Shown piece by piece: positions 1 through 64,000 of a DNA stretch of 64,000 nucleotides. The position numbers and the translations under genes were made by a program. How positions within the stretch are numbered: position 1 is the stretch's first letter; every line of letters starts with the position of its first letter. Under the pieces are notes generated by a model. The model had not been told where the DNA came from and did not search any database. It saw nothing but the letters and a program-made list of their open reading frames with translations. Source of the stretch: an uncultured Spirochaetota bacterium (lineage in GTDB: Bacteria > Spirochaetota > Brevinematia > Brevinematales > JAOACQ01); assembly GCA_963835575.1 (NCBI GenBank), contig CAWIGG010000002.1, positions 896,001 to 960,000 on the forward strand, given 5' to 3'.

Positions 1-418
1 CACCAAGCAATCCTCTCAAGGCATTCTCCATATCCATCTCTGAGACTCCATAGAGATACAACAATGGAATGGCTTCCTCAATTCTCAGGCTTTTTCTCAT
101 ATACGGCGGTACTATTAGGCTTTGAAAATTGTCGCCTCCGAGTCGGTTCCTTGTTCTCGGAATACATACATCAATAGCCCCTCCACCAATGAGAATCTGA
201 CGGGCTTTATGATACCCATTTCTTACTATTGCCTTTCTCCCGTCTTCGATAGTTAAATGCTCTCTCTCCTGAAGAAACCCATTAATTTCATCTTCCAGAG
301 CCTTCTTGATTATTTCCCTGGCCCCGATCCTTGCCAATTCTTCAAGACATAAAAATTCTACTGTTTCATCTTGATTAAAAGCCTGTAAGAGCTTAAAATC
401 TTCGTTGTGCTTCGGCAT
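1..418 (-). CDS. IS256-family (Mutator-like) transposase, N-terminal part, runs off the window start
   Basis: Not in the ORF track. Manual translation from ATG 418 gives MPKHNEDFKLLQ...IVRNGYHKARQILIGGGAIDVCIPRTRNR...FQSLIVPPYMRKSLRIEEAIPLLYLYGVSEMDMENALRGLLG. The RNGY, PRxR, PxYxR and YLxGVS motifs are typical of IS256 transposases. AGGAGG RBS upstream. Confidence 0.9.
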   Translation of the reverse strand, partial: MPKHNEDFKLLQAFNQDETVEFLCLEELARIGAREIIKKALEDEINGFLQEREHLTIEDGRKAIVRNGYHKARQILIGGGAIDVCIPRTRNRLGGDNFQSLIVPPYMRKSLRIEEAIPLLYLYGVSEMDMENALRGLLG

Positions 419-520
419 ATGGCGTATTCCTCCTTTTGTTTATTGTCGTAAATAAATTATAGAGGGTACGCCATCTTTTTTATAATATTTATTCCTATAC
501 ACAACTTTCTATTATAACTC
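1..520 (-). mobile_element. IS256-family insertion sequence, left part
   Basis: The terminus reads GAGTTATAATAGAAAGTTGTGTA (520-498, minus strand), an IS256-like end, about 100 bp upstream of the transposase start. The other end lies outside the window. Confidence 0.8.
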
Positions 521-607
521 GAGGAAATTTCTTAATTCCTAAAAATCGATATTATGGTCGCTTGCGCCTTGTAATAATTTATAAAGGAATTTCTGAAATT
601 GGCTCAT
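521..607 (-). pseudogene. HicA-family toxin 5' fragment, with an in-frame TAG, cut by the IS256 element
   Basis: ATG 607 reads MSQFQKFLYKLLQGASDHNIDF*ELRNFL and then meets the IS end at 520. It resembles HicA N-termini (..K.L..+L.G.SD.NI.F.EL..+L). TAG at 541-539. Confidence 0.65.
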
Positions 608-790
608 AAGATGTAACCGCCATTTTTATACCAAATAAGTTTAAGATAATCAAAAGATTAAGTCAAGATGACGACTCGCCACTAATTGTTTTTGATTTTT
701 AAAACTAAATACAGATGTTGTTCAGTAAGACAAAGAAATTGAATTGATGAAAATACTTGAGAATATTAGGAAGTTAACAAAGTCGCTGGA

Positions 791-2227
791 TTAATGTCCG
801 ATTTTTTCAATGGAATAAGCGAGGTTCAGAATTCCTTCCTCGTCCAATAATCTGCCGATGATCTGAACGCCGAGCGGCAGGCCGTTCTTTGTAAATCCGC
901 TGGGAACGGAAATTCCGGGTAACCCGGCCAGATTAATGGATATGGTGTAAATATCGGAAAGATACATCGCTATGGGATCATCCATTTTTTCACCGATTTT
1001 AAAAGCAGGGGTCGGTGAAGTCGGTCCTAATATATAATCGACCTTCTTGAAAACCTGATCGAAATCATTTTTAATAAGAGAACGTACTTTAAGGGCTTTT
1101 AAATAATAGGCATCGTAATAACCGGCAGAAAGCACATATGTGCCCAGCATAATCCTTCTTTTCACCTCGGTGCCGAATCCTTCGCTCCTGGTTTTTTTGT
1201 AGAGCTCCGACAGGCTTTTCGCATCAGCCCGCAGGCCGTATTTTATACCGTCATACCGTTCGAGGTTTGAGCTGGCTTCCGCCGTCGCGACTATATAATA
1301 GGTAGGGACGGCATAATCTGAGTAGGGAAGGCTGATGTCGATAATTTCAGCGCCTCTATTTTTCAGCTCTGATATTACTTTTTTTATGTTGTCTTCCACT
1401 TCTTTGTCCATTCCGCTGATAAAATACTCTTTCGGAATGCCGATTTTTAAACCTTTGATGTTGTCTTTCAAATTAAATTCTTTTTTTGCTATATCAAGGC
1501 TGGTTGAATCTTTCGGATCATAGCCGGTTATAGCGGATAATAAAAAGGCCGAATCTTCCACATTCCTTGTTATAGGCCCTATCTGGTCAAGCGAAGAGGC
1601 AAAAGCAACCAGGCCGTACCTGGAAACAAGGCCGTAAGTCGGTTTAAAACCGACTACACCGCAAAGAGACGCGGGCTGGCGGATTGATCCGCCGGTATCG
1701 CTTCCCAGGGCGGCCGGAGCCAATTTTCCCGCGACAGCGGCCGCGGAACCCCCGGATGACCCGCCCGGTATCCTTTCTCTATCATAGGGGTTGCGTGTAA
1801 TTCCGAAATATGACGTTTCTGTTGAAGAACCCATGGCAAACTCGTCCATATTGGCTTTTCCAATCGGTACCATTCCATTCTCAAAAATAAGCTTTTCAAC
1901 TACAGTGGAGTTATAAGTGGCATTATAATTCTGCAGTATTTTTGAGCCGCATGTTGTCGGGACGCCTTTTATGTTCATATTATCTTTTATCGCGATGGGT
2001 ATGCCCGTAAGCGGTGTATGATTGCCTTTAGCGATACGCGCATCAGCTTTTTTAGCCGCTTCTAAAGCATAATCTTTTAAGACATTAATATAAGCATGAA
2101 CAGGCTTCGTTTGTTTTGCATCGTTTTCAATCGCTTCCAGATAGGCTTTGGTAATTTCCAGTGAAGAAAGCTTTTTTCCGGAGAGTAATTGAGAGAGTTC
2201 TTTAAGGCTTAAATCCGGTATATTCAT
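791..2227 (-). CDS. gatA: Asp-tRNA(Asn)/Glu-tRNA(Gln) amidotransferase subunit A
   Basis: Amidase signature [25 protein letters not shown], and [22 protein letters not shown]. Confidence 0.97.
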
Positions 2228-2229
2228 AA

Positions 2230-2895
2230 TTAAGAATGATCTCCTTTAAAAGTTTTGATCAGATTGCTTCTATGCCTTATTAAGAGTAATACTGCAATAA
2301 AGATAGTAATAATTAAAATGACAATTCTATTCGGTTCCAGGAAAAAAGTTGAAAATGGCAGAGTGACAGCGGCAATGCTGGAGGATAACCCGACTCCTTT
2401 TTGAAGGTCTTTAAAAAATCTTTGCCCTTTCTTATCCGGTTCCGGCATCCGGGATAACGCGATTCCCCGGGCCGTAAATAAAACAATGAGGAATGCTATT
2501 CCCCCGATCAACGCTTCAAAAGGAGCAATTAATAGAAATACGCCGAGTGTCGTTGCCACGCCTTTTCCACCTTTAAAGGCGAGATAAACCGGGAACATAT
2601 GCCCGATGATCGCCATTAATCCGACAACAACCAGGACAATATCCTGCGGAATAGGGCCTTGAATGAATATTCTTGAAAAATAAACCGGCAGAGCGCCTTT
2701 TAACAGATCGAGCAGAAATACAGGAAGAAAACCGCCGACAAAGCCGAATTGCCTGCTGACATTGGTTGCTCCGATGTTTTTAGATCCGACTTTCCGGATA
2801 TCCACGCCTCTTAACAGGGAATAGAGGAGGCCGAAAGGAATAGCGCCAATTAAATAAGCTGAAATTGAGAAAATAATAAGAATTATTATATCCAT
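2230..2895 (-). CDS. plsY: Glycerol-3-phosphate 1-O-acyltransferase PlsY
   Basis: [39 protein letters not shown] and RHRSN motifs; multiple TM segments. Confidence 0.95.
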
Positions 2896-3200
2896 AAAGA
2901 TATCCTTTAAATAATTATTTTCTGGTTGATATATTATAATTTCGCATTAAACCCGAATGCTTTAGAAAAATTATATAAGAAAAGTAATAAAATTTCAATT
3001 TTAGGCATTTTATCAACCAATGTATGGAAAATGAAATAATAATTCTATTCAAAATAAAAATGTGAATCAGATATGAACTTAATAAATTAAGTTTTTATGG
3101 AAAGAAATTGCTCAGTTTCAGATAAACAATTGTTATGACGACAGGATTGTTTTATTTTTTCACGGTTTTATGATACACTAATTGAGATAAAATATAATAT

Positions 3201-3273
3201 AGAGCGATTTTTTTCAAAAGCTTATTAATCTGCAGCTTTATACACTATAGATAAATATAAAATAAATCGCTCT
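3201..3273. repeat. Short inverted-repeat element AGAGCGATTT...AAATCGCTCT
   Basis: 10-bp inverted ends around a ~53-bp AT-rich core. The left end (TAGAGCGATTTT) recurs at about 23334-23345. Confidence 0.4.
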
Positions 3274-3303
3274 GTTTAGGAAATTATTATCAGAGGAAAT
3301 TTT

Positions 3304-4278
3304 ATGAAAGACAGGCAGAAAAAGATGTTCATCAACATGCTGATTTTATTTATTCTGCTCATTTTAATCGGTTCTTATTATTTATTCAGTATATTGCCTC
3401 ATGAGAAATTAAAAGAAACTGAAGGTAAAGTTTTTCTCTTACCTCATTTTTCAAAAGAGAGTGTTGCGGGTCTGAATATCTGCTATAATAATGTCTCCAA
3501 CAAATATCTGACGGTTATCGATTATATTTCGAATCAATGGGATATAACAAAACCGAAATTATACCAGGCGAATGATGAAGCGGTTTTACGGATTTTGAAT
3601 GATCTTCCCGGTATTAAAAGCGAAAGGTTGTTAACAAATGTAACTATTGATCAGCTAAAAGAATATGGATTTAATAACCCTTCAATAACATTGGAAATAC
3701 GCTTTTCAGATTCTCATGAAATAGAAATGTTAGTCGGTTCAAAAACCCCTGCTGAAGATTTGTCCTATGTTATTATAAGTACAAATTCAAATAGCGTATA
3801 TCTGGTATATGATTATAAATTTTCCAGTCTGGAGAAAACAGGTGATGAGTTCAAAAATACAGAGATATTTAACCAGCCTTTGCAGACAATTAATTTTGTT
3901 GAAATAAAAAAAGGACCGGGGATTTTATATCAGTTTTATATTGATCATAATAAAAATAAAGAAAAGTGGGTTATGATAAAGCCTGAAAAAAAAGAAATTA
4001 ACCCTGATTCTTTAAAAGAAAAAATGATGGATCTTTATACTATTAATATTCAATCGTTTTATGATTCTGATTTAAATTATAACGTTTTAAAGAAGTTCGG
4101 TTTGATCAATCCTTTTTATACAGTCAGAATCGCTTCAGATGATTACACCAACCGGCTGCTGATTGGCACTAAAATTAGCAATAATATCTATGCGGCATTC
4201 ATTCCGGAGAAAGAACAAATCATTTTTATTGATTGCAGCGATTTGATTGATAAAATGAACTTTGGCTTAACTGATTAG
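3304..4278 (+). CDS. Membrane-anchored DUF4340-like protein
   Basis: N-terminal TM helix; two repeats of W.+.kP ... L..(Y/F)G+.NP ... +L+G.K, typical of DUF4340. Confidence 0.7.
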   Translation: MKDRQKKMFINMLILFILLILIGSYYLFSILPHEKLKETEGKVFLLPHFSKESVAGLNICYNNVSNKYLTVIDYISNQWDITKPKLYQANDEAVLRILNDLPGIKSERLLTNVTIDQLKEYGFNNPSITLEIRFSDSHEIEMLVGSKTPAEDLSYVIISTNSNSVYLVYDYKFSSLEKTGDEFKNTEIFNQPLQTINFVEIKKGPGILYQFYIDHNKNKEKWVMIKPEKKEINPDSLKEKMMDLYTINIQSFYDSDLNYNVLKKFGLINPFYTVRIASDDYTNRLLIGTKISNNIYAAFIPEKEQIIFIDCSDLIDKMNFGLTD

Positions 4279-4290
4279 AGAGTAATAATA

Positions 4291-4881
4291 ATGGAAATAG
4301 AATTGGCTAGAAGCCTGATGAATCTATTCTTTCAGGCGCCGGCTGCTCATGGTATTCTTGTTTTTGAAGATAATGATTATCTTGGGGTTGTTTTAAAAAG
4401 AGATATTGAAATCGGCATTATGGAAGGCAGTTTCAATCTATTTGAAAATATAAATATGATCAAACTCAATCAGCTGACCCAGGTGGTTTTTAAGAATCAA
4501 ACATCAAAAAATCTGCAGGTTCCCGTAATAGACAAGGCCGGCAGCCTCATGCGGATTATTTCATTTGAGGAATTCCAGTGTCAGTTTTATTTTGATGAAT
4601 ATACCCCTCATTTTAATATACAAAATGTACTGGATGAACTTGAGCATCCTCTGGTCATAACCAACCATTTTAAAAAAACGATTTATGCCAATAAAAAAGC
4701 AATGGAAATGCTTGAATGCGATATTGAAGGGAAAAATTTCTCAGAAATATTAAAGCATTTTGAGATCAAAACAATAGGTACTTTCATGCTTATCGAGAAT
4801 TGTAAACATTCTTATAATCTTATCATCAGCCATTCAGAAACAAAACATTTTTCCTATTTTGTTTATTTGTTTTTGAAATAA
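4291..4881 (+). CDS. Hypothetical protein with degenerate CBS-like N-terminus and PAS-like C-terminus
   Basis: YLGVVLKRDI and VPVIDKAGSL are CBS-like; VLDELEHPLVITN..KTIYANKKAMEML..DIEGKNFSEIL is PAS-like. Confidence 0.5.
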   Translation: MEIELARSLMNLFFQAPAAHGILVFEDNDYLGVVLKRDIEIGIMEGSFNLFENINMIKLNQLTQVVFKNQTSKNLQVPVIDKAGSLMRIISFEEFQCQFYFDEYTPHFNIQNVLDELEHPLVITNHFKKTIYANKKAMEMLECDIEGKNFSEILKHFEIKTIGTFMLIENCKHSYNLIISHSETKHFSYFVYLFLK

Positions 4882-5320
4882 AGATCGGCCGACAAAGCGG
4901 TTTATTTGCAGAATGAAATCAAAAATTCTAGGTCCGGGCCGTGACATCACATCCTCATTTACAAATATTATTCTTGGGTTGATTTTCAATCTTTGAAATC
5001 TATTCTGCAGAGAATTTAATTCTTTTTTAAAACGGTCAGCAATGAATATTACATCCGGATTTAAACGGATCAGTTCTTCTTCATTTATGAGAGGATAGTG
5101 GACTTGTGAAACAATAGGGTTATCAAAACCAGCTTTTTCTAAAACATCGCCCAGGAATGTATATTTTGATGCGCTATAGAAAGGATATAAGGAAATTAAG
5201 ATAACAGCTTTCTTTTTATGAGCAGACTTTTTAATTGTTAATAATTTATAATTAATATTTTGAATTTTCTTTGTAATATCTGCATTTAAAAAATTCCCTA
5301 AAAAAATTATATTACTAATT
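4834..5320 (-). pseudogene. C-terminal half of a BtuF-like (cobalamin/Fe-siderophore) ABC substrate-binding protein, separated by IS5
   Basis: Contains TFLGDVLEKAGFDN, YPLINEEELIRLNPDVIF and MSRPGPRI. The first ~19 residues of ORF 4834-5376 are IS-derived. Confidence 0.85.
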
Positions 5321-6616
5321 GAGACCTTTGCACGGTAAATTGATAAAAAGGAGTGTATAATTTCAATATATGCCATAATATACTGTTAGGGGAGAGGTTA
5401 ATATGGCGATAAAAACAAAGCCTGACGGTTGGGCAGATTATGAGATCAATTCCCGAAAGCAGAAAGGCATCACATTTTTAGACCAAGTATTAATACTGAT
5501 CGACTGGACAAAAATCGAGAAGATAATCCGTAAGAAATACAAGAAGTACTTTAATGCGGTAGGGAGCCCTGCTTATCCGAGTCTTGTGATGTTTAAAGTT
5601 CTACTTTTACAGACATGGTATGATCTCTCAGACCCTGTGACAGAAGAATATCTGCTCAACTGGATACCAGCGTCACGCTTTGTAGGCTTATCGCTTGCAA
5701 GTGATGTGCCTGATCACAGTACAATTTGCAGGTTTCGAAATGAATTGAAGGAATTGGGAGTTTACGAAAAGCTCTTTAACGAAATCAATCGCCAGTTAGA
5801 GGAACAAGAGTTACTAATTAAAAAGGGTGCGATTGTAGACGCTACAGTGATAGAGTCGGCAAGACGACCGCGAAAGGTAGTGGAAACGGAAAGTATTCCT
5901 CTAGATCGCAAAGAGGAAGAAAAAGCAGAAGCTTCCAATCCAAATATAACTTACTCTGATGACACAGACGCGAAATGGCTGGTCAAGGGGAAAAAAGTTG
6001 TTTATGGTTATAAGTTGCATATGGCGGTAGACGATCAGAACGGATTTATTCTTGGAGGTCATGTAACAAGCGCGAATATTTCAGACATGAACGAAATAAA
6101 ACAGGTTGTAGAAGAAATTGGATTAAAGGAAAAATCATCAGTAGCAGCAGATAAAGGATATGCAAGCCAGGAAAATCGGGACATGCTTAAAGAAAAAAAG
6201 ATGAAAAGCAGGATTATGAGAAAAGCGGCTCGAGGCTGGGCTTTGACAGAACGAGAGAAGATATTCAATCGTTTAATCAGCGGGTTTCGCTATATTGTAG
6301 AACAGACAACCGGCATACTCAAACAACACTACGGTTTTAAGAGAATGCGTTATCTGGGATGCGAGAAAGGAGAAATGGAGTTTTATTTAAAAGCAATGGC
6401 ATTAAATTTAAAAAAAGCGGCAAGAATATGTTTTGAGGTATAGGGTGAACTGCGCCCAAAAGCCCTTTTTCAGCGGGATAAAGCTGAAAAACACCTGGAA
6501 ATCCTTAATGTTTCGGGTTAACGGTGATAGAAATCATCAAATTCTATGCTAAATCTGAATTTAAATTTTTTATCCGGGACGGATAGCAGGGGATTAGTCA
6601 ATTATGCAAAGGTCTT
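5321..6616 (+). mobile_element. Complete IS5-family insertion sequence, 1296 bp, 5-bp TSD TAATT
   Basis: Left end GAGACCTTTGCA (5321-5332); right end TGCAAAGGTCTT (6605-6616), 11/12 inverted match. Direct repeat TAATT at 5316-5320 and 6617-6621. Confidence 0.93.
5403..6443 (+). CDS. IS5-family DDE transposase
   Basis: PAYPSLVMFKVLLLQTWYDLSD, PDHSTICRFR, VDATVI, YGYKLH, ADKGY and RYIVE; the catalytic triad appears intact. Confidence 0.95.
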   Translation: MAIKTKPDGWADYEINSRKQKGITFLDQVLILIDWTKIEKIIRKKYKKYFNAVGSPAYPSLVMFKVLLLQTWYDLSDPVTEEYLLNWIPASRFVGLSLASDVPDHSTICRFRNELKELGVYEKLFNEINRQLEEQELLIKKGAIVDATVIESARRPRKVVETESIPLDRKEEEKAEASNPNITYSDDTDAKWLVKGKKVVYGYKLHMAVDDQNGFILGGHVTSANISDMNEIKQVVEEIGLKEKSSVAADKGYASQENRDMLKEKKMKSRIMRKAARGWALTEREKIFNRLISGFRYIVEQTTGILKQHYGFKRMRYLGCEKGEMEFYLKAMALNLKKAARICFEV

Positions 6617-6995
6617 TAATTATATCTGTCACATTATGTTCTTTGAGTGTAATGACTTTTATACCGAGAGATTCCAACCGCTCAATTTGATCTTTAGAAT
6701 TACCTGAATAGGATGCTATAACCAGATCAGGTTTCAAAGACACAATTTTTTCTATATTAATACTCCAGATATCTCCTATTTTAGGTAAAAGTAAAGCATC
6801 TGATGGATAGCTGCAAGCAGTTGTGTCAGCTATTAAGCGGTCACCTTTTCCAATAAAATACAGCATCTCAGTCACATTCGGGGCTATACTGATAATCCTG
6901 TTATTTTCCGCATAAGTAAATGAAAAAAAGAATATAAATATAAGAAAATATTTCATGCTTTTTAAAATTATTCTTTTTCTACGTTTATTGTTCAT
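6617..6995 (-). pseudogene. N-terminal half of the BtuF-like substrate-binding protein, interrupted by IS5
   Basis: Signal peptide (likely start MKYFLIF at 6956), RIISIAPNVTEMLYFIG, YP..A..LPKIG, NIEKIVSLKPDLVI. Joins the 4834-5320 fragment in frame once the IS and one TSD copy are removed. Confidence 0.88.
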
Positions 6996-7061
6996 AATTA
7001 TTATTATATTTTTTATTTTGAACTTTGTATAGAAAGAATAGCTTTATTTTATAATTAGATA

Positions 7062-7129
7062 TAAATAGTGAAACCCTCCCCGGGGGTTGGGGAGGGTTTC
7101 TGAAAAAAATGTATTTTAAGGGGGCTTTG
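7062..7129 (-). ncRNA. Candidate sigma-54-dependent small RNA with C-rich motifs
   Basis: Starts about 12 nt downstream of a consensus -24/-12 element. Contains GCCCCCUU and a perfect 12-bp stem with an AACCCCC loop (7070-7100). No ORF. Confidence 0.5.
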
Positions 7130-7140
7130 TTTTATAATGG

Positions 7141-7155
7141 GCAATTAATGTGCCA
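7141..7155 (-). promoter_or_regulatory. Sigma-54 (RpoN) promoter
   Basis: Minus strand TGGCAC-ATTAA-TTGC is an exact match to TGGCAC-N5-TTGC. Confidence 0.75.
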
Positions 7156-7228
7156 TTTTCTCAAAATGATTAGATAATCATATGCATTATATATAAATAA
7201 AATATAATTCAATTTTTATTATGATAAA

Positions 7229-7274
7229 AATGCACAGTTCATAATGCACAATCATATACTGTGTGATGTGCATT
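7229..7274. promoter_or_regulatory. Candidate enhancer (bEBP upstream activating sequence)
   Basis: AATGCACA occurs twice (7229, 7243), with the inverted copy TGTGCATT at 7267-7274. It lies 100-145 bp upstream of the predicted sigma-54 start, across an AT-rich spacer. Confidence 0.45.
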
Positions 7275-7278
7275 GATT

Positions 7279-7305
7279 TAAAGTAAGCGCAATATAAGTC
7301 GATAT
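7279..7305 (+). promoter_or_regulatory. Sigma-28 (FliA/SigD)-type promoter for the flgI unit
   Basis: TAAA-N15-GTCGATAT, 17 bp before the ATG at 7323. Confidence 0.65.
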
Positions 7306-7322
7306 TTTAACAAGAGGTTTAA

Positions 7323-8060
7323 ATGACAAGAATTATTATAATATTAATTCTTTTATGTTGTTCAGTTATTAATCATGCTGACGAAATACAATTCATATTA
7401 AAAGATATTGTTTATATAAAAACAAATAAAATATCCTTTAACGATTTGTTGGGAAATGATTTAGGACTAAGTTCAGAATTTCAGATCATATCAAATCAAT
7501 ATTTCTCAAATTATGAAATATCACGCTTATTAAAGCAGCAATATATCAAAGAAGTAATTTTAATTGGAAAAGGTGTTCAAGTAGAATGGATAAATCAATT
7601 TTCAAGCTTGAACAATATTAAAAATTATTTATTAAATACTTATCCGGGTATAAATATTCAAAAAGTTGATTTTTCAGATATAAGTTTTCCTGAAGAATTT
7701 AAAATTCAAAATTTAAAAAGCGAATATGAAAACAATTATATTAAAATACAGGCTGAATATTTATATTTTATTGGGAATAATGGAATTACAACCAATATAA
7801 AATTTGAATTAAAATATTATGGAAGCGATATAAATATATATCAAAAAAGTATTTCTCAATTCAATAATTCTTATGATTATATTTATCTTGAACATATTGA
7901 TAGAGGTATGGCGGATCTCTCATATAAAAAAGGCGATATTTTCATTACTATGAAAGTAAAGATAATGAGAAAGCTTGAGGATAATTACTATCTTGTCGAA
8001 AATAATAAAAGCGGAAAAACATTCAAGGTGAAATTGAAAGAGAAAACAGAGGAATTATAA
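7323..8060 (+). CDS. Exported hypothetical protein, possibly a divergent FlgA-like P-ring chaperone
   Basis: Signal peptide; overlaps the flgI start (TAATG); C-terminal Y.KGDI.ITMKVK...VENNKSGKTF weakly recalls the FlgA C-terminus. Confidence 0.45.
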   Translation: MTRIIIILILLCCSVINHADEIQFILKDIVYIKTNKISFNDLLGNDLGLSSEFQIISNQYFSNYEISRLLKQQYIKEVILIGKGVQVEWINQFSSLNNIKNYLLNTYPGINIQKVDFSDISFPEEFKIQNLKSEYENNYIKIQAEYLYFIGNNGITTNIKFELKYYGSDINIYQKSISQFNNSYDYIYLEHIDRGMADLSYKKGDIFITMKVKIMRKLEDNYYLVENNKSGKTFKVKLKEKTEEL

Positions 8061-9076
8061 TGAATAAAATAAAAACGTTTCTTATTTTTTTATTTTTATT
8101 TTTTATCACACAATTATTTTATGCCACAGCGGTGGATTTAAGAAATATTCTTAATATTGAGGGTTTCCAGGAAAATCCTCTTCTCGGTTATGGTGTTGTT
8201 GTTGGTTTAAAAGGAACAGGGGATAGCGACAGCGGTACTCAGACCAAAGAAATTATATCAAGAATAGCAAATAATTTTGGTTTTAAAATTAATGCGGAAA
8301 AAATTAAACCCAAAAATTCGGCTGTTGTACTGGTTAGCGCACTTATAACGCCATTCTCTCAACCTGGATCCAAGATTGATGTTAAGGTTTCTTCCATCTA
8401 TGATGCAAAATCTCTGGAAGGGGGAGAGCTTATTATTACTCCTTTAATTGCAGGAGATAATGAGATCTATGCTATTGCTCAGGGCAGCATTATGACTGAG
8501 AGAGCCTTAAGAGGCGTTATCGGGAATATTTCACAGGGCGCAATCATTCAAAAGCAGATTGAAAATAATATTGTGGATTCCAATAATAATATAACTTTCA
8601 TAGTCATGGAATCTTTAGGCTATAATGCTATTAATAAAGCAGTGGATGCGATCCGTCAAAAATATCCAGATGGGGTACAGGAAGTTTCATACAACAGGAT
8701 AAAAGTAAAGGTTCCTCAAGAAGAGGAAATTTATAAATTCATTGATAATATATATAAAATAAATGTTGATATTGAAGAAGAGCCGAGTGTTCTGGTGGAT
8801 TCTAAAAACGGAATTCTTATTTCAGGAGGCAATGTTCTTCTTTCCGAAGCAGCAATTTCCTACAACGGCATAAAATTAGAAATAGGCGGAGAAAAGAGCA
8901 AATCAGGTGAGAACCAGAAAAATGAAGACAATGTTAAATTATTAAAATCAACTTCAACAGTCCAGGATTTGGTCAACAGTCTCAATCAAACAGGGTTTTC
9001 AGGAAGTGATATTGTAAAAATACTGCAGCTACTGTATAAAAACGGCAATTTAAAAGCCCGTCTTATAGTACAATAA
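8060..9076 (+). CDS. flgI: Flagellar P-ring protein FlgI
   Basis: ENPLLGYGVVVGLKGTGDS, KNSAVVLVSA, IDVKVSSIYDAKSLEGGELIITPL, GNLKARL. Confidence 0.92.
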   Translation: MNKIKTFLIFLFLFFITQLFYATAVDLRNILNIEGFQENPLLGYGVVVGLKGTGDSDSGTQTKEIISRIANNFGFKINAEKIKPKNSAVVLVSALITPFSQPGSKIDVKVSSIYDAKSLEGGELIITPLIAGDNEIYAIAQGSIMTERALRGVIGNISQGAIIQKQIENNIVDSNNNITFIVMESLGYNAINKAVDAIRQKYPDGVQEVSYNRIKVKVPQEEEIYKFIDNIYKINVDIEEEPSVLVDSKNGILISGGNVLLSEAAISYNGIKLEIGGEKSKSGENQKNEDNVKLLKSTSTVQDLVNSLNQTGFSGSDIVKILQLLYKNGNLKARLIVQ

Positions 9077-9140
9077 AATTGTTGTCATAAGAAAAATCAA
9101 ATATCCTATCACCTTTGAACAAAAAAGAATCATCGTTAAT

Positions 9141-9169
9141 TTGACAAAATGAACGTAAGAATTTAATAT
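9141..9169 (+). promoter_or_regulatory. Sigma-70-type promoter of the rplU operon
   Basis: TTGACA-N17-TAATAT. Confidence 0.55.
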
Positions 9170-9195
9170 AATAGCCTGATTTTTTATTTTATTGA

Positions 9196-9238
9196 GAAGA
9201 TTCCCGAGCTCTTCTATTAGAGGGGTTCGGGAATCTTC
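9196..9238 (+). promoter_or_regulatory. Structured 5' leader hairpin of rplU (possible ribosomal protein leader)
   Basis: 20-bp stem GAAGATTCCCGAGCTCTTCT/AGAGGGGTTCGGGAATCTTC with three G-U pairs that form only on the plus strand; no U-tract. Confidence 0.5.
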
Positions 9239-9278
9239 ACAACTATAGATTAAGAATTTTAAAATAGGGGAGTTAATT

Positions 9279-9650
9279 ATGTATGCTATAGTAGAAATTG
9301 GAAAAAGGCTTTATAAGATAGAAAAAGGGAGCGAAATACTGGTTGATAGAATTGAGACTAAAGAAGGCGAAAAATTAAAGTTTGACACTGTAACGCTCTA
9401 CAGAAATGATAATGAAATTATGATAGGAAAACCTTATGTGAATGATATCTCAGTTGAAGGAAAAGTTTTAGAAGCTGAGAAAAAAGGCGAAAAATTAGTT
9501 GTTTTTAAGTATAAGCAGAAAGCGAGTTATAGAAGAAAAACGGGTCACCGGCAGAAATATACAAAAATTCAGATTACCGGGATTAAGGTAGAAGAGAAAG
9601 AAAAGAAGTCCAAGACAGAGAAACAGGCGGCTGAAACCAAAGCTGAATAA
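9279..9650 (+). CDS. rplU: 50S ribosomal protein L21
   Basis: MYAIVEIG...YRRKTGHRQKYT. Confidence 0.97.
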   Translation: MYAIVEIGKRLYKIEKGSEILVDRIETKEGEKLKFDTVTLYRNDNEIMIGKPYVNDISVEGKVLEAEKKGEKLVVFKYKQKASYRRKTGHRQKYTKIQITGIKVEEKEKKSKTEKQAAETKAE

Positions 9651-9654
9651 CAAA

Positions 9655-9975
9655 ATGATTTCAGTAAAATTAAAAAAAAGTAAGGAAATTTTAGAAGTTC
9701 ATGCGGAAGGGCATGCTCTTTTTGATAAAAAAGGAAAAGATATTGTTTGCGCTTCTGCTTCTGTTCTTATTGAAAGCTGGTGTTTAAGCGAAAAAGAATT
9801 ATGTCTGGCTGAAATTGAGATCAATAGAAAAAGCGGTCGCTTAGAGGCCGAAGTTCATCATAGTAAAGAAGCGGATGTGTTATTGTTCAAGTCTTTGGCG
9901 CTTAGTTTGTTAACACTTGAGAAACAATATCCGGAAAATATTATAGTAATTGTGGAGGATGATAATGGCAGGTAG
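9655..9975 (+). CDS. prp: Ribosomal-processing cysteine protease Prp (YsxB-like)
   Basis: EGHA...[10 protein letters not shown] and QYPENI motifs; lies between rplU and rpmA. Confidence 0.88.
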
Positions 9976-10207
9976 CAGTACAGCGAAAAATGGCAGAGAT
10001 AGTAATTCTAAGAGATTGGGAGTCAAGAAATTTGAAGGGGAATTAGTGAAAGCCGGAAATATTATTATAAGACAGAGGGGCACTAAATATCATAATGGAA
10101 TAAATACCGGCTTGGGCAAGGATTACACCATATTTGCACTCAAAGCTGGTTATGTGGAGTTTATTGATCAAAGAGGACATAAGACTGTTCAGATCAAAGA
10201 GAAATAA
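9965..10207 (+). CDS. rpmA: 50S ribosomal protein L27
   Basis: [24 protein letters not shown] and [14 protein letters not shown] lies 6 nt before ATG 9965. Confidence 0.96.
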
Positions 10208-10221
10208 AAGCGGGGTGCAGT

Positions 10222-10557
10222 ATGAAACGCGCTAAAATGGAATATTTCAAAAAAAAATTAATAAAAATGGAAAACGAAATGCTTGAAAATATTAAAAGCG
10301 AAACAAGTGAAGAGGAAAATCCATTCGAAATAGACGGTGATTTAGTAGATAGGGCGGAAGCATTCAGCTCAGCTACTGTTAATGAAGGCCTTTCAAGTTC
10401 ACAAAAAAAGATAATTGAAGAAATCAGAAGAGCTATACAAAGAATTAAAGATAATAATTATGGAAAATGCACCATTTGCGGTGATGAAATAGAGGAAGAA
10501 AGACTTGAAGTTATTCCTTACGCAGATAAATGTAAAAAACATATGAATAACCGGTAA
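10222..10557 (+). CDS. DksA/TraR-family zinc-finger protein
   Basis: DLVDRA (DxxDxA) coiled-coil tip; YGKCTICGDEIEEERLEVIPYADKCKKH. Confidence 0.9.
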   Translation: MKRAKMEYFKKKLIKMENEMLENIKSETSEEENPFEIDGDLVDRAEAFSSATVNEGLSSSQKKIIEEIRRAIQRIKDNNYGKCTICGDEIEEERLEVIPYADKCKKHMNNR

Positions 10558-10565
10558 TATATTAT

Positions 10566-10601
10566 AAAAAACCCCGCTCTATGGAAAGAGCGGGGTTTTT
10601 T
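10566..10601 (+). terminator. Rho-independent terminator
   Basis: CCCCGCTCT/AGAGCGGGG stem flanked by A6 and T6. Confidence 0.85.
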
Positions 10602-10653
10602 GTGTTTTTATAAGAATTGATTTATTATAATATAAATCTATTATTTCATTGAG

Positions 10654-11679
10654 GTGTATGTTATGAAGCGGTTTTTGTGTGCTAATTTATTAATATTAGC
10701 CTTATTTTTATTTGCCGGGTGTGCAGGTGATATTACTATAAATAAAGATGATATCCTGTTCGAAATAAAAAAAGGCGAAAATATTCAGGTTCTGGCTAAG
10801 AGGTTAAAAAAAGAGAATATTATTAAAAATCCTCTCCGGTTTCAAATTCTGGCAAAACTTATGAGGAAAGGCGGGGAAATGAAATTCGGGATTTATTTAA
10901 TAAATAAAGGCGAAACATATTCAGATCTTATAAAGAAGTTCGCCTCAGGGCAGACATATTCAATAAAAATTACAATTCCGGAAGGAAGTAATATATTTCA
11001 AATCGCTGATATTCTTGCAGAAAAGAATATAGCGACAAATGGAGAATTTATAAAGGAATGCAGTAATAAAATATTTCTCTCTCAATATAATTTACCCTTT
11101 AATTCGACATTAGAAGGTTATCTTTATCCTGATACATATATGATCCCGATAGGCTATCGAAGCGATAAAATTGTACAGATATTTTTAGATCATTTCAGTA
11201 AAATAATCGATCAAAATATCCTCAATCAAATTTATAAAAAAGGCCTGACATTGCAGAAAGTACTTACTATGGCCTCAATTATTGAAAAAGAAGCGAAGAT
11301 GGAATATGAAAAACCTATTATTTCAGGTGTTTACTATAACCGTTTAAAAAAGGGAATGAGGCTTCAGGCGGATCCTACCTTGATTTATGCATTGATCCTG
11401 GCCGGTACATACAATGGGGATATAAGATATAGGGATTTTGAAATTGATTCAAAGTATAATACATATAAACACTATGGCTTACCGCCTTCTCCTATTGCTA
11501 ATCCAGGCAAAACATCCATATTGGCCGCCATTTATCCCGCAGAAGTTGAATACCTTTACTTTGTTGCAAAACCGGATGGTTCCCATTATTTTTCAAAGAC
11601 ACTCTCTGAACATAACAAAGCGGTTTACCAATATCAGAAATTACCTGCTATTGAAAGAAGAAAGAAAAGGAATAATTGA
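10654..11679 (+). CDS. mltG: Endolytic transglycosylase MltG
   Basis: ITIPEG, LEGYLYPDTY, ASIIEKE, LQADPT, YNTYKHYGLPPSPIANPG, YLYFV. Confidence 0.95.
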   Translation: MYVMKRFLCANLLILALFLFAGCAGDITINKDDILFEIKKGENIQVLAKRLKKENIIKNPLRFQILAKLMRKGGEMKFGIYLINKGETYSDLIKKFASGQTYSIKITIPEGSNIFQIADILAEKNIATNGEFIKECSNKIFLSQYNLPFNSTLEGYLYPDTYMIPIGYRSDKIVQIFLDHFSKIIDQNILNQIYKKGLTLQKVLTMASIIEKEAKMEYEKPIISGVYYNRLKKGMRLQADPTLIYALILAGTYNGDIRYRDFEIDSKYNTYKHYGLPPSPIANPGKTSILAAIYPAEVEYLYFVAKPDGSHYFSKTLSEHNKAVYQYQKLPAIERRKKRNN

Positions 11680-11681
11680 AT

Positions 11682-12863
11682 TTATGCGATATATTCCGAG
11701 TTCTGGAGTCTGACAACACTTTGTATAAATTCATCCAGTTTATTTTTATCCTTCCAGTCCATATTGGCTGAAAACCGGATGCCAATTATTTTATAACCTT
11801 CTGCGGTATCCTCATAGATATTGACAAGTGTTGACATGGTTTTAATGACTGTTTCATCAGGAAAATAGAGCTGTAAATAGAGGCGCTTCATCAATCTCAT
11901 GTACTTATAAAAATCTGCTTCTGAAACAATAAATTTAGCGCCGTTAACGCTTATATCGATTATTGATTGCGGCGTTTTTGAAACAATTTCAAATGCGCAT
12001 TTGGTAAATAGATTATCCACAGCATTTATTGCAAGATTATTCAATCTGATAACATTGGGGCGTATTATTAATTCCTTGAGTGAAACAACTTTTATCTGCC
12101 CGATTACTTCTTCTTCAAAAACAAGAGGAACAATTGCTTCGCTCTTGATCTGATTTTTCTGATAAAATTCCTTAATCTTGTCCAGCTGGGATAATATCTC
12201 ATTAAAATTGGAACCTTCTTCGCTGAGAGTTTTGACAAAATCTTCATAAGTGAGAACGGTCTCATCCCGAAGGGACATGTTATTTGTATCAAAAACAACA
12301 AAAGGTTTCTGGAATTTTTTGAGCAGTTTAATTATTGTACTTTTCTCGGTCCCGTCAAAAAGGGAAATTTTCGCAATATCATAGTTTTCTGATCTTACTA
12401 ACGTACTTTCTATTGTATTCATAATAAGATGAATCTTGCGGGAAAGTTCTTCATCCTGAATTGTGGGATCAACGACTTTAACGGAAATGAGAGCGTACAT
12501 TTTTTGAATAAAAGTATTGCCTGCAATTTTTATCCTGACTGTTTTACGTTTTGGATGGGATTTAATCATTTCGGGTACAGAAATGCTTTTTCCTGACATG
12601 GGAACAGCCGTGAAGAGAAATACATTAGCGCCAAGCGTGATTTCCGCTTCAAGAGGCCTCATATTATAGGATTCTAAATTAAGATCAGGTTTATTTGATT
12701 CAACTTTCGAAAACAATATTTGATCACCTTTAATTTCACGGAACCGGACATGAAACTTATTATCTCTATCTGATAAGATTCCTGAAGCCCCGTTAGCGCA
12801 CATTATTGCGATCATCTTCATTATTTCTTTCTCTTCTTTGTATAATTCTTCTGTAATCATCAA
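11682..12863 (-). CDS. PilZ-domain protein (DUF1577-like) with internal GAF-like region
   Basis: RKTVR (RxxxR) near residue 105, EAIVPLVFEEEVIGQIKV (GAF-like), IIDISVNGAKF (DxSxxG) and IGIRF (PilZ barrel). Confidence 0.7.
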   Translation of the reverse strand: MMITEELYKEEKEIMKMIAIMCANGASGILSDRDNKFHVRFREIKGDQILFSKVESNKPDLNLESYNMRPLEAEITLGANVFLFTAVPMSGKSISVPEMIKSHPKRKTVRIKIAGNTFIQKMYALISVKVVDPTIQDEELSRKIHLIMNTIESTLVRSENYDIAKISLFDGTEKSTIIKLLKKFQKPFVVFDTNNMSLRDETVLTYEDFVKTLSEEGSNFNEILSQLDKIKEFYQKNQIKSEAIVPLVFEEEVIGQIKVVSLKELIIRPNVIRLNNLAINAVDNLFTKCAFEIVSKTPQSIIDISVNGAKFIVSEADFYKYMRLMKRLYLQLYFPDETVIKTMSTLVNIYEDTAEGYKIIGIRFSANMDWKDKNKLDEFIQSVVRLQNSEYIA

Positions 12864-12892
12864 ATTCTCTTTATAAAAGATTTATAAAATAG

Positions 12893-12920
12893 TTATCGGA
12901 ACAATCTAACTCCTTCTTGA
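12893..12920 (-). promoter_or_regulatory. Sigma-28-type promoter for the PilZ gene
   Basis: Minus strand TCAA-N16-TCCGATAA, about 30 bp upstream of the start. Confidence 0.55.
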
Positions 12921-12958
12921 GTAAAGCTTTCTGAACAATGGATAATAGAAAAAACAAT

Positions 12959-12987
12959 AAAAAAGGGGCAGAATTTACTGCCCCTTT
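12959..12987 (-). terminator. Rho-independent terminator after the HU gene
   Basis: AAAGGGGCAG/CTGCCCCTTT stem followed by a U-tract on the minus strand. Confidence 0.8.
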
Positions 12988-12990
12988 ATT

Positions 12991-13308
12991 TTAGCTGTTC
13001 ATTATTGTTTGCTTCATTTCCCTGCCGGCTTTAAAAAATGGGGATTTTCTTTCCGGTACTTTTACCTCTTCACCTGTTTTGGGATTACGGGCTATACGCG
13101 CCTTTCTTTTTTTAATTCCAAAAGTTCCAAATCCGCGTAATTCTATTCTGTCATTTTGATTTAAATTTTCAATAGATTCTCTCAGCTTATCAATGAATTT
13201 AGCTATTACTACGCCGACTTCTTTTCTTGACATTCCGTATTCTTTTACCTCAGAATCTTCAAAAACAGTATCCACAATATCCGATTTAGTCATCTTGCTT
13301 CTACCCAT
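12991..13308 (-). CDS. HU/IHF-family DNA-binding protein (Hbb-like)
   Basis: IELRGFGTF...ARNPKTGEEV..P...PFFKAG. AGGAGG precedes ATG 13308. Directly downstream of rpsT. Confidence 0.93.
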   Translation of the reverse strand: MGRSKMTKSDIVDTVFEDSEVKEYGMSRKEVGVVIAKFIDKLRESIENLNQNDRIELRGFGTFGIKKRKARIARNPKTGEEVKVPERKSPFFKAGREMKQTIMNS

Positions 13309-13318
13309 TTTATACCTC

Positions 13319-13603
13319 CTACTTGTTTTCAACTTGTGATTTTTTTGCAAGCATCTTATCAATTCTCGATTTAAGACGGGAAGACTTATTCCTTTTAAAT
13401 ATGCCTTTTGCCCATGCTTTGTCAACCTGGGATTTATAAAAGTTTAAAGCCTGTACTAAATCTTCCTGTTTTGCATTAGAAGATGATAATAAAGAAATCG
13501 TCTTTTTTTGTAAATTCTTCATATAACTTCTTAAAGCTTTATTTCTTTCTCTTCTTTTAGCTTCCTGCCGCACTCTCTTCTTAGCTGATTTGATAATAGG
13601 CAC
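13319..13603 (-). CDS. rpsT: 30S ribosomal protein S20
   Basis: MPIIKSAKKRVRQ...VDKAWAKGIFKRNKSSRLKSR; GTG start. Confidence 0.95.
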   Translation of the reverse strand: MPIIKSAKKRVRQEAKRRERNKALRSYMKNLQKKTISLLSSSNAKQEDLVQALNFYKSQVDKAWAKGIFKRNKSSRLKSRIDKMLAKKSQVENK

Positions 13604-13754
13604 TTGACCCTCCTTTTAATCACTCAATAACATTAAATATTTTATGTTATGTTAACGAATTAGTCAAATATTTTTTGCTAACTTTTTGTTAAAAAAGGGG
13701 TTCTCTATTATAATCTAATGAGTAACAAATTAAATAATAAACAGAAGGAATTCT

Positions 13755-14768
13755 ATGATAGAAGAAAAAATAACAACAGCTGATTTTCTGAAAGGCGACA
13801 TGGATGATAAACTGAGACCTCAGAATTTTAACGATTTTGTCGGTCAGGACAAAGTAAAAGAAAACATAAAAGTATTTGTCGAGGCAGCGAAAATGAGAAA
13901 TTCCTCTCTTGATCATACGATTTTATACGGACCTCCCGGTCTTGGAAAAACCACACTGGCTAAAATAATAGCAAATGAATTAGGACGGACGATAAAAATG
14001 ATAACAGCGCCCGCTATTGAAAAACAGGGTGATTTAATGGCTATACTGTCGACTTTAGAAGAAGGAGATATCCTCTTTATTGATGAAATTCACCGGTTAA
14101 AAAAGATACTTGAAGAAGTTCTCTATTCTGCGATGGAAGATTTTAAAGTTGATATCATTATCGGAGAGGGAACAGGAGCACGGACCTTAAAAATCACTTT
14201 GCCGCATTTTACATTAATAGGCGCGACGACAAGAATAGGCGCCATCACAGGTCCGCTGCGTTCCAGATTCGGTATAATAGAAAGGCTGGATTATTATGAT
14301 CCGGAAAGCTTAAAGAAAATTGTCACAAGAAGCTCCAGTCTTCTAAATATCAAAATTGACGGCGAAGGTATTGCTGAAATCGCCAGACGTTCGAGAGGCA
14401 CTCCCAGGATTGCCAACAGGCTTTTAAAAAGGGTCAGTGATTTCGCTCTGGTGGAAAAACATAATGTTATCGATAATGAGTTTGCGGATTACGCTTTGAA
14501 GAGGCTTGAAGTCGATAATAAAGGGCTTGACGCAATGGATAGAAAAATTCTAAAGATTATCATAGAAAATTATAAAGGCGGTCCTGTCGGTATTTCAGCG
14601 ATTGCGGCAGCGGTCAGCGAAGAGGTTGATACTATCGAGGATGTTTATGAGCCTTTTCTGATCCAGCAGGGATTTATTAACAGGAGCCCCCGAGGCCGTA
14701 TGGCATCGCGTATCTCTTACGAACATATGGGATATCCGGTTAAAGATAAAGAGCTTAATTTATTTTAA
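13755..14768 (+). CDS. ruvB: Holliday junction helicase RuvB
   Basis: LRPQ.F..FVGQ, GPPGLGKTTLA, FIDEIHRL, GATTR, RGTPRIANRLL, YEPFL. Confidence 0.97.
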   Translation: MIEEKITTADFLKGDMDDKLRPQNFNDFVGQDKVKENIKVFVEAAKMRNSSLDHTILYGPPGLGKTTLAKIIANELGRTIKMITAPAIEKQGDLMAILSTLEEGDILFIDEIHRLKKILEEVLYSAMEDFKVDIIIGEGTGARTLKITLPHFTLIGATTRIGAITGPLRSRFGIIERLDYYDPESLKKIVTRSSSLLNIKIDGEGIAEIARRSRGTPRIANRLLKRVSDFALVEKHNVIDNEFADYALKRLEVDNKGLDAMDRKILKIIIENYKGGPVGISAIAAAVSEEVDTIEDVYEPFLIQQGFINRSPRGRMASRISYEHMGYPVKDKELNLF

Positions 14769-14789
14769 GCATGATATGTAATGAATTAT

Positions 14790-14950
14790 AAGCGGTTCCA
14801 AATACATAGTGCCAAAATCTGCAGCTCCTCACCATTTTGTAAGGCAACATCGGTGAAGCTCACAAAATAGTGAGAGGCAGTGTCTTTTTATTATCTTTAA
14901 TCTTTATTTCATCGTGGCAGTATCAAAACCCTTGGTTTTTGAAACTGCCC
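14790..14950. repeat. Composite palindromic/MITE-like element, subtype B
   Basis: Degenerate left end AGCGGTTCCAAA. Core GCAGCTCCTCACCATTTTG...CAAAATAGTGAG (14821-14875), homologous to 52319-52379. Terminal hairpin GGCAGTATCAAAA...TTTTGAAACTGCC (14916-14949). Confidence 0.7.
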
Positions 14951-15907
14951 TTATTTCATTATCTGCTCGATTTCTTTCATTATTGAATCATTCAGTTGAT
15001 TTTTTACTTCTGCGGCCTTTAAATTATCCAGCAGTTGTTCCTTACGGCTGGCCCCTGTTATGACGGTGCTGACGTTCGGGTTTTTCAGGCACCAGGCTAT
15101 GGCAAGCTGAGGGAGGGAGCAGCCGATTTTTTGAGCGAGTTCGCCTAATTTCATCACTTTTTTAATATTAGTTTCTGATAAAAGTTTATTTTCCTTCATC
15201 ATATTTCTCAGCCAATCGACATTTGCGAGCCTGGACCCTTCAGGTATTCCCTGATTATATTTGCCTGTTAAAAAACCCGATGCCAGAGGGCTCCAGACTG
15301 TTGTTCCCATTCCGTATTTTTTATAGAGCGGCTTGAATTCGGTTTCCACCTTTTCCCTGATGAAAAGATTATACTGCGGCTGTTCCATAACCGGTTCCAT
15401 GCAGTTTAATTCTTTCGCTATTTTATGTGCGGATTCAATTTCCTTTGCGCTCCATTCGGAAGTACCCCAATAAATGGCCAGGCCGTTCCTCACAACATAA
15501 TCCATGGCAAGAACTGTTTCTTCGATAGGGGTTTCAGGATCGGGACGGTGGCAGAAAACAAGGTCAACATATTCCATTTTAAACCTTTTTAATGAATTAT
15601 GGATTCCTTCAATGATATGTTTGCGGTTCAGTCCCGTCTGGTTTGGTTTGCTGCCGCCCCAGAATATCTTTGTGGATATGACAAGATCTTCTCTTTTGAA
15701 ATCTTTCAGCGCTTCACCCATGAGGATTTCAGCCTGGCCTTCGGCATAACCTTCCGCGTTATCGAAGAAATTTACGCCGGCTTCATAGGCTGTACGCATG
15801 CATTCTTTGGCATGATCCAGATCGAGCTGGCTGCCGAAAGTGACCCAGGACCCGAATGAAAGCTCGCTTAATTTCAGACCTGATTTCCCTAAATGGTTAT
15901 ACTGCAT
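14951..15907 (-). CDS. Aldo/keto reductase (Kv-beta-like subfamily)
   Basis: [58 protein letters not shown]. Confidence 0.93.
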
Positions 15908-15928
15908 AAGATTCTCCTTATCTAAAAT

Positions 15929-16786
15929 TTATAACTCTTTGTTTTTCAAGAAAGTATCATTTTCCAATTCCATAAAAGCCGTTCTTAATTCATCTTCTGT
16001 GTTCATCACTATGGGACCCTGCCAAGCTATTGGTTCATTGATGGGTTTGCCTGAAACCAGAAGAATTCTCAAATTATTTTCTCCAGATGTGATTAAAATC
16101 TCATTACCGTCTTCATAAATAACCGTGTTACCGTTATTTATTGGATTTTTGCCGTCGAAAAGGCCGCTGCCCTCTAAGATATAAGCAAATGCTGTATAAC
16201 CTTTTTTTGTTTTATGATCAAATTCGATTCCTTTTTCAATACTGATATCAAGAAACTCAGGATCAATTTCAATATTTTGAACCGGCCCGGTTATACCATT
16301 TTGTGATCCGCTGATAATCCTGATTTTAACGCCATTATCAATATTAATTTCCGGTATATCTTTTGATTTTATTTCCCTGTATTGAGGATTTGTCATTTTT
16401 TTAGCCGACGGAAGATTCGCCCAGAGCTGTAATCCCCAGAGAAGTCCGTTTTTCCCGCCATTCGGCATTTCCTGATGGATGATCCCGCTGCCGGCCGTCA
16501 TCCATTGCGCGTCCCCGGCTTTAATCACTCCTTTGTTGCCGATACTGTCCGAGTGTTCAATATTTCCTGAAAGCACATACGTGATTGTTTCTATACCCCG
16601 ATGCGGGTGCCATGGAAAGCCTGATTTGTAATCATCGGGATTATTGGAATGAAAAACATCCAGCAGTAAAAAGGGATCAAGAAGCCTGGTTTGATTATAT
16701 CCGAAAGCTCTATTTAAATGAACGCCCGCACCTTCTAAAGTTGGTACGCTTTTTATAATTGAATTTATTTTTCTTATATGCGGCAT
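15929..16786 (-). CDS. Pirin-family protein
   Basis: DPFLLLD, GFPWHPHRGIETITY, QWMTAGSGIIHQE, GPIVMNT. Start is ATG 16786 (GAAGG RBS) or 16807. Confidence 0.95.
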   Translation of the reverse strand: MPHIRKINSIIKSVPTLEGAGVHLNRAFGYNQTRLLDPFLLLDVFHSNNPDDYKSGFPWHPHRGIETITYVLSGNIEHSDSIGNKGVIKAGDAQWMTAGSGIIHQEMPNGGKNGLLWGLQLWANLPSAKKMTNPQYREIKSKDIPEINIDNGVKIRIISGSQNGITGPVQNIEIDPEFLDISIEKGIEFDHKTKKGYTAFAYILEGSGLFDGKNPINNGNTVIYEDGNEILITSGENNLRILLVSGKPINEPIAWQGPIVMNTEDELRTAFMELENDTFLKNKEL

Positions 16787-16890
16787 GATGATAACCTTCT
16801 TTTTCATTATTATATAAAATAGTAAAAAAGGAGGTTCAAATCAAATAATATCTTCATGATTCTCATCAGCGCCATTAATAAATATTATTT

Positions 16891-19800
16891 TTAATACAGC
16901 CAGTATCCTATAATGTTCGGTATCCTGATTATTTCCTGCATCAGGGCATGGGAATATTTTACCCGGTATTTATCGGAAGCATAAATGACATCACATTCTT
17001 TTTCTTCGATAATATGAAAAATAATCCTGATTATGCCCTGTGATGAAGGGTTTTCCGCGATTTTTTTTACGGACTGAAGAGACTGTTTTATCATGTCGAG
17101 CGAATCGATATTTTCAAGACAGATATGCAATTCTGTAAAGCGTTCCTGAGACAGGGATTCAATAGGTTTAATACTCGAAACATCAAATTGAATGCCGTTT
17201 TTCCCTTCTGATACGGCGGTCCGCATCATAATAAAATTATTATCTATAAGATAATTTTTATACTGTTCGTATTTTTCAGAAAAAAGATATAATTTAAAAT
17301 TACTGATACCGTTATCCAGGGACAATATGGCATAATTCTTATTATTTGAAGTGATTTTTACAGCCAGGTTATTGATAAAGCCCCAGAGAAGGATATTTGT
17401 ACCCGGTTTCAGCTTTGAAATCAATTCAAAAGAACAATGAGACAGAGTGCCGTATTCTTTTTTGTGATGCGCAAAGAGTTTTCCGCTGAGATAAAAGCCG
17501 AATAAAGCCACCTCATTTTCAAAATCGTCTTTTAAAGTAAACGGTTTAACATTTTTCTGCATATGGACAGGCTGCAGCCCGTTTTCCGCATTTTCAAACA
17601 GGTTCAGTTTGCCGTCTTTTTTATCCTTGAGATTTTTCCCGACCTGCAGGATATAATTATCCAGATTATATGTCAGTAACGCTTTTTCTTTAAGATAATC
17701 CGCGGGAGAATAAAAACTGTCAAAGCAGCCGGTTTTAATCAGAATCTCAACGGAAGCTTTTTTAAATTCGTCATGTTTAATGATCCGGTGAATAAAATCA
17801 TCAAAAGAGTTAAAATTGCCTCCCATTTCACGTTCTTCAATAATGGCCAGTGATATGCTTTCTCCCAGGCCTTTAATTCCGCCGAATCCGAATATTATGG
17901 AAGGATCTTTTGTGTCCGGTATTTCTTTGAATTCCCAGAAGCTTTGATTAATATCAGGCGGAAGAATCTTGATACCGTTAGCGATGGCTTCCTGGCAGTA
18001 CAGGCGGATATTGTCGGAATTACTCATATTGAGCGTCAGAAGCGAAGATATAAATTCCAGTTTATAATGGGCTTTCAGATAAGCAATCTGGTAGGCGAGT
18101 ATCGCGTAAGCGGCCGAATGGGATTTGTTAAAAGCATAATTCGAAAAGGGGATGAGTATTTCAAATATTTTTTCCGCCAGTTCTTTGGAGAATCCCTGTT
18201 TGAGAGCGCCTTCTATCCATTCGGGGCGGATTTTATCGAGTTCTTCCGGCTTTTTCTTGGCCATCATACGTCTGACGACATCGGCTTTTCCCAGGGAGAA
18301 TCCGGCCAGTGTCTGAGCGATCTGCATTACCTGTTCCTGATAGACTATAACACCGTAAGTGCTTTTCAATATCGGCTCAAGTTTGGGGTGAAAACAGTCT
18401 ATGGCTTCCTTTCCCTGTTTTCTGGCTATAAAGGTGGGTATAAAATCCATCGGTCCGGGCCTGTATAATGCGTTCATGGCTATCAGGTCGTCAAGGGAAG
18501 TCGGCTTAAGCTTTTTTAAATAATCAGTCATACCGGGCGATTCAAATTGGAAAATGCCCATAGTTTCCCCGTGCCAGAATAATTTAAAGACCTCATTGTC
18601 ATCATAAGGAATGTTGGTAATGTCGATTTTAATATTATGGTTTTTCCTTATTTTTAACAGGCAGTCTTTTATCATTGTCAGGTTGGAAAGGCCTAAAATA
18701 TCCATTTTGAGCAGGCCGTTCTTTTCAAGATAATCGCCCTCAAATTGAGTGGAAATGAGACCGCTGGACATATCTTTGTAAAGAGGAACAACATCCGTTA
18801 AAGGGGAGTCTGATATGATCAGGCCGGAAGCATGGGTCCCTATATTCCTGATCGTTCCGTCCAATTTCGCGGAATAACCGATCCATTCCTTTTCACCGGC
18901 GTTTCCGTTTTGATACATTTTTTTAATTTCGGGTATCTTATTAATAACATCCGTTAAAACCTCATTGGCCATTTTATTGTCTATCAGCTTGGTAGTTCTG
19001 TTTACATTTTCCAGAGGGATTTCCATCACTCTCCCCACATCTTTTAAAGAAGCGCGCGATTTCATGACGCCGAAAGTGATTATATCGGCTGTTTTATCAT
19101 ATCCATATTTTGTCCTGATATATTCTTTGACCTCATCCCTCCGGTCATCCTGAAAATCAACGTCAATATCAGGCATGCTGATCCTTTCAGGATTCAGGAA
19201 ACGCTCAAATAGCAGGCCGTATTTAATGGGGTCCACATCAGTGATGGATAGAATATATGAGATCAGCGCACCGGCGGCGGACCCTCTGCCGGGCCCTACC
19301 AGGATGCCTTTATTTTTTGCGTAGCTGACAAAATCAGAAACTATAAGGAAATAATTTGAAAACCCCATTTTTTTAATTAAATCAACTTCCATCTCTAATC
19401 TCTGTCTGTAGACATCCGGGACCTGCTGCTTAAAACGCTTGTTCAAACCATCGCCGCAGAGCCTTTCGAGATAGCTTTCGGCCGTTTCCCCGTCCGGAAG
19501 CGGGAATAGAGGCAGGTGTTTGATAAACCGGATATCAAACGAGCACATTTCGGCTATTTTTTTTGTATTATATAAAGATTCCGGTATTTCTTTAAAGAGG
19601 GTTTCCATTTCTACAGGCGGCTTAAAATAGAATTCTTCATTCTGGAATTTATAGCGATTCGGATCTTTGAGCGTCGTTTTATCACGGATGGCAAAAACGA
19701 TTTCCTGAAGTTTCGCGTCTTCTTTATGAATATAGTGTGAATCATTAGTGGCAATCAATTTTATGCCTGTCTTTTGGGATATTTCGATCATTTTCGCAGT

Positions 19801-20352
19801 AACTAAGAGTTCTTCAGGCATATTATGGTTTTGAACTTCCAGATAAAAATATTCCTTTCCGAAAACATCAAGATACCAGGCAAGAGATTCATCAAGCTCT
19901 TTTTCTTTCTTATCTAAAATAAGTTTCGGGATTTCCCCGCTGAGGCATGCCGTTAAAACCACCAAACCATTACTGTATTCCTGCAAAAGTTCTTTATCGA
20001 TCCGGGGCTTGGAATAAAACCCTTCCAGATACCCGAGAGAAGTCAATTTGATGAGGTTTTTAAAGCCGTTATAATCCCTGGCGAGAAGAACAATATGATT
20101 GTATTTGTCCTCTTTATCTTTTTCAAAACGGCTTTTTGGAGCGATGTAGAGTTCGGCCCCATATATTGGTTTAATATTCTGGTTAGAACATTCCTTGTTG
20201 AATTCCATCATGCCGAACATATTGCCATGGTCGGTCAGAGCGACAGACTCCTGTCCGAATTCCTTAGCCCGGCTTACCAGATCTTTTATTTTTGTTATTC
20301 CGTCTAAAATGCTGTAATGAGAATGGTTGTGCAGATGAATGAAGTCTGACAT
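16891..20352 (-). CDS. dnaE: DNA polymerase III alpha subunit
   Basis: FIHLHNHSHYSILDG (PHP), GRGSAAG, PDIDVDF, YAFNKSHSAAY. GAGGGG RBS before ATG 20352. Confidence 0.97.
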   Translation of the reverse strand: MSDFIHLHNHSHYSILDGITKIKDLVSRAKEFGQESVALTDHGNMFGMMEFNKECSNQNIKPIYGAELYIAPKSRFEKDKEDKYNHIVLLARDYNGFKNLIKLTSLGYLEGFYSKPRIDKELLQEYSNGLVVLTACLSGEIPKLILDKKEKELDESLAWYLDVFGKEYFYLEVQNHNMPEELLVTAKMIEISQKTGIKLIATNDSHYIHKEDAKLQEIVFAIRDKTTLKDPNRYKFQNEEFYFKPPVEMETLFKEIPESLYNTKKIAEMCSFDIRFIKHLPLFPLPDGETAESYLERLCGDGLNKRFKQQVPDVYRQRLEMEVDLIKKMGFSNYFLIVSDFVSYAKNKGILVGPGRGSAAGALISYILSITDVDPIKYGLLFERFLNPERISMPDIDVDFQDDRRDEVKEYIRTKYGYDKTADIITFGVMKSRASLKDVGRVMEIPLENVNRTTKLIDNKMANEVLTDVINKIPEIKKMYQNGNAGEKEWIGYSAKLDGTIRNIGTHASGLIISDSPLTDVVPLYKDMSSGLISTQFEGDYLEKNGLLKMDILGLSNLTMIKDCLLKIRKNHNIKIDITNIPYDDNEVFKLFWHGETMGIFQFESPGMTDYLKKLKPTSLDDLIAMNALYRPGPMDFIPTFIARKQGKEAIDCFHPKLEPILKSTYGVIVYQEQVMQIAQTLAGFSLGKADVVRRMMAKKKPEELDKIRPEWIEGALKQGFSKELAEKIFEILIPFSNYAFNKSHSAAYAILAYQIAYLKAHYKLEFISSLLTLNMSNSDNIRLYCQEAIANGIKILPPDINQSFWEFKEIPDTKDPSIIFGFGGIKGLGESISLAIIEEREMGGNFNSFDDFIHRIIKHDEFKKASVEILIKTGCFDSFYSPADYLKEKALLTYNLDNYILQVGKNLKDKKDGKLNLFENAENGLQPVHMQKNVKPFTLKDDFENEVALFGFYLSGKLFAHHKKEYGTLSHCSFELISKLKPGTNILLWGFINNLAVKITSNNKNYAILSLDNGISNFKLYLFSEKYEQYKNYLIDNNFIMMRTAVSEGKNGIQFDVSSIKPIESLSQERFTELHICLENIDSLDMIKQSLQSVKKIAENPSSQGIIRIIFHIIEEKECDVIYASDKYRVKYSHALMQEIIRIPNIIGYWLY

Positions 20353-20484
20353 AATTCCCCTCAATAAATAACCCTTCATATTATATTTTAAAAAGTGAAT
20401 TTTAGCAAAAGAACTGTTTTATAATGAGGAAAAGGCATTTCTATGATGCATTGACAAAAACTCGATGCGAAATTATCATATTTT

Positions 20485-20853
20485 ATGAAGCTTTTATTGT
20501 CTCAGGAATTCAAATTTGATGCCGCTCATAATCTGATCAATTACCATGGAAAATGCGAGAAATTGCACGGGCATACTTATAAGCTTCGTGTGACTCTTGA
20601 AGGAAAACCGGATCCGTTAACAGGCATGTTAATGGATTTCAGTATCTTTAAAAATTTAGTAAATGATAAGATCATTGAAAAATTGGACCATAGTTATATT
20701 AATGATAACATTAAACTATCCACAGCGGAAAATATTGCCGAATGGATCTGGAACAGACTTGAAAAACCTTTGAAAGGCGATAATTACAGTCTTTTTGAGA
20801 TTGTTTTATGGGAAACGGAGACGAGCTTTGTAACTTTAAGAAATGACTCTTGA
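20485..20853 (+). CDS. queD: 6-carboxytetrahydropterin synthase QueD
   Basis: FDAAH, CEKLHGHTY (CxxxHGH), LDHSYIN, TAENIA, WET. Confidence 0.9.
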   Translation: MKLLLSQEFKFDAAHNLINYHGKCEKLHGHTYKLRVTLEGKPDPLTGMLMDFSIFKNLVNDKIIEKLDHSYINDNIKLSTAENIAEWIWNRLEKPLKGDNYSLFEIVLWETETSFVTLRNDS

Positions 20854-20865
20854 GGAGATCAATCT

Positions 20866-21636
20866 GTGCGCGATATTCAAAATGAAAGAGATGACAGAAA
20901 GATGCCGATCCATAAGGTGGGAATTAATAATTTAAGCTATCCGATCAGTGTTCTGGACAGGAAAGGCGAATTTCAGCATACTGTTTCGCATATAAATATG
21001 TATGTTGACCTGCCGCATCATTACCGCGGCACGCATATGAGCCGTTTTCTGGAGGTGATCAGCCGCCACAGCATGAATTTAAACCTGAATAATCTGGATA
21101 AAATTTTAAAGGAAATAAAAGAGACTTTTAAGTGTGAAACAGCCCACCTTGAATTGGAATTCCCTTATTTTATATATAAAAAAGCCCCCGTTTCGGGAAT
21201 AGAAAGCCCGATGGAATATATCTGCCGTGTCGAGGCAAAAATGGGCGGTGCGCAAAGGCTGGAGCTTCTGGCAGAGGTCAATGTACCGGTGCATAATCTC
21301 TGTCCATGCTCAAAAGAAATAAGCCGGTTCGGCGCTCATAATCAAAGGGGTATGATCAAAATCAGGGTTATCTCTTCCAAAATGATCTGGTTTGAGGAAT
21401 TAATCGAAATAGGGGAAAAATGCGCTTCGGCGCCCCTATACAGTCTATTAAAAAGAGAAGATGAGAAATATATTACAGAACTGGCATTTAATAATCCCCG
21501 TTTTGTGGAAGATTCGGCAAGGGAAGCCGCCCTCGCTTTAAATAAAGATCCGAGAATAAGCTGGTATTCTGTAGAAGTAACTAACTTTGAGTCGATACAT
21601 AATCATAATGCTTACGCATTTATCAAAAAAAATTAA
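20866..21636 (+). CDS. folE2: GTP cyclohydrolase IB (FolE2)
   Basis: GTHMSRF, LCPCSKEISRFGAHNQRG, LLKREDEK, NPRFVED, ESIHNHNA. Confidence 0.95.
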   Translation: MRDIQNERDDRKMPIHKVGINNLSYPISVLDRKGEFQHTVSHINMYVDLPHHYRGTHMSRFLEVISRHSMNLNLNNLDKILKEIKETFKCETAHLELEFPYFIYKKAPVSGIESPMEYICRVEAKMGGAQRLELLAEVNVPVHNLCPCSKEISRFGAHNQRGMIKIRVISSKMIWFEELIEIGEKCASAPLYSLLKREDEKYITELAFNNPRFVEDSAREAALALNKDPRISWYSVEVTNFESIHNHNAYAFIKKN

Positions 21637-21645
21637 GGAGGTTTT

Positions 21646-22734
21646 ATGCCGGCAAAGAATATTTTGAGAGGGGTTTTAATCATTGCTTTTTTATTTTCAA
21701 TGAGTTCGTTTTCTTTCACACAGAGGCTTGCCAAGGATGTCAAGACCGCATTGGTAATGGGAGATGTAGGAAAGGTAAAGTCCTGGCTTGACGCAAAAGG
21801 CAATGTTAATGCTAAAGATGAATCAGGCTCTACGGCTTTAATGATAGCATTAGCGGGTAATTTTGATGAAATTGCCAAACTGCTCATAGAAAGAGGCGCA
21901 AATGTAAATTTAAAAGATAAATACGGCCGTACAGCGCTGATATATGCTTCAGAAAAAGGAAATGTAGACATTGTTAAGCTGTTGCTGATAAAAAAAGCGG
22001 ATTTAAAGGCAAGGGACAGGAAAGGTTATTCCGCACTGAGATATGCTTGTGAGAAAAATCAAATATTAACTGCGGAAATGCTGATTGCCAATAGAGCAAA
22101 TGTGAATGATATGGATAATAATACTAAATCAATATTGATGAGTGTATCATTTAATGGTTTTGGAGAAATCGCAAAAATGCTCATTGATAAAGATGTAAAT
22201 GTTAACGCAAAAGATACAAAAGGCTGTACTGCTTTAATGTATGCTTCGGATAAAGGGCATACTGAAGAAAACGGGAATATCGAAATTACAGGAATGCTTA
22301 TTAAAAAAGGCGCTGATGTGAACGCAAAGGATAAAGATGGTAAAACAGCATTAATGAGGGCCGCATCGGCGGGGCATAGTAATATTGCAAAATTGCTCAT
22401 TGATAAAAGAGCAAACGTCAATGCCGCTGATAAATATAATCATACTCCTTTAATGTATGCTTCGGAAAAGGGGTTTAAAATTGAAACAAGCCAGATTAAA
22501 ATCGCGCAGATGCTTTTAGATAAAGGCGCCGGTATCAATGTGAAAGATAAATACGGCAGTACGGCGTTAACAGAGGCATTGAAAAATGATCAGCCTCAAA
22601 TTGCCAAAATGCTCATTTTAAAGGGGGCGAATGTCAATGTTAAAGATGAATACGGCCGTACTGCAATGGCGCTGGCAGAAAGTAAAGGGTATGGTGAATT
22701 ACTAACTCTAATGAAACAGCATGGCGGCAGATAA
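21646..22734 (+). CDS. Exported ankyrin-repeat protein
   Basis: Signal peptide plus about 9 repeats of G.TALM.A...G...IAK.LI.KGA.VN.KD. Confidence 0.93.
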   Translation: MPAKNILRGVLIIAFLFSMSSFSFTQRLAKDVKTALVMGDVGKVKSWLDAKGNVNAKDESGSTALMIALAGNFDEIAKLLIERGANVNLKDKYGRTALIYASEKGNVDIVKLLLIKKADLKARDRKGYSALRYACEKNQILTAEMLIANRANVNDMDNNTKSILMSVSFNGFGEIAKMLIDKDVNVNAKDTKGCTALMYASDKGHTEENGNIEITGMLIKKGADVNAKDKDGKTALMRAASAGHSNIAKLLIDKRANVNAADKYNHTPLMYASEKGFKIETSQIKIAQMLLDKGAGINVKDKYGSTALTEALKNDQPQIAKMLILKGANVNVKDEYGRTAMALAESKGYGELLTLMKQHGGR

Positions 22735-22865
22735 AGGATAGAGTTTTAAAAGATAATATTTTTTTACCGATTTTACCTTAAATATTCTTCCAGCGGGTTA
22801 TTGTCTTAATGCCTATTATTTATTATATTAATAAATTGATTGTCTGATTCGGGAAAGAGGTTAGA

Positions 22866-23327
22866 ATGCGTATTGAAACAAGACTTGTTTCAGCTAAAGA
22901 TAAATTAAAAAAAGGAAAAGTAATTGATAAAGCTGATGGAAAATTTGTTGATACTCTCAATCAAATCGAAAATGAAGCGGAAATTGATTTCGATCTTGAA
23001 AATGTTCAGCAGAAAGATTTAAAAAAATTAGCCGACCTTATTTCTAAATTCGGAGAAAATCTTTCCCAAAATCCGACGCCTGATAATTTTAATCAGTATA
23101 AAAAATATATTAAACTCTTTATTACCGCCCTTCAAAATAATTTTGAAGTAAAAGACACAATATCAAGGATAACCTTTACAAAACAAAAACTCTATAAAAC
23201 TATAGAAAATATAGACTCAAATTTATCTGAACTCGCGATAATGATCCTTTCCAATGAAAAAAACAGGCTTAATTTTCTTAAACTGGTCAACAGCATCAAA
23301 GGTCTTATCATTGATCTTATTCTTTAA
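22866..23327 (+). CDS. DUF327 (YaaR-like) protein
   Basis: GENLSQNPT...YKKYIKLF...IENIDSNLSELA...IKGLIIDL pattern. Confidence 0.75.
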   Translation: MRIETRLVSAKDKLKKGKVIDKADGKFVDTLNQIENEAEIDFDLENVQQKDLKKLADLISKFGENLSQNPTPDNFNQYKKYIKLFITALQNNFEVKDTISRITFTKQKLYKTIENIDSNLSELAIMILSNEKNRLNFLKLVNSIKGLIIDLIL

Positions 23328-23375
23328 TCTGAATAGAGCGATTTTCCATTAAAGCAAGAAACAATCTTGAAAAGG

Positions 23376-24299
23376 TTATTCAATTTTAGGTTTTTTCTGT
23401 TTGACAATCGGAGAAGGCTGCATGTTATAAACATTGGTAAAGGGCGGAACCGAGTGCGTCAGCCAGACGTTGCCTCCGATGACAGAATCATGTCCAATAA
23501 CGGTATCACCGCCTAAAATTGTAGCTCCGGAGTAAATAACCACATTGTCTTCAATATCAGGGTGCCGTTTGATGTTCTTGATCGGATGGCCTTCTTCATC
23601 CAGCGGGAAACTTTTTGCTCCCAGCGTGACGCCCTGATAAAGCTTGACATTATCGCCTATTTTACATGTTTCTCCTATCACAACGCCGGTCCCATGATCA
23701 ATGAAAAAAGAGCATCCGATTACAGCTCCCGGATGAATATCTATGCCGGTCTTTTGATGCGCATACTCTGACATGATACGGGGTATGACAGGCACATTGT
23801 TTTTATAGAGAAAATGAGCCAGACGGTGTATGCTGAGCGCTTCTATTGATGGATAGCTAAGCAGAATTTCTTCTTCAGATTTGGCCGCAGGGTCTCCATT
23901 ATATGCTGATTTGATATCCTGCTGGAGTATGTCCCTGATGCCGGGCAGACTATCAAGCAGATCAATTGTTATCTGGTTGGCCTGATCCCTGCAGTTGCAT
24001 TCTTCGCAATTGTCTTTTCCGCAATAAAACTCAAAAGCCTTTTCCAATACTGAAGAGAGGTCAATAGCCGCTTCTCTCAGAAGATTCCCTATAAGTATAT
24101 TTATTCTGGATTTATCGATCGGCTGTTCATCAAAAACTCCCGGAAATAGAGCCCCGCGAAGTTCATTGATGATTTTATAAACGGTTTCTTTGCCGGTAAA
24201 ACCGATTGTGTTTTCTTTTATAATGATCTGATGATTAACTTTTTCAAGTTTTTGGGCTACTGCCGGCAGCTCCCTGTTCAGCCATTCATTCAGCTTCAT
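23376..24299 (-). CDS. Serine O-acetyltransferase (EpsC/CysE-like)
   Basis: AYNGDPAA, TGIDIHPGA, FFIDHGTGVVIGET, YQGVTLGA, KRHP. Confidence 0.93.
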   Translation of the reverse strand: MKLNEWLNRELPAVAQKLEKVNHQIIIKENTIGFTGKETVYKIINELRGALFPGVFDEQPIDKSRINILIGNLLREAAIDLSSVLEKAFEFYCGKDNCEECNCRDQANQITIDLLDSLPGIRDILQQDIKSAYNGDPAAKSEEEILLSYPSIEALSIHRLAHFLYKNNVPVIPRIMSEYAHQKTGIDIHPGAVIGCSFFIDHGTGVVIGETCKIGDNVKLYQGVTLGAKSFPLDEEGHPIKNIKRHPDIEDNVVIYSGATILGGDTVIGHDSVIGGNVWLTHSVPPFTNVYNMQPSPIVKQKKPKIE

Positions 24300-24318
24300 A
24301 AAACCTCCGTCTATTAAA

Positions 24319-24519
24319 TTAAGCGTTTAATTTCAGGTTTTTAATATTTTCTGAGATTTTTGGAAAGGATTTAAGCGCTTCAATATAAAGGCATTGACCG
24401 ATAGTATGTTCCGGATTTACATAAAAGGTACAGTTAATGTTCGCCGCATCTTTATTTGTCCAATCAAATGGATCGCAATATTCTTTTGTTATCGGGCAGA
24501 CCTTATTTGACTTTGCCAT
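24319..24519 (-). CDS. Small Cys-containing hypothetical protein
   Basis: 66 aa, AAGGAG RBS, four Cys (CPITKEYC, CTFY, QCLY); ends 19 bp before the acetyltransferase start. Confidence 0.7.
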   Translation of the reverse strand: MAKSNKVCPITKEYCDPFDWTNKDAANINCTFYVNPEHTIGQCLYIEALKSFPKISENIKNLKLNA

Positions 24520-24592
24520 AATAACGCTCCTTAATATCAGAATGATAATGAATTATAAATCAAATACATAAAAAATACAAAAATACAATAAT

Positions 24593-24621
24593 TTGACAAC
24601 AGACTGAGTATTGGTTAAAAT
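24593..24621 (+). promoter_or_regulatory. Sigma-70-type promoter for the tRNA
   Basis: TTGACA-N17-TAAAAT. Confidence 0.7.
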
Positions 24622-24666
24622 ATTCCTCTAGCGGGAAAGTCCCGCTTTTTTCATTTATATCATAAC

Positions 24667-24740
<74 letters not shown>

Positions 24741-24752
24741 AAGATTCATATA

Positions 24753-24916
24753 GGGCGGTTCAAAAAACCTAAAGTTTTTTGAACCGCCATGATTATAAAA
24801 AACTTTTTGGGTAATTGTGAAGACGCTGCCGCGTGGAGTTCGCGAAGCGAACTTAGCGGCCGCATGGTTCAGGACATTATAGGCAGTTCTAAAAACTTAC
24901 ATTTTTAGAACTGCCC
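24753..24916. repeat. Composite palindromic/MITE-like element, subtype A
   Basis: Ends GGGCGGTTCAAAAAA / TTTTTAGAACTGCCC, each also forming a local hairpin. Core CGCTGCCG..GAGTTCG..CGAACT..GCGG is homologous to 50372-50434. Confidence 0.75.
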
Positions 24917-24918
24917 TT

Positions 24919-24946
24919 AAAGCGGCATTTATTAATGCCGCTTTTT
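24919..24946. terminator. Likely bidirectional terminator
   Basis: AAAGCGGCATT/AATGCCGCTTT stem plus T-tract, between the convergent tRNA and TPR gene. Confidence 0.7.
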
Positions 24947-24947
24947 C

Positions 24948-26363
24948 TTATCTCTGATAAATTTTCTTTATTGTCCTCATAAATTCATCCCCTTCAATCA
25001 GGCGGGAATTTTTAATCAGGTAGTGTGTGACGGCGTCTTCCCTCACTCCTGAAAGAGAGTAAATCTCGGTATTTTGAGGCCTTACGCCGAAGCTGTTTAA
25101 CAATATTTCAATGTCCGTCAGCTTGCTGAATGGGATCGGCTCTATATGGCGGTAGAAAACTACATAAAAAACGCCCTTGGAGTAAATATAATAATCATTA
25201 TGTTTATACATCAATCTGAAAACATGCTTGGAGAGGATTTTACGGCAGACTGAATCGAAATTTTTAGTTTCGTTGTCTTCATTGCTGGTAAAATAATGAA
25301 TTAGATAAGAATGGGGCAGTATTTTCTTATAGCGCTCGTACATGATTGATGCATCCTTGAAATTCGCATTCATCATATAAATACGCTCGAAGTTTTTAAG
25401 AGCCTGGTATTCTTCACCCGTGTTCCAGAGAAGATTCGCGTAAAGGTAAATGAGTTCTGTTTTTGTTTCCTCTGATGAAACTAAAGAAAGATATTCAGAC
25501 ACATAATGGATGCCTGAGTGATAATCTTTCACTTTGATGAATAAGTTTATGATTGAAATCTGGCAATCTTCGCAGATTTTTTGAAGAGTGCTGGATTCGC
25601 TGTTGAATTTACTGTTTTTCCAATCATTTTCCAGGACAAACTGATATTGTTTTATGGCCTCATTGTATTTTTTCAGGTTTTCAAGACAGCGCGCTTTATA
25701 ATAGAATATCTCATAATTCTCCGGGTCGTATTTTTCAAGAAGGCGGAATTGTTTCATGGCATTTTGATAACTGCCGCTGTCAAAGAGCAGTTTTCCATAA
25801 AGGAAGCGCGCGTCAAGAAGACCGCTTCTTCTTTTTAAAACTTTCTCCAGATATTCTCTGGCTTTTTTAAAGCTTTTGTTTTTATATTGGAATAATGCGA
25901 GATCATAAAGCGCTTCCACATTCCCTTCATCTTTTTCTAAAAGCATCAGATAATAAGCCAGCGCGTCCTTAGATTTTCCGAGCTTGCCGTATATCTTTGC
26001 GATATGAAGAAGAATAGAAGAGTAAAGCTTTTTAGATTTTGTAGAAAGAACTGCCGCTTCCTGATAAAATTTCAAAGCATTGGTGAGCGAGTCCTGGGCT
26101 TCATAAGCCTGGGCAAGGTAATACATGATAAATAAACTGTCGTCTTTTCTTTTAGATTTTTTATTGTCAATGAATTCCTTCGCCCTGTTGATAACATCAT
26201 TGTAGTCTCTGCTTTTCAATTTCCTTGAGAGGATTTTTTCAATAGCCTGATGAAAAAATAGGGAACGGATAGATAAAAATATTATACCAGCTAATAAAAA
26301 CACAATTATTGAAGCGAATATAATAAGCAGATCGTCCTGAATTTTTAAAAAATCCATATTCAT
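24948..26363 (-). CDS. Membrane-anchored tetratricopeptide-repeat protein
   Basis: N-terminal TM helix and multiple TPRs (YYLAQAYE..ALKFYQEA; ARFLYGKLLF..YQNAMKQF). Confidence 0.85.
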   Translation of the reverse strand: MNMDFLKIQDDLLIIFASIIVFLLAGIIFLSIRSLFFHQAIEKILSRKLKSRDYNDVINRAKEFIDNKKSKRKDDSLFIMYYLAQAYEAQDSLTNALKFYQEAAVLSTKSKKLYSSILLHIAKIYGKLGKSKDALAYYLMLLEKDEGNVEALYDLALFQYKNKSFKKAREYLEKVLKRRSGLLDARFLYGKLLFDSGSYQNAMKQFRLLEKYDPENYEIFYYKARCLENLKKYNEAIKQYQFVLENDWKNSKFNSESSTLQKICEDCQISIINLFIKVKDYHSGIHYVSEYLSLVSSEETKTELIYLYANLLWNTGEEYQALKNFERIYMMNANFKDASIMYERYKKILPHSYLIHYFTSNEDNETKNFDSVCRKILSKHVFRLMYKHNDYYIYSKGVFYVVFYRHIEPIPFSKLTDIEILLNSFGVRPQNTEIYSLSGVREDAVTHYLIKNSRLIEGDEFMRTIKKIYQR

Positions 26364-26481
26364 ATCTATTTATTATAGACTAAATGAGATAGACTATCAA
26401 ATAATAACAACTTGATTTGTATTTTTAATATTTATCATCTATAATTTAAATTATTTTAATAATTAAAAACAGGAGGTTATT

Positions 26482-26748
26482 ATGGCTGTTGAAGTAAAAA
26501 AGCTCTCGAAAGATGAGTTGGAAAAAATGGGTGTATTCAAATGGCCGGTCTGGACAAAAGAAGCGTCGGAGTTCGACTGGTCTTATTCGGAAATGGAAAG
26601 CTGCTATATCCTTGAAGGCGATGTTGAAGTAATAACGCCCGAAGGCGCTGTTCATTTTGAAAAGGGTGATTTTGTGGTATTTCCCAGGGGATTATCCTGC
26701 GTCTGGAAAATCAAGAAGGCAGTAAGAAAACATTATAAATTCGGATAA
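26482..26748 (+). CDS. Small cupin protein (DUF861/Cupin_3)
   Basis: WPVWTKEASEFDWSY...ESCYILEG...GDFVVFPRGLSCVW.I...VRKHY. Confidence 0.9.
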   Translation: MAVEVKKLSKDELEKMGVFKWPVWTKEASEFDWSYSEMESCYILEGDVEVITPEGAVHFEKGDFVVFPRGLSCVWKIKKAVRKHYKFG

Positions 26749-26752
26749 ATGA

Positions 26753-27478
26753 TCAAGGCCAGAGAAAAGCGATATTTGTTTTATTACTCCATCCTTCGCG
26801 CCCGTCAATTGTATCAATCAGATAAAATCCTTCTTCTTCCTTTTTAACAGTACATTCCATTCCCTGCATAATATCGGTAATTTTAATGGAGGCTGGCGCA
26901 GGCCTTTCATTTAATGGAGATTGTGCTGTTACAACAGCGCTTTTATTATCAAAAATAAATGAATAACGGATTACAGAAGAAAATAGATATACAATTCCGA
27001 TAACGATAACAATTATTGAAAATATGCGGATATATTTATAATTAAATTTCAAAAAAGGGATTTCGATCTGAGAAAAATAAAGCGAAATAGAAATACTTCC
27101 CAGGATGAATAAAATCAGGCCTAAAAAGAAGCCTGTATTAAGGCTGAAAAGTGTAAATGGAAATAGTATGATTTTTTCCAGAGGGGTTAATTCAAAAAGG
27201 TAAAGAGGTATTCCCAGAGTTTCACGGGCCGAATTGAGAGCTTCTTTTATTTCAGAGTCGCCGGGATCAAGGACGGACGCTTTTTTTAAGTTTAAAACGG
27301 CATTGCCCATATCACCTGATCGGAGCGATGTTATACCGAGATTATAAAATATTTTTGAATCGTGGTGGTGTAATGAAAGTTCGTTTAAATTACTGATTGT
27401 AAAATCCTCGGCCGCAGCAAAAACAGAACTGAATATTATAAAAAAAATAAATAGAAACAACAGAATGATTTTTTTCAT
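26753..27478 (-). CDS. BatE-like TPR/TM/SH3 protein
   Basis: Signal peptide, YNLG...GNAVLNLKKA..LDP (TPR), two TM helices, C-terminal SH3b-like DGREGW. Confidence 0.7.
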   Translation of the reverse strand: MKKIILLFLFIFFIIFSSVFAAAEDFTISNLNELSLHHHDSKIFYNLGITSLRSGDMGNAVLNLKKASVLDPGDSEIKEALNSARETLGIPLYLFELTPLEKIILFPFTLFSLNTGFFLGLILFILGSISISLYFSQIEIPFLKFNYKYIRIFSIIVIVIGIVYLFSSVIRYSFIFDNKSAVVTAQSPLNERPAPASIKITDIMQGMECTVKKEEEGFYLIDTIDGREGWSNKTNIAFLWP

Positions 27479-27481
27479 TAT

Positions 27482-28198
27482 TTATTTACTCTTTTCTTGT
27501 GTTAAGCTGTGTGTATAATCATTCAGTTTCTTTTTAGCATTTTTGATTGATTCATTCAATACCTCTTCCGGATTATTGCAGAGTTTTCCATGTCCGGGGA
27601 AGATCCGTTTAATTTTATATGTATTAAGTCTTTCCAGTGAATTGATATAATCGCCATAACTTCCGGAATCGGATATTTTGGAGATAACTCCTCCGGCAAA
27701 GACGGTATCTCCGGTAAACATGAGATTTTTAAACGGTTCATACAGGCAGATGCAGCCGGATGTATGGCCGGGAGTTTGGAGGACTTTCAGCTTATAGTTG
27801 CCGAAATCCAGCAAAACCCTGTTTTCAAGCCAGATATTGATTCTTGTTTTTATAGCTTCTTCACCATGAACAGCGGCATGGATGACATATTCATCCTGGA
27901 GTTCAATTTTTGTCGCCGCGAAACGGTCTGCTGCCAGAAGGGCCGTTTCATAAAAAAAACTGATCCCGCCGATATGGTCGTAATGCTCATGAGTGCAGAT
28001 GACCAGATGAATATCACCGGCTTTTAAACCGACTTTTGCCGCTGATTGAACTATGCGGCTGAAATTACTTTTTGTGCCGGTATCAATCAATACATTTTTA
28101 TAGAGACCTTTGATAAGATAGGCATGAGAACTGGGATTTTGCCCGTAGATAATGAAAATATTTTCTTCTATCTCATCCATCAATTTAATGTTTGTCAT
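27482..28198 (-). CDS. Metallo-beta-lactamase-fold hydrolase (glyoxalase II-like)
   Basis: LIDTG, THEHYDHIGG, TPGHTSG, FTGDT, PGHG. Confidence 0.92.
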   Translation of the reverse strand: MTNIKLMDEIEENIFIIYGQNPSSHAYLIKGLYKNVLIDTGTKSNFSRIVQSAAKVGLKAGDIHLVICTHEHYDHIGGISFFYETALLAADRFAATKIELQDEYVIHAAVHGEEAIKTRINIWLENRVLLDFGNYKLKVLQTPGHTSGCICLYEPFKNLMFTGDTVFAGGVISKISDSGSYGDYINSLERLNTYKIKRIFPGHGKLCNNPEEVLNESIKNAKKKLNDYTHSLTQEKSK

Positions 28199-29906
28199 AA
28201 AAAACGCCCTCAATTGATTTTATAAATCGGAATAATTTTCTTTCAATATTAAATTTATCAAAATTCTCATATCTTTCATATATCAGCATCTCCCTCATGA
28301 AATACTTCTGTAAAAACTTCCATTCGGATTGTTCTATCGATTGAAAGAAAGAGGGATTAACATCAAGTGATTTCATATAATCATATATCAATTTTAATTG
28401 AGATATCATGTTATCAATTTTATGAAAATCTATCAACTGAAAATTAAATAGTTTTTCTTTATCCAATATGCTGTAATTATTTTTTGTGAAATGATCGTCC
28501 AGGTTTTCAGATACAAAATAATTGAGAAATGCTCCCTGGTAAGTACTATTGATTAAATGAATATCAGGATTGAATTTCAAAACACTGGCGGCGGATTCTT
28601 CAAACCAGCCCCTGAAATTGTTAAGTACAAAATCAGTATACAATGTCTCATTCTGGACCGGGTATAATGATTGAACCGGCATGTATTTTCTGGATAATAA
28701 AATATTCAAAAAAATGCTCTGCAGGGGATTCATCCGGCTGCTGGAGTGTATCATTTGGTAATAATGGGATGTTGAAGGAGAATGCGAGCAATAGTAAGTA
28801 TACGCGAGGTCCTGGCCCGCAAGTATGATAGGATTTCCTCCCATTAGATAAGCAAAATAAAACGCGGATGTTGAAACAGACCCCCCTGTTTCTATATCTC
28901 CGATCCTGAATCCCCCGGTTGTTTCCATCCAGTTAACTAAATCATTTTTAACGAGAAAGGAATGCCCATTGTAATCAATATCCATATGGGCGGTATTAGC
29001 CGCGAAGCTTTTTATTGATCCTGTTTGATTAATGGATTTAAAAAAATCGGGCAGACGGGGATTTACTACAACATCATAAATCAAACGGGTTTTTCTTAAA
29101 TAATCATGATCTATCAGACAAAAATCCTTTAAATTATGTATCTGCGAATCAAGAGAATAAACAAAATCAGGAATTATCCCGGCTTCATACAGCGGAATGA
29201 GCGCGGTGTCCACCGCAATAATAAAGCAATACTTATAAATATTTTCTATATTTTTCAGGGAATACTTAAGCGATGGGCCGGCTGATATGATCAGAATGGG
29301 AATATTCCGGACCGTATTAAATAATTGATTGACAAAAAAAGAACTTTTAAGATTACTGATATTTTTAATAATATTGATAAACCAGATTTCCTCAAATCTC
29401 AGGCGCGTGGCAAAATCACCCAGCTTGACTTTAAGCAGACGCTCAATACGGTCTTCAAAAGAAACGTATAATTCTTTTTTATAACATCCCCTGAGAATTA
29501 CAGTCTTTATATGGGTCAGTTTTTGCAGTTCAAATAAAGAAAATATTGTATCCAGTCTTGAAGCGTCATCTTCAGGAGAAATAACATAATAATTCTTTTT
29601 CAATTTATAAATATTTTTAAATATAGAGAATATTTCCATATTCTTTTCAATAATAATTAAATTATTAAATCCGGCTCTTTCCAGTATTTCAATGTGGTAG
29701 CCAAGACCGGAACCAATTATAATTATGAGAGTTTTTTCTTTATCCAGGGGCAAAATCTGTTCAACTAAACGGTTCGCTTCTTTTTCGCAGGAATAATAAC
29801 TATGGACATACTGGCCTTGAATGCGAAGTGTGTAATGATTGTCTTTTGTTTTAATTAAGGAAGGGTTTTGTTCTGCAAGAGTTTCTAATTTGGAATTATT
29901 AATCAT
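28185..29906 (-). CDS. Motility-associated factor (Maf, MAF_flag10/DUF115), putative flagellin glycosyltransferase
   Basis: HSYYS..KEA, GSGLGYH, SAGPSL, IIAVDTA, PDFVYSLD, GGSVS, PIILAGQDLAY. Confidence 0.85.
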   Translation of the reverse strand: MINNSKLETLAEQNPSLIKTKDNHYTLRIQGQYVHSYYSCEKEANRLVEQILPLDKEKTLIIIIGSGLGYHIEILERAGFNNLIIIEKNMEIFSIFKNIYKLKKNYYVISPEDDASRLDTIFSLFELQKLTHIKTVILRGCYKKELYVSFEDRIERLLKVKLGDFATRLRFEEIWFINIIKNISNLKSSFFVNQLFNTVRNIPILIISAGPSLKYSLKNIENIYKYCFIIAVDTALIPLYEAGIIPDFVYSLDSQIHNLKDFCLIDHDYLRKTRLIYDVVVNPRLPDFFKSINQTGSIKSFAANTAHMDIDYNGHSFLVKNDLVNWMETTGGFRIGDIETGGSVSTSAFYFAYLMGGNPIILAGQDLAYTYYCSHSPSTSHYYQMIHSSSRMNPLQSIFLNILLSRKYMPVQSLYPVQNETLYTDFVLNNFRGWFEESAASVLKFNPDIHLINSTYQGAFLNYFVSENLDDHFTKNNYSILDKEKLFNFQLIDFHKIDNMISQLKLIYDYMKSLDVNPSFFQSIEQSEWKFLQKYFMREMLIYERYENFDKFNIERKLFRFIKSIEGVFYDKH

Positions 29907-29923
29907 TTATTTTTTTCTTCCTT

Positions 29924-30511
29924 TTAAATGTTAATGAGCAAAGCCAAATAAATTCCCAGGCTGGAACACACAAATCCCAGCAGTATTCCGGCAAGAATAT
30001 CAGATGGATAATGCACACCTAAATATATTCTGGAAAAAGCGATAAGACTTGCTAAAACATAAAAAGGTATGGATAAAAGAGGGTGATAATAATAAAGTAC
30101 AAAAGCTATGGTAAAAGCTCCTGCTGTATGACCGGATGGAAAAGAAAAACGGTCAGGAGGCTTAATTGCATAAGATATTTCCTCATGCTTAACATAAGGT
30201 CTTTGACGGTTGAAAATATGCTTGATAATCATCTGCAAAGCGACTTGAATAAGAGAACTAAAAGTCAGGGCAATGCCGGTCGATACCTCGCCGCCAGTTG
30301 TCAGTTCTCCTTCCTGAAGTATGCCGATAAGAAGAAATATGGCGCAGAGAAAAAACCATACAAAACCATCCCCGATTCTGCTCATAAGCCTCATAAATGC
30401 TGTAAGGACCCTGAACCTTCTTTTTGACAAAAAATGCACAAAATTTTTATCAATATACCGCCATTTGAGATTTTTTTTGATTTTTTTAATATCTTTTTTT
30501 TCTTGCCCAAT
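29924..30511 (-). CDS. PAP2-family membrane phosphatase, start uncertain
   Basis: KHIFNRQRP, SFPSGH, SRIYLGVHYPSDI. The frame is open upstream of GTG 30439 to 30550, with no other canonical start in that stretch. Confidence 0.88.
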   Translation of the reverse strand: MGQEKKDIKKIKKNLKWRYIDKNFVHFLSKRRFRVLTAFMRLMSRIGDGFVWFFLCAIFLLIGILQEGELTTGGEVSTGIALTFSSLIQVALQMIIKHIFNRQRPYVKHEEISYAIKPPDRFSFPSGHTAGAFTIAFVLYYYHPLLSIPFYVLASLIAFSRIYLGVHYPSDILAGILLGFVCSSLGIYLALLINI

Positions 30512-30581
30512 CTGTTCCTCTTTGTTATAAAAATTCCGGTTTTTAAAGTCTCAAATAAGCGGGTGACAACATAAAAGATAT

Positions 30582-31073
30582 TTAATTTTTGTTTGTCAAA
30601 TAATTTTTTCGGTATTCCTGCTTAACTTTATGAAGAATTCCATTAATATAATTTGACGTATTATCATCACTATAATCGTTAGCAAGTTCATTCGCTTCTG
30701 AAATAGTGACTTCAATTGGAATATCAAAGCGGTATAAAATGGAATAAATAGAAAGACGAAGAATTGCTTTGTCGACAGAATGAAGACGGTTAAAACTCCA
30801 GTTTACCAGATGTTTTTTTATAATTTCGTCAATTCTATCCAGGTTGGATATTGTTCCGCTGAGTAGTTCAGTGCCGAATTTATATACTTCTTTTCTCTTA
30901 TCTTCCGGTATAAATAATATCTCTTCATTGTCATTCTTGTTTTGAGTCATATTTTCATACCATTCAAAAGAAGAGATCTCATGGAGTGAAAGAGGGTAGA
31001 TATCATAAATATAGAGGGACAGAAAAACTAATTCCCTCCCTAATTCCCTGACTCCATGTTTTATGGAGAGCAT
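30582..31073 (-). CDS. nusB: Transcription antitermination factor NusB
   Basis: IDEIIKKHLVNWSFNRL..VDKAILRL, ISEANELA, YINGIL; follows ribH. Confidence 0.92.
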   Translation of the reverse strand: MLSIKHGVRELGRELVFLSLYIYDIYPLSLHEISSFEWYENMTQNKNDNEEILFIPEDKRKEVYKFGTELLSGTISNLDRIDEIIKKHLVNWSFNRLHSVDKAILRLSIYSILYRFDIPIEVTISEANELANDYSDDNTSNYINGILHKVKQEYRKNYLTNKN

Positions 31074-31089
31074 TTGCTCAAAATACCTG

Positions 31090-31554
31090 CTATTTAATCT
31101 GTGAATAAAGGCTGGACATTTCTACAGCCGATATAACGGCATCGTAGCCTTTATTGCCGCTTTTAGTGCCGGCCCTGTCAATAGCCTGATCCATATCATC
31201 TGCTGTTATTAAGCCGTAGATAACAGGAATTGTACCCTCTGCCGACAGCTCCATGATCGCTTTGGCTGAATTAGAAGCGACATATTCAAAATGAGGAGTC
31301 TGGCCGCGAATAATTACGCCGAGGCAGACAATAGCCTGATATTTATTCTGGGCCAGAAGTTTCCGGCAAAGGCCGGCTATCTCGTAGCTTCCCGTCACTT
31401 TAAAAACGTCAAGTTTTGCCGGATCGCCGTTTAATTGTTCAAAGGCGTTAAGCGCTCCATCCAGCAGTTTGTCGCCGATGAATGAATTAAATTTGCTGAG
31501 TACAACAGCCAGGCTCATTCCCTTTGCGGATAATTTACCTTCGTATATATTCAT
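31090..31554 (-). CDS. ribH: 6,7-dimethyl-8-ribityllumazine synthase
   Basis: SKFNSFIGDKLLDGA, GSYEI, GVIIRGQTPHFEYV, RAGTKSGNKG. AAGGAG RBS before ATG 31554. Confidence 0.95.
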   Translation of the reverse strand: MNIYEGKLSAKGMSLAVVLSKFNSFIGDKLLDGALNAFEQLNGDPAKLDVFKVTGSYEIAGLCRKLLAQNKYQAIVCLGVIIRGQTPHFEYVASNSAKAIMELSAEGTIPVIYGLITADDMDQAIDRAGTKSGNKGYDAVISAVEMSSLYSQIK

Positions 31555-32575
31555 CGTAAGCTCCTTCATAAGATTTATCAATTATACTAATAGAAATTTC
31601 TCCATTATTGATTTTGTCTATAATATATTGCTGAATTATTTTTTTAATTCTTTCTTCTTTTAATAAATTTTCCAGGAGAGGTCTGGCTTCTTCAAAAGTG
31701 CTTTGATGTACCGGTTTTCGACTTATAATTTTTAGTATTAAGTAATGCATTTTATCCGGTGAATTACGGAAATTGATGACTTCAGGTCCGAGTACAGTCC
31801 CATTTTTAATCTTGATTGGAACTTTAGCATTGGGTATGTTAGTCATCAGGGATATAGATAATAATTCCTCCGGATAGCCGGAATTATAAAGTTCATATAC
31901 ACTTTTGGTCCCTGTTCTGCCGGAATATGGCTCGGGATTTATAATCTTTCTATAATTATTTAATAACGGAGTAATATCATCGCTTTTTTTTAAAGCATCA
32001 GCCAGTACCATGAGATTTTTTTCAAAATTCTCTAATTGGCTTAAATTTAAATCTTTTGGTTGAGGAACAGATACTATATAAAGATCCAAAACAGGAGGTT
32101 CCGTAAAATACTTTTTATTCTTTTTATAAAAATCATTTAAATCCTTATTAGGAATCTCCTCATCAGATTTGTTTTTAATTTCCTCTTTATAAAATGCCAT
32201 TGACCGGATAATCTGGCTCTTTTTTACCTGCATCCGGAATTGATCCGGAAATTCCTGATAAATCTTGAGCCTTGTTTTAATAGATGGATCATTTGTGCTT
32301 TTAGCGTTTGTTATTGCTGAAATATATGTATCCACTTCTTTTTCTTTAAATATGATCTTCTCATCGTTTTCAACCAGAGTAAACATGCTGTATGTTGATA
32401 ATAATTCTTGAAATGCGCCATTTGTAACACCGTTTATCCGCAGGAATTCATCCATTTTCTGAAGATCGTATTTTGTTATAGAGTATTTTCCGACATTGGC
32501 AATGATAGAGTTGACTACTAAACCATGGCTGAACACTGTCAAATTAAAAAATATGAGAATCCAAATGAGTTTCAT
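31535..32575 (-). CDS. SurA/PpiC-like periplasmic chaperone
   Basis: Signal peptide, VNSIIANVGKYSITKYDL, FYKKNKKYFTEP, TFEEARPLLENLL. Confidence 0.7.
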   Translation of the reverse strand: MKLIWILIFFNLTVFSHGLVVNSIIANVGKYSITKYDLQKMDEFLRINGVTNGAFQELLSTYSMFTLVENDEKIIFKEKEVDTYISAITNAKSTNDPSIKTRLKIYQEFPDQFRMQVKKSQIIRSMAFYKEEIKNKSDEEIPNKDLNDFYKKNKKYFTEPPVLDLYIVSVPQPKDLNLSQLENFEKNLMVLADALKKSDDITPLLNNYRKIINPEPYSGRTGTKSVYELYNSGYPEELLSISLMTNIPNAKVPIKIKNGTVLGPEVINFRNSPDKMHYLILKIISRKPVHQSTFEEARPLLENLLKEERIKKIIQQYIIDKINNGEISISIIDKSYEGAYDEYIRR

Positions 32576-32661
32576 GTTTAATTACTCCTTATTAAACTTG
32601 TATATAAATATACTATTATTTTTATAGTTATTCCAGTGTAATATATTGGATTTTAAATATA

Positions 32662-33468
32662 TTATAACGAAACTTTTTCAAAAAGAGGTTCATTTTGCGG
32701 TAAAATGTTTCCTAATATATTTTTCGCCAGTATATTAAGCTTTTCTGAAATATCTGTCGCATAAAAACGGTGCCCGGGAATATTTTTTTCGTCATTCTTC
32801 ATATTATTTGTTTCTAATATAACTTTTAAATCATTTGCAGTCGAAGAAGCGGAATCAATTAATTTGACATCAGGCAGTAATTCGGAAATAACATGAATAA
32901 TAAGAGGGTAGTGTGTACAGCCCAGGATCAGCGTATCGATACCGCTTTCGCCCAAATCTTTTAAATATTCTTTAGCAATAAGCTTAGTCGCTTCATGATC
33001 AATAAAATTCTCTTCAATAAGCGGTACAAAAAGCGGGCAGGGTTTGGAATAAATCATCAGGTTATTATTTAAATATTTCAGCGTATTTGTATAGATATCA
33101 CTTTTAATAGTTCTATTCGTTCCTATTACGCCGATTATACTATTCCTTGTGGCATAAAGAGCTCCTTTTGCCGCAGGTTCAATTACCCCAAGGATTGGTA
33201 TTTTAAAATGTTCTTTTAAATAATCAAGAGCAACGGATGAAGCGGTATTACAGGCTACTACCAGAACTTTTATATCGAATTTTAACAGGAACTTTGTGTT
33301 GGCTATTGAATACTGTTTGACTATATCGCCGGATTTGTCCCCATAAGGCAAATTTGCAGTGTCTCCCAGGTAAATTATTTCTTCATTCGGCAGGAGCTTA
33401 ATAATTTCTCTGGCGACAGTCAAACCGCCGACTCCGGAATCAAATACGCCAATTGGTTTTTTATTCAT
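32662..33468 (-). CDS. murI: Glutamate racemase
   Basis: FDSGVGGLTV, PYGDKS, VACNTAS, LGCTHYP. Confidence 0.97.
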   Translation of the reverse strand: MNKKPIGVFDSGVGGLTVAREIIKLLPNEEIIYLGDTANLPYGDKSGDIVKQYSIANTKFLLKFDIKVLVVACNTASSVALDYLKEHFKIPILGVIEPAAKGALYATRNSIIGVIGTNRTIKSDIYTNTLKYLNNNLMIYSKPCPLFVPLIEENFIDHEATKLIAKEYLKDLGESGIDTLILGCTHYPLIIHVISELLPDVKLIDSASSTANDLKVILETNNMKNDEKNIPGHRFYATDISEKLNILAKNILGNILPQNEPLFEKVSL

Positions 33469-33480
33469 AAAAGCCTTTAA

Positions 33481-35064
33481 TCACTTAATTTCCGGTTCAT
33501 TTTCCAATTTCATCAGTATATAGTTCATACTGTCAACAAGGGCCTGCCAGCTTGCTTCTATGATATTCCCTGAAACGCCCACTGTGCCCCAATCGTAGCC
33601 GTTATAACGGAACATTATGAGAACACGGGTAATTGCGGCTGTTCCGGCTTTCGGATTGAGGATTCGGACCTTGTAATCCATCAGTTTTATATTTTTTATC
33701 ACCGGGTAAAAAACCGAAAGCGCGTTTTTAAGGGCCGTGTCCAGGGCATTAATGGGTCCATCTCCTTCTGCCACGGTCAATTCCTCAAGATCTCCGACTT
33801 TTACTTTAACGGTCGCTTCAATTACAGGATTTGCCCCTTCTTTTATATATGTAAAAGTCTTAAAAGATTCTACATGAAATTTTTCTTTAAATAAGCCGGA
33901 GGTTTTCTTAACCAGCAATTCAAATGAAGCATCGGCGCCTTCAAATTCATAACCCATATTTTCCAGCTCTTTGATTTTATCAACTAAAAAAGGTAAAAAC
34001 TGTTTTAGAATATTTAATCCCAGCTCTTTAGCCTTTTCAAGGATACTGGATTTGCCGGCCTGTTCGGAAATCAATATTCTCCGTTTATTACCGACTGATT
34101 CAGGCTCGATATGTTCATATGTCCGTGAATTTTTCAAGACGGCGTTGGCATGAACCCCCGCCTTATGAGTAAAAGCGCTGATACCGGTATAGGGCTGTTT
34201 GGTATCAGGAATCATATTTGACATTTCGTATATATAATGGGATAATTCCACCAGTTTTTTCAATTTTTCAGATTTTATGTGAGTTAAAGTACAGCCCATT
34301 TTAAAAATAAGATTGGGCATGATTGAGCATAAATTGGCATTCCCGCATCTTTCCCCGATCCCGTTAATAGTGCCCTGAACATGAACAACGCCGTTCTTGA
34401 CCGCTTCTATACTGTTGCCGACAGCGCATTCGCTGTCATTATGGGCATGGATGCCCAGAGGCATTTTTATTTCCTTCTTTATATGTGAAACAATGTTGGC
34501 AATCTGATGCGGCAGCATTCCGCCGTTTGTATCGCAGAGAACCAGCGTATCGGCGCCGGCTTTTTGGGCTGTTTTGAGAACTTCCAGGGCATATTCCGCA
34601 TTATCCATGTAACCGTTAAAAAAATGCTCGGCATCGAAAATGACTTCTTTCTTATGGTCCTTCAAATAAGCGATGGAATCATAGATCATTTCCAGATTGT
34701 CTTCCAGCGCAATGCGGAAAACTTCCCTGACATGAAGGTCCCATGACTTACCGAATATTGTTATAACGGGTGTATCCGCTATAAGAAGTTCTTTTATGTT
34801 ATTATCTTCATTCACTTTATTTTTTGCATGCCTTGTGCTTCCAAAAGCGGCGATTTTGGCGTTTTTAAGCTCGACTTTCTTAATTTCTTCAAAAAAAGTT
34901 TTGTCTTTGGACATGGCCCCCGGCCATCCGCCTTCAATGTAATCAATCCCGAAGCCGTCCAATTTTTTTGCGATTGCGATCATATCAGTAATAGAAAAAC
35001 TTATTCCTTCGGCCTGTTTTCCGTCTCTGAGAGTCGTGTCGTAAATTAAAACCTTCTGGGCCAC
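33481..35064 (-). CDS. cimA: Citramalate synthase (LeuA family)
   Basis: DTTLRDG, YIEGGWPG, FGKSWDLHV, FDAEHFF, GERCGNANL, GYEFEGADASFELL. Confidence 0.9.
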   Translation of the reverse strand: MAQKVLIYDTTLRDGKQAEGISFSITDMIAIAKKLDGFGIDYIEGGWPGAMSKDKTFFEEIKKVELKNAKIAAFGSTRHAKNKVNEDNNIKELLIADTPVITIFGKSWDLHVREVFRIALEDNLEMIYDSIAYLKDHKKEVIFDAEHFFNGYMDNAEYALEVLKTAQKAGADTLVLCDTNGGMLPHQIANIVSHIKKEIKMPLGIHAHNDSECAVGNSIEAVKNGVVHVQGTINGIGERCGNANLCSIMPNLIFKMGCTLTHIKSEKLKKLVELSHYIYEMSNMIPDTKQPYTGISAFTHKAGVHANAVLKNSRTYEHIEPESVGNKRRILISEQAGKSSILEKAKELGLNILKQFLPFLVDKIKELENMGYEFEGADASFELLVKKTSGLFKEKFHVESFKTFTYIKEGANPVIEATVKVKVGDLEELTVAEGDGPINALDTALKNALSVFYPVIKNIKLMDYKVRILNPKAGTAAITRVLIMFRYNGYDWGTVGVSGNIIEASWQALVDSMNYILMKLENEPEIK

Positions 35065-35262
35065 CTAAACCTCCGTTTAAGTAAAGTTTTTATTTAATTC
35101 AGAAAACTAGTCAGATGAGATGAAACCTTATTATTTTAGACTAAGATTATAATTGGATTTTATTATACTGTCAAGGAATAACTGACTCTCTTAAAATAAT
35201 TGAGGAATTATTAAAATTAAACTATAATATAATGCTTATGCGGGATGACAGGAGGTATAGCA

Positions 35263-35472
35263 ATGAAAAAAAGTATAATGAATAAGCAGAATTGGATTCT
35301 TGTGATCGTCGGCATTATTCTGGTTTATTTCGGTTTTTTTCTTATTTCTTTTATTACAACTAATTATGACGGAACATATGCTTTTATATCTATTTCAACA
35401 GTTGTAATAGGATTGGGAACAGTAATAGCGGGTTTATCCATCCGCTTCAATGGTGATAAAGAAACAGAATAA
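35263..35472 (+). CDS. Small two-TM membrane protein (DUF3098-like)
   Basis: GGAGG RBS; K.NWIL.IVGI+L+..GF.L pattern; overlaps the next gene. Confidence 0.6.
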   Translation: MKKSIMNKQNWILVIVGIILVYFGFFLISFITTNYDGTYAFISISTVVIGLGTVIAGLSIRFNGDKETE

Positions 35473-36308
35473 TGGACCGGTGGATTATCAAAGATCCTGC
35501 CACACTCATTTCTTTCCTTTCTCAAATATTAGGCATTTCAAAAAATAAAGCAAAAAAGATCATTGATTCAAGGAATGTTTTTGTTAATAATAAAACGACA
35601 TGGATGGCTAACCATTTACTGAAATATAACGATATTGTCGAATATGCAGAAGAACAAAAAGAAAACAGTGAAATAAATATAATTTATGAAGATGATTATA
35701 TTATAGCTGTAAATAAAACTTCCGGGATCATAACTAATAATGAGCCCCATTCATTAGAATCCAGATTAAAAAAATTTAAGAAGAATCACGAAATCCGCGC
35801 TGTTCACCGGCTGGACCGGGATACAACCGGTGTGATTCTCTTCGCAAAAAATAATGATATTTTTGAACGCTTTAAAAATATTTGGCAGGAACAGAAAGTC
35901 AAAAAAATTTACCGGGCCATATCCCATAATGAGGCTCGATTTAAAAAAATTTCAATTGATATAAAAATAGAAAATAAACCGGCGTTATCAATTGTAGAAT
36001 TGATTAATAAAAACAATGGCTTCTCATATTTTAAAATTGAGCTTATTACCGGCAGAAAACATCAGATAAGACTGCATCTGGCATCGATACGGCATCCGAT
36101 TGTCGGCGACAAGGAGTTTGGACATAAAAAGATAATTGATTCAAATTTGAAGAAAATTACCAGACAGATGCTTCATTCTTATCAGATCAGTTATATTTGC
36201 CCTTATACAGGGAAAAACATTTCGATTACCGCTGAATTGCCGGATGATTTTAAGGATTTATTAAAATTACTGGAATTGATATACGAGCAGTCCTCAAAAC
36301 TAACATAA
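35472..36308 (+). CDS. RluA-family pseudouridine synthase
   Basis: IIYEDD..IAVNK.SG, VHRLDRDTTG, TGRKHQIRLHLA...HPIVGD. Confidence 0.93.
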   Translation: MDRWIIKDPATLISFLSQILGISKNKAKKIIDSRNVFVNNKTTWMANHLLKYNDIVEYAEEQKENSEINIIYEDDYIIAVNKTSGIITNNEPHSLESRLKKFKKNHEIRAVHRLDRDTTGVILFAKNNDIFERFKNIWQEQKVKKIYRAISHNEARFKKISIDIKIENKPALSIVELINKNNGFSYFKIELITGRKHQIRLHLASIRHPIVGDKEFGHKKIIDSNLKKITRQMLHSYQISYICPYTGKNISITAELPDDFKDLLKLLELIYEQSSKLT

Positions 36309-36360
36309 TTTGAAAATAGCTATGCTAACTATTTAATGGATAAGGAACAACGGAAAGAAA

Positions 36361-36524
36361 CCACAGATTTCACAGAAAACACAGATTATTATTATGGAAG
36401 AACGAAAATATGAAATTATTAGCGCGGCAATTTAGCCGTTTCCAATCGGTATTTTTAGTAAAAAACAAAAAATATAATAGGCGTCGAAAGGCTCATTAAA
36501 AGTTAATATCAGTGAAATCGGTGT
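36361..36524 (+). pseudogene. Possible relic of a repeat-flanked GxxExxY-type cassette
   Basis: CCACAGATTTCACAGA and inverted TCAGTGAAATCGGTGT (13/16) flank fragments MEERKYEIISAAI* and IGVERLIKS*. Confidence 0.35.
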
Positions 36525-36597
36525 AATGGTTCGACTGATGCTCACCACGGCGTCTGCGGTTGCTGCTCGCGAGATTGAAATTCCCGGACAGTCAATT

Positions 36598-36627
36598 AAA
36601 AAAATCCCCCGCCGGAAAAGCGGGGGA
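36598..36627 (-). terminator. Rho-independent terminator after bactofilin
   Basis: TCCCCCGC/GCGGGGGA stem, then U7 on the minus strand. Confidence 0.8.
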
Positions 36628-36647
36628 AATGATTCGTATTTTGATGA

Positions 36648-37109
36648 TTACTGCTTTTTATGGGATGAAGAAGAACCGGAGCCTGATGGAGATGGAGCCT
36701 GGCTCGGAGCGCTGCTCTGGGATGTGCTTGGTGTCGGCGTACTGGTAGTTACATGTTTCTTATCGCCCATGACGCAGCTTCCATTAAATGTACAGCCGCT
36801 TTCAACAATCAATTCGGGAGTTTTAATATCTCCCGTCAGTTTTGCGTTATTAAAAAGCTCCACTCTTTCCGTTCCTTCAACATTTCCGTTAATCTGGCCG
36901 TAATTAGTAATAACTCCAGCTTTAATTGATGCGCCGACTATAGCATTGGGACCAATAATCAGATGTCCTGATGCATCAATCTGGCCTTCAAATTTACCTT
37001 TAATCATCAAGGATTTGGTAAATTTCATTGTGCCTTGAAAATTGATATCTTCCGCCAGAACGGTATCAATCATACTTTCATCAATGTGAAGAGCATTGTC
37101 TTTAGACAT
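36648..37109 (-). CDS. Bactofilin (polymer-forming cytoskeletal protein)
   Basis: DTVLAEDINFQGTM...IKGKFEGQI...LTGDIKTPELIVESGCTFNGSCVM; S/P-rich tail. Confidence 0.93.
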   Translation of the reverse strand: MSKDNALHIDESMIDTVLAEDINFQGTMKFTKSLMIKGKFEGQIDASGHLIIGPNAIVGASIKAGVITNYGQINGNVEGTERVELFNNAKLTGDIKTPELIVESGCTFNGSCVMGDKKHVTTSTPTPSTSQSSAPSQAPSPSGSGSSSSHKKQ

Positions 37110-37302
37110 ATATCCCCCTTGGATTTTTTATCATATAATAATAAAACATTATAGGTTCCTCGGTTATAGAGAAAAGAAACTAAAAGTTAATCTTGAGGTA
37201 TTATTCTCCTATATTATAGGTTTTTTGTCAAAAAAAATATAAAAATAATATCTTTACAAATTAGTAAAGATATTATATATTATAAATATAAGGAAGTCAT
37301 TA

Positions 37303-39537
37303 ATGAAAATCAAATATATAATTTTGAATATATTATGCTTAGCTGTCAGTTTGTCATTTTTTACATCCTGTGTGATTTATGTTTACCCGCCTCAACCAGT
37401 TCCGGACACGACCCCTCCGTCTGTTGCAATCAGTTCACCGAAAACAACAGGAAGCTACGGCCAGTATATTCTTGTAGTAGGAACTGCCTCTGATTCATCA
37501 GGTATAAATAAGGTATATGTTACGGCCGACGGCCTCAGCTATACCAATGAAATCACGGGGCTGGACAGTGCATATTGGTCAACGACGCTGACCCTGGCCA
37601 GTCCAGGCACAAACACAATACGGGTCTGGGCAGCGGATAATAAAGGTAATGTCAGTTCTCCTGTATCTGTCATAATTATCTCTGATTTTAAAATACCATC
37701 GATAACGATCGACAATCCCTCCGACGGAAGCTATGTCTGCGATAATCCTCTTAACATTTACGGTTCCGCTTCTGTAAGTAACGATACCATTCTTAATATT
37801 CAATTAAGTACGAACGGCAGTCCATTTTTTATTGTAACCAACGGTACTTCAAAGTGGACCAATTCCACGCCTGTCAATAACGGTGTTAATACAGTAAAGG
37901 CTATGGCTGTTACATCCGGCGGCAGGACGAACGTGACGCCATTGATTACATTTACATACCGTCAGGCCGTCTGGAACATCCTGGTCTATATGGAGGCTGA
38001 TAATAACCTGGAATATTTTGGTCTCTGGAATTTTAACGAAATGGAATGCGTCAGCGCGCTGACAAACGGGCAGGTGAATGTTCTTGTATTGTTCAACAGT
38101 GCAGGGAATTATACAGGCTGGGCAGGGGCGCGTCTTTACCAGGTCAAGTATGATCCGACAGGAATGAATGATGTGATACAATCCAAACGGCTTTCGGGAA
38201 CTATAAACGGAGTGACACTCACGACAACAGGAGTAAATCAGTATCTGGATATGGGAAATACCAACACCTTATCTGATTTTGTGGTCTGGGCAACGAATAA
38301 TTATCAAGCGCAGTACAGTTTTATCATTCTCTGGGACCATGGCGACGGCTGGGGTACAGGGCCTCCTTTGCTTAATACGGCCGCTCAAAGTCTATTCGCG
38401 AATTTTGTGTCGGGGCAAAGGTCTGTACAGATTATTTCAAACAATAATTCCAAAATTCCGCCTTATAAAGGCGCATGCGGACTGCTGAATTCCGAGATCA
38501 GATGGGCTTTGAACGGAAAAGGTATGACAGTCATCGGCTTCGACGCATGCCTGATGGGTATGATGGAAGCTGTTTATGAGTTCAAGGACCTGGCGCAGTA
38601 TATGATCGCATCGGCGGATGAAGAGCCCGGTTATGGCTGGAATTACGACGACTGGCTGGCGCGCTTCTGCGCATCGTCCCTCACGCCCGAAGCCCTTGAA
38701 AGCAATGTGATCGATTCTTACCATGCTTATTACATCAGTCAGGCCGCTACGACAATGGCGGCTTATAAACTATCGGCATTTGATCAGCTGACAAATGCAT
38801 TTAATACATATGTTTCTAATTTGAGTTATGATCTCTGGAATCCCGGTCATACTAATAAAAGCATCAATCATTTATCTAATATCATATTATTGACGGAACA
38901 ATATTATTTTAATTCCGAATTAAATACGGATGTCTGGGACCTGGCCAATCACATTAATGTTACCGGTTATGACGCGCTTAAGAACGCCGTTAATAACTTT
39001 GTTTATTATGAATGGCACAACCCGGCGGGCGATATCTTTTCCGGAGACCCGAATTCCCATGGCCTGGCTCTTTATTTTAGTGACGCCAGTTATAATCCCC
39101 CTATAAATCCAAATTATGAAAATAACCCCGGACTTTTTTTTACAAAAACAAAGTGGGTCGATTATTTAACAAACCTCTATTATTTTCCGCCCTATCAATG
39201 GATCAGCAACCGACAGATTGCCAACGACAGTATTGGCTCAAATGGAAGTTTGAATTACCAGTTTTTTGTAACGAATGCCGGCTGGGTGACGATTAATTTA
39301 AAGGTCCCGGCAGGAAATAACGACGATCTTTATCTTTATAATTACACTAACGGTTCGCTGGGTTCGCTGGTTACACAATCTTTAAATGGCGTTGGTATTA
39401 ATGAGAAGATTACATACAATATTCCTTCAACAGGCTGGTATATAATAGAAGTAACTAATATTGTCTATTCTTCATCGAATACTTTTACTCTTTCTCTTTC
39501 CAATACCGGCGGTTTACCGGTCGCTGGCATCAAGTAA
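37303..39537 (+). CDS. Clostripain-family (C11) cysteine protease lipoprotein with Ig-like and PPC-like domains
   Basis: Lipobox FFTSC, two Ig-like repeats (DTTPPSVAISSP; PSITIDNP), WNILVYMEADNNL, WDHGDGW (His), FDACLMG (Cys), C-terminal DDLYLY...GWYIIEV. Confidence 0.88.
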   Translation: MKIKYIILNILCLAVSLSFFTSCVIYVYPPQPVPDTTPPSVAISSPKTTGSYGQYILVVGTASDSSGINKVYVTADGLSYTNEITGLDSAYWSTTLTLASPGTNTIRVWAADNKGNVSSPVSVIIISDFKIPSITIDNPSDGSYVCDNPLNIYGSASVSNDTILNIQLSTNGSPFFIVTNGTSKWTNSTPVNNGVNTVKAMAVTSGGRTNVTPLITFTYRQAVWNILVYMEADNNLEYFGLWNFNEMECVSALTNGQVNVLVLFNSAGNYTGWAGARLYQVKYDPTGMNDVIQSKRLSGTINGVTLTTTGVNQYLDMGNTNTLSDFVVWATNNYQAQYSFIILWDHGDGWGTGPPLLNTAAQSLFANFVSGQRSVQIISNNNSKIPPYKGACGLLNSEIRWALNGKGMTVIGFDACLMGMMEAVYEFKDLAQYMIASADEEPGYGWNYDDWLARFCASSLTPEALESNVIDSYHAYYISQAATTMAAYKLSAFDQLTNAFNTYVSNLSYDLWNPGHTNKSINHLSNIILLTEQYYFNSELNTDVWDLANHINVTGYDALKNAVNNFVYYEWHNPAGDIFSGDPNSHGLALYFSDASYNPPINPNYENNPGLFFTKTKWVDYLTNLYYFPPYQWISNRQIANDSIGSNGSLNYQFFVTNAGWVTINLKVPAGNNDDLYLYNYTNGSLGSLVTQSLNGVGINEKITYNIPSTGWYIIEVTNIVYSSSNTFTLSLSNTGGLPVAGIK

Positions 39538-39581
39538 TTATGTTGGCTTTTAAGCAAATAAAGACAATTTAATGAATTGAC

Positions 39582-39637
39582 AGATTGCTTCGCGCTGAAG
39601 CCAGCGGCTAAGGAAAAAACCGGGTTCTCGCAATGAC
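39582..39637. repeat. Degenerate intergenic palindromic element GATTGCTTCG...CTCGCAATGAC
   Basis: The ends match a widespread short intergenic repeat type; single copy here, between convergent genes. Confidence 0.45.
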
Positions 39638-39673
39638 AGACTTTGTGCTGAAATTCTTGGCTTATCAATTAAA

Positions 39674-40966
39674 CTAAATTATCTTTGCCTTTAAACCGCT
39701 TCCGCTACGGGACGCGATTTTCACATTTAGTATTTTTCCGATAAGGCTTTTTTCCCCTTCAAGAAAAATCATAAGGCCGTTCCGGGTCCGTCCGGCCAGT
39801 TCGTTTTTATTCTTCCTGCTGACCGACTCTATCAATGCCGTTGTTTTAAAGCCGATGAATTCCTCAAGCTTTTTCTCCGTAATGCTGAATTGAAGCTCTA
39901 TCAGTTCTTTAAGCCTCTGTTTTTTTGTTTTAAGCGGGATTTGCGGACTGAAGTCCCGGGCCGCTGTTCCCGGGCGCGAATTGTAAAAATACATAAAGGC
40001 TTCATGAAATTCTATTTTTTTCAGGGCCTCTAAAGTCTCATGAAAATCATCTTCTGTTTCCGAGGGAAAACCGACAATGATATCCGTGCTGATCAGTACA
40101 GCAGGGATTGATTTTATCCACCCAATTTTTTCAAAATATTCTTCAAAACCGTATTTCCGGTTCATCAGCTTAAGGACCCGGCTGCTTCCCGACTGAAGGG
40201 GCAGGTGAACGGCTTTAATAATATTATCATGCGTTTTGATGACATCAACCAGATTTTTTGAAAGATCTTTGGGATGCGATGTCATAAAGGTCAGGCGCGG
40301 TATGCTGGTTTTAATAGAAATGATATCCAGAAGCTCCGGAAAACTGACGGCGCCGTCACTGTAGGAATTGACATTCTGGCCCAGGAGCGTTACTTCCTTC
40401 ACGCCTTTGTCCATCAGCCGGAATATATTTTCTAAAATGTCTTTGCTTTTTCTATATACCTCTTTTCCTCTGACATAAGGAACGATACAGTAGCTGCAGT
40501 AATTATTGCAGCCATGGGAAATGGGGACAAAGCTTTTAAATGAGTATTTGCCCTGGGGCATCGATTCCATGAAATGATAGGATTCCAATTCTAAATAATC
40601 CCTGCCTTTTTCAATCTGATCGAAATAATCTAAAATGCCGTCTCTATTATATGTTCCCCAGACCAGCTTTATGACATCGGGGAATCTTTTCTTCATTTCC
40701 TTTCCAATACTCTGGGCCATACAGCCCATAAAAATGACTTTGATTGAAATCCTTTTTTTTTCTTTTAAGCCTCTGTAATACCCCAGCCGGCCTTCGATTC
40801 TTTCCTCGGCTGTTTTTCTGACGCTGCAGGTATTAATGATCACAACTTCCGCCTCGGAAGGCGCGGCTGCTTCCTGATGACCGTTTTCTATCAGTAAATT
40901 ACGCAGGGAATCGCTTTCCGAGACATTCATTTGACAGCCGTAGTTTTCAATAAAGAATTTAATCAT
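39674..40966 (-). CDS. miaB: tRNA methylthiotransferase MiaB
   Basis: YGCQMN..ES, NTCSVRKTAE, GCNNYCSYCIVPYVRG, LLGQNVNSY, TSHP; TRAM domain. Confidence 0.93.
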   Translation of the reverse strand: MIKFFIENYGCQMNVSESDSLRNLLIENGHQEAAAPSEAEVVIINTCSVRKTAEERIEGRLGYYRGLKEKKRISIKVIFMGCMAQSIGKEMKKRFPDVIKLVWGTYNRDGILDYFDQIEKGRDYLELESYHFMESMPQGKYSFKSFVPISHGCNNYCSYCIVPYVRGKEVYRKSKDILENIFRLMDKGVKEVTLLGQNVNSYSDGAVSFPELLDIISIKTSIPRLTFMTSHPKDLSKNLVDVIKTHDNIIKAVHLPLQSGSSRVLKLMNRKYGFEEYFEKIGWIKSIPAVLISTDIIVGFPSETEDDFHETLEALKKIEFHEAFMYFYNSRPGTAARDFSPQIPLKTKKQRLKELIELQFSITEKKLEEFIGFKTTALIESVSRKNKNELAGRTRNGLMIFLEGEKSLIGKILNVKIASRSGSGLKAKII

Positions 40967-40972
40967 ATTGTG

Positions 40973-42217
40973 TTATTTTCCCAATCTCTGGATTTGCAGC
41001 CCTTTGACGATGATTTTATTGTCCACAGTTATTCCGGCGATCTGGCCGAAGACGGCCACTTTTTCTCCGCTTGTAATGCTTTGAAAGCCGGTGAAATGAG
41101 ATTCCGCGATCCCTTCGACAACCGCGTTTTCCACAAAATTGATGAGAAGGTCGAAAACAGTTTCTTTTCTTTCTTTATGTTCCAGATTTGCGATAGTCCC
41201 GTACCAGCGGATATAAACGTCTTTATAAAGGAAAGGAAGCCGGGTTACTTCCTGAATGGAAGGTAAAAAATCGATCATATTAGGGTCAATATCCGGCATG
41301 ACGTCTTTTAATATCAAAACCCTCTCTTTGATATATTCGCTGGCGTTGGAATTCAATAATTCATTGATAAGGATCATGGCGCGGTTATGTTTTTTTTCTT
41401 CAATATAGCTTTTTATGATTTCAAATTTCTTCTTGATATCCGCTTCAGACAGCTTGATATTATACTGGTTTCTCTCTTCAATGATTTTATTGATGTCCTG
41501 AATGGTGACATGCGTAACGCGGCCCTGACCGAGACCCTGTTTAAACTTAAAATCCTCCCAGACATTGACAATTTTCGGATAATTTAAATAAAACGCATAG
41601 CCTGCTATAAAAACGAGGATTATTATTATTATTAACCTTAAAAGAGGCGATTTCAGCCCGGCCCTAATTTTATTCTCAATAAATTCAACAGGTGTTTCTT
41701 TTGGCAAATGGATAAAAATAAAATCCTTAGGCTTTGTCATTCTGAAAAAAACCTTGGGGTCTTTGACAGTTTTAAGACTTTCAAGGTTCTTCTTAAGCTG
41801 GGCATTGCTGTCATCTATGTAGATGGCGTCCAGCATATAATTGATTGACTCTTCGAGTCTGCCCTCCATTAGACCTAAAAATGCCAGAGCGTTCAGTACA
41901 TCGGCGTCATTAGGGTCCGCGGAATGGAGCCGTTTAAAAGCGGGATAGGCATTCTCGAATAATTTTAATTCGATAAAAGAAAAAGCCATGATTTTCTGCG
42001 CCAGTAGATCATCAGGATGAAGTTCCAGATAAGTCGCCAGAATATCGATAATATTCTGGTAATCTTTTGAAGCGCCTTTTTTCTTAAAAATATCAATGGC
42101 TTTTTTTAAGGCAGATTGGCTGTCGCTATTTGACTTTTTATCTTTTTTAACTTTTTTTCCGCCGGAATTTTGTTTATTTATATATTGATCAACCGGATCT
42201 TCCAAATCAATATCCAA
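40973..42217 (-). CDS. TPR + TM + putative OB-fold protein
   Basis: N-terminal TPRs, central TM helix, C-terminal YIRWYGTIAN...VAVFGQI beta domain; TTG start with GGAGG. Confidence 0.7.
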   Translation of the reverse strand: MDIDLEDPVDQYINKQNSGGKKVKKDKKSNSDSQSALKKAIDIFKKKGASKDYQNIIDILATYLELHPDDLLAQKIMAFSFIELKLFENAYPAFKRLHSADPNDADVLNALAFLGLMEGRLEESINYMLDAIYIDDSNAQLKKNLESLKTVKDPKVFFRMTKPKDFIFIHLPKETPVEFIENKIRAGLKSPLLRLIIIIILVFIAGYAFYLNYPKIVNVWEDFKFKQGLGQGRVTHVTIQDINKIIEERNQYNIKLSEADIKKKFEIIKSYIEEKKHNRAMILINELLNSNASEYIKERVLILKDVMPDIDPNMIDFLPSIQEVTRLPFLYKDVYIRWYGTIANLEHKERKETVFDLLINFVENAVVEGIAESHFTGFQSITSGEKVAVFGQIAGITVDNKIIVKGLQIQRLGK

Positions 42218-42229
42218 GCAATACCTCCA

Positions 42230-44284
42230 TTAACTCAGAAGGGCATTTTTCGGTTCGCCGAAATAATAACCCTGTGAAAAATTAACACCGAGTTCGCAAA
42301 CTTTATCAAAAACTTCCTTTGAGTGGACAAATTCCGCGATTGTTTTAATACCCAGCTTTTTTGTAAAATCAACTATTGTTTGAGTGATTATCTGGGCGTT
42401 GGAATCCTGATTGATATATTTAGTCAGAGACGCGTCAATTTTAATATAATCCACGTTTAGCTGAAGAATATGAGAGAAATTGGAATATCCGGTCCCGAAA
42501 TCGTCAATAGCTATCTTGCAGTTAAATTCCTTAATTTCATCAATGAAATTCTTCACCTGGGCATAGTTTTCTATACCTTCAGATTCAAGGATTTCAAAAA
42601 CAAGCCGCATGGCTGTTTTATGATTTTCTTTCAGCTTTTTAATTATAAACAAATTGGTTTCTTCATCCAGTATATCATCAACTGAGAGGTTAATTGAAAA
42701 TTCATACTCAGTGAAATTGAATTTTTCAATCGATTTATTAATCATGATCTTTGTTATATCATGGTATAATTTGGATTTTTTAGCCATATCCAGGAAAAGC
42801 AGGGGCGAATGAACGCGGCCTTCAAGATCAATCATACGGACCAGGCATTCATATTTATCGATTTTTGAGGTAAGGTTATTAAAAATCGGTTGAAAATACG
42901 GCACTATATTATTTTCTTTTATGGAATCTTTCAGCTTTTTCGCCCAGCTGATATTATATTCATACTCTTTTGATATCTGCATCGATTCGTTATAGATGAT
43001 ATAGTTTTTTCTCAGTCTTTTGGCTTTTTTAAGCGCCATATCGGCATTTAACGCGAGATGGTGCCATTTCCCTTTTGTTTTATGGTCTTCCTCAACATCG
43101 GTACCCATAGTGATTCCCATTGCAATGGTTATATGGACAATCGTGTCATTATAAATAAAATCTGTTTCGCTGATTTCTTCACGGAAAAGCTTCATCAGAA
43201 CAAGGATCATCTGCTCAAATTCATCACGGCTGATTGATTTATCCAATAGTATTGCGTATTCATCTGCCGGCATTTTATAGAGATGATAATCTTCTGAGGG
43301 CAGAATGGATTTCAATCTTCTTCCCATTTCCACAATGAGGAAATCCCCGATTTCATTCCCGTAAAAATCATTTATCTCCTGAAATGAATCAATATTGATA
43401 AGAACTAGGATAGGGGATTTGGTTTTTTCCACATCCTCTAATAATTTTCTTCTATTCGGCAGACCTGTCATTCTGTCTAAATAGAGTTGATTGATCAGTT
43501 CCTCTTTTTTTTCAATCAATTCGGTTATTTCATAACCGATGCACATAAATTCTTCGATTCTATAATGCGAATCGACAATTGGTATTATGGTTGTGTTTAT
43601 ATAATAAGTATGCCCGCTTTTATTATTTCCCTTGATTTCCCCTCTCCAGATATTTTTCTTGGCGGCTTCCTGGATGATATTATTAATGAAATCCTTTGAA
43701 TATTCAGGGTTGATAACCGACTGATACGATTTACCAATCACTTCTTCATTTTGAAAACCGCTGAGTATGCAGAAAGCGTCATTGGCATATGTTATTTGCC
43801 CTTTTGTATTAAATTTAGACACTATGCTGCTGGAATCGATCGCTTTTTTGTATTCTGAAAGTAATTTTGCGATATGCCTTAATTCCTGTTCCAGTGAGAA
43901 TACCTTCATGCAGTTTTCAACAGCCTGGATCAGCTTCTTTTCATCAACCGGCTTGAGTATGAAATGGTTTATCCCTAATTCTATGGAATCAAGAAGAAAT
44001 TGTATTTCGTTATAGGCTGTGACAATGATAAATGACACTTCATTATTAATAGCTTTAATCTGTTTGATCATCTCAAGCCCGTTTTTAACAGGCATTTTTA
44101 TGTCAGTGATGATTATATCGGGATGGTATTTTTTATAAAAGTCAAAACCTTCCTGGCCGTTTGAAGCGACATGGACTTTACTGACATACAGATTAAGGAA
44201 TTCCGCGATTCCGTTCCTTGTATCTTCATCATCTTCAACATAAAGAACCGCCACATCCAGTACTTTCCTTTTTTTCTCCGGCAT
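42230..44284 (-). CDS. REC-PAS-GGDEF(degenerate)-EAL c-di-GMP phosphodiesterase
   Basis: LYVEDD, TDIKMP, LKP (receiver); ITYANDAFC..SG..WRGEI (PAS); TGLPNR...MPADEY; YECLVR, IDDFGTGYSNF, IAEFV, QGYYF. Confidence 0.92.
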   Translation of the reverse strand: MPEKKRKVLDVAVLYVEDDEDTRNGIAEFLNLYVSKVHVASNGQEGFDFYKKYHPDIIITDIKMPVKNGLEMIKQIKAINNEVSFIIVTAYNEIQFLLDSIELGINHFILKPVDEKKLIQAVENCMKVFSLEQELRHIAKLLSEYKKAIDSSSIVSKFNTKGQITYANDAFCILSGFQNEEVIGKSYQSVINPEYSKDFINNIIQEAAKKNIWRGEIKGNNKSGHTYYINTTIIPIVDSHYRIEEFMCIGYEITELIEKKEELINQLYLDRMTGLPNRRKLLEDVEKTKSPILVLINIDSFQEINDFYGNEIGDFLIVEMGRRLKSILPSEDYHLYKMPADEYAILLDKSISRDEFEQMILVLMKLFREEISETDFIYNDTIVHITIAMGITMGTDVEEDHKTKGKWHHLALNADMALKKAKRLRKNYIIYNESMQISKEYEYNISWAKKLKDSIKENNIVPYFQPIFNNLTSKIDKYECLVRMIDLEGRVHSPLLFLDMAKKSKLYHDITKIMINKSIEKFNFTEYEFSINLSVDDILDEETNLFIIKKLKENHKTAMRLVFEILESEGIENYAQVKNFIDEIKEFNCKIAIDDFGTGYSNFSHILQLNVDYIKIDASLTKYINQDSNAQIITQTIVDFTKKLGIKTIAEFVHSKEVFDKVCELGVNFSQGYYFGEPKNALLS

Positions 44285-44293
44285 TGAGAACTC

Positions 44294-45913
44294 CTACCTG
44301 TCCCTTTTATCGCAATATACTTTATAATCCATTTCCGGGAAAATATTGTCCAGGCTTTCCAGCTCTAAAAGCCATTTCTCATCGATTTTTTTTTCTTCAA
44401 TCATCTGTGCGAGCCTGTTAAACCGGAAAACATGCTCCTTTGTTCTTCTGACTGCGTAATCAGCCATTGTATTTGTTTTCATAATAAAAGCCCAATCGGA
44501 AGACTCCGCGAGTAGTAATTCCCTTGCCGCCTGGTTCAAAGTTCTTTTTATAAGTGGATTAGTAATTTTTATATATTTATTTGACAGTTCGATCATTTTT
44601 TCAGTTATTTTGTAAAGATGGCGGTAAATCCAGTCATTGGAATCATTAAGCCAGAATTCATTATAGCCTCTATATCCCCAGCTGGACATGGGCGGTGTAG
44701 CGGTCTGATTATCCGGGTATTTTTTCAGGTATTCTGAAGGGGTAATAGTGCCGACTATTTTACTCTTATTCATAAGATTCAGCACATTATAAATAAATTC
44801 AGGGCCTTCATACCACCAGTGCCCGAATAATTCGGAATCATAAAGCGATACAATGACAGGTTCACGATCCATATTGATTGAGATATTTTGTATTTGTTCC
44901 TCTCTTCTAAAAACAAAATGCACGGCATGCTCGGCTGCTTTCAGCAGTGCTTTTTGAGGGTCATAAGCTTGTTTGTATTCCATGGGAGTTTCTTTGCTTG
45001 TGATTTTGTGGTACTTTATGCCTGTGGAAATTCTTAAACCGCTTTCATGAATATAAGGTTTAATATAATCATAATCAAGATCGAACCCAATGTCCCTGTA
45101 AAATTCCCTGTAATTGGGATCGCCCGGATAGCCGTCCTTGGCGCTCCAGACGGATTGAGAGGTTTCCATGTCCCTTCCGAAATAGGCTATATTATTTTGA
45201 GTGACTAATGGCGCAAAAACGCCGTATTTCGGATAATGGTCGGCATAGAGCATGGCATGGGTATCGACAAAAAAATACTTGATGCCGCCTTCTTTAAGAA
45301 TATCCTCCAGGCCGGGGTAGTATCCGCATTCGCTGTTCCACATTCCTTTCGGCTTTATTCCGAAATGCCTTTTATAGTCCTTTATTCCCGTAAGGACCTG
45401 GCCGCGTACCGCGTTGGGATAGGAACTCATCAGCGGAAGATAGCCATGCGTGGCGCCTGATGTGATTATTTCAATATTTCCGAGTTCCTGGAATTTTTTA
45501 AAGCCTTTCAGAAGATTTTTCTGGTATTTATTTATATAGATATCATTTGCTTTTTTAAATTTATCAAGGTACAAAACGGCTGTTCTGTTCAGTTCCGGAA
45601 CATATTGCGTTCGAAGCTCTTCCTTTTCGGCTAATTCTATCAGGTTTTCCAGATGCCTGGCAGCCCTTTCCTGAAGAAGGGGATCCGTCAGCATGTTGCA
45701 GAGAGGGGGTGTTAAAGAAAGAGTTATTTTAAAATTCACGTTTTCATTTATCAATCTTTCAAAAACATCAAGAAGGGGAATATAAGTTTCTGTTATTGCT
45801 TCGTAGAGCCATCTCTCTTCCAGAGAATCATTATATTCCGGATGCCTGACAAAGGGAAGGTGAGAATGGAGTACCAACATCCAATAACCATGCGGGTGTC
45901 TCATTGTTGGCAT
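44294..45913 (-). CDS. GH57 1,4-alpha-glucan branching enzyme (DUF1957)
   Basis: VLHSHLPFV, EERWLYEAITETYIPL, ATHGYLP, WNSECGY, YDSELFGHWWYEGP, ARELLLAESSDWAF. Confidence 0.93.
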   Translation of the reverse strand: MPTMRHPHGYWMLVLHSHLPFVRHPEYNDSLEERWLYEAITETYIPLLDVFERLINENVNFKITLSLTPPLCNMLTDPLLQERAARHLENLIELAEKEELRTQYVPELNRTAVLYLDKFKKANDIYINKYQKNLLKGFKKFQELGNIEIITSGATHGYLPLMSSYPNAVRGQVLTGIKDYKRHFGIKPKGMWNSECGYYPGLEDILKEGGIKYFFVDTHAMLYADHYPKYGVFAPLVTQNNIAYFGRDMETSQSVWSAKDGYPGDPNYREFYRDIGFDLDYDYIKPYIHESGLRISTGIKYHKITSKETPMEYKQAYDPQKALLKAAEHAVHFVFRREEQIQNISINMDREPVIVSLYDSELFGHWWYEGPEFIYNVLNLMNKSKIVGTITPSEYLKKYPDNQTATPPMSSWGYRGYNEFWLNDSNDWIYRHLYKITEKMIELSNKYIKITNPLIKRTLNQAARELLLAESSDWAFIMKTNTMADYAVRRTKEHVFRFNRLAQMIEEKKIDEKWLLELESLDNIFPEMDYKVYCDKRDR

Positions 45914-45995
45914 GAAGAACCTCTTTTAAATATTAACCACTAATCATAATATAATTTGAATAATTGTCAACATATAGAAAATTTTCATTGCTTGT

Positions 45996-47084
45996 TTAGT
46001 AACTGCCTTTTGCGTATGAGCCTAATACTTTGAGGAAGACGGACTGCTCTTTAACCTTTTCAAGCGCTTTCTTGACGCCCGGATTTTCAACACCGCCTTC
46101 CAGATCAATAAAGAATAAATAATCCCATGGTCTCCTTTTTGAAGGACGGGATTCGATTTTAGAAAGGTTAATATTATAAACCTGGAAGGGCAATAGAAGT
46201 TCAAGAAGGGCTCCGGGCTTATCTTTGACTGAGACAAGCACGGAAGTTTTTTCGGGGTTTTCAAAAGTGTGCTTATTATTGGCAATGATCCAGAAACGTG
46301 TATAATTTTCGGGATTGTCTTCAATATTTTCAGACAGAATATTAAGTTTGTATTTATCAGCGGCAATGGAACTCGCTATGGCTGCCGAAAATTTCTCCCA
46401 CGGGACCATACTGGCGGCTTTAGCGTTACTGGAAACTTCTATTTTCTCTACATTCGGCATATTGGTTTCCAGCCATGTGCGGCATTGTCCGAAAGATTGC
46501 GGATGGGAATAGATACGCTTTATTTCAGACAATGTATTGACGTTGGCCAGCAAATTTTGATGTACATTGAGAAATTCCTCGCCTATGACAACAAGAGGTG
46601 AATCGACAAACTCGTCCAGGGTTTCCTTGACAGGCCCGTCAAGCGAATTTTCTATCGGTACGACGCCGAAGTCCATTTTTCCATTTTCCACTTCCTTGAA
46701 TATATCAGGTATAGTTGCAACAGGCTTCATGATAATTGAGCTTCCAAAATGCTTGCGGACAGCCTGTTCTGTAAAAGTGCCTTCCGGGCCCAGATAAGAT
46801 ACTACAATCGGTTCTTCCAATGCCCTTGCCGCAGACACGATTTCTGTAAAAATCTGCAGGAGCGAAGAAGTGGGAAATTCTTTTTTTGATCTGGATAAAG
46901 CCAGGGCTTTGACTTCTTTTTCTCTTTCAGGCTGATAAATAGGAATATTATTCGCTTTTTTATAATCGCCGATTTCTTTTACAATTTTTGCCCTTTCGTC
47001 TAAAAGCTCCACCAATTTAGTATCGATTTTATCGATTTTATCCCTGAATTCTTTTAACGGATTGACGCTTTTTTTTACCGGCAT
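45996..47084 (-). CDS. pheA: Chorismate mutase/prephenate dehydratase (P-protein)
   Basis: RDKIDKID (CM), YLGPEGTF, VPIENS, SHPQ, NYTRF, IESRPS. Confidence 0.95.
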   Translation of the reverse strand: MPVKKSVNPLKEFRDKIDKIDTKLVELLDERAKIVKEIGDYKKANNIPIYQPEREKEVKALALSRSKKEFPTSSLLQIFTEIVSAARALEEPIVVSYLGPEGTFTEQAVRKHFGSSIIMKPVATIPDIFKEVENGKMDFGVVPIENSLDGPVKETLDEFVDSPLVVIGEEFLNVHQNLLANVNTLSEIKRIYSHPQSFGQCRTWLETNMPNVEKIEVSSNAKAASMVPWEKFSAAIASSIAADKYKLNILSENIEDNPENYTRFWIIANNKHTFENPEKTSVLVSVKDKPGALLELLLPFQVYNINLSKIESRPSKRRPWDYLFFIDLEGGVENPGVKKALEKVKEQSVFLKVLGSYAKGSY

Positions 47085-47099
47085 GGTGTCTCCTTTTTT

Positions 47100-47738
47100 T
47101 TACCCTTTATAAGGGATGGCGGTATTTTCATTCTCTTCATCGCTTTGTTCTTCACTGTTAAACGAGTTTTCAATATTTTCCATTATTTTATTGAATTCTA
47201 TGCTGTTCAGCGACGGCAGGTCTTCCAGGCTTTTTATTCGGAAGAATTCTAAAAACCGGTCCGTTGTCGTATATATAGGCGATTTGATTATATCATCCGC
47301 GCTTCCGCTGATTGTGATCAGCTTCAAAGTAATAAGAGTGTTTACGCTGCGGGTGCTTGATACCCCTCTGATTTTATCAATATCATCCTTGGATATGGGC
47401 TGTTTATAGGCCACAATGGCCAGAGTTTCCAGGCAGCTCTTCGGAAGGACGTTTTCATTTCTTTTTCCGAATAACTCCTCAAGCTCATCGCGGTAATAAG
47501 GGTTTGATACGATCTGACAGCCCCCGGCCACAGGGATGATATGAAAGCCGTTTTTTCTTGAATCATATTCCGTGTTCAGCTCATCTATCAAAGACATGAT
47601 ATCTTCTTTTGTCGCTTCGAATATTCGCTGGAGTTCTTCAAGTTGTATTGATTTACCTCTAACGAATAGAATGGCTTCAAATAGACCCTTCAGCTCGCTC
47701 CGGGAATATGTTTTATTAATAAATAAAGAATTGTTCAT
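47100..47738 (-). CDS. scpB: SMC-Scp complex subunit ScpB
   Basis: EAILF, LETLAIVAYKQPISK.DID.IRGV, YTTTDRFLEFF.IKSLEDLP. Confidence 0.93.
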   Translation of the reverse strand: MNNSLFINKTYSRSELKGLFEAILFVRGKSIQLEELQRIFEATKEDIMSLIDELNTEYDSRKNGFHIIPVAGGCQIVSNPYYRDELEELFGKRNENVLPKSCLETLAIVAYKQPISKDDIDKIRGVSSTRSVNTLITLKLITISGSADDIIKSPIYTTTDRFLEFFRIKSLEDLPSLNSIEFNKIMENIENSFNSEEQSDEENENTAIPYKG

Positions 47739-47750
47739 TCTGTAAACCTC

Positions 47751-48497
47751 TTATAATAAATCTGTGTCTTTTTTAATAATGTCTATATCAGCAAAAAGCT
47801 CAAGCTGTCTGAGCATTACCTTTTGCCGGAAACTGAGTTCCAGTCCGCCGAGAAATGATGCGACCTTGTCAACTTTAGTTTTTTCCATTTCGGCTATTTC
47901 ACTGAATTTTATCATTTTTCTGATATTGAGCAGATTTAAAATTTTTATCATTTTTTCTTCTACGCTGACTTCTCTTCTTTTTATTGGAATCGGCTTGCGT
48001 ATAATAGCGCCCTTATACCGCAGGAGGGCCTGGATCAAATCGCCTATTGTCAGTTTATCCATTGCATCTGCCGGTATTGCTGATAATGTATTTCCAGCCG
48101 GGTTCAATGTATAATCGCGGGAATAATAGATATCACCGGCTTCCTTTAGATGCCAAAGATACCGCGCCAGGTATTTGAATTTTTTATACTCCTTGAGCTT
48201 TTCAAGCAGGTCCTTTTCATCCAGAATTTCATCAATATCCTCATCCTTGCTGTTTGGAAGCAGCTTTTTGGTTTTAATATAAACAAGGGTTGCCGCAATA
48301 ACAAAAAATTCCGAGGCAACATCGACATTGAATAGCTGCATGGCTTTCAAATAGATAAGATATTGATCGGTAATACTGGAAAGAGAGATTTCCGTAATAT
48401 CCATTTTCTCATTATGAATCAATTCCAGAAGCAGGTCCATAGGCCCTTCAAAATTTTTCAAGGTCAGGTTGCAGCCCTTTCTCATTACTCCCAGCAT
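47751..48497 (-). CDS. scpA: SMC-Scp complex subunit ScpA
   Basis: FEGPMDLLLELI, ITDQYL, SEFFVIAATLVYIK, FLGGLEL. Confidence 0.93.
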   Translation of the reverse strand: MLGVMRKGCNLTLKNFEGPMDLLLELIHNEKMDITEISLSSITDQYLIYLKAMQLFNVDVASEFFVIAATLVYIKTKKLLPNSKDEDIDEILDEKDLLEKLKEYKKFKYLARYLWHLKEAGDIYYSRDYTLNPAGNTLSAIPADAMDKLTIGDLIQALLRYKGAIIRKPIPIKRREVSVEEKMIKILNLLNIRKMIKFSEIAEMEKTKVDKVASFLGGLELSFRQKVMLRQLELFADIDIIKKDTDLL

Positions 48498-48498
48498 A

Positions 48499-49518
48499 TT
48501 AACTCCCGTAGCGGACTTTTGATGAAAGTCCTATCGCTTCACGCACTTCTTCCATTGTTTTCCTAGCCTCTTCTCCGGCTTTTTTTGCGCCGGCTTTTAA
48601 AATATCATAAATTTTACTTCGATCTTTGACCAATTCCGCTCTTTTTTTCCGGTAATCGGCAAAATAATCCAGTAGAACCGTTATCAGCTTTTTCTTATCA
48701 TCAACACAGCCCATAGCGGAGGATTCACAGTCGCTTCTGATTGTATCAATAAATTTTTTATCCTGACAGAAAGCGAGGTAATAGGGGAAAAGGTTGCATT
48801 CATCGGGATGCCCGGGATCTTTTTTCAAAGCCCGTTTGACATCGGTAACCATTGTCATCACTTTCTTTTTTATAGTTTCTTCATCATCCGAAAGGTAGAT
48901 GGCATTATTATAGGATTTGCTCATTTTTCTTCCGTCAAGGCCGTTCAGTTTTGCGACCTGCGCTAATATCGGCTTGGGTTCAATAAGGACATCTTTCTCA
49001 TAAATATAATTAAACCGTCTGATGATTTCACGGCTTATCTCCAGATGCGGCACCTGGTCTTTTCCAACGGGGACAGCATCGCCTTTGTATAGGGCAATAT
49101 CAGCCGTCTGAAGGACGGGATATCCCAAAAATCCGAGATTGTCCAGGTCCTTGCCCTTTATTTCATCCATTTTTTCTTTGTATGTAGGGTTCCTTTCAAG
49201 CCAGGGAACCGGTGTGATCATAGATAGAAGTGTATACAATTCGCAATGTTCAGGTATGTCGGACTGGAGGAACAAGACTGATTTATCGGGATCAATTCCC
49301 AAAGCCAGCCAGTCGACCACCATCTGGAAAATATATTCCGTAATCTCTTTTTTGTAGCCGCTCTGATTTGAAGTGAGAGAATGCAGATCGGCTATGAAAT
49401 AATAGGTTTCCGGTTTCAGTTTTTCATCATTCTGAAGTTTTACCCAATTCTGCAGCGCCCCGATATAATTACCAAGGTGCAGATAGCCTGTCGGCTGCAT
49501 TCCGCTTAATATACGCAT
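48499..49518 (-). CDS. trpS: Tryptophan--tRNA ligase
   Basis: MRILSGMQPTG.LHLGN, YPVLQTADI, VPVGKDQ, KMSKS. True start is ATG 49518. Confidence 0.97.
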   Translation of the reverse strand: MRILSGMQPTGYLHLGNYIGALQNWVKLQNDEKLKPETYYFIADLHSLTSNQSGYKKEITEYIFQMVVDWLALGIDPDKSVLFLQSDIPEHCELYTLLSMITPVPWLERNPTYKEKMDEIKGKDLDNLGFLGYPVLQTADIALYKGDAVPVGKDQVPHLEISREIIRRFNYIYEKDVLIEPKPILAQVAKLNGLDGRKMSKSYNNAIYLSDDEETIKKKVMTMVTDVKRALKKDPGHPDECNLFPYYLAFCQDKKFIDTIRSDCESSAMGCVDDKKKLITVLLDYFADYRKKRAELVKDRSKIYDILKAGAKKAGEEARKTMEEVREAIGLSSKVRYGS

Positions 49519-49670
49519 GATACTCTCCGCTATATATAGCCCGTTTAAACAGCAAGTTATGCTGAATCCGCGTGCTTGTTTAATTTCAAAGGTATTCAAA
49601 AACCAGCAAATACTTGAAATCCGGGAACATCTTTGTTCCAGTTCCAAAAACCGGGTTTATTGGAACGCTC

Positions 49671-50231
49671 TTAATAATATTTCATTTGAAATGTATAATT
49701 ATCTTTAAACATAACCGTTAAAAAGAAAAAATTGTCCAGCAGGTCTTTTTCTTTATTGCCCCAATGAATATCCACCGCAATATCCGGGCTGATATTTAAA
49801 CCCTTTTTTTTCCAATCATTAAAAGCCCGGTCATAATCTGCAACTTCGCCGTATTCATTTTTATCATACAGGCTGTTAAATAAATTAAATGCTTTAATAA
49901 TATTCTCAAGCATTAAAACCGCATCTTTAATTGAATATTGAAATTCTATAACAAATGATTTATTAAAACAATATTTAACTTCGCTGAAATAATCATCTTT
50001 ATATAATATATTGAATAAAATCTGGTTTTTTTCTATTGCCCGGGAGCTGGTACCCCAGTGCATACGTATAGGTATTCCATTGTATCTCCGGCTCATATCC
50101 TTTGCCCAGCGAAAAAAAATCATATCATATTCAGCCGTTGTGGATTTTGCATGAGAGTCAAAATGCTCATTGAGTATCCTGAACTCATTGATAATCAGCT
50201 TAAAGACAGTTAAAAATTCCTCAAGCTTCAC
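49671..50231 (-). CDS. Hypothetical protein made of two tandem ~95-aa repeats
   Basis: Both halves share II..F.+.N.+(F/Y)D, A(E/D)YD..F..W.K, HWG and KD(D/N)Y....KY. Confidence 0.65.
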   Translation of the reverse strand: MKLEEFLTVFKLIINEFRILNEHFDSHAKSTTAEYDMIFFRWAKDMSRRYNGIPIRMHWGTSSRAIEKNQILFNILYKDDYFSEVKYCFNKSFVIEFQYSIKDAVLMLENIIKAFNLFNSLYDKNEYGEVADYDRAFNDWKKKGLNISPDIAVDIHWGNKEKDLLDNFFFLTVMFKDNYTFQMKYY

Positions 50232-50275
50232 AAATAATTATCCTCTATTTGTTTTTAATTACGACCGGGTTTCAC

Positions 50276-50488
50276 ATATGGGCAGTTCCAAAAACTCAAA
50301 ATCAATCAGATATTTCCAACATAGGTTTTGGAACTGCCCCGGTTATAGAATTCTCTTGTAAATTTAATTGGCGCTACCGTATAGAGTTCGATGGTTGATG
50401 ATCTTTTCAGACAGCGAACTCGGGCGGTAGCATGAACTCATATAATAGCGGCAGTTCTAAATATTTGAGTTTTTAGAACTGCCCATAT
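50276..50488. mobile_element. MITE-like composite element, subtype A, with 25-bp terminal inverted repeats
   Basis: ATATGGGCAGTTCCAAAAACTCAAA versus the inverted TTTGAGTTTTTAGAACTGCCCATAT (24/25). Internal GCTACCG..GAGTTCG..CGAACTC..CGGTAGC palindrome. Confidence 0.7.
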
Positions 50489-50537
50489 TATAAATTATAT
50501 TAAAAATTCCTTCAATAATCTGAATATGAAGAAGTGT

Positions 50538-51713
50538 CTAAATGGATCTTTTATAAAGAGACCTGAGAAATTTCTCTTTCGCTTCCGAAAGTTCAACATT
50601 TCTACGGAGCATAATCTTTCTGGTATCATCAATAAAGCGGTCTATATCATATTTATTGTTTGAACCCCAGCTGAAAGGCGGGGTATAGGCAGGCAGTTTC
50701 CCATTTTCTGAAAAAAGATTGCAGGCCTGGGATATGACTGTACCGGTATTCAGCATTGTACCAATCCCGATTTTTGTATAATCGCCAATGATTGAACCGA
50801 ATTTGTTCGTCCCGGTATCAATCGTGGCTTCTTTTATCTTAATCCTTATATTACCATAGTTGTTCTTAAGATCGCTGGTTGTCGCCATGGCCCCGATATT
50901 AACCCATTCACCGGCATAAGAATGGCCCAGAAAGCCTTCATGATGCTTATTGGAATAATTTTCGACTATAGAGCTTTCAACCTCGCCGCCTATCCGGCAG
51001 ACATCCTTGATTGTTGTGCCGCTTCTGATTTTACCGCTGTCAATGAGTGAATTTTTACCTATATAAGACGGGCCGTCTATAAGTGAGAAAGACCTGACCT
51101 GGGCGCCTTTATCGATAATAATAGGTCCATTATCAGGCTGAAGGGAAACATATTGCTGGATCCTGGCTGTTTTATCGATATAAATACGGTTCTCGGGTGA
51201 AATAAAATTCGTGTCGTTTTTAATGAGAAAAGAATCATATTCTATTGCTTTCGAGTTATTTTTAATAATATCGGTAAGATCGTTCAGGTATATCCCGCTT
51301 TCAATTTCTATAACAGGATATTGTGTGAGAAGGGCGGAAATATCATTATTTATGATTCTTTCGATTAAAGAAAGTTTGATTTCCTCAAGATGTAAATAGA
51401 TAAATTTACCTTCCTTGGTAATCGCGATCTTCTTCATCTGAGGGGAGAGATTTTCGCTGGGAATATACTGAGCGTTGACTACTGTATTAATAGTTTGATT
51501 GGGATTATGATAAATATTCTTTAAAAGTTCTTCCTTAAGAAAAGAAAAAGGCTCTTCTTCAAAACGCAGGGAATATACATTAATATCATGAAATTGTCTC
51601 TTATATCTCTGATATGGAGTAAAAATACCGCAAGTAACATCCCAGATTGGTTTAGAGCTGGTTATAGGAATAAATTTTTTATAATCAAGGCTTTCAATCA
51701 GCAAAACGGGCAT
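50538..51713 (-). CDS. GlmU-related putative sugar-nucleotidyl/acetyltransferase (hexapeptide repeat)
   Basis: PIT.SKP...+.CGIFT; GPIIIDKGA; RIGGEVE.SI...YSNKHHEGFLGHSY.GEWVNIGA.TTSDLKNNY. AGGAGG before ATG 51713. Confidence 0.85.
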   Translation of the reverse strand: MPVLLIESLDYKKFIPITSSKPIWDVTCGIFTPYQRYKRQFHDINVYSLRFEEEPFSFLKEELLKNIYHNPNQTINTVVNAQYIPSENLSPQMKKIAITKEGKFIYLHLEEIKLSLIERIINNDISALLTQYPVIEIESGIYLNDLTDIIKNNSKAIEYDSFLIKNDTNFISPENRIYIDKTARIQQYVSLQPDNGPIIIDKGAQVRSFSLIDGPSYIGKNSLIDSGKIRSGTTIKDVCRIGGEVESSIVENYSNKHHEGFLGHSYAGEWVNIGAMATTSDLKNNYGNIRIKIKEATIDTGTNKFGSIIGDYTKIGIGTMLNTGTVISQACNLFSENGKLPAYTPPFSWGSNNKYDIDRFIDDTRKIMLRRNVELSEAKEKFLRSLYKRSI

Positions 51714-51749
51714 AGCGCCTCCTGAATGATCTTTCAATAGACTTCATAT

Positions 51750-52286
51750 TTAAAACAATTGATTCTTTATAAATATATCATAATCTTTTTGAGCAAAAAA
51801 TATTAAATGGATAATTAATTCTGTTTTATTCTCAGAAATGAAATTCTTTAATGTTTCCGAGACTATTCCAGCGGCTCTTTCGGCAGGAAATCCGTAAATA
51901 CCTGTTGATATGGCGGGAAAAGCGATGGATTTGCAGTTCAGCCGTACAGCCTCTTTCAATGAATTAAAATAAGAATTTCTCAGAAGTTCATCTTCGTTTT
52001 GAGAACCGTCATGCCACACAGGGCCGACAGCGTGTATCACCCATTTTGCCGGAAGAAGACCGGCTGTTGTCGCAGCGGCTTTGCCGGCCGGTAAGCCGTC
52101 AGGATAGAGATTTTTTCTAATATTCCGGCATTCCTCTAAAATTCCCGGCCCGCCTTTTCTGTGTATAGCCCCGTCGACACCCCCGCCGCCCATCAAGCTT
52201 GAATTGGCCGCGTTGACTATAGCATCGGCCTTCTGTTCTGTAATATCGCCGACGGAAGCGATAACCTGATCGTTTAAATATTTCAT
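51750..52286 (-). CDS. Macro-domain O-acetyl-ADP-ribose deacetylase (YmdB-like)
   Basis: GDIT...DAIVNAANSSLMGGGGVDGAIH, VIHAVGP, AFPAISTGIYGFP. Confidence 0.93.
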   Translation of the reverse strand: MKYLNDQVIASVGDITEQKADAIVNAANSSLMGGGGVDGAIHRKGGPGILEECRNIRKNLYPDGLPAGKAAATTAGLLPAKWVIHAVGPVWHDGSQNEDELLRNSYFNSLKEAVRLNCKSIAFPAISTGIYGFPAERAAGIVSETLKNFISENKTELIIHLIFFAQKDYDIFIKNQLF

Positions 52287-52318
52287 TATTAAACCTTTAC
52301 ATTGTTGTTCAGTGTTTT

Positions 52319-52454
52319 GCAGTCCCTCACCATTTTGAGAGTTCCCCTCGTTCAGCTTGACAAAAAGGTGAGGAACTGCGGCATTTAAATTAACCAAAAA
52401 GTTTATTAAACCCAGTGCAGTTCCAAAAAATCTATATGTTTTTGGAACTGCACT
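52319..52454. repeat. Composite palindromic element, subtype B
   Basis: GCAGTCCCTCACC...GGTGAGGAACTGC hairpin (first 19 nt are 17/19 identical to 14821), followed by AGTGCAGTTCCAAAAA...TTTTTGGAACTGCACT. Confidence 0.72.
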
Positions 52455-52496
52455 TTATATCTAAAATTATACTGATTAAAAAAATCTCTGTCAAAC

Positions 52497-52523
52497 TAAT
52501 CAGAATTTGTGGTTTTCCGATAA
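52497..52523 (+). promoter_or_regulatory. Sigma-28-type promoter of flgB
   Basis: TAAT-N15-TCCGATAA, 38 bp before the flgB ATG. Confidence 0.65.
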
Positions 52524-52561
52524 ATTTAAAGAGAAGAATAAAAAGTTGAAAGGAGAAATCT

Positions 52562-52984
52562 ATGTTCTTTGGAATCAATACGGATTATGGAAAGAAAATG
52601 CAGATGATGGAAATGGCCTTAAATGCAAATTCGCTCAGACGGGACGTGATCGCGGATAATATCGCCAACGCCGATACTCCGTTCTTTAAAAGATCGGAAG
52701 TGACATTTGAATCACAGCTTCAAAGGGCCATTGAGTCTGAAAAAGAACCTGAATTTCCTACTCTTCTGACCGACGAAAAGCATATAGACTTTAACGAAAA
52801 GATTGATTACAGGGGTGTAAAGCCCAGGATAGCTGTCGAATTTGATTCCATCAGCAAGAACGATAAAAACAATGTGGACATAGATAAAGAAATGACAGAC
52901 GCGACAAAAAACGCGCTTCAGTATAATGCGTTAATGGAAAGCTATTCAAGAAATGTTAAGATTCTTGATTATGTTATGAGATAG
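52562..52984 (+). CDS. flgB: Flagellar basal-body rod protein FlgB
   Basis: [32 protein letters not shown]. Confidence 0.95.
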
Positions 52985-52994
52985 GGAGGGAATT

Positions 52995-53450
52995 ATGGGA
53001 TTATTCGGTACTCTTAATGTCAGCGGCAGCGGCCTGACGGCACAAAGGTTAAGACTCGATGTGATTGCAAATAATATAGCCAATTCAACGACAACAAGGA
53101 CTACGGACGGCGGGCCTTTCCAGCGTTCAAGGGTTGTTTTAAGGCCTATTGACGACAGCCTGACTTTTAAATCATACTTACTCCCGGACAATATTAAAAA
53201 GCAGGTCGGCGAAGGCGTAAAAGTAATAAAAATTGAAAAAGATGAAAAACCGCCGAGAATGGTTTATGATCCGACCCATCCGGATGCCGTACAGTCAGGC
53301 AAATGGAAGGGCTATGTTATGTATCCAAATGTTAATATAGTTGAAGAAATGGTGGATATGATCTCGGCGAACCGTAGTTATGAAGCTAATGTGACAATGA
53401 TAAACTCAGCCAGGCAGATGTTTGAAAAGGCTTTAAGTATAGGAAAATAA
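52995..53450 (+). CDS. flgC: Flagellar basal-body rod protein FlgC
   Basis: [49 protein letters not shown]. Confidence 0.97.
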
Positions 53451-53542
53451 ATGAAAAAATAAATTAAAAAAAAGCTTGCATTATTTAAAATATTAGTCAT
53501 AATAATAGTAGTTAAAAAATTACTACGAAAGAGGAGGGGAAA

Positions 53543-53875
53543 ATGCAAATCTATTCACGTGAACAAGTAACAGGCAATAAGCTTGATATGCTTACTACAG
53601 ACGCGCTCCATTTCAACGATAAGGGCATCACTTCACAAAAGAAAGGCGATCCGGTTCAATCCTTTTCACAAGTATTATTCAATGCTGTGGATCAGTCCAA
53701 TGATCTGCAGTTGGAATCGGATAATCTTGAACAAAAGATGATTCTCAATCCCGAAGAGGTTGATATCCATGCTGTTATGATCGCCTCGGAAAAAGCCAGG
53801 CTGTCAATATCTTTTTTAAAAAGCATCACTGAAAAAGCTTTAAGGGCTTATAATGATATCATGATGTTGAGATAG
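53543..53875 (+). CDS. fliE: Flagellar hook-basal body protein FliE
   Basis: SFSQVLFNAVD, DIHAVMIASEKARLS, RAYNDIM. Confidence 0.92.
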   Translation: MQIYSREQVTGNKLDMLTTDALHFNDKGITSQKKGDPVQSFSQVLFNAVDQSNDLQLESDNLEQKMILNPEEVDIHAVMIASEKARLSISFLKSITEKALRAYNDIMMLR

Positions 53876-53894
53876 TTTTTGGGAGGAGGGGAGC

Positions 53895-55598
53895 ATGCCG
53901 AATTTTAGTGAAATATTAAACAAAATCCAGGAAATGTTCAATAAATTAACACTTATTCAGAAAGTTATTCTGGGCGTAATAGTTCTTGCGATTATTGGTT
54001 CTATTATCTTTCTTGCCAATTTTTCCACTAAGCAAAGCTACTCAATGCTGTATAAATCGCCTCTTTCGCCTGAAGAATACGCCCGCGTAACAAAAAAACT
54101 CGGTGAATGGAGTGTGAAATTTGAAACAAAAGATGATAAATTTATTCTATTGAAAGATGAAAATCAAAGCAGAACAATCAGGATGAGGCTGGGCCAGGAA
54201 GGCATCATACCCACAAGCGTTAAGGGATGGGAATTATTCGATACCCAGAAATTCACCACCACTGATTTTGAACGGAACGTCAATCTTCAAAGGGCTATCA
54301 TCGGCGAAATGATAAAGCATTTAAAAAGCATTGACGATATTGAGGATGTCAGTATTGAAATCAGTTTTCCAAAGGAATCCCTCTATTCGGATTATCAGGC
54401 GCCGACAACGGCTTCAGTTTTAATCACACCAAAACCTTACAGCGATTTTGTCGAAAATAAAAACAAAGTCAAGGGAATAGTCAATTTAGTCGCGTACGGA
54501 ATACCCAATTTAAAGCCTGAAAATATTGTGGTCGTTGATAATAAAGGAAATGTATTGTCCGATCTCCTCATACCGGATGAAGGTACGGAAGCCTTGAAAC
54601 TTGCCAGAGAACATCTTAAAATAAAGGAAAGAGAAAGAGCAATCCTTATTGCAAGGATCAAGGATTCATTAAAAGAATCCATTAATTCAGAAAGATTGAT
54701 ATTATCGGCTGATATTGAATTCGACTGGACTAAGAAAAAGTCTGAATCCGATAAAATTATTCCGACAGTGGTTAAGGAAAGGGATCCGACGCTGGCTTAT
54801 GATAACAGTGAAGTCCAGGTGAATGTGCCGGTCAGTGAGAAAAAAACAACTGAAGATTTTCAGGGTCCCGCATATGTTCCTGAAGGGCCGGCCGGAGTGG
54901 AAAATAATGTGCCGCCGGCTTTAAAAGATAAAATGGACAAGTTTACTCATTATACAAAAAATGAGAATCTTGTCAATTATCAGAACAGCAAAGAAAAGAC
55001 CCAGGAAGAAAAAGCCCCTTATGAAATAAAAAGGGTATCCGTGGCTGTTGCCATAGACGGTATCTGGGAAATTATGAGAAAAGATGACGGCGATCCCATT
55101 ATAACAAATGGAGGAAGGATCGTTAGAACATATCATCCGGTAGATACTGAAAGTTTAAGGAATTTTGAAGAATGGGTAAAAGCTGCTGTTAATTATGATA
55201 TAAGACGCGGTGATGATGTTGTTGTCAGAACAATTTCATTTGATCATACAAAGGAATTTGAAAAAGAAGACGAAGGAATAAGAAGAAAGATACAGCTGCG
55301 GAGAACGCTCCTTGCGTCTATTGTTGTTTTATTCTTCCTCTTCCTTGCTACTCTGGCATACAGAGCTATTGCAAGGGAAATCGAGAGGAGAAGAAGGCTT
55401 AGAGAAGAAGAAATCGCGCGTCAGCAGCAGGCTATGAGGGAAGCGGCTTTAAGGGCGGCTGAAGAAGAAGCGGCTACCGTGGAGTTGTCTATAGAAGAAA
55501 AAGCCAGGGCCGAATTGCTTGAAAACGCCATTAATATATCGAGGGAACGGCCTGATGATGTGGCACGGCTGATAAGAACCTGGCTGGCTGAGGAATAG
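53895..55598 (+). CDS. fliF: Flagellar MS-ring protein FliF
   Basis: Two TM helices, GWELFD...TTDFERNVNLQRAI.GE, PTTASV, PDDVARLIRTWL. Confidence 0.95.
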   Translation: MPNFSEILNKIQEMFNKLTLIQKVILGVIVLAIIGSIIFLANFSTKQSYSMLYKSPLSPEEYARVTKKLGEWSVKFETKDDKFILLKDENQSRTIRMRLGQEGIIPTSVKGWELFDTQKFTTTDFERNVNLQRAIIGEMIKHLKSIDDIEDVSIEISFPKESLYSDYQAPTTASVLITPKPYSDFVENKNKVKGIVNLVAYGIPNLKPENIVVVDNKGNVLSDLLIPDEGTEALKLAREHLKIKERERAILIARIKDSLKESINSERLILSADIEFDWTKKKSESDKIIPTVVKERDPTLAYDNSEVQVNVPVSEKKTTEDFQGPAYVPEGPAGVENNVPPALKDKMDKFTHYTKNENLVNYQNSKEKTQEEKAPYEIKRVSVAVAIDGIWEIMRKDDGDPIITNGGRIVRTYHPVDTESLRNFEEWVKAAVNYDIRRGDDVVVRTISFDHTKEFEKEDEGIRRKIQLRRTLLASIVVLFFLFLATLAYRAIAREIERRRRLREEEIARQQQAMREAALRAAEEEAATVELSIEEKARAELLENAINISRERPDDVARLIRTWLAEE

Positions 55599-55608
55599 GA
55601 GGGGTAAT

Positions 55609-56730
55609 ATGGCAGATAGAGATAGAATGACATCACTTGCGGATCAGGAAACTTCAGCTACCGCTGAACAGCAGACATCGGCTTTTCAGCATAAAGCTCC
55701 GAAAACACTGGCCGGAAAGAGAGAAAAGAAAAAAGCTCTGACAGGCAGGGAGAAAGCGGCGGTTTTTCTTGTTTCCATAGGTCCTGAAGTTTCCGCGGAT
55801 ATATTTAAGCATTTAAAAGAAGATGAAGTCGAAGAATTGACATTTGAGATAGCGAGAATAGACAGGGTAAATTCTGAAGAAAGAGATACTGTGCTGATGG
55901 AATTCCAGGAATTGATGATGGCCCAGGATTTCATAGTGAACGGCGGTGTTGATTACGCGCGTGAAGTACTGGAAAGAGCGCTGGGCACACAAAAAGCTGT
56001 TGATATTATCAACAGACTGACCTCTTCTCTGCAGACCAAGCCTTTCGATTTTATCAGAAGAACAGACCCTGTCCATCTTATTAACTTTATACAGAATGAG
56101 CATCCGCAGACAATAGCCCTTATTTTGTCTTATCTTGACTCTCAGAAAGCGGCCCATATTATCAGCGCGCTGCCGCATGAAATACAGGCTGATGTGGCTA
56201 AAAGAATTGCGACGATGGATAGAACTTCTCCGGAAATTTTAAGAGAAGTGGAAAGAGTTCTGGAAAGGAAACTTTCAACGCTAGCCAGCGAAGATTATAC
56301 TTCGGCCGGCGGTATAGACTCTGTTGTTGCGATACTGAACAATGCGGACAGATCGACTGAAAGAAATATCATTGAAGCTCTTGAAGAAGATGATCCCGAC
56401 CTTGCAGAGGAAATCAAGAAGAAAATGTTTGTGTTTGAAGATGTTATAACTCTTGATGACCGTTCGATTCAAAAAGTGCTGAGACATGTGGACACATCGG
56501 ATCTTGCAAAGGCTTTAAAGGCCGTTGATCCCGAAGTTCAGGATAAAATATACAGAAATATGTCAAAGAGGGCCGCACAAATGCTCAAGGAAGATATGGA
56601 ATATATGGGCCCGATCCGTTTAAAAGATGTGGAAGAAGCACAGCAGAAAATTGTAAATATTATCAGAAAATTAGAGGAGCAGGGAGAAATTGTATTATCC
56701 AGGAATGCTGAAGACGAAATTATTGTTTAA
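55609..56730 (+). CDS. fliG: Flagellar motor switch protein FliG
   Basis: GREKAAVFL, GGVDYAREVL, EHPQTIALILS, MFVFED, RNMSKRA. Confidence 0.97.
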   Translation: MADRDRMTSLADQETSATAEQQTSAFQHKAPKTLAGKREKKKALTGREKAAVFLVSIGPEVSADIFKHLKEDEVEELTFEIARIDRVNSEERDTVLMEFQELMMAQDFIVNGGVDYAREVLERALGTQKAVDIINRLTSSLQTKPFDFIRRTDPVHLINFIQNEHPQTIALILSYLDSQKAAHIISALPHEIQADVAKRIATMDRTSPEILREVERVLERKLSTLASEDYTSAGGIDSVVAILNNADRSTERNIIEALEEDDPDLAEEIKKKMFVFEDVITLDDRSIQKVLRHVDTSDLAKALKAVDPEVQDKIYRNMSKRAAQMLKEDMEYMGPIRLKDVEEAQQKIVNIIRKLEEQGEIVLSRNAEDEIIV

Positions 56731-56753
56731 GTTCTCTTTATAGGGAGTATTTT

Positions 56754-57779
56754 ATGGCAAATTCATACGGTAATGTCCATTCAAAAATACTGAGATCCGG
56801 GCAATATATAATAGAAGACACAAAATTTGTTGTTCAAGCTCCAAGAGTGTTTAAAAAGACAAAAGATCAGGATGTTGATGAATCCAGTAAAAGAATAGAC
56901 GATTTACGGAATGAGATTAAAGCTCTGGAAAATGAAATTGCGGCAAAACTGGAAAGCAGCGAAAAAGAAGCAAGCGATATCATTGCCAGGGCAGAATCAG
57001 ACGCGGAAAAGATTGTTAAAGAAGCGGAAAAAAATGCCTTTGAAAGGGTAAGAAAATCTCTTGAAGAAAAGGAAACCGCTGTTCAGAGCCAGCAGACAGA
57101 CGCAGAACATATTATAAGTGAAGCGAAAGAACAGGCAGAAGACATTTTAAGAAAAGCAAATGATGAATTGAACAAAGCAAAGGAAGCGGCAAGAAAGGAA
57201 GCCTTAGAAACTGGAAGGGACCAGGGTTATGAAGAGGGTAAAAGTGAAATCGTCAGTATGGTTGAGAGGCTTAAGTCGATCATTGCCATCACTATAAAAG
57301 AAAGAGAGAGGATTCTTATTCATAGTGAAAGGCAGATAATGGGTCTTGTGCTGACCATGGTAAAAAAAGTAGTTAAAAAGATAACCCAGGAAGATGCGAA
57401 AGTTGTCATGAATAACACAAAAGAAGTGCTTTCCATTGTGCGAGGCGCAATGATGGTTTATATTCATGTTAATCATGATGATTTCAACTTTGTTACAAAG
57501 CATAAAGACGAATTAATAAAAATGATAGAAGGAATGCCGGAAGTCAAAATACTGGAAGATCCGACTGTTGATAGAGGCGGCGCTTATATTGAAACTGATA
57601 TCGGTGAAATTGACGCCAGAATTTCTACACAACTGGAAGAAATAGAGAATAAGATTAAATTTTATGTTCCAATTAAGGTGCAGGGAAAAATGGCTGATAA
57701 AAAAGATGAAGATTATATTCCCCAAGATGAAGTTAAAGAAGATCTATTGGAGGAAAATGAATCCCTTCGAGAAAAATAA
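56754..57779 (+). CDS. fliH: Flagellar assembly protein FliH
   Basis: Long coiled coil, GxxxG repeats (GRDQGYEEG), VDRGGAYIETDIGEIDARISTQL. Confidence 0.92.
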   Translation: MANSYGNVHSKILRSGQYIIEDTKFVVQAPRVFKKTKDQDVDESSKRIDDLRNEIKALENEIAAKLESSEKEASDIIARAESDAEKIVKEAEKNAFERVRKSLEEKETAVQSQQTDAEHIISEAKEQAEDILRKANDELNKAKEAARKEALETGRDQGYEEGKSEIVSMVERLKSIIAITIKERERILIHSERQIMGLVLTMVKKVVKKITQEDAKVVMNNTKEVLSIVRGAMMVYIHVNHDDFNFVTKHKDELIKMIEGMPEVKILEDPTVDRGGAYIETDIGEIDARISTQLEEIENKIKFYVPIKVQGKMADKKDEDYIPQDEVKEDLLEENESLREK

Positions 57780-57790
57780 GGATTAAATAT

Positions 57791-59146
57791 ATGGACGAAC
57801 ATAAAGATATGGATATTAATAATGATATTTTTAAAAAATATGAAAAATCCATAGAAAGGGTTGTCCCGATCAAAACTATAGGAAGGGTCAGCGACGTTGT
57901 CGGCATTTCAATTGAATCAGTCGGTCCATTCTCATCAATCGGGGATGTCTGTGTTATTGAAACAAACGGACAGACACCAGGCAAGCTTAAAGCGGAAGTA
58001 GTCGGCTTTAAAAAAAATAAAACTCTCATTATGCCTCTCGGCGAAGTAAAAGGTATTTCACCCGGTGTGAAAATCATCAATCTCGGCAGAAAGCTTGAAG
58101 TGCCTGTCGGCAGGGAATTATTGGGCAGGATTCTCAGCGGCGACGGTACACCGATAGATGGAAAAGGTGATTTAATAACCAATGAAGTTTATCCGGTTGA
58201 TAGAAATCCTCCCAGCGCCTATAGCAGAAAAAGAATTACAGAACCGATCACCACAGGCATAAAGGCGATTGACGGTATATTGACCATAGGAAAGGGGCAG
58301 AGAATAGGTATATTTTCAGGAAGCGGTGTCGGAAAATCAACATTGCTCGGTATGGTTGCCCGGAATACATCGGCCGATATTAATGTCATAGGCCTTATCG
58401 GTGAAAGAGGAAGAGAGGTCAGGGATTTTATTGAAAGAGATCTGGGCGAGGAAGGTTTAAAAAGATCGGTAGTCGTTTCTGTTACTTCCAATGAACCGCC
58501 TTTAATGAGGATCAGGGGCGCATATGTCGCGACTGCCATAGCAGAATACTTCAGGGACCAGGGCCTTGACGTGATGTTTATGATGGACTCGATCACCCGT
58601 TTCGCCATGTCGCAAAGGGAGGTCGGACTGGCCATAGGGGAGCCGCCTGCGACAAAAGGTTATACTCCCAGCGTATTTTCGGTACTTCCCCGCCTGCTTG
58701 AACGTACCGGCACAAGCCAGACCGGGACCATAACAGCTTTTTATACTGTGCTGGTTGAGGGCGACGACGTAAATGAACCGATATCTGACGCTGTCAGAGG
58801 TATTCTCGATGGACATATTATTCTGGCCAGAAATCTTGCCGCAAAAAACCATTACCCGGCGATAGACATATTGGGAAGCGTAAGCCGTCTCATGGTCGAA
58901 GTAACTGATGAGAACCATCAAAAGAACGCAAATAAGCTGCGTGAAGTCCTGTCTACTTACAGGGAAGCCGAAGACCTTATAAATATAGGCGCTTATGTCA
59001 GGGGAAGCAATCCTTCAATCGATTACGCATTGACTAAAATACAGCGGATAGAACAGTTTACAAAACAGGGTATTTTTGAAAAATCAAGTTTTGAGGAAAC
59101 ACTGGCCAAGCTTCATTCAATATTTGAAGAACCCCGCCGGCGTTAG
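57791..59146 (+). CDS. fliI: Flagellar export ATPase FliI
   Basis: GQRIGIFSGSGVGKSTLLGM, LIGERGREV, MDSITRFA, DGHIIL. Confidence 0.97.
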   Translation: MDEHKDMDINNDIFKKYEKSIERVVPIKTIGRVSDVVGISIESVGPFSSIGDVCVIETNGQTPGKLKAEVVGFKKNKTLIMPLGEVKGISPGVKIINLGRKLEVPVGRELLGRILSGDGTPIDGKGDLITNEVYPVDRNPPSAYSRKRITEPITTGIKAIDGILTIGKGQRIGIFSGSGVGKSTLLGMVARNTSADINVIGLIGERGREVRDFIERDLGEEGLKRSVVVSVTSNEPPLMRIRGAYVATAIAEYFRDQGLDVMFMMDSITRFAMSQREVGLAIGEPPATKGYTPSVFSVLPRLLERTGTSQTGTITAFYTVLVEGDDVNEPISDAVRGILDGHIILARNLAAKNHYPAIDILGSVSRLMVEVTDENHQKNANKLREVLSTYREAEDLINIGAYVRGSNPSIDYALTKIQRIEQFTKQGIFEKSSFEETLAKLHSIFEEPRRR

Positions 59147-59209
59147 TATCACAATTCTATAACAGATAATAAATAAAAAAACAACATTTCAAATTAAGCC
59201 CTTTTTTAA

Positions 59210-59237
59210 TTGACAAATCAACATATTATTTTATAAT
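59210..59237 (+). promoter_or_regulatory. Sigma-70-type promoter for the PEGA/GH57 unit
   Basis: TTGACA-N16-TATAAT. Confidence 0.65.
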
Positions 59238-59269
59238 TTACTGCTTTGAAAATATTTAAGGAGCAATTT

Positions 59270-62200
59270 ATGAAAAACATGGCGGCTTTGACAGTTATTA
59301 TATTATTTTTAAGTATGTCTTTTTGCTTTTCTGAAAATCTTACTCTTCTATCTATAGGAGCAATGCCGAAAGGTATAACTGCGTCGGATGGCTCTCAGAT
59401 CAATTCCTCTATTTTAGAAAATTTGCAGGATCAGAATGATCTGCTGAATAACATATATATTAAAAACAATGTTCTGGAAGCGTGGGTAAACGGAAAAATC
59501 AACAGCATCAATTCCACCAATACCAATATAATCATTAAAGGAAAAAATAAGATTATTCCTAAAAAGATACCCGCGGTATCATTAAAAAACATATCCCCTG
59601 CTTTATTAAAGAATATTAATTCTTATGTAAAGCTTGATAATATATTAACAGTATCTTTAGCTTCAGCCGCCGCAAAGAATGCGCCGCAGACAGTTACTTT
59701 AAACTTTGTTCTACAGGACGGTCAGGGCAAAAAAATATCATCATCTTCCTGTGTTATTACAATGAACAGGCTGAAAGATTCTGTTTTTATGAATAAAACA
59801 ATAAAAGAAGCATTAGTGTCTCTTTATAATTTATGGGCACGATATTATTATATACCTAAAAAAACCGGCTCTGTTATTTTAAGCGTTATTCCCAAAAATA
59901 CGGATATATCTATTAAATCACTGGATAAAAAAATGAATAACGGTAAAAACGACCAGCTTCCAATTGGGACATATGCAATGGTTCTCTCGCTTTCAAATTA
60001 TAATACTTTGATTACCAATATTTCAATAAATGAAAAACCGCTCACATATAAAATTACCTTACAGAAAATATCAATGAAAACAAATGATACCGGCGTTATC
60101 AAGACAGGAAGCATTTTTATAGATGCGGATATCCCCAATGCCAAATTCCTTATCGTTGAGGACGGTGTCAGTGAAAGAATACCATATCTGGCTACTAATT
60201 TAAGCATTGGTCAGAAAACAATCATTTTTGATGAAACAATGGAGTATAGTTATAAAAAAGTAAATACTGAAGTAAAAGAAAACAATACTGTTTATGAATT
60301 TACAAAGTTAGTTAAAAAAGGTTCGGGATTTAAAATGGCATGTAATATTGACGGGGCTTATGTAATCATGAATAAAGAAATAGCGGGAATAGTATCAAAC
60401 GGTACATTTGAATATTCCGGGCTGGCAGGACTGTACGGGCTGACGATTATGAAGGATAAATATGCCGCGGTCCGCACAAACATAACCCTGAAAAGCGATA
60501 GTATTGAAAATATTACAATAAGCCTTCAGCCGAAAAAGATACCGGGCATTATTGTCACTCCTCAAATAAACGGCGCCGATGTATTCCGGGATAACAAAAA
60601 AACCGGCATAACTCCTTTTTATTTATATTCTGAAGATACTGACAACATTTCCCTGCAGATTGCGGCTACCAATTTAGGCTTCAATAATGTTTCGACAAAT
60701 ATGCCCTGGAGATGGACGAGCGAAAATAATATCTTATTTTATATGAATCCATTATTCGGAGATATTAAAATAACTACTTTACCGGATGATGCCGCTGTTA
60801 CGATTGAAAGCGCTTACAGAGGAAAAACGACCGGAGGAAGCTTACTGGTCAGGGATCTGCCGGCCAAGACAATCAAGGTCAGAATTGAAAAGCCGGGTTA
60901 TAAAATTACCAGTACAAATATTTATATCGCTCCCAACATTGAGAACCAGTATAATTTTACTTTAAAGGAAGCTCCCGCAAAAGCTTTTATCACATCCAAT
61001 CCGGAAAAGGGCTTTGAGGTCTATGTTAACGGTGAATATGCCGGTATGAGCGGTGAGAGCACTATTCCAATGGAATTCGGCAAGATTAATATACGCTTGA
61101 AAAAAAGAGGCTTTAAATCGATCATAACAAACATTGAAGTGAATACAAAACAGACCCTGGATTTGAATTTTACATCAACACCCGGAATAGGTGAAGATGA
61201 ATTTGCGGAAAATCTCCTTCAGCAATTGAATGTAATAAATTCTTTAATTGAAAACAATGATTTTGATAAAGCTGTTTCCAACACACAATCTGTGCTGAAA
61301 ACAATAGAAGTTTCAGAATACTCTGACATCGATGCGGTAAAAGATGTTCAGATAAAGATAGAAGCCAAGGCAAAATGGCTGAATGAAATAGGTAAGATTG
61401 ATGATACGATAGCTCTTGGGGACGGAAGCGTTAACCGCCAGGATTATGATTCGGCGCTTAAGAATTATGAAGATGCTATGAGCCTAATTGTACAGACAGG
61501 GGCTTCTGAAAGCGGCTATTTTGCAGAAAAGTTGAAAGATCTTCAGGCTAAAATCGATACGCTTAAGAAAAAGCAGTCTGATCAGGAGCAATCTTCTGAA
61601 GCTAAGAAGCTTTTAAGTAAAATAAATCCAATAATAGCTGACGGTGATAGTTGTTCAGACAGGGGTGAATACGCCCAGGCGGGAGAAAAATATACGGAAG
61701 CTCTAAAATTAATTGATGTTTCAAATTTAAAGGATAATCAAACAGTAAAATTAAGCAGGGAAAGACTTGAAAAGAAAGCTAAAAAAGCGGCGGAATTATC
61801 GAAAGTCAGGGATGACTGGTGGCCGAAAATGACAAGGAACTGGGACGGCGCTTCATTGGATTTTCTCGGAGGATTTATATCGTCATCCGGAGTGTCATTT
61901 GATTCTTCTAAACTCAATATACCCGCGTATTTCAGGCTGGGGATTCATATTATTCCGTTCTTCGGAATTAGTTTAGGGGGGATGTATAATTTTACCTATT
62001 CCAGTCTGAAGAGCAGCGAACAGTATGCTCTATACGCTGTTACAGCGGGTGCAATTCTCAGGATACCGGTGATGGCGCAGCTTTCACTTTTCGGCGAATA
62101 TAATTTCGCTCTTTCGGATTTTTCAACCTTTAATATTATGGATAAAGGCATAGTTAATGCAGGCGCCGACATAAAATTCGGTTTCTTCGGCATAAAACTA

Positions 62201-62287
62201 TTTTATGAACTCGGTTATTCATCATCATTCCAGAAAATGTATCAAGGATTAGGGGCGGGAATTTCATTCTGGTTTACTGAAGAATAA
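59270..62287 (+). CDS. Large exported PEGA-repeat protein with a helical region and C-terminal outer-membrane beta-barrel-like domain
   Basis: AAGGAG before ATG 59270; signal peptide; PEGA repeats (GDIKITTLPDDAAVTI...VRIEKPGY; ITSNPEKGFEVYVNG...LKKRGF); TPR-like helices; alternating strands ending GAGISFWF. Confidence 0.8.
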   Translation: MKNMAALTVIILFLSMSFCFSENLTLLSIGAMPKGITASDGSQINSSILENLQDQNDLLNNIYIKNNVLEAWVNGKINSINSTNTNIIIKGKNKIIPKKIPAVSLKNISPALLKNINSYVKLDNILTVSLASAAAKNAPQTVTLNFVLQDGQGKKISSSSCVITMNRLKDSVFMNKTIKEALVSLYNLWARYYYIPKKTGSVILSVIPKNTDISIKSLDKKMNNGKNDQLPIGTYAMVLSLSNYNTLITNISINEKPLTYKITLQKISMKTNDTGVIKTGSIFIDADIPNAKFLIVEDGVSERIPYLATNLSIGQKTIIFDETMEYSYKKVNTEVKENNTVYEFTKLVKKGSGFKMACNIDGAYVIMNKEIAGIVSNGTFEYSGLAGLYGLTIMKDKYAAVRTNITLKSDSIENITISLQPKKIPGIIVTPQINGADVFRDNKKTGITPFYLYSEDTDNISLQIAATNLGFNNVSTNMPWRWTSENNILFYMNPLFGDIKITTLPDDAAVTIESAYRGKTTGGSLLVRDLPAKTIKVRIEKPGYKITSTNIYIAPNIENQYNFTLKEAPAKAFITSNPEKGFEVYVNGEYAGMSGESTIPMEFGKINIRLKKRGFKSIITNIEVNTKQTLDLNFTSTPGIGEDEFAENLLQQLNVINSLIENNDFDKAVSNTQSVLKTIEVSEYSDIDAVKDVQIKIEAKAKWLNEIGKIDDTIALGDGSVNRQDYDSALKNYEDAMSLIVQTGASESGYFAEKLKDLQAKIDTLKKKQSDQEQSSEAKKLLSKINPIIADGDSCSDRGEYAQAGEKYTEALKLIDVSNLKDNQTVKLSRERLEKKAKKAAELSKVRDDWWPKMTRNWDGASLDFLGGFISSSGVSFDSSKLNIPAYFRLGIHIIPFFGISLGGMYNFTYSSLKSSEQYALYAVTAGAILRIPVMAQLSLFGEYNFALSDFSTFNIMDKGIVNAGADIKFGFFGIKLFYELGYSSSFQKMYQGLGAGISFWFTEE

Positions 62288-62315
62288 TTTCTTTTAAAAA
62301 AGTTAGGGGGATTCC

Positions 62316-64000
62316 ATGATAAAATTGATATTCCGTATTGTGATTATTCTAATACTGCCAGTTTTATTCTATCCGCAAAGCGTAAAATCAAAAAATAATA
62401 CACTTATCGCTAACAGGCTTCCGGACGGAAATTATGTGCTCGAAAACAATAAAATAAAGATTATTATTGCCCCAAAGTTTGGCGGAAGGATCATTTCCTT
62501 AATGAGTAAGGATAATCAGGAAGAAGTCCTGCAGTCTTTTAATGTCAGCAATACTTCCGCGGGAGGGGCATTATATGATATTTTCGGCCGCCAGGACTGG
62601 CCGGGAACGGCAAATAATAATTACAATGTTAAAAATGTCTCTCTCACCAAAAATGAGGACATATTGTCTTTTGAAATGAACTATTCACTGGGCGACAGCC
62701 TGAAAGAAAAAAACGGCCTCATCATTAATAAAAAAATATACCTGGATGATTTTTCTTCCGCTGTCCATACAACGATTGAAATTCAGAATAATTCTTCAAC
62801 ATCTATTTCATTTCAATATAAAAATGCTTCAAAAATTGCCCTTGGAGCCGCTGAAGAAGGGGTAAAAATAATTTGGGTCCCTCTTGAAAAGGATATAGCT
62901 GAAATTGGTTTTTCGCCGATGAGCGGTTCGCATGGCGGCCGTATGTATCCGACCGGCGGTTTTATCGGACTTACCGCAAAAGACACAAAAACAGCCGCGA
63001 TCTGGGTTTTCGACCCTCAATTGATTGATTCATTTGATACTTTTCACAGTAAAGATGCGGCCTCGCTGGAATTGTCATTCCAGAATATCAGCCTGGAACC
63101 GAAAAAATCAGTTATTTATGAAATGGATATTGTTTTAATGAGCGATATGAAAAATATATCCGGAGCTGATTTAAAAAACAAAGTGATCGGCGGTCTGGAT
63201 TATCAAATCAAAAATAACAGGATTTTATTGGATGGTTCGCTTTATACATATTCAAAAGAAGCTCTATCCAATTTAAAATTAGTTGTCAGTATTTATGATA
63301 TGCTGGGTGGATTGATTCAAACAGTCAAAGAAGAAACAATTGAAAATATCATTCCTGACAATCCTTATAAATACAGCGGCGTTATTGACAGTATCGGAAA
63401 ACTCAAAGCCCCGGTATGTAAAGCGGTGATTAAATTGATTGATCCGCAGGGAGTGGAAATATTTTACTCTGAAAAAAAAATAAAAATCGGCGATTTAGTC
63501 CCGGATTTTAAAAATCCTGTGACTGTGAATTTCATGTGGGTGCTCAATCAGCCTCTTTATCCAAAACCTGAAGACTGTATAAAAAACCTGGGAAATTATA
63601 ATCAGATATATTCAAACATATTCGCAATATATGAAAAGCATCCCCTGGTAAAATCGGATATTGCTGTCAGCGGAGCGCTTCTTTATCAAATGATACAGTT
63701 CTATCCTGATCTTATTGAAAAATTGAAGTATTTAATCGGAACACGCAAAAACTTGAATTTAATGATTACCGGCTTCAGCCATCCTTTATTCCCTTTTATA
63801 TCATCAAATTCCATATCCATGCAGATAAAGCTGGATAAGGAATTGAAATCACTTCTTTTCGGCGTGAAACCCGACGGGATCTATTTTCCAGAACTGGCTT
63901 ATAAAGACGGTGTTTTTGACATACTATTGAAAAACGAAATAACCTGGGGATATTTCAGCGACGCTTCGATTAAAGACTATTATAAAAATATGACCGATAT
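62316..64000 (+). CDS. Exported protein with N-terminal beta-supersandwich and GH57-like domain, runs off the window end
   Basis: Not in the ORF track. Translated start MIKLIFRIVIILILPVLFYPQ...YVLENNKIKIIIAPKFGGRIISL. In the same frame near the end: NFMWVLNQPLY, AVSGALLYQ, TGFSHPLFP, FGVKPDGIYFPELAY. TAGGGGG RBS. Confidence 0.78.
   Translation, partial: MIKLIFRIVIILILPVLFYPQSVKSKNNTLIANRLPDGNYVLENNKIKIIIAPKFGGRIISLMSKDNQEEVLQSFNVSNTSAGGALYDIFGRQDWPGTANNNYNVKNVSLTKNEDILSFEMNYSLGDSLKEKNGLIINKKIYLDDFSSAVHTTIEIQNNSSTSISFQYKNASKIALGAAEEGVKIIWVPLEKDIAEIGFSPMSGSHGGRMYPTGGFIGLTAKDTKTAAIWVFDPQLIDSFDTFHSKDAASLELSFQNISLEPKKSVIYEMDIVLMSDMKNISGADLKNKVIGGLDYQIKNNRILLDGSLYTYSKEALSNLKLVVSIYDMLGGLIQTVKEETIENIIPDNPYKYSGVIDSIGKLKAPVCKAVIKLIDPQGVEIFYSEKKIKIGDLVPDFKNPVTVNFMWVLNQPLYPKPEDCIKNLGNYNQIYSNIFAIYEKHPLVKSDIAVSGALLYQMIQFYPDLIEKLKYLIGTRKNLNLMITGFSHPLFPFISSNSISMQIKLDKELKSLLFGVKPDGIYFPELAYKDGVFDILLKNEITWGYFSDASIKDYYKNMTD

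Follow-up and report, generated by a model that had tools for sequence, protein, structure and literature searches.

The RsaE/RoxS RNAs of Firmicutes carry C-rich motifs. The Qrr RNAs of Vibrio, which need Hfq, are embedded in sigma-54 circuitry, and GlmY and CrcZ are under sigma-54 control as well. In Helicobacter pylori, RepG's C-rich terminator loop is described as pairing with a G-repeat located in the leader of tlpB (PMC8295292), and in Campylobacter jejuni, a bacterium without Hfq, the C-rich loop of CJnc190 is reported to pair with the ptmG ribosome-binding site (RBS), which is G-rich (PMC8687705). The 6C RNA of actinobacteria, organisms that are also devoid of Hfq, is described as binding several G-rich RBSs through its C-rich loops without a chaperone (PMC6486639). 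For the myxobacterial pxr RNA, transcription seems to be driven by a sigma-54 promoter (PMC5568312).

We analyzed a putative small RNA gene of an uncultured spirochete of the order Brevinematales that is located in a 64,000-nt stretch of DNA (hereinafter, the window). Direct reading of the minus strand reveals, at 7155-7141, the exact sigma-54-type -24/-12 promoter motif TGGCAC-N5-TTGC that had been noticed in the first-pass annotation of this DNA, with ATTAA as the spacer; from the position of this motif, the transcription start is predicted at about 7129 (7128-7130); the motif is correctly spaced from the predicted RNA, as in a sigma-54-dependent stand-alone small RNA. The 4.39-Mb genome contains 7 exact copies of the motif, compared to about 1 expected, and the motif is kept in relatives. 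In 23/23 genomes of five families (f1-f5), the -24/-12 motif precedes a C-run that lies 12-18 nt past TTGC in 21 of the 23 loci and 26 nt past it in the other two, placing it right at the predicted 5' end or close to it. The window genome also encodes the proteins that such a promoter was anticipated to employ, namely, RpoN and six strong enhancer-binding proteins.

The predicted RNA is about 65-68 nt long (7129-7062, minus strand, with both ends approximate), and its sequence, as quoted in the first-pass annotation, holds on direct reading, with no AUG and no ORF. The 5' part of the RNA (7128-7109, with GCCCCCUUAAA at 7125-7115) is an invariant C-rich segment that is predicted to be single-stranded (hereinafter, module B, or the seed). 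It is followed by a terminator-like hairpin with the perfect 12-bp stem reported previously (7100-7070) and the C-rich loop AACCCCC (7088-7082). The two C-runs proposed to be exposed are indeed unpaired in the predicted fold; exposed, conserved C-runs are a feature of base-pairing RNAs of the RepG/CJnc190/6C mode. The hairpin (-24.4 kcal/mol; z -5.9; 0/200 shuffled sequences equally stable) is the only terminator-like site within 6900-7400, and the U-tract 3' of the stem is weak in the window genome (ACUAUUUA) and stronger in relatives. No second copy of the hairpin is present in the genome, and accordingly, a repeat or REP element was rejected as an explanation. A G-quadruplex role was dropped as well: it is the template strand that has the G-runs, and these are not conserved in families f2, f3 and f5.

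Comparison of the loci shows that the segment GCCCCCUUAA and the loop ACCCCC are invariant while 7 of the 12 stem pairs covary, with changes on both sides of the stem. The seed and the loop are identical across the 17 aligned rows; the loop ACCCCC is found in 16/16 loci of f1 and f4, and the module B segment in 21/23 loci. Altogether, 97.9% of the alignment cells within the stem are paired, compared with only 40-68% in slid controls, and the covariation score was reached by 0/500 shuffles, figures that are not to be taken as probabilities given that the structure was set from the same sequences and the rows are related; within f1 alone, 4/12 stem pairs covary. Thus, both the conservation of the loop cytosines and the promoter-plus-hairpin element with a covarying stem, the search for which the first-pass annotation had suggested, were found in relatives. 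Because the seed and the loop stay constant against a variable stem, their sequences are under selection beyond termination.

The element is conserved, at one copy per genome, across five families of Brevinematales. The promoter motif combined with CCCCC was detected in 23 of the 43 genomes of the class (a reversed control matched twice in all): the window genome (G000), 11/11 in f1, 1/1 in f2, 2/2 in f3, 4/4 in f4 and 4/4 in f5, with 0/12 in f6 and 0/8 in f7. A DNA search of 101 genomes identified the element in all 11 same-family relatives, and the matching public contigs are labelled Brevinematales, Brevinematia or Spirochaetota. A model built from f1 and f4 (R1) retrieves module B in f2 and f5 with E-values of 2e-5 to 8e-4, again one copy per genome, and yields weak matches (E 0.002-0.04) in 5/12 f6 genomes. 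Missing sigma-54 does not account for the gap in f6 and f7 because rpoN is present in 43/43 genomes of the class. In f6, where the genomes are reduced and have a single activator, the element was probably lost just once and therefore, the link between the element and flagella is weak; flgI is found in 0/12 f6 genomes and in 8/8 f7 genomes.

Beyond the class, 33 of 358 genomes of the phylum match a loose pattern of promoter and C-run, and when the matched text was read by eye, neither seed was seen among the matches listed for these 33 genomes. Metagenomes contain at least three further copies, among 120 loci listed. No copy was found among the 154 viral matches listed; the strict pattern gave 34 viral loci, none with the RNA body. 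Two observations from these searches concern other sequences. In three genomes of another spirochete family (G243:C1:40337, G129:C1:285826 and G071:C1:311986), a sigma-54 motif precedes ATCCCTCCCCC, which differs from both seeds; these loci perhaps represent a separate C-rich sigma-54 transcript. The seed-plus-loop pattern also matches a conserved stretch common to contigs of Dongia and related alphaproteobacteria (L059, L060, L062, L070, L073, L076 and L081), but the 130 bases shown there contain neither a matching hairpin nor a sigma-54 motif.

The organization of the RNA differs among the families. In f1 and f4, the 5' segment GCCCCCUUAAA(A)UAYAU, that is, module B, is followed by a variable spacer and the hairpin with the loop ACCCCC. 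In f2 and f5, the promoter is followed first by module A, which consists of ACACCCCCCAAUA and two hairpins, a small one and one of CCUCCUC/GAGGAGG, and then by module B and a terminator without the C-loop. The f3 RNAs lack module B; there, module A is the only module, and a U-tract comes after it. Three families have a second C-rich module. Module shuffling is clear across the RNA family, the combinations being module A by itself, both modules, and module B with the C-loop. In 21/23 RNAs, two C5-6 motifs are present at a distance of about 30-75 nt, and their arrangement is of two kinds.

Upstream of the promoter, at 7229-7274, where a repeated and inverted motif had been pointed out, is a cluster of TGCA repeats (7272, 7248 and 7234; minus strand) that includes TGCAT-N8-GTGCA at 7248-7231 and could be an enhancer. 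The repeats are conserved across the loci, with 2-6 copies at positions -150 to -60 in 23/23. Judging by sequence, the cluster fits a conserved upstream activator site located about 80-150 bp away, and is a putative binding site for an enhancer-binding protein. Among the 44 intergenic sigma-54-like sites of the window genome, the small RNA promoter alone is preceded by two or more TGCA repeats, which suggests an activator with this RNA as its main output in this organism. In a second genome with the same seed (G014), three or more repeats precede 5/15 sigma-54-like sites compared with 13/1813 background windows. The sigma-54 promoters with such repeats in G014 include those of three alpha-amylase genes (L124:9072(-), L184:18964(+) and L201:10082(-); two identified by Pfam scan and the third by the same N-terminal sequence pattern), which hints at an activator that responds to a carbon source. 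In G014, four TGCA repeats are also found at a sigma-54 promoter that heads the region L231:14420-16000; this region contains a GTG-start ORF, shows no Pfam or Rfam match and could be another non-coding transcript. Between the repeats and the promoter lies the AT-rich spacer noted in the first-pass annotation (7160..7228, minus strand), in which sequence comparison reveals a conserved TTTTATT-like tract; our guess is that a DNA-bending protein binds this spacer.

No activator gene is adjacent to the predicted RNA. Four enhancer-binding proteins are common to G000 and G014. One of them, a candidate regulator of the small RNA promoter, is a receiver-less sigma-54 activator of 346 aa (G000 C2:798365-799405; L245:3866-4906) that is 62-89% identical in 22/22 f1-f5 relatives, has relatives with 50-55% identity in f7 and none in f6. 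The RBS of this gene in G000 could itself pair with the seed (11 bp with one bulge), and that in G014 pairs poorly. Genes that have a sigma-54 motif in both G000 and G014 include lpxC, amt, hsp20 and two sigma factor genes. One of the latter, a sigma-70-family gene (G000 C4:684947-685774; L576-L591), has the motif in G000, G014 and 16/16 orthologs examined, and might be part of a cascade from sigma-54 to an alternative sigma factor by analogy with the RpoN-RpoS cascade described in Borrelia; it has a GGGGG RBS only in the genus of the window genome.

The neighborhood of the unit includes, on the plus strand, the divergent promoter of a flagellar operon, TAAA-N15-GTCGATAT (7279..7305), which is sigma-28-like; most related loci, inspected by eye, likewise have a -10 box of the CGATA type. 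The small RNA had been described as back-to-back with a sigma-28 promoter of flgI. The divergent sigma-28-like box is there, but the first gene after it encodes an unnamed 245-aa protein (7323-8060, plus strand) without a Pfam or NCBIfam match, and flgI comes second (8060-9076, plus strand). The unit is back-to-back with the flgI-preceding ORF in 18/23 genomes; in G010 and in all four f4 genomes, it is found at other loci, with the promoter and the repeats intact. Downstream, outside the RNA, lies a btuF-like gene (4834-6995, minus strand; 5' part at 6594..6995), which is split by an IS5-like element at about 5316-6625 (transposase, 5403-6443) that is present in three near-identical copies in the genome.

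Given the promoter motif, the repeats, the invariant seed and loop, the covarying stem and the changing neighbors, we find it very probable, on sequence evidence, that the 7129-7062 unit is a real sigma-54 small RNA gene. The first-pass annotation envisaged an unannotated trans-acting regulator. A stand-alone, non-coding sigma-54-type unit with its own 3' hairpin, its own enhancer-like repeats and no dependence on its neighbors is what we find, and it is the proposed targets that are not supported. The three G-run RBSs named as targets, those of bactofilin, a GH57-like gene and rplU, exist in the window, but in G014, which has the same seed, the orthologs of rplU, bactofilin and the gene at 62316 use GGAG(G). 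Genome-wide, GGGGG is found in the RBS region of 142/3768 called genes of the window genome.

A comparison of 1335 ortholog pairs between G000 and G014 (2.40 of 2.43 Mb of G014 covered; 112 of 1447 pairs dropped for want of a usable start or leader) detected no excess of shared seed complementarity: 4 pairs were in the top 5% in both genomes versus 3.3 expected, and 11 in the top 10% versus 13.4 expected. The same holds for pairs with a GGGGG RBS in both genomes (2 versus 1.9 expected), and an incomplete first ortholog set had given 3 versus 2.5. With that incomplete set, a scan of GGGG sites genome-wide, on both strands and including coding regions, found no strong orthologous pair, the best one (-19.5/-17.2) being inside a coding region. 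Across the whole order, an extended-complement pattern, which does not cover the four-A form of the seed, showed no excess over control.

The best single lead, borderline against the controls, comes from an HD-domain gene (C2:1407895-1409451), the leader of which contains the best non-self complement of the seed in G000 (21/22 nt), just upstream of the RBS. A TATT..GGGG site, a motif that was defined after the HD gene leaders had been seen, is located at -28 to -35 in 4/4 orthologs of the genus, all of which also have at least two G4 runs within 130 nt, a feature shared by 117/3768 genes; in three of the four, the G-run is followed by an out-of-frame start codon, the frame of which overlaps the main start. 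The best HD leader match (-25.9 kcal/mol) was equalled or beaten by 5/25 flank-shuffled seeds, and for the three other orthologs, 1/30 shuffles did equally well. The gene was found in only 11/35 genomes of the order, the leaders of 22 homologs from f2, f3 and f5 lack the site, and a metagenome search for relatives of this gene confirmed none.

At the level of gene classes, a 70-member cluster of GGDEF, HD-GYP and sensor genes ranks first of 18 paralog clusters by seed-complementary leaders (p 0.0016 before correction; 12/70 in the top 5%), and the matching G014 set of 24 genes leans the same way (p 0.029). Shuffled-flank seeds give similar p-values, although none of them equals the top-5% count of the true seed (12 versus 3-11), and the enrichment is largely reproduced with any CCCCC seed; hence the cluster signal reflects the use of G-runs. 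GGGG is found in 21/70 cluster leaders versus 474/3697, and AGGAG in 5/70 versus 1055/3697. Whatever the cause, genes of this cluster avoid AGGAG/GGAGG and favor G-run RBSs, which may fit targeting or simply reflect weak RBSs. On this showing, cyclic-di-GMP signalling genes would be the best target class so far.

Several individual candidates were rejected: the core HD-GYP gene C2:611500 (G4 run in only 3/20 leaders), an rpoS-like gene (G5 in 4/16, all from one genus), a CBM11 lipoprotein gene and a 7TM-HD-GYP gene, both of which failed across genomes, and the HD-GYP gene C4:525065, with mixed evidence (G4 runs in 4/5 leaders, weak energies). The fliF RBS is very G-rich in 6/6 genomes but offers only about 6 bp. 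Separately, a small hairpin, GUAGU...ACUAC, is located just 5' of the fliE RBS (about 53505-53535; L606-L610) in 6/6 genomes from four families and is possibly a conserved cis element.

We lean, somewhat, towards the reading that the small RNA pairs with several G-rich leaders. Under this scenario, sigma-54 together with an enhancer-binding protein bound at the TGCA repeats would switch the RNA on, and the exposed C-runs would pair with G-rich ribosome-binding regions and repress translation of several, largely lineage-specific mRNAs; strong G-C pairing would make the RNA independent of Hfq. Against this reading, a long invariant 5' segment that has no long complement conserved among mRNAs is not as anticipated for an RNA that pairs with one target, and the f3 RNAs lack module B. 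Hfq (PF17209) was not found in the window genome, which is 94% complete, with a profile that finds the rings in 5/14 controls; a candidate Jag_N match was detected. Alternatively, the RNA might not pair with mRNAs but rather act as a sigma-54-driven decoy, the two C-rich single-stranded motifs titrating an RNA-binding protein, like GlmY, which has been termed a decoy in the literature, and CrcZ. A segment that is invariant yet has no conserved complement among mRNAs fits a protein footprint, the two C5-6 motifs in two arrangements are compatible with titration, and the repeats upstream of the G014 amylase genes hint at carbon control. This reading is nonetheless unlikely: there is no candidate protein, with Hfq apparently missing and CsrA present in a cell where the sole GGA of the RNA sits in the stem, which also led us to reject a CsrB/RsmZ-type CsrA decoy; the f3 RNAs have a single exposed C-run; and in the published accounts, the C-rich loops of RepG, CJnc190 and 6C act by pairing.

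The invariance of the seed across four families could also suggest one conserved partner that our target tests, relying on crude gene calls and two genomes compared in full, would overlook, for example, a gene shorter than 45 codons, some other small RNA, a pairing site distant from the start codon or a gene within the remaining 30 kb of G014. We rate such a partner as distinctly improbable because the genome-wide scan described above revealed no strong orthologous pair. It is highly improbable that the unit is only a 5' leader or attenuator of the btuF-like gene or a terminator with an orphan promoter, the refuting case named in the first-pass annotation. The btuF-like genes follow the unit in G000 and G005, and the weak U-tract in G000 might allow some read-through, but the ORF lists show that the next gene is convergent in 14/23 genomes and varies in the other 9, and the unit changes locus intact, so that a general role as a btuF leader is excluded. 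Moreover, the btuF-like gene has its own sigma-70-like box past the hairpin (7031-7003), no cobalamin riboswitch or other Rfam family matches at threshold, and invariance of the loop and the 5' segment would not be maintained in a plain terminator.

Pairing with several G-rich leaders thus stays the preferred reading, and it can be extended, quite tentatively and with more doubt than attaches to the decoy, into a broader scheme. An Hfq-independent, two-seed RNA expressed from a single-purpose sigma-54 enhancer would read the G-run RBSs that cyclic-di-GMP signalling genes use instead of AGGAG and would reset the signalling set in one step, with the two C-rich modules retained, lost or shifted to the terminator loop depending on the family, and with the sigma-54 network tied to the flagellar state.

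A search of the locus against Rfam 15 (4227 models, riboswitches included) gave 15 weak matches, all below the gathering threshold, and a search of 16 of the 23 loci gave no match. A literature search, the scope of which stopped short of subscription journals and supplements, found nothing on small or non-coding RNAs of Brevinematales, Brevinematia or Thermospira, and none of the matches listed for spirochete sigma-54 small RNAs dealt with Brevinematales; a supplementary motif list of a comparative genomic study could hold this RNA. If expressed, the RNA would represent a well-defined gene family, from a little-studied order of spirochetes, that is missing from Rfam. With the promoter, enhancer-like repeats, seed and structure all mapped, reporter tests would be straightforward.

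Compared by features rather than by sequence, the predicted RNA resembles RepG and CJnc190 in being a small RNA with a C-rich hairpin loop, to which it adds a longer invariant 5' C-rich segment, a sigma-54 motif and enhancer-like repeats, its targets being predicted ones. With 6C, it shares two exposed C-runs; unlike 6C and RsaE/RoxS, it has one hairpin rather than several, the main C-run as a 5' tail, putative sigma-54 control and no Rfam match. The likeness to Pxr consists in an RNA with its own sigma-54 promoter and enhancer site, but Pxr is described as having three stem-loops and lying beside the gene of the regulator Nla19, whereas the Brevinematales RNA has no adjacent activator gene. 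The Qrr type is set apart by its need for Hfq, which was not found in G000. The predicted RNA would work like RepG, CJnc190 or 6C and be wired like Pxr or Qrr, while belonging to none of these families by the comparisons made here: it is a new RNA family of a known kind, the sigma-54 small RNAs, rather than a new kind of system.
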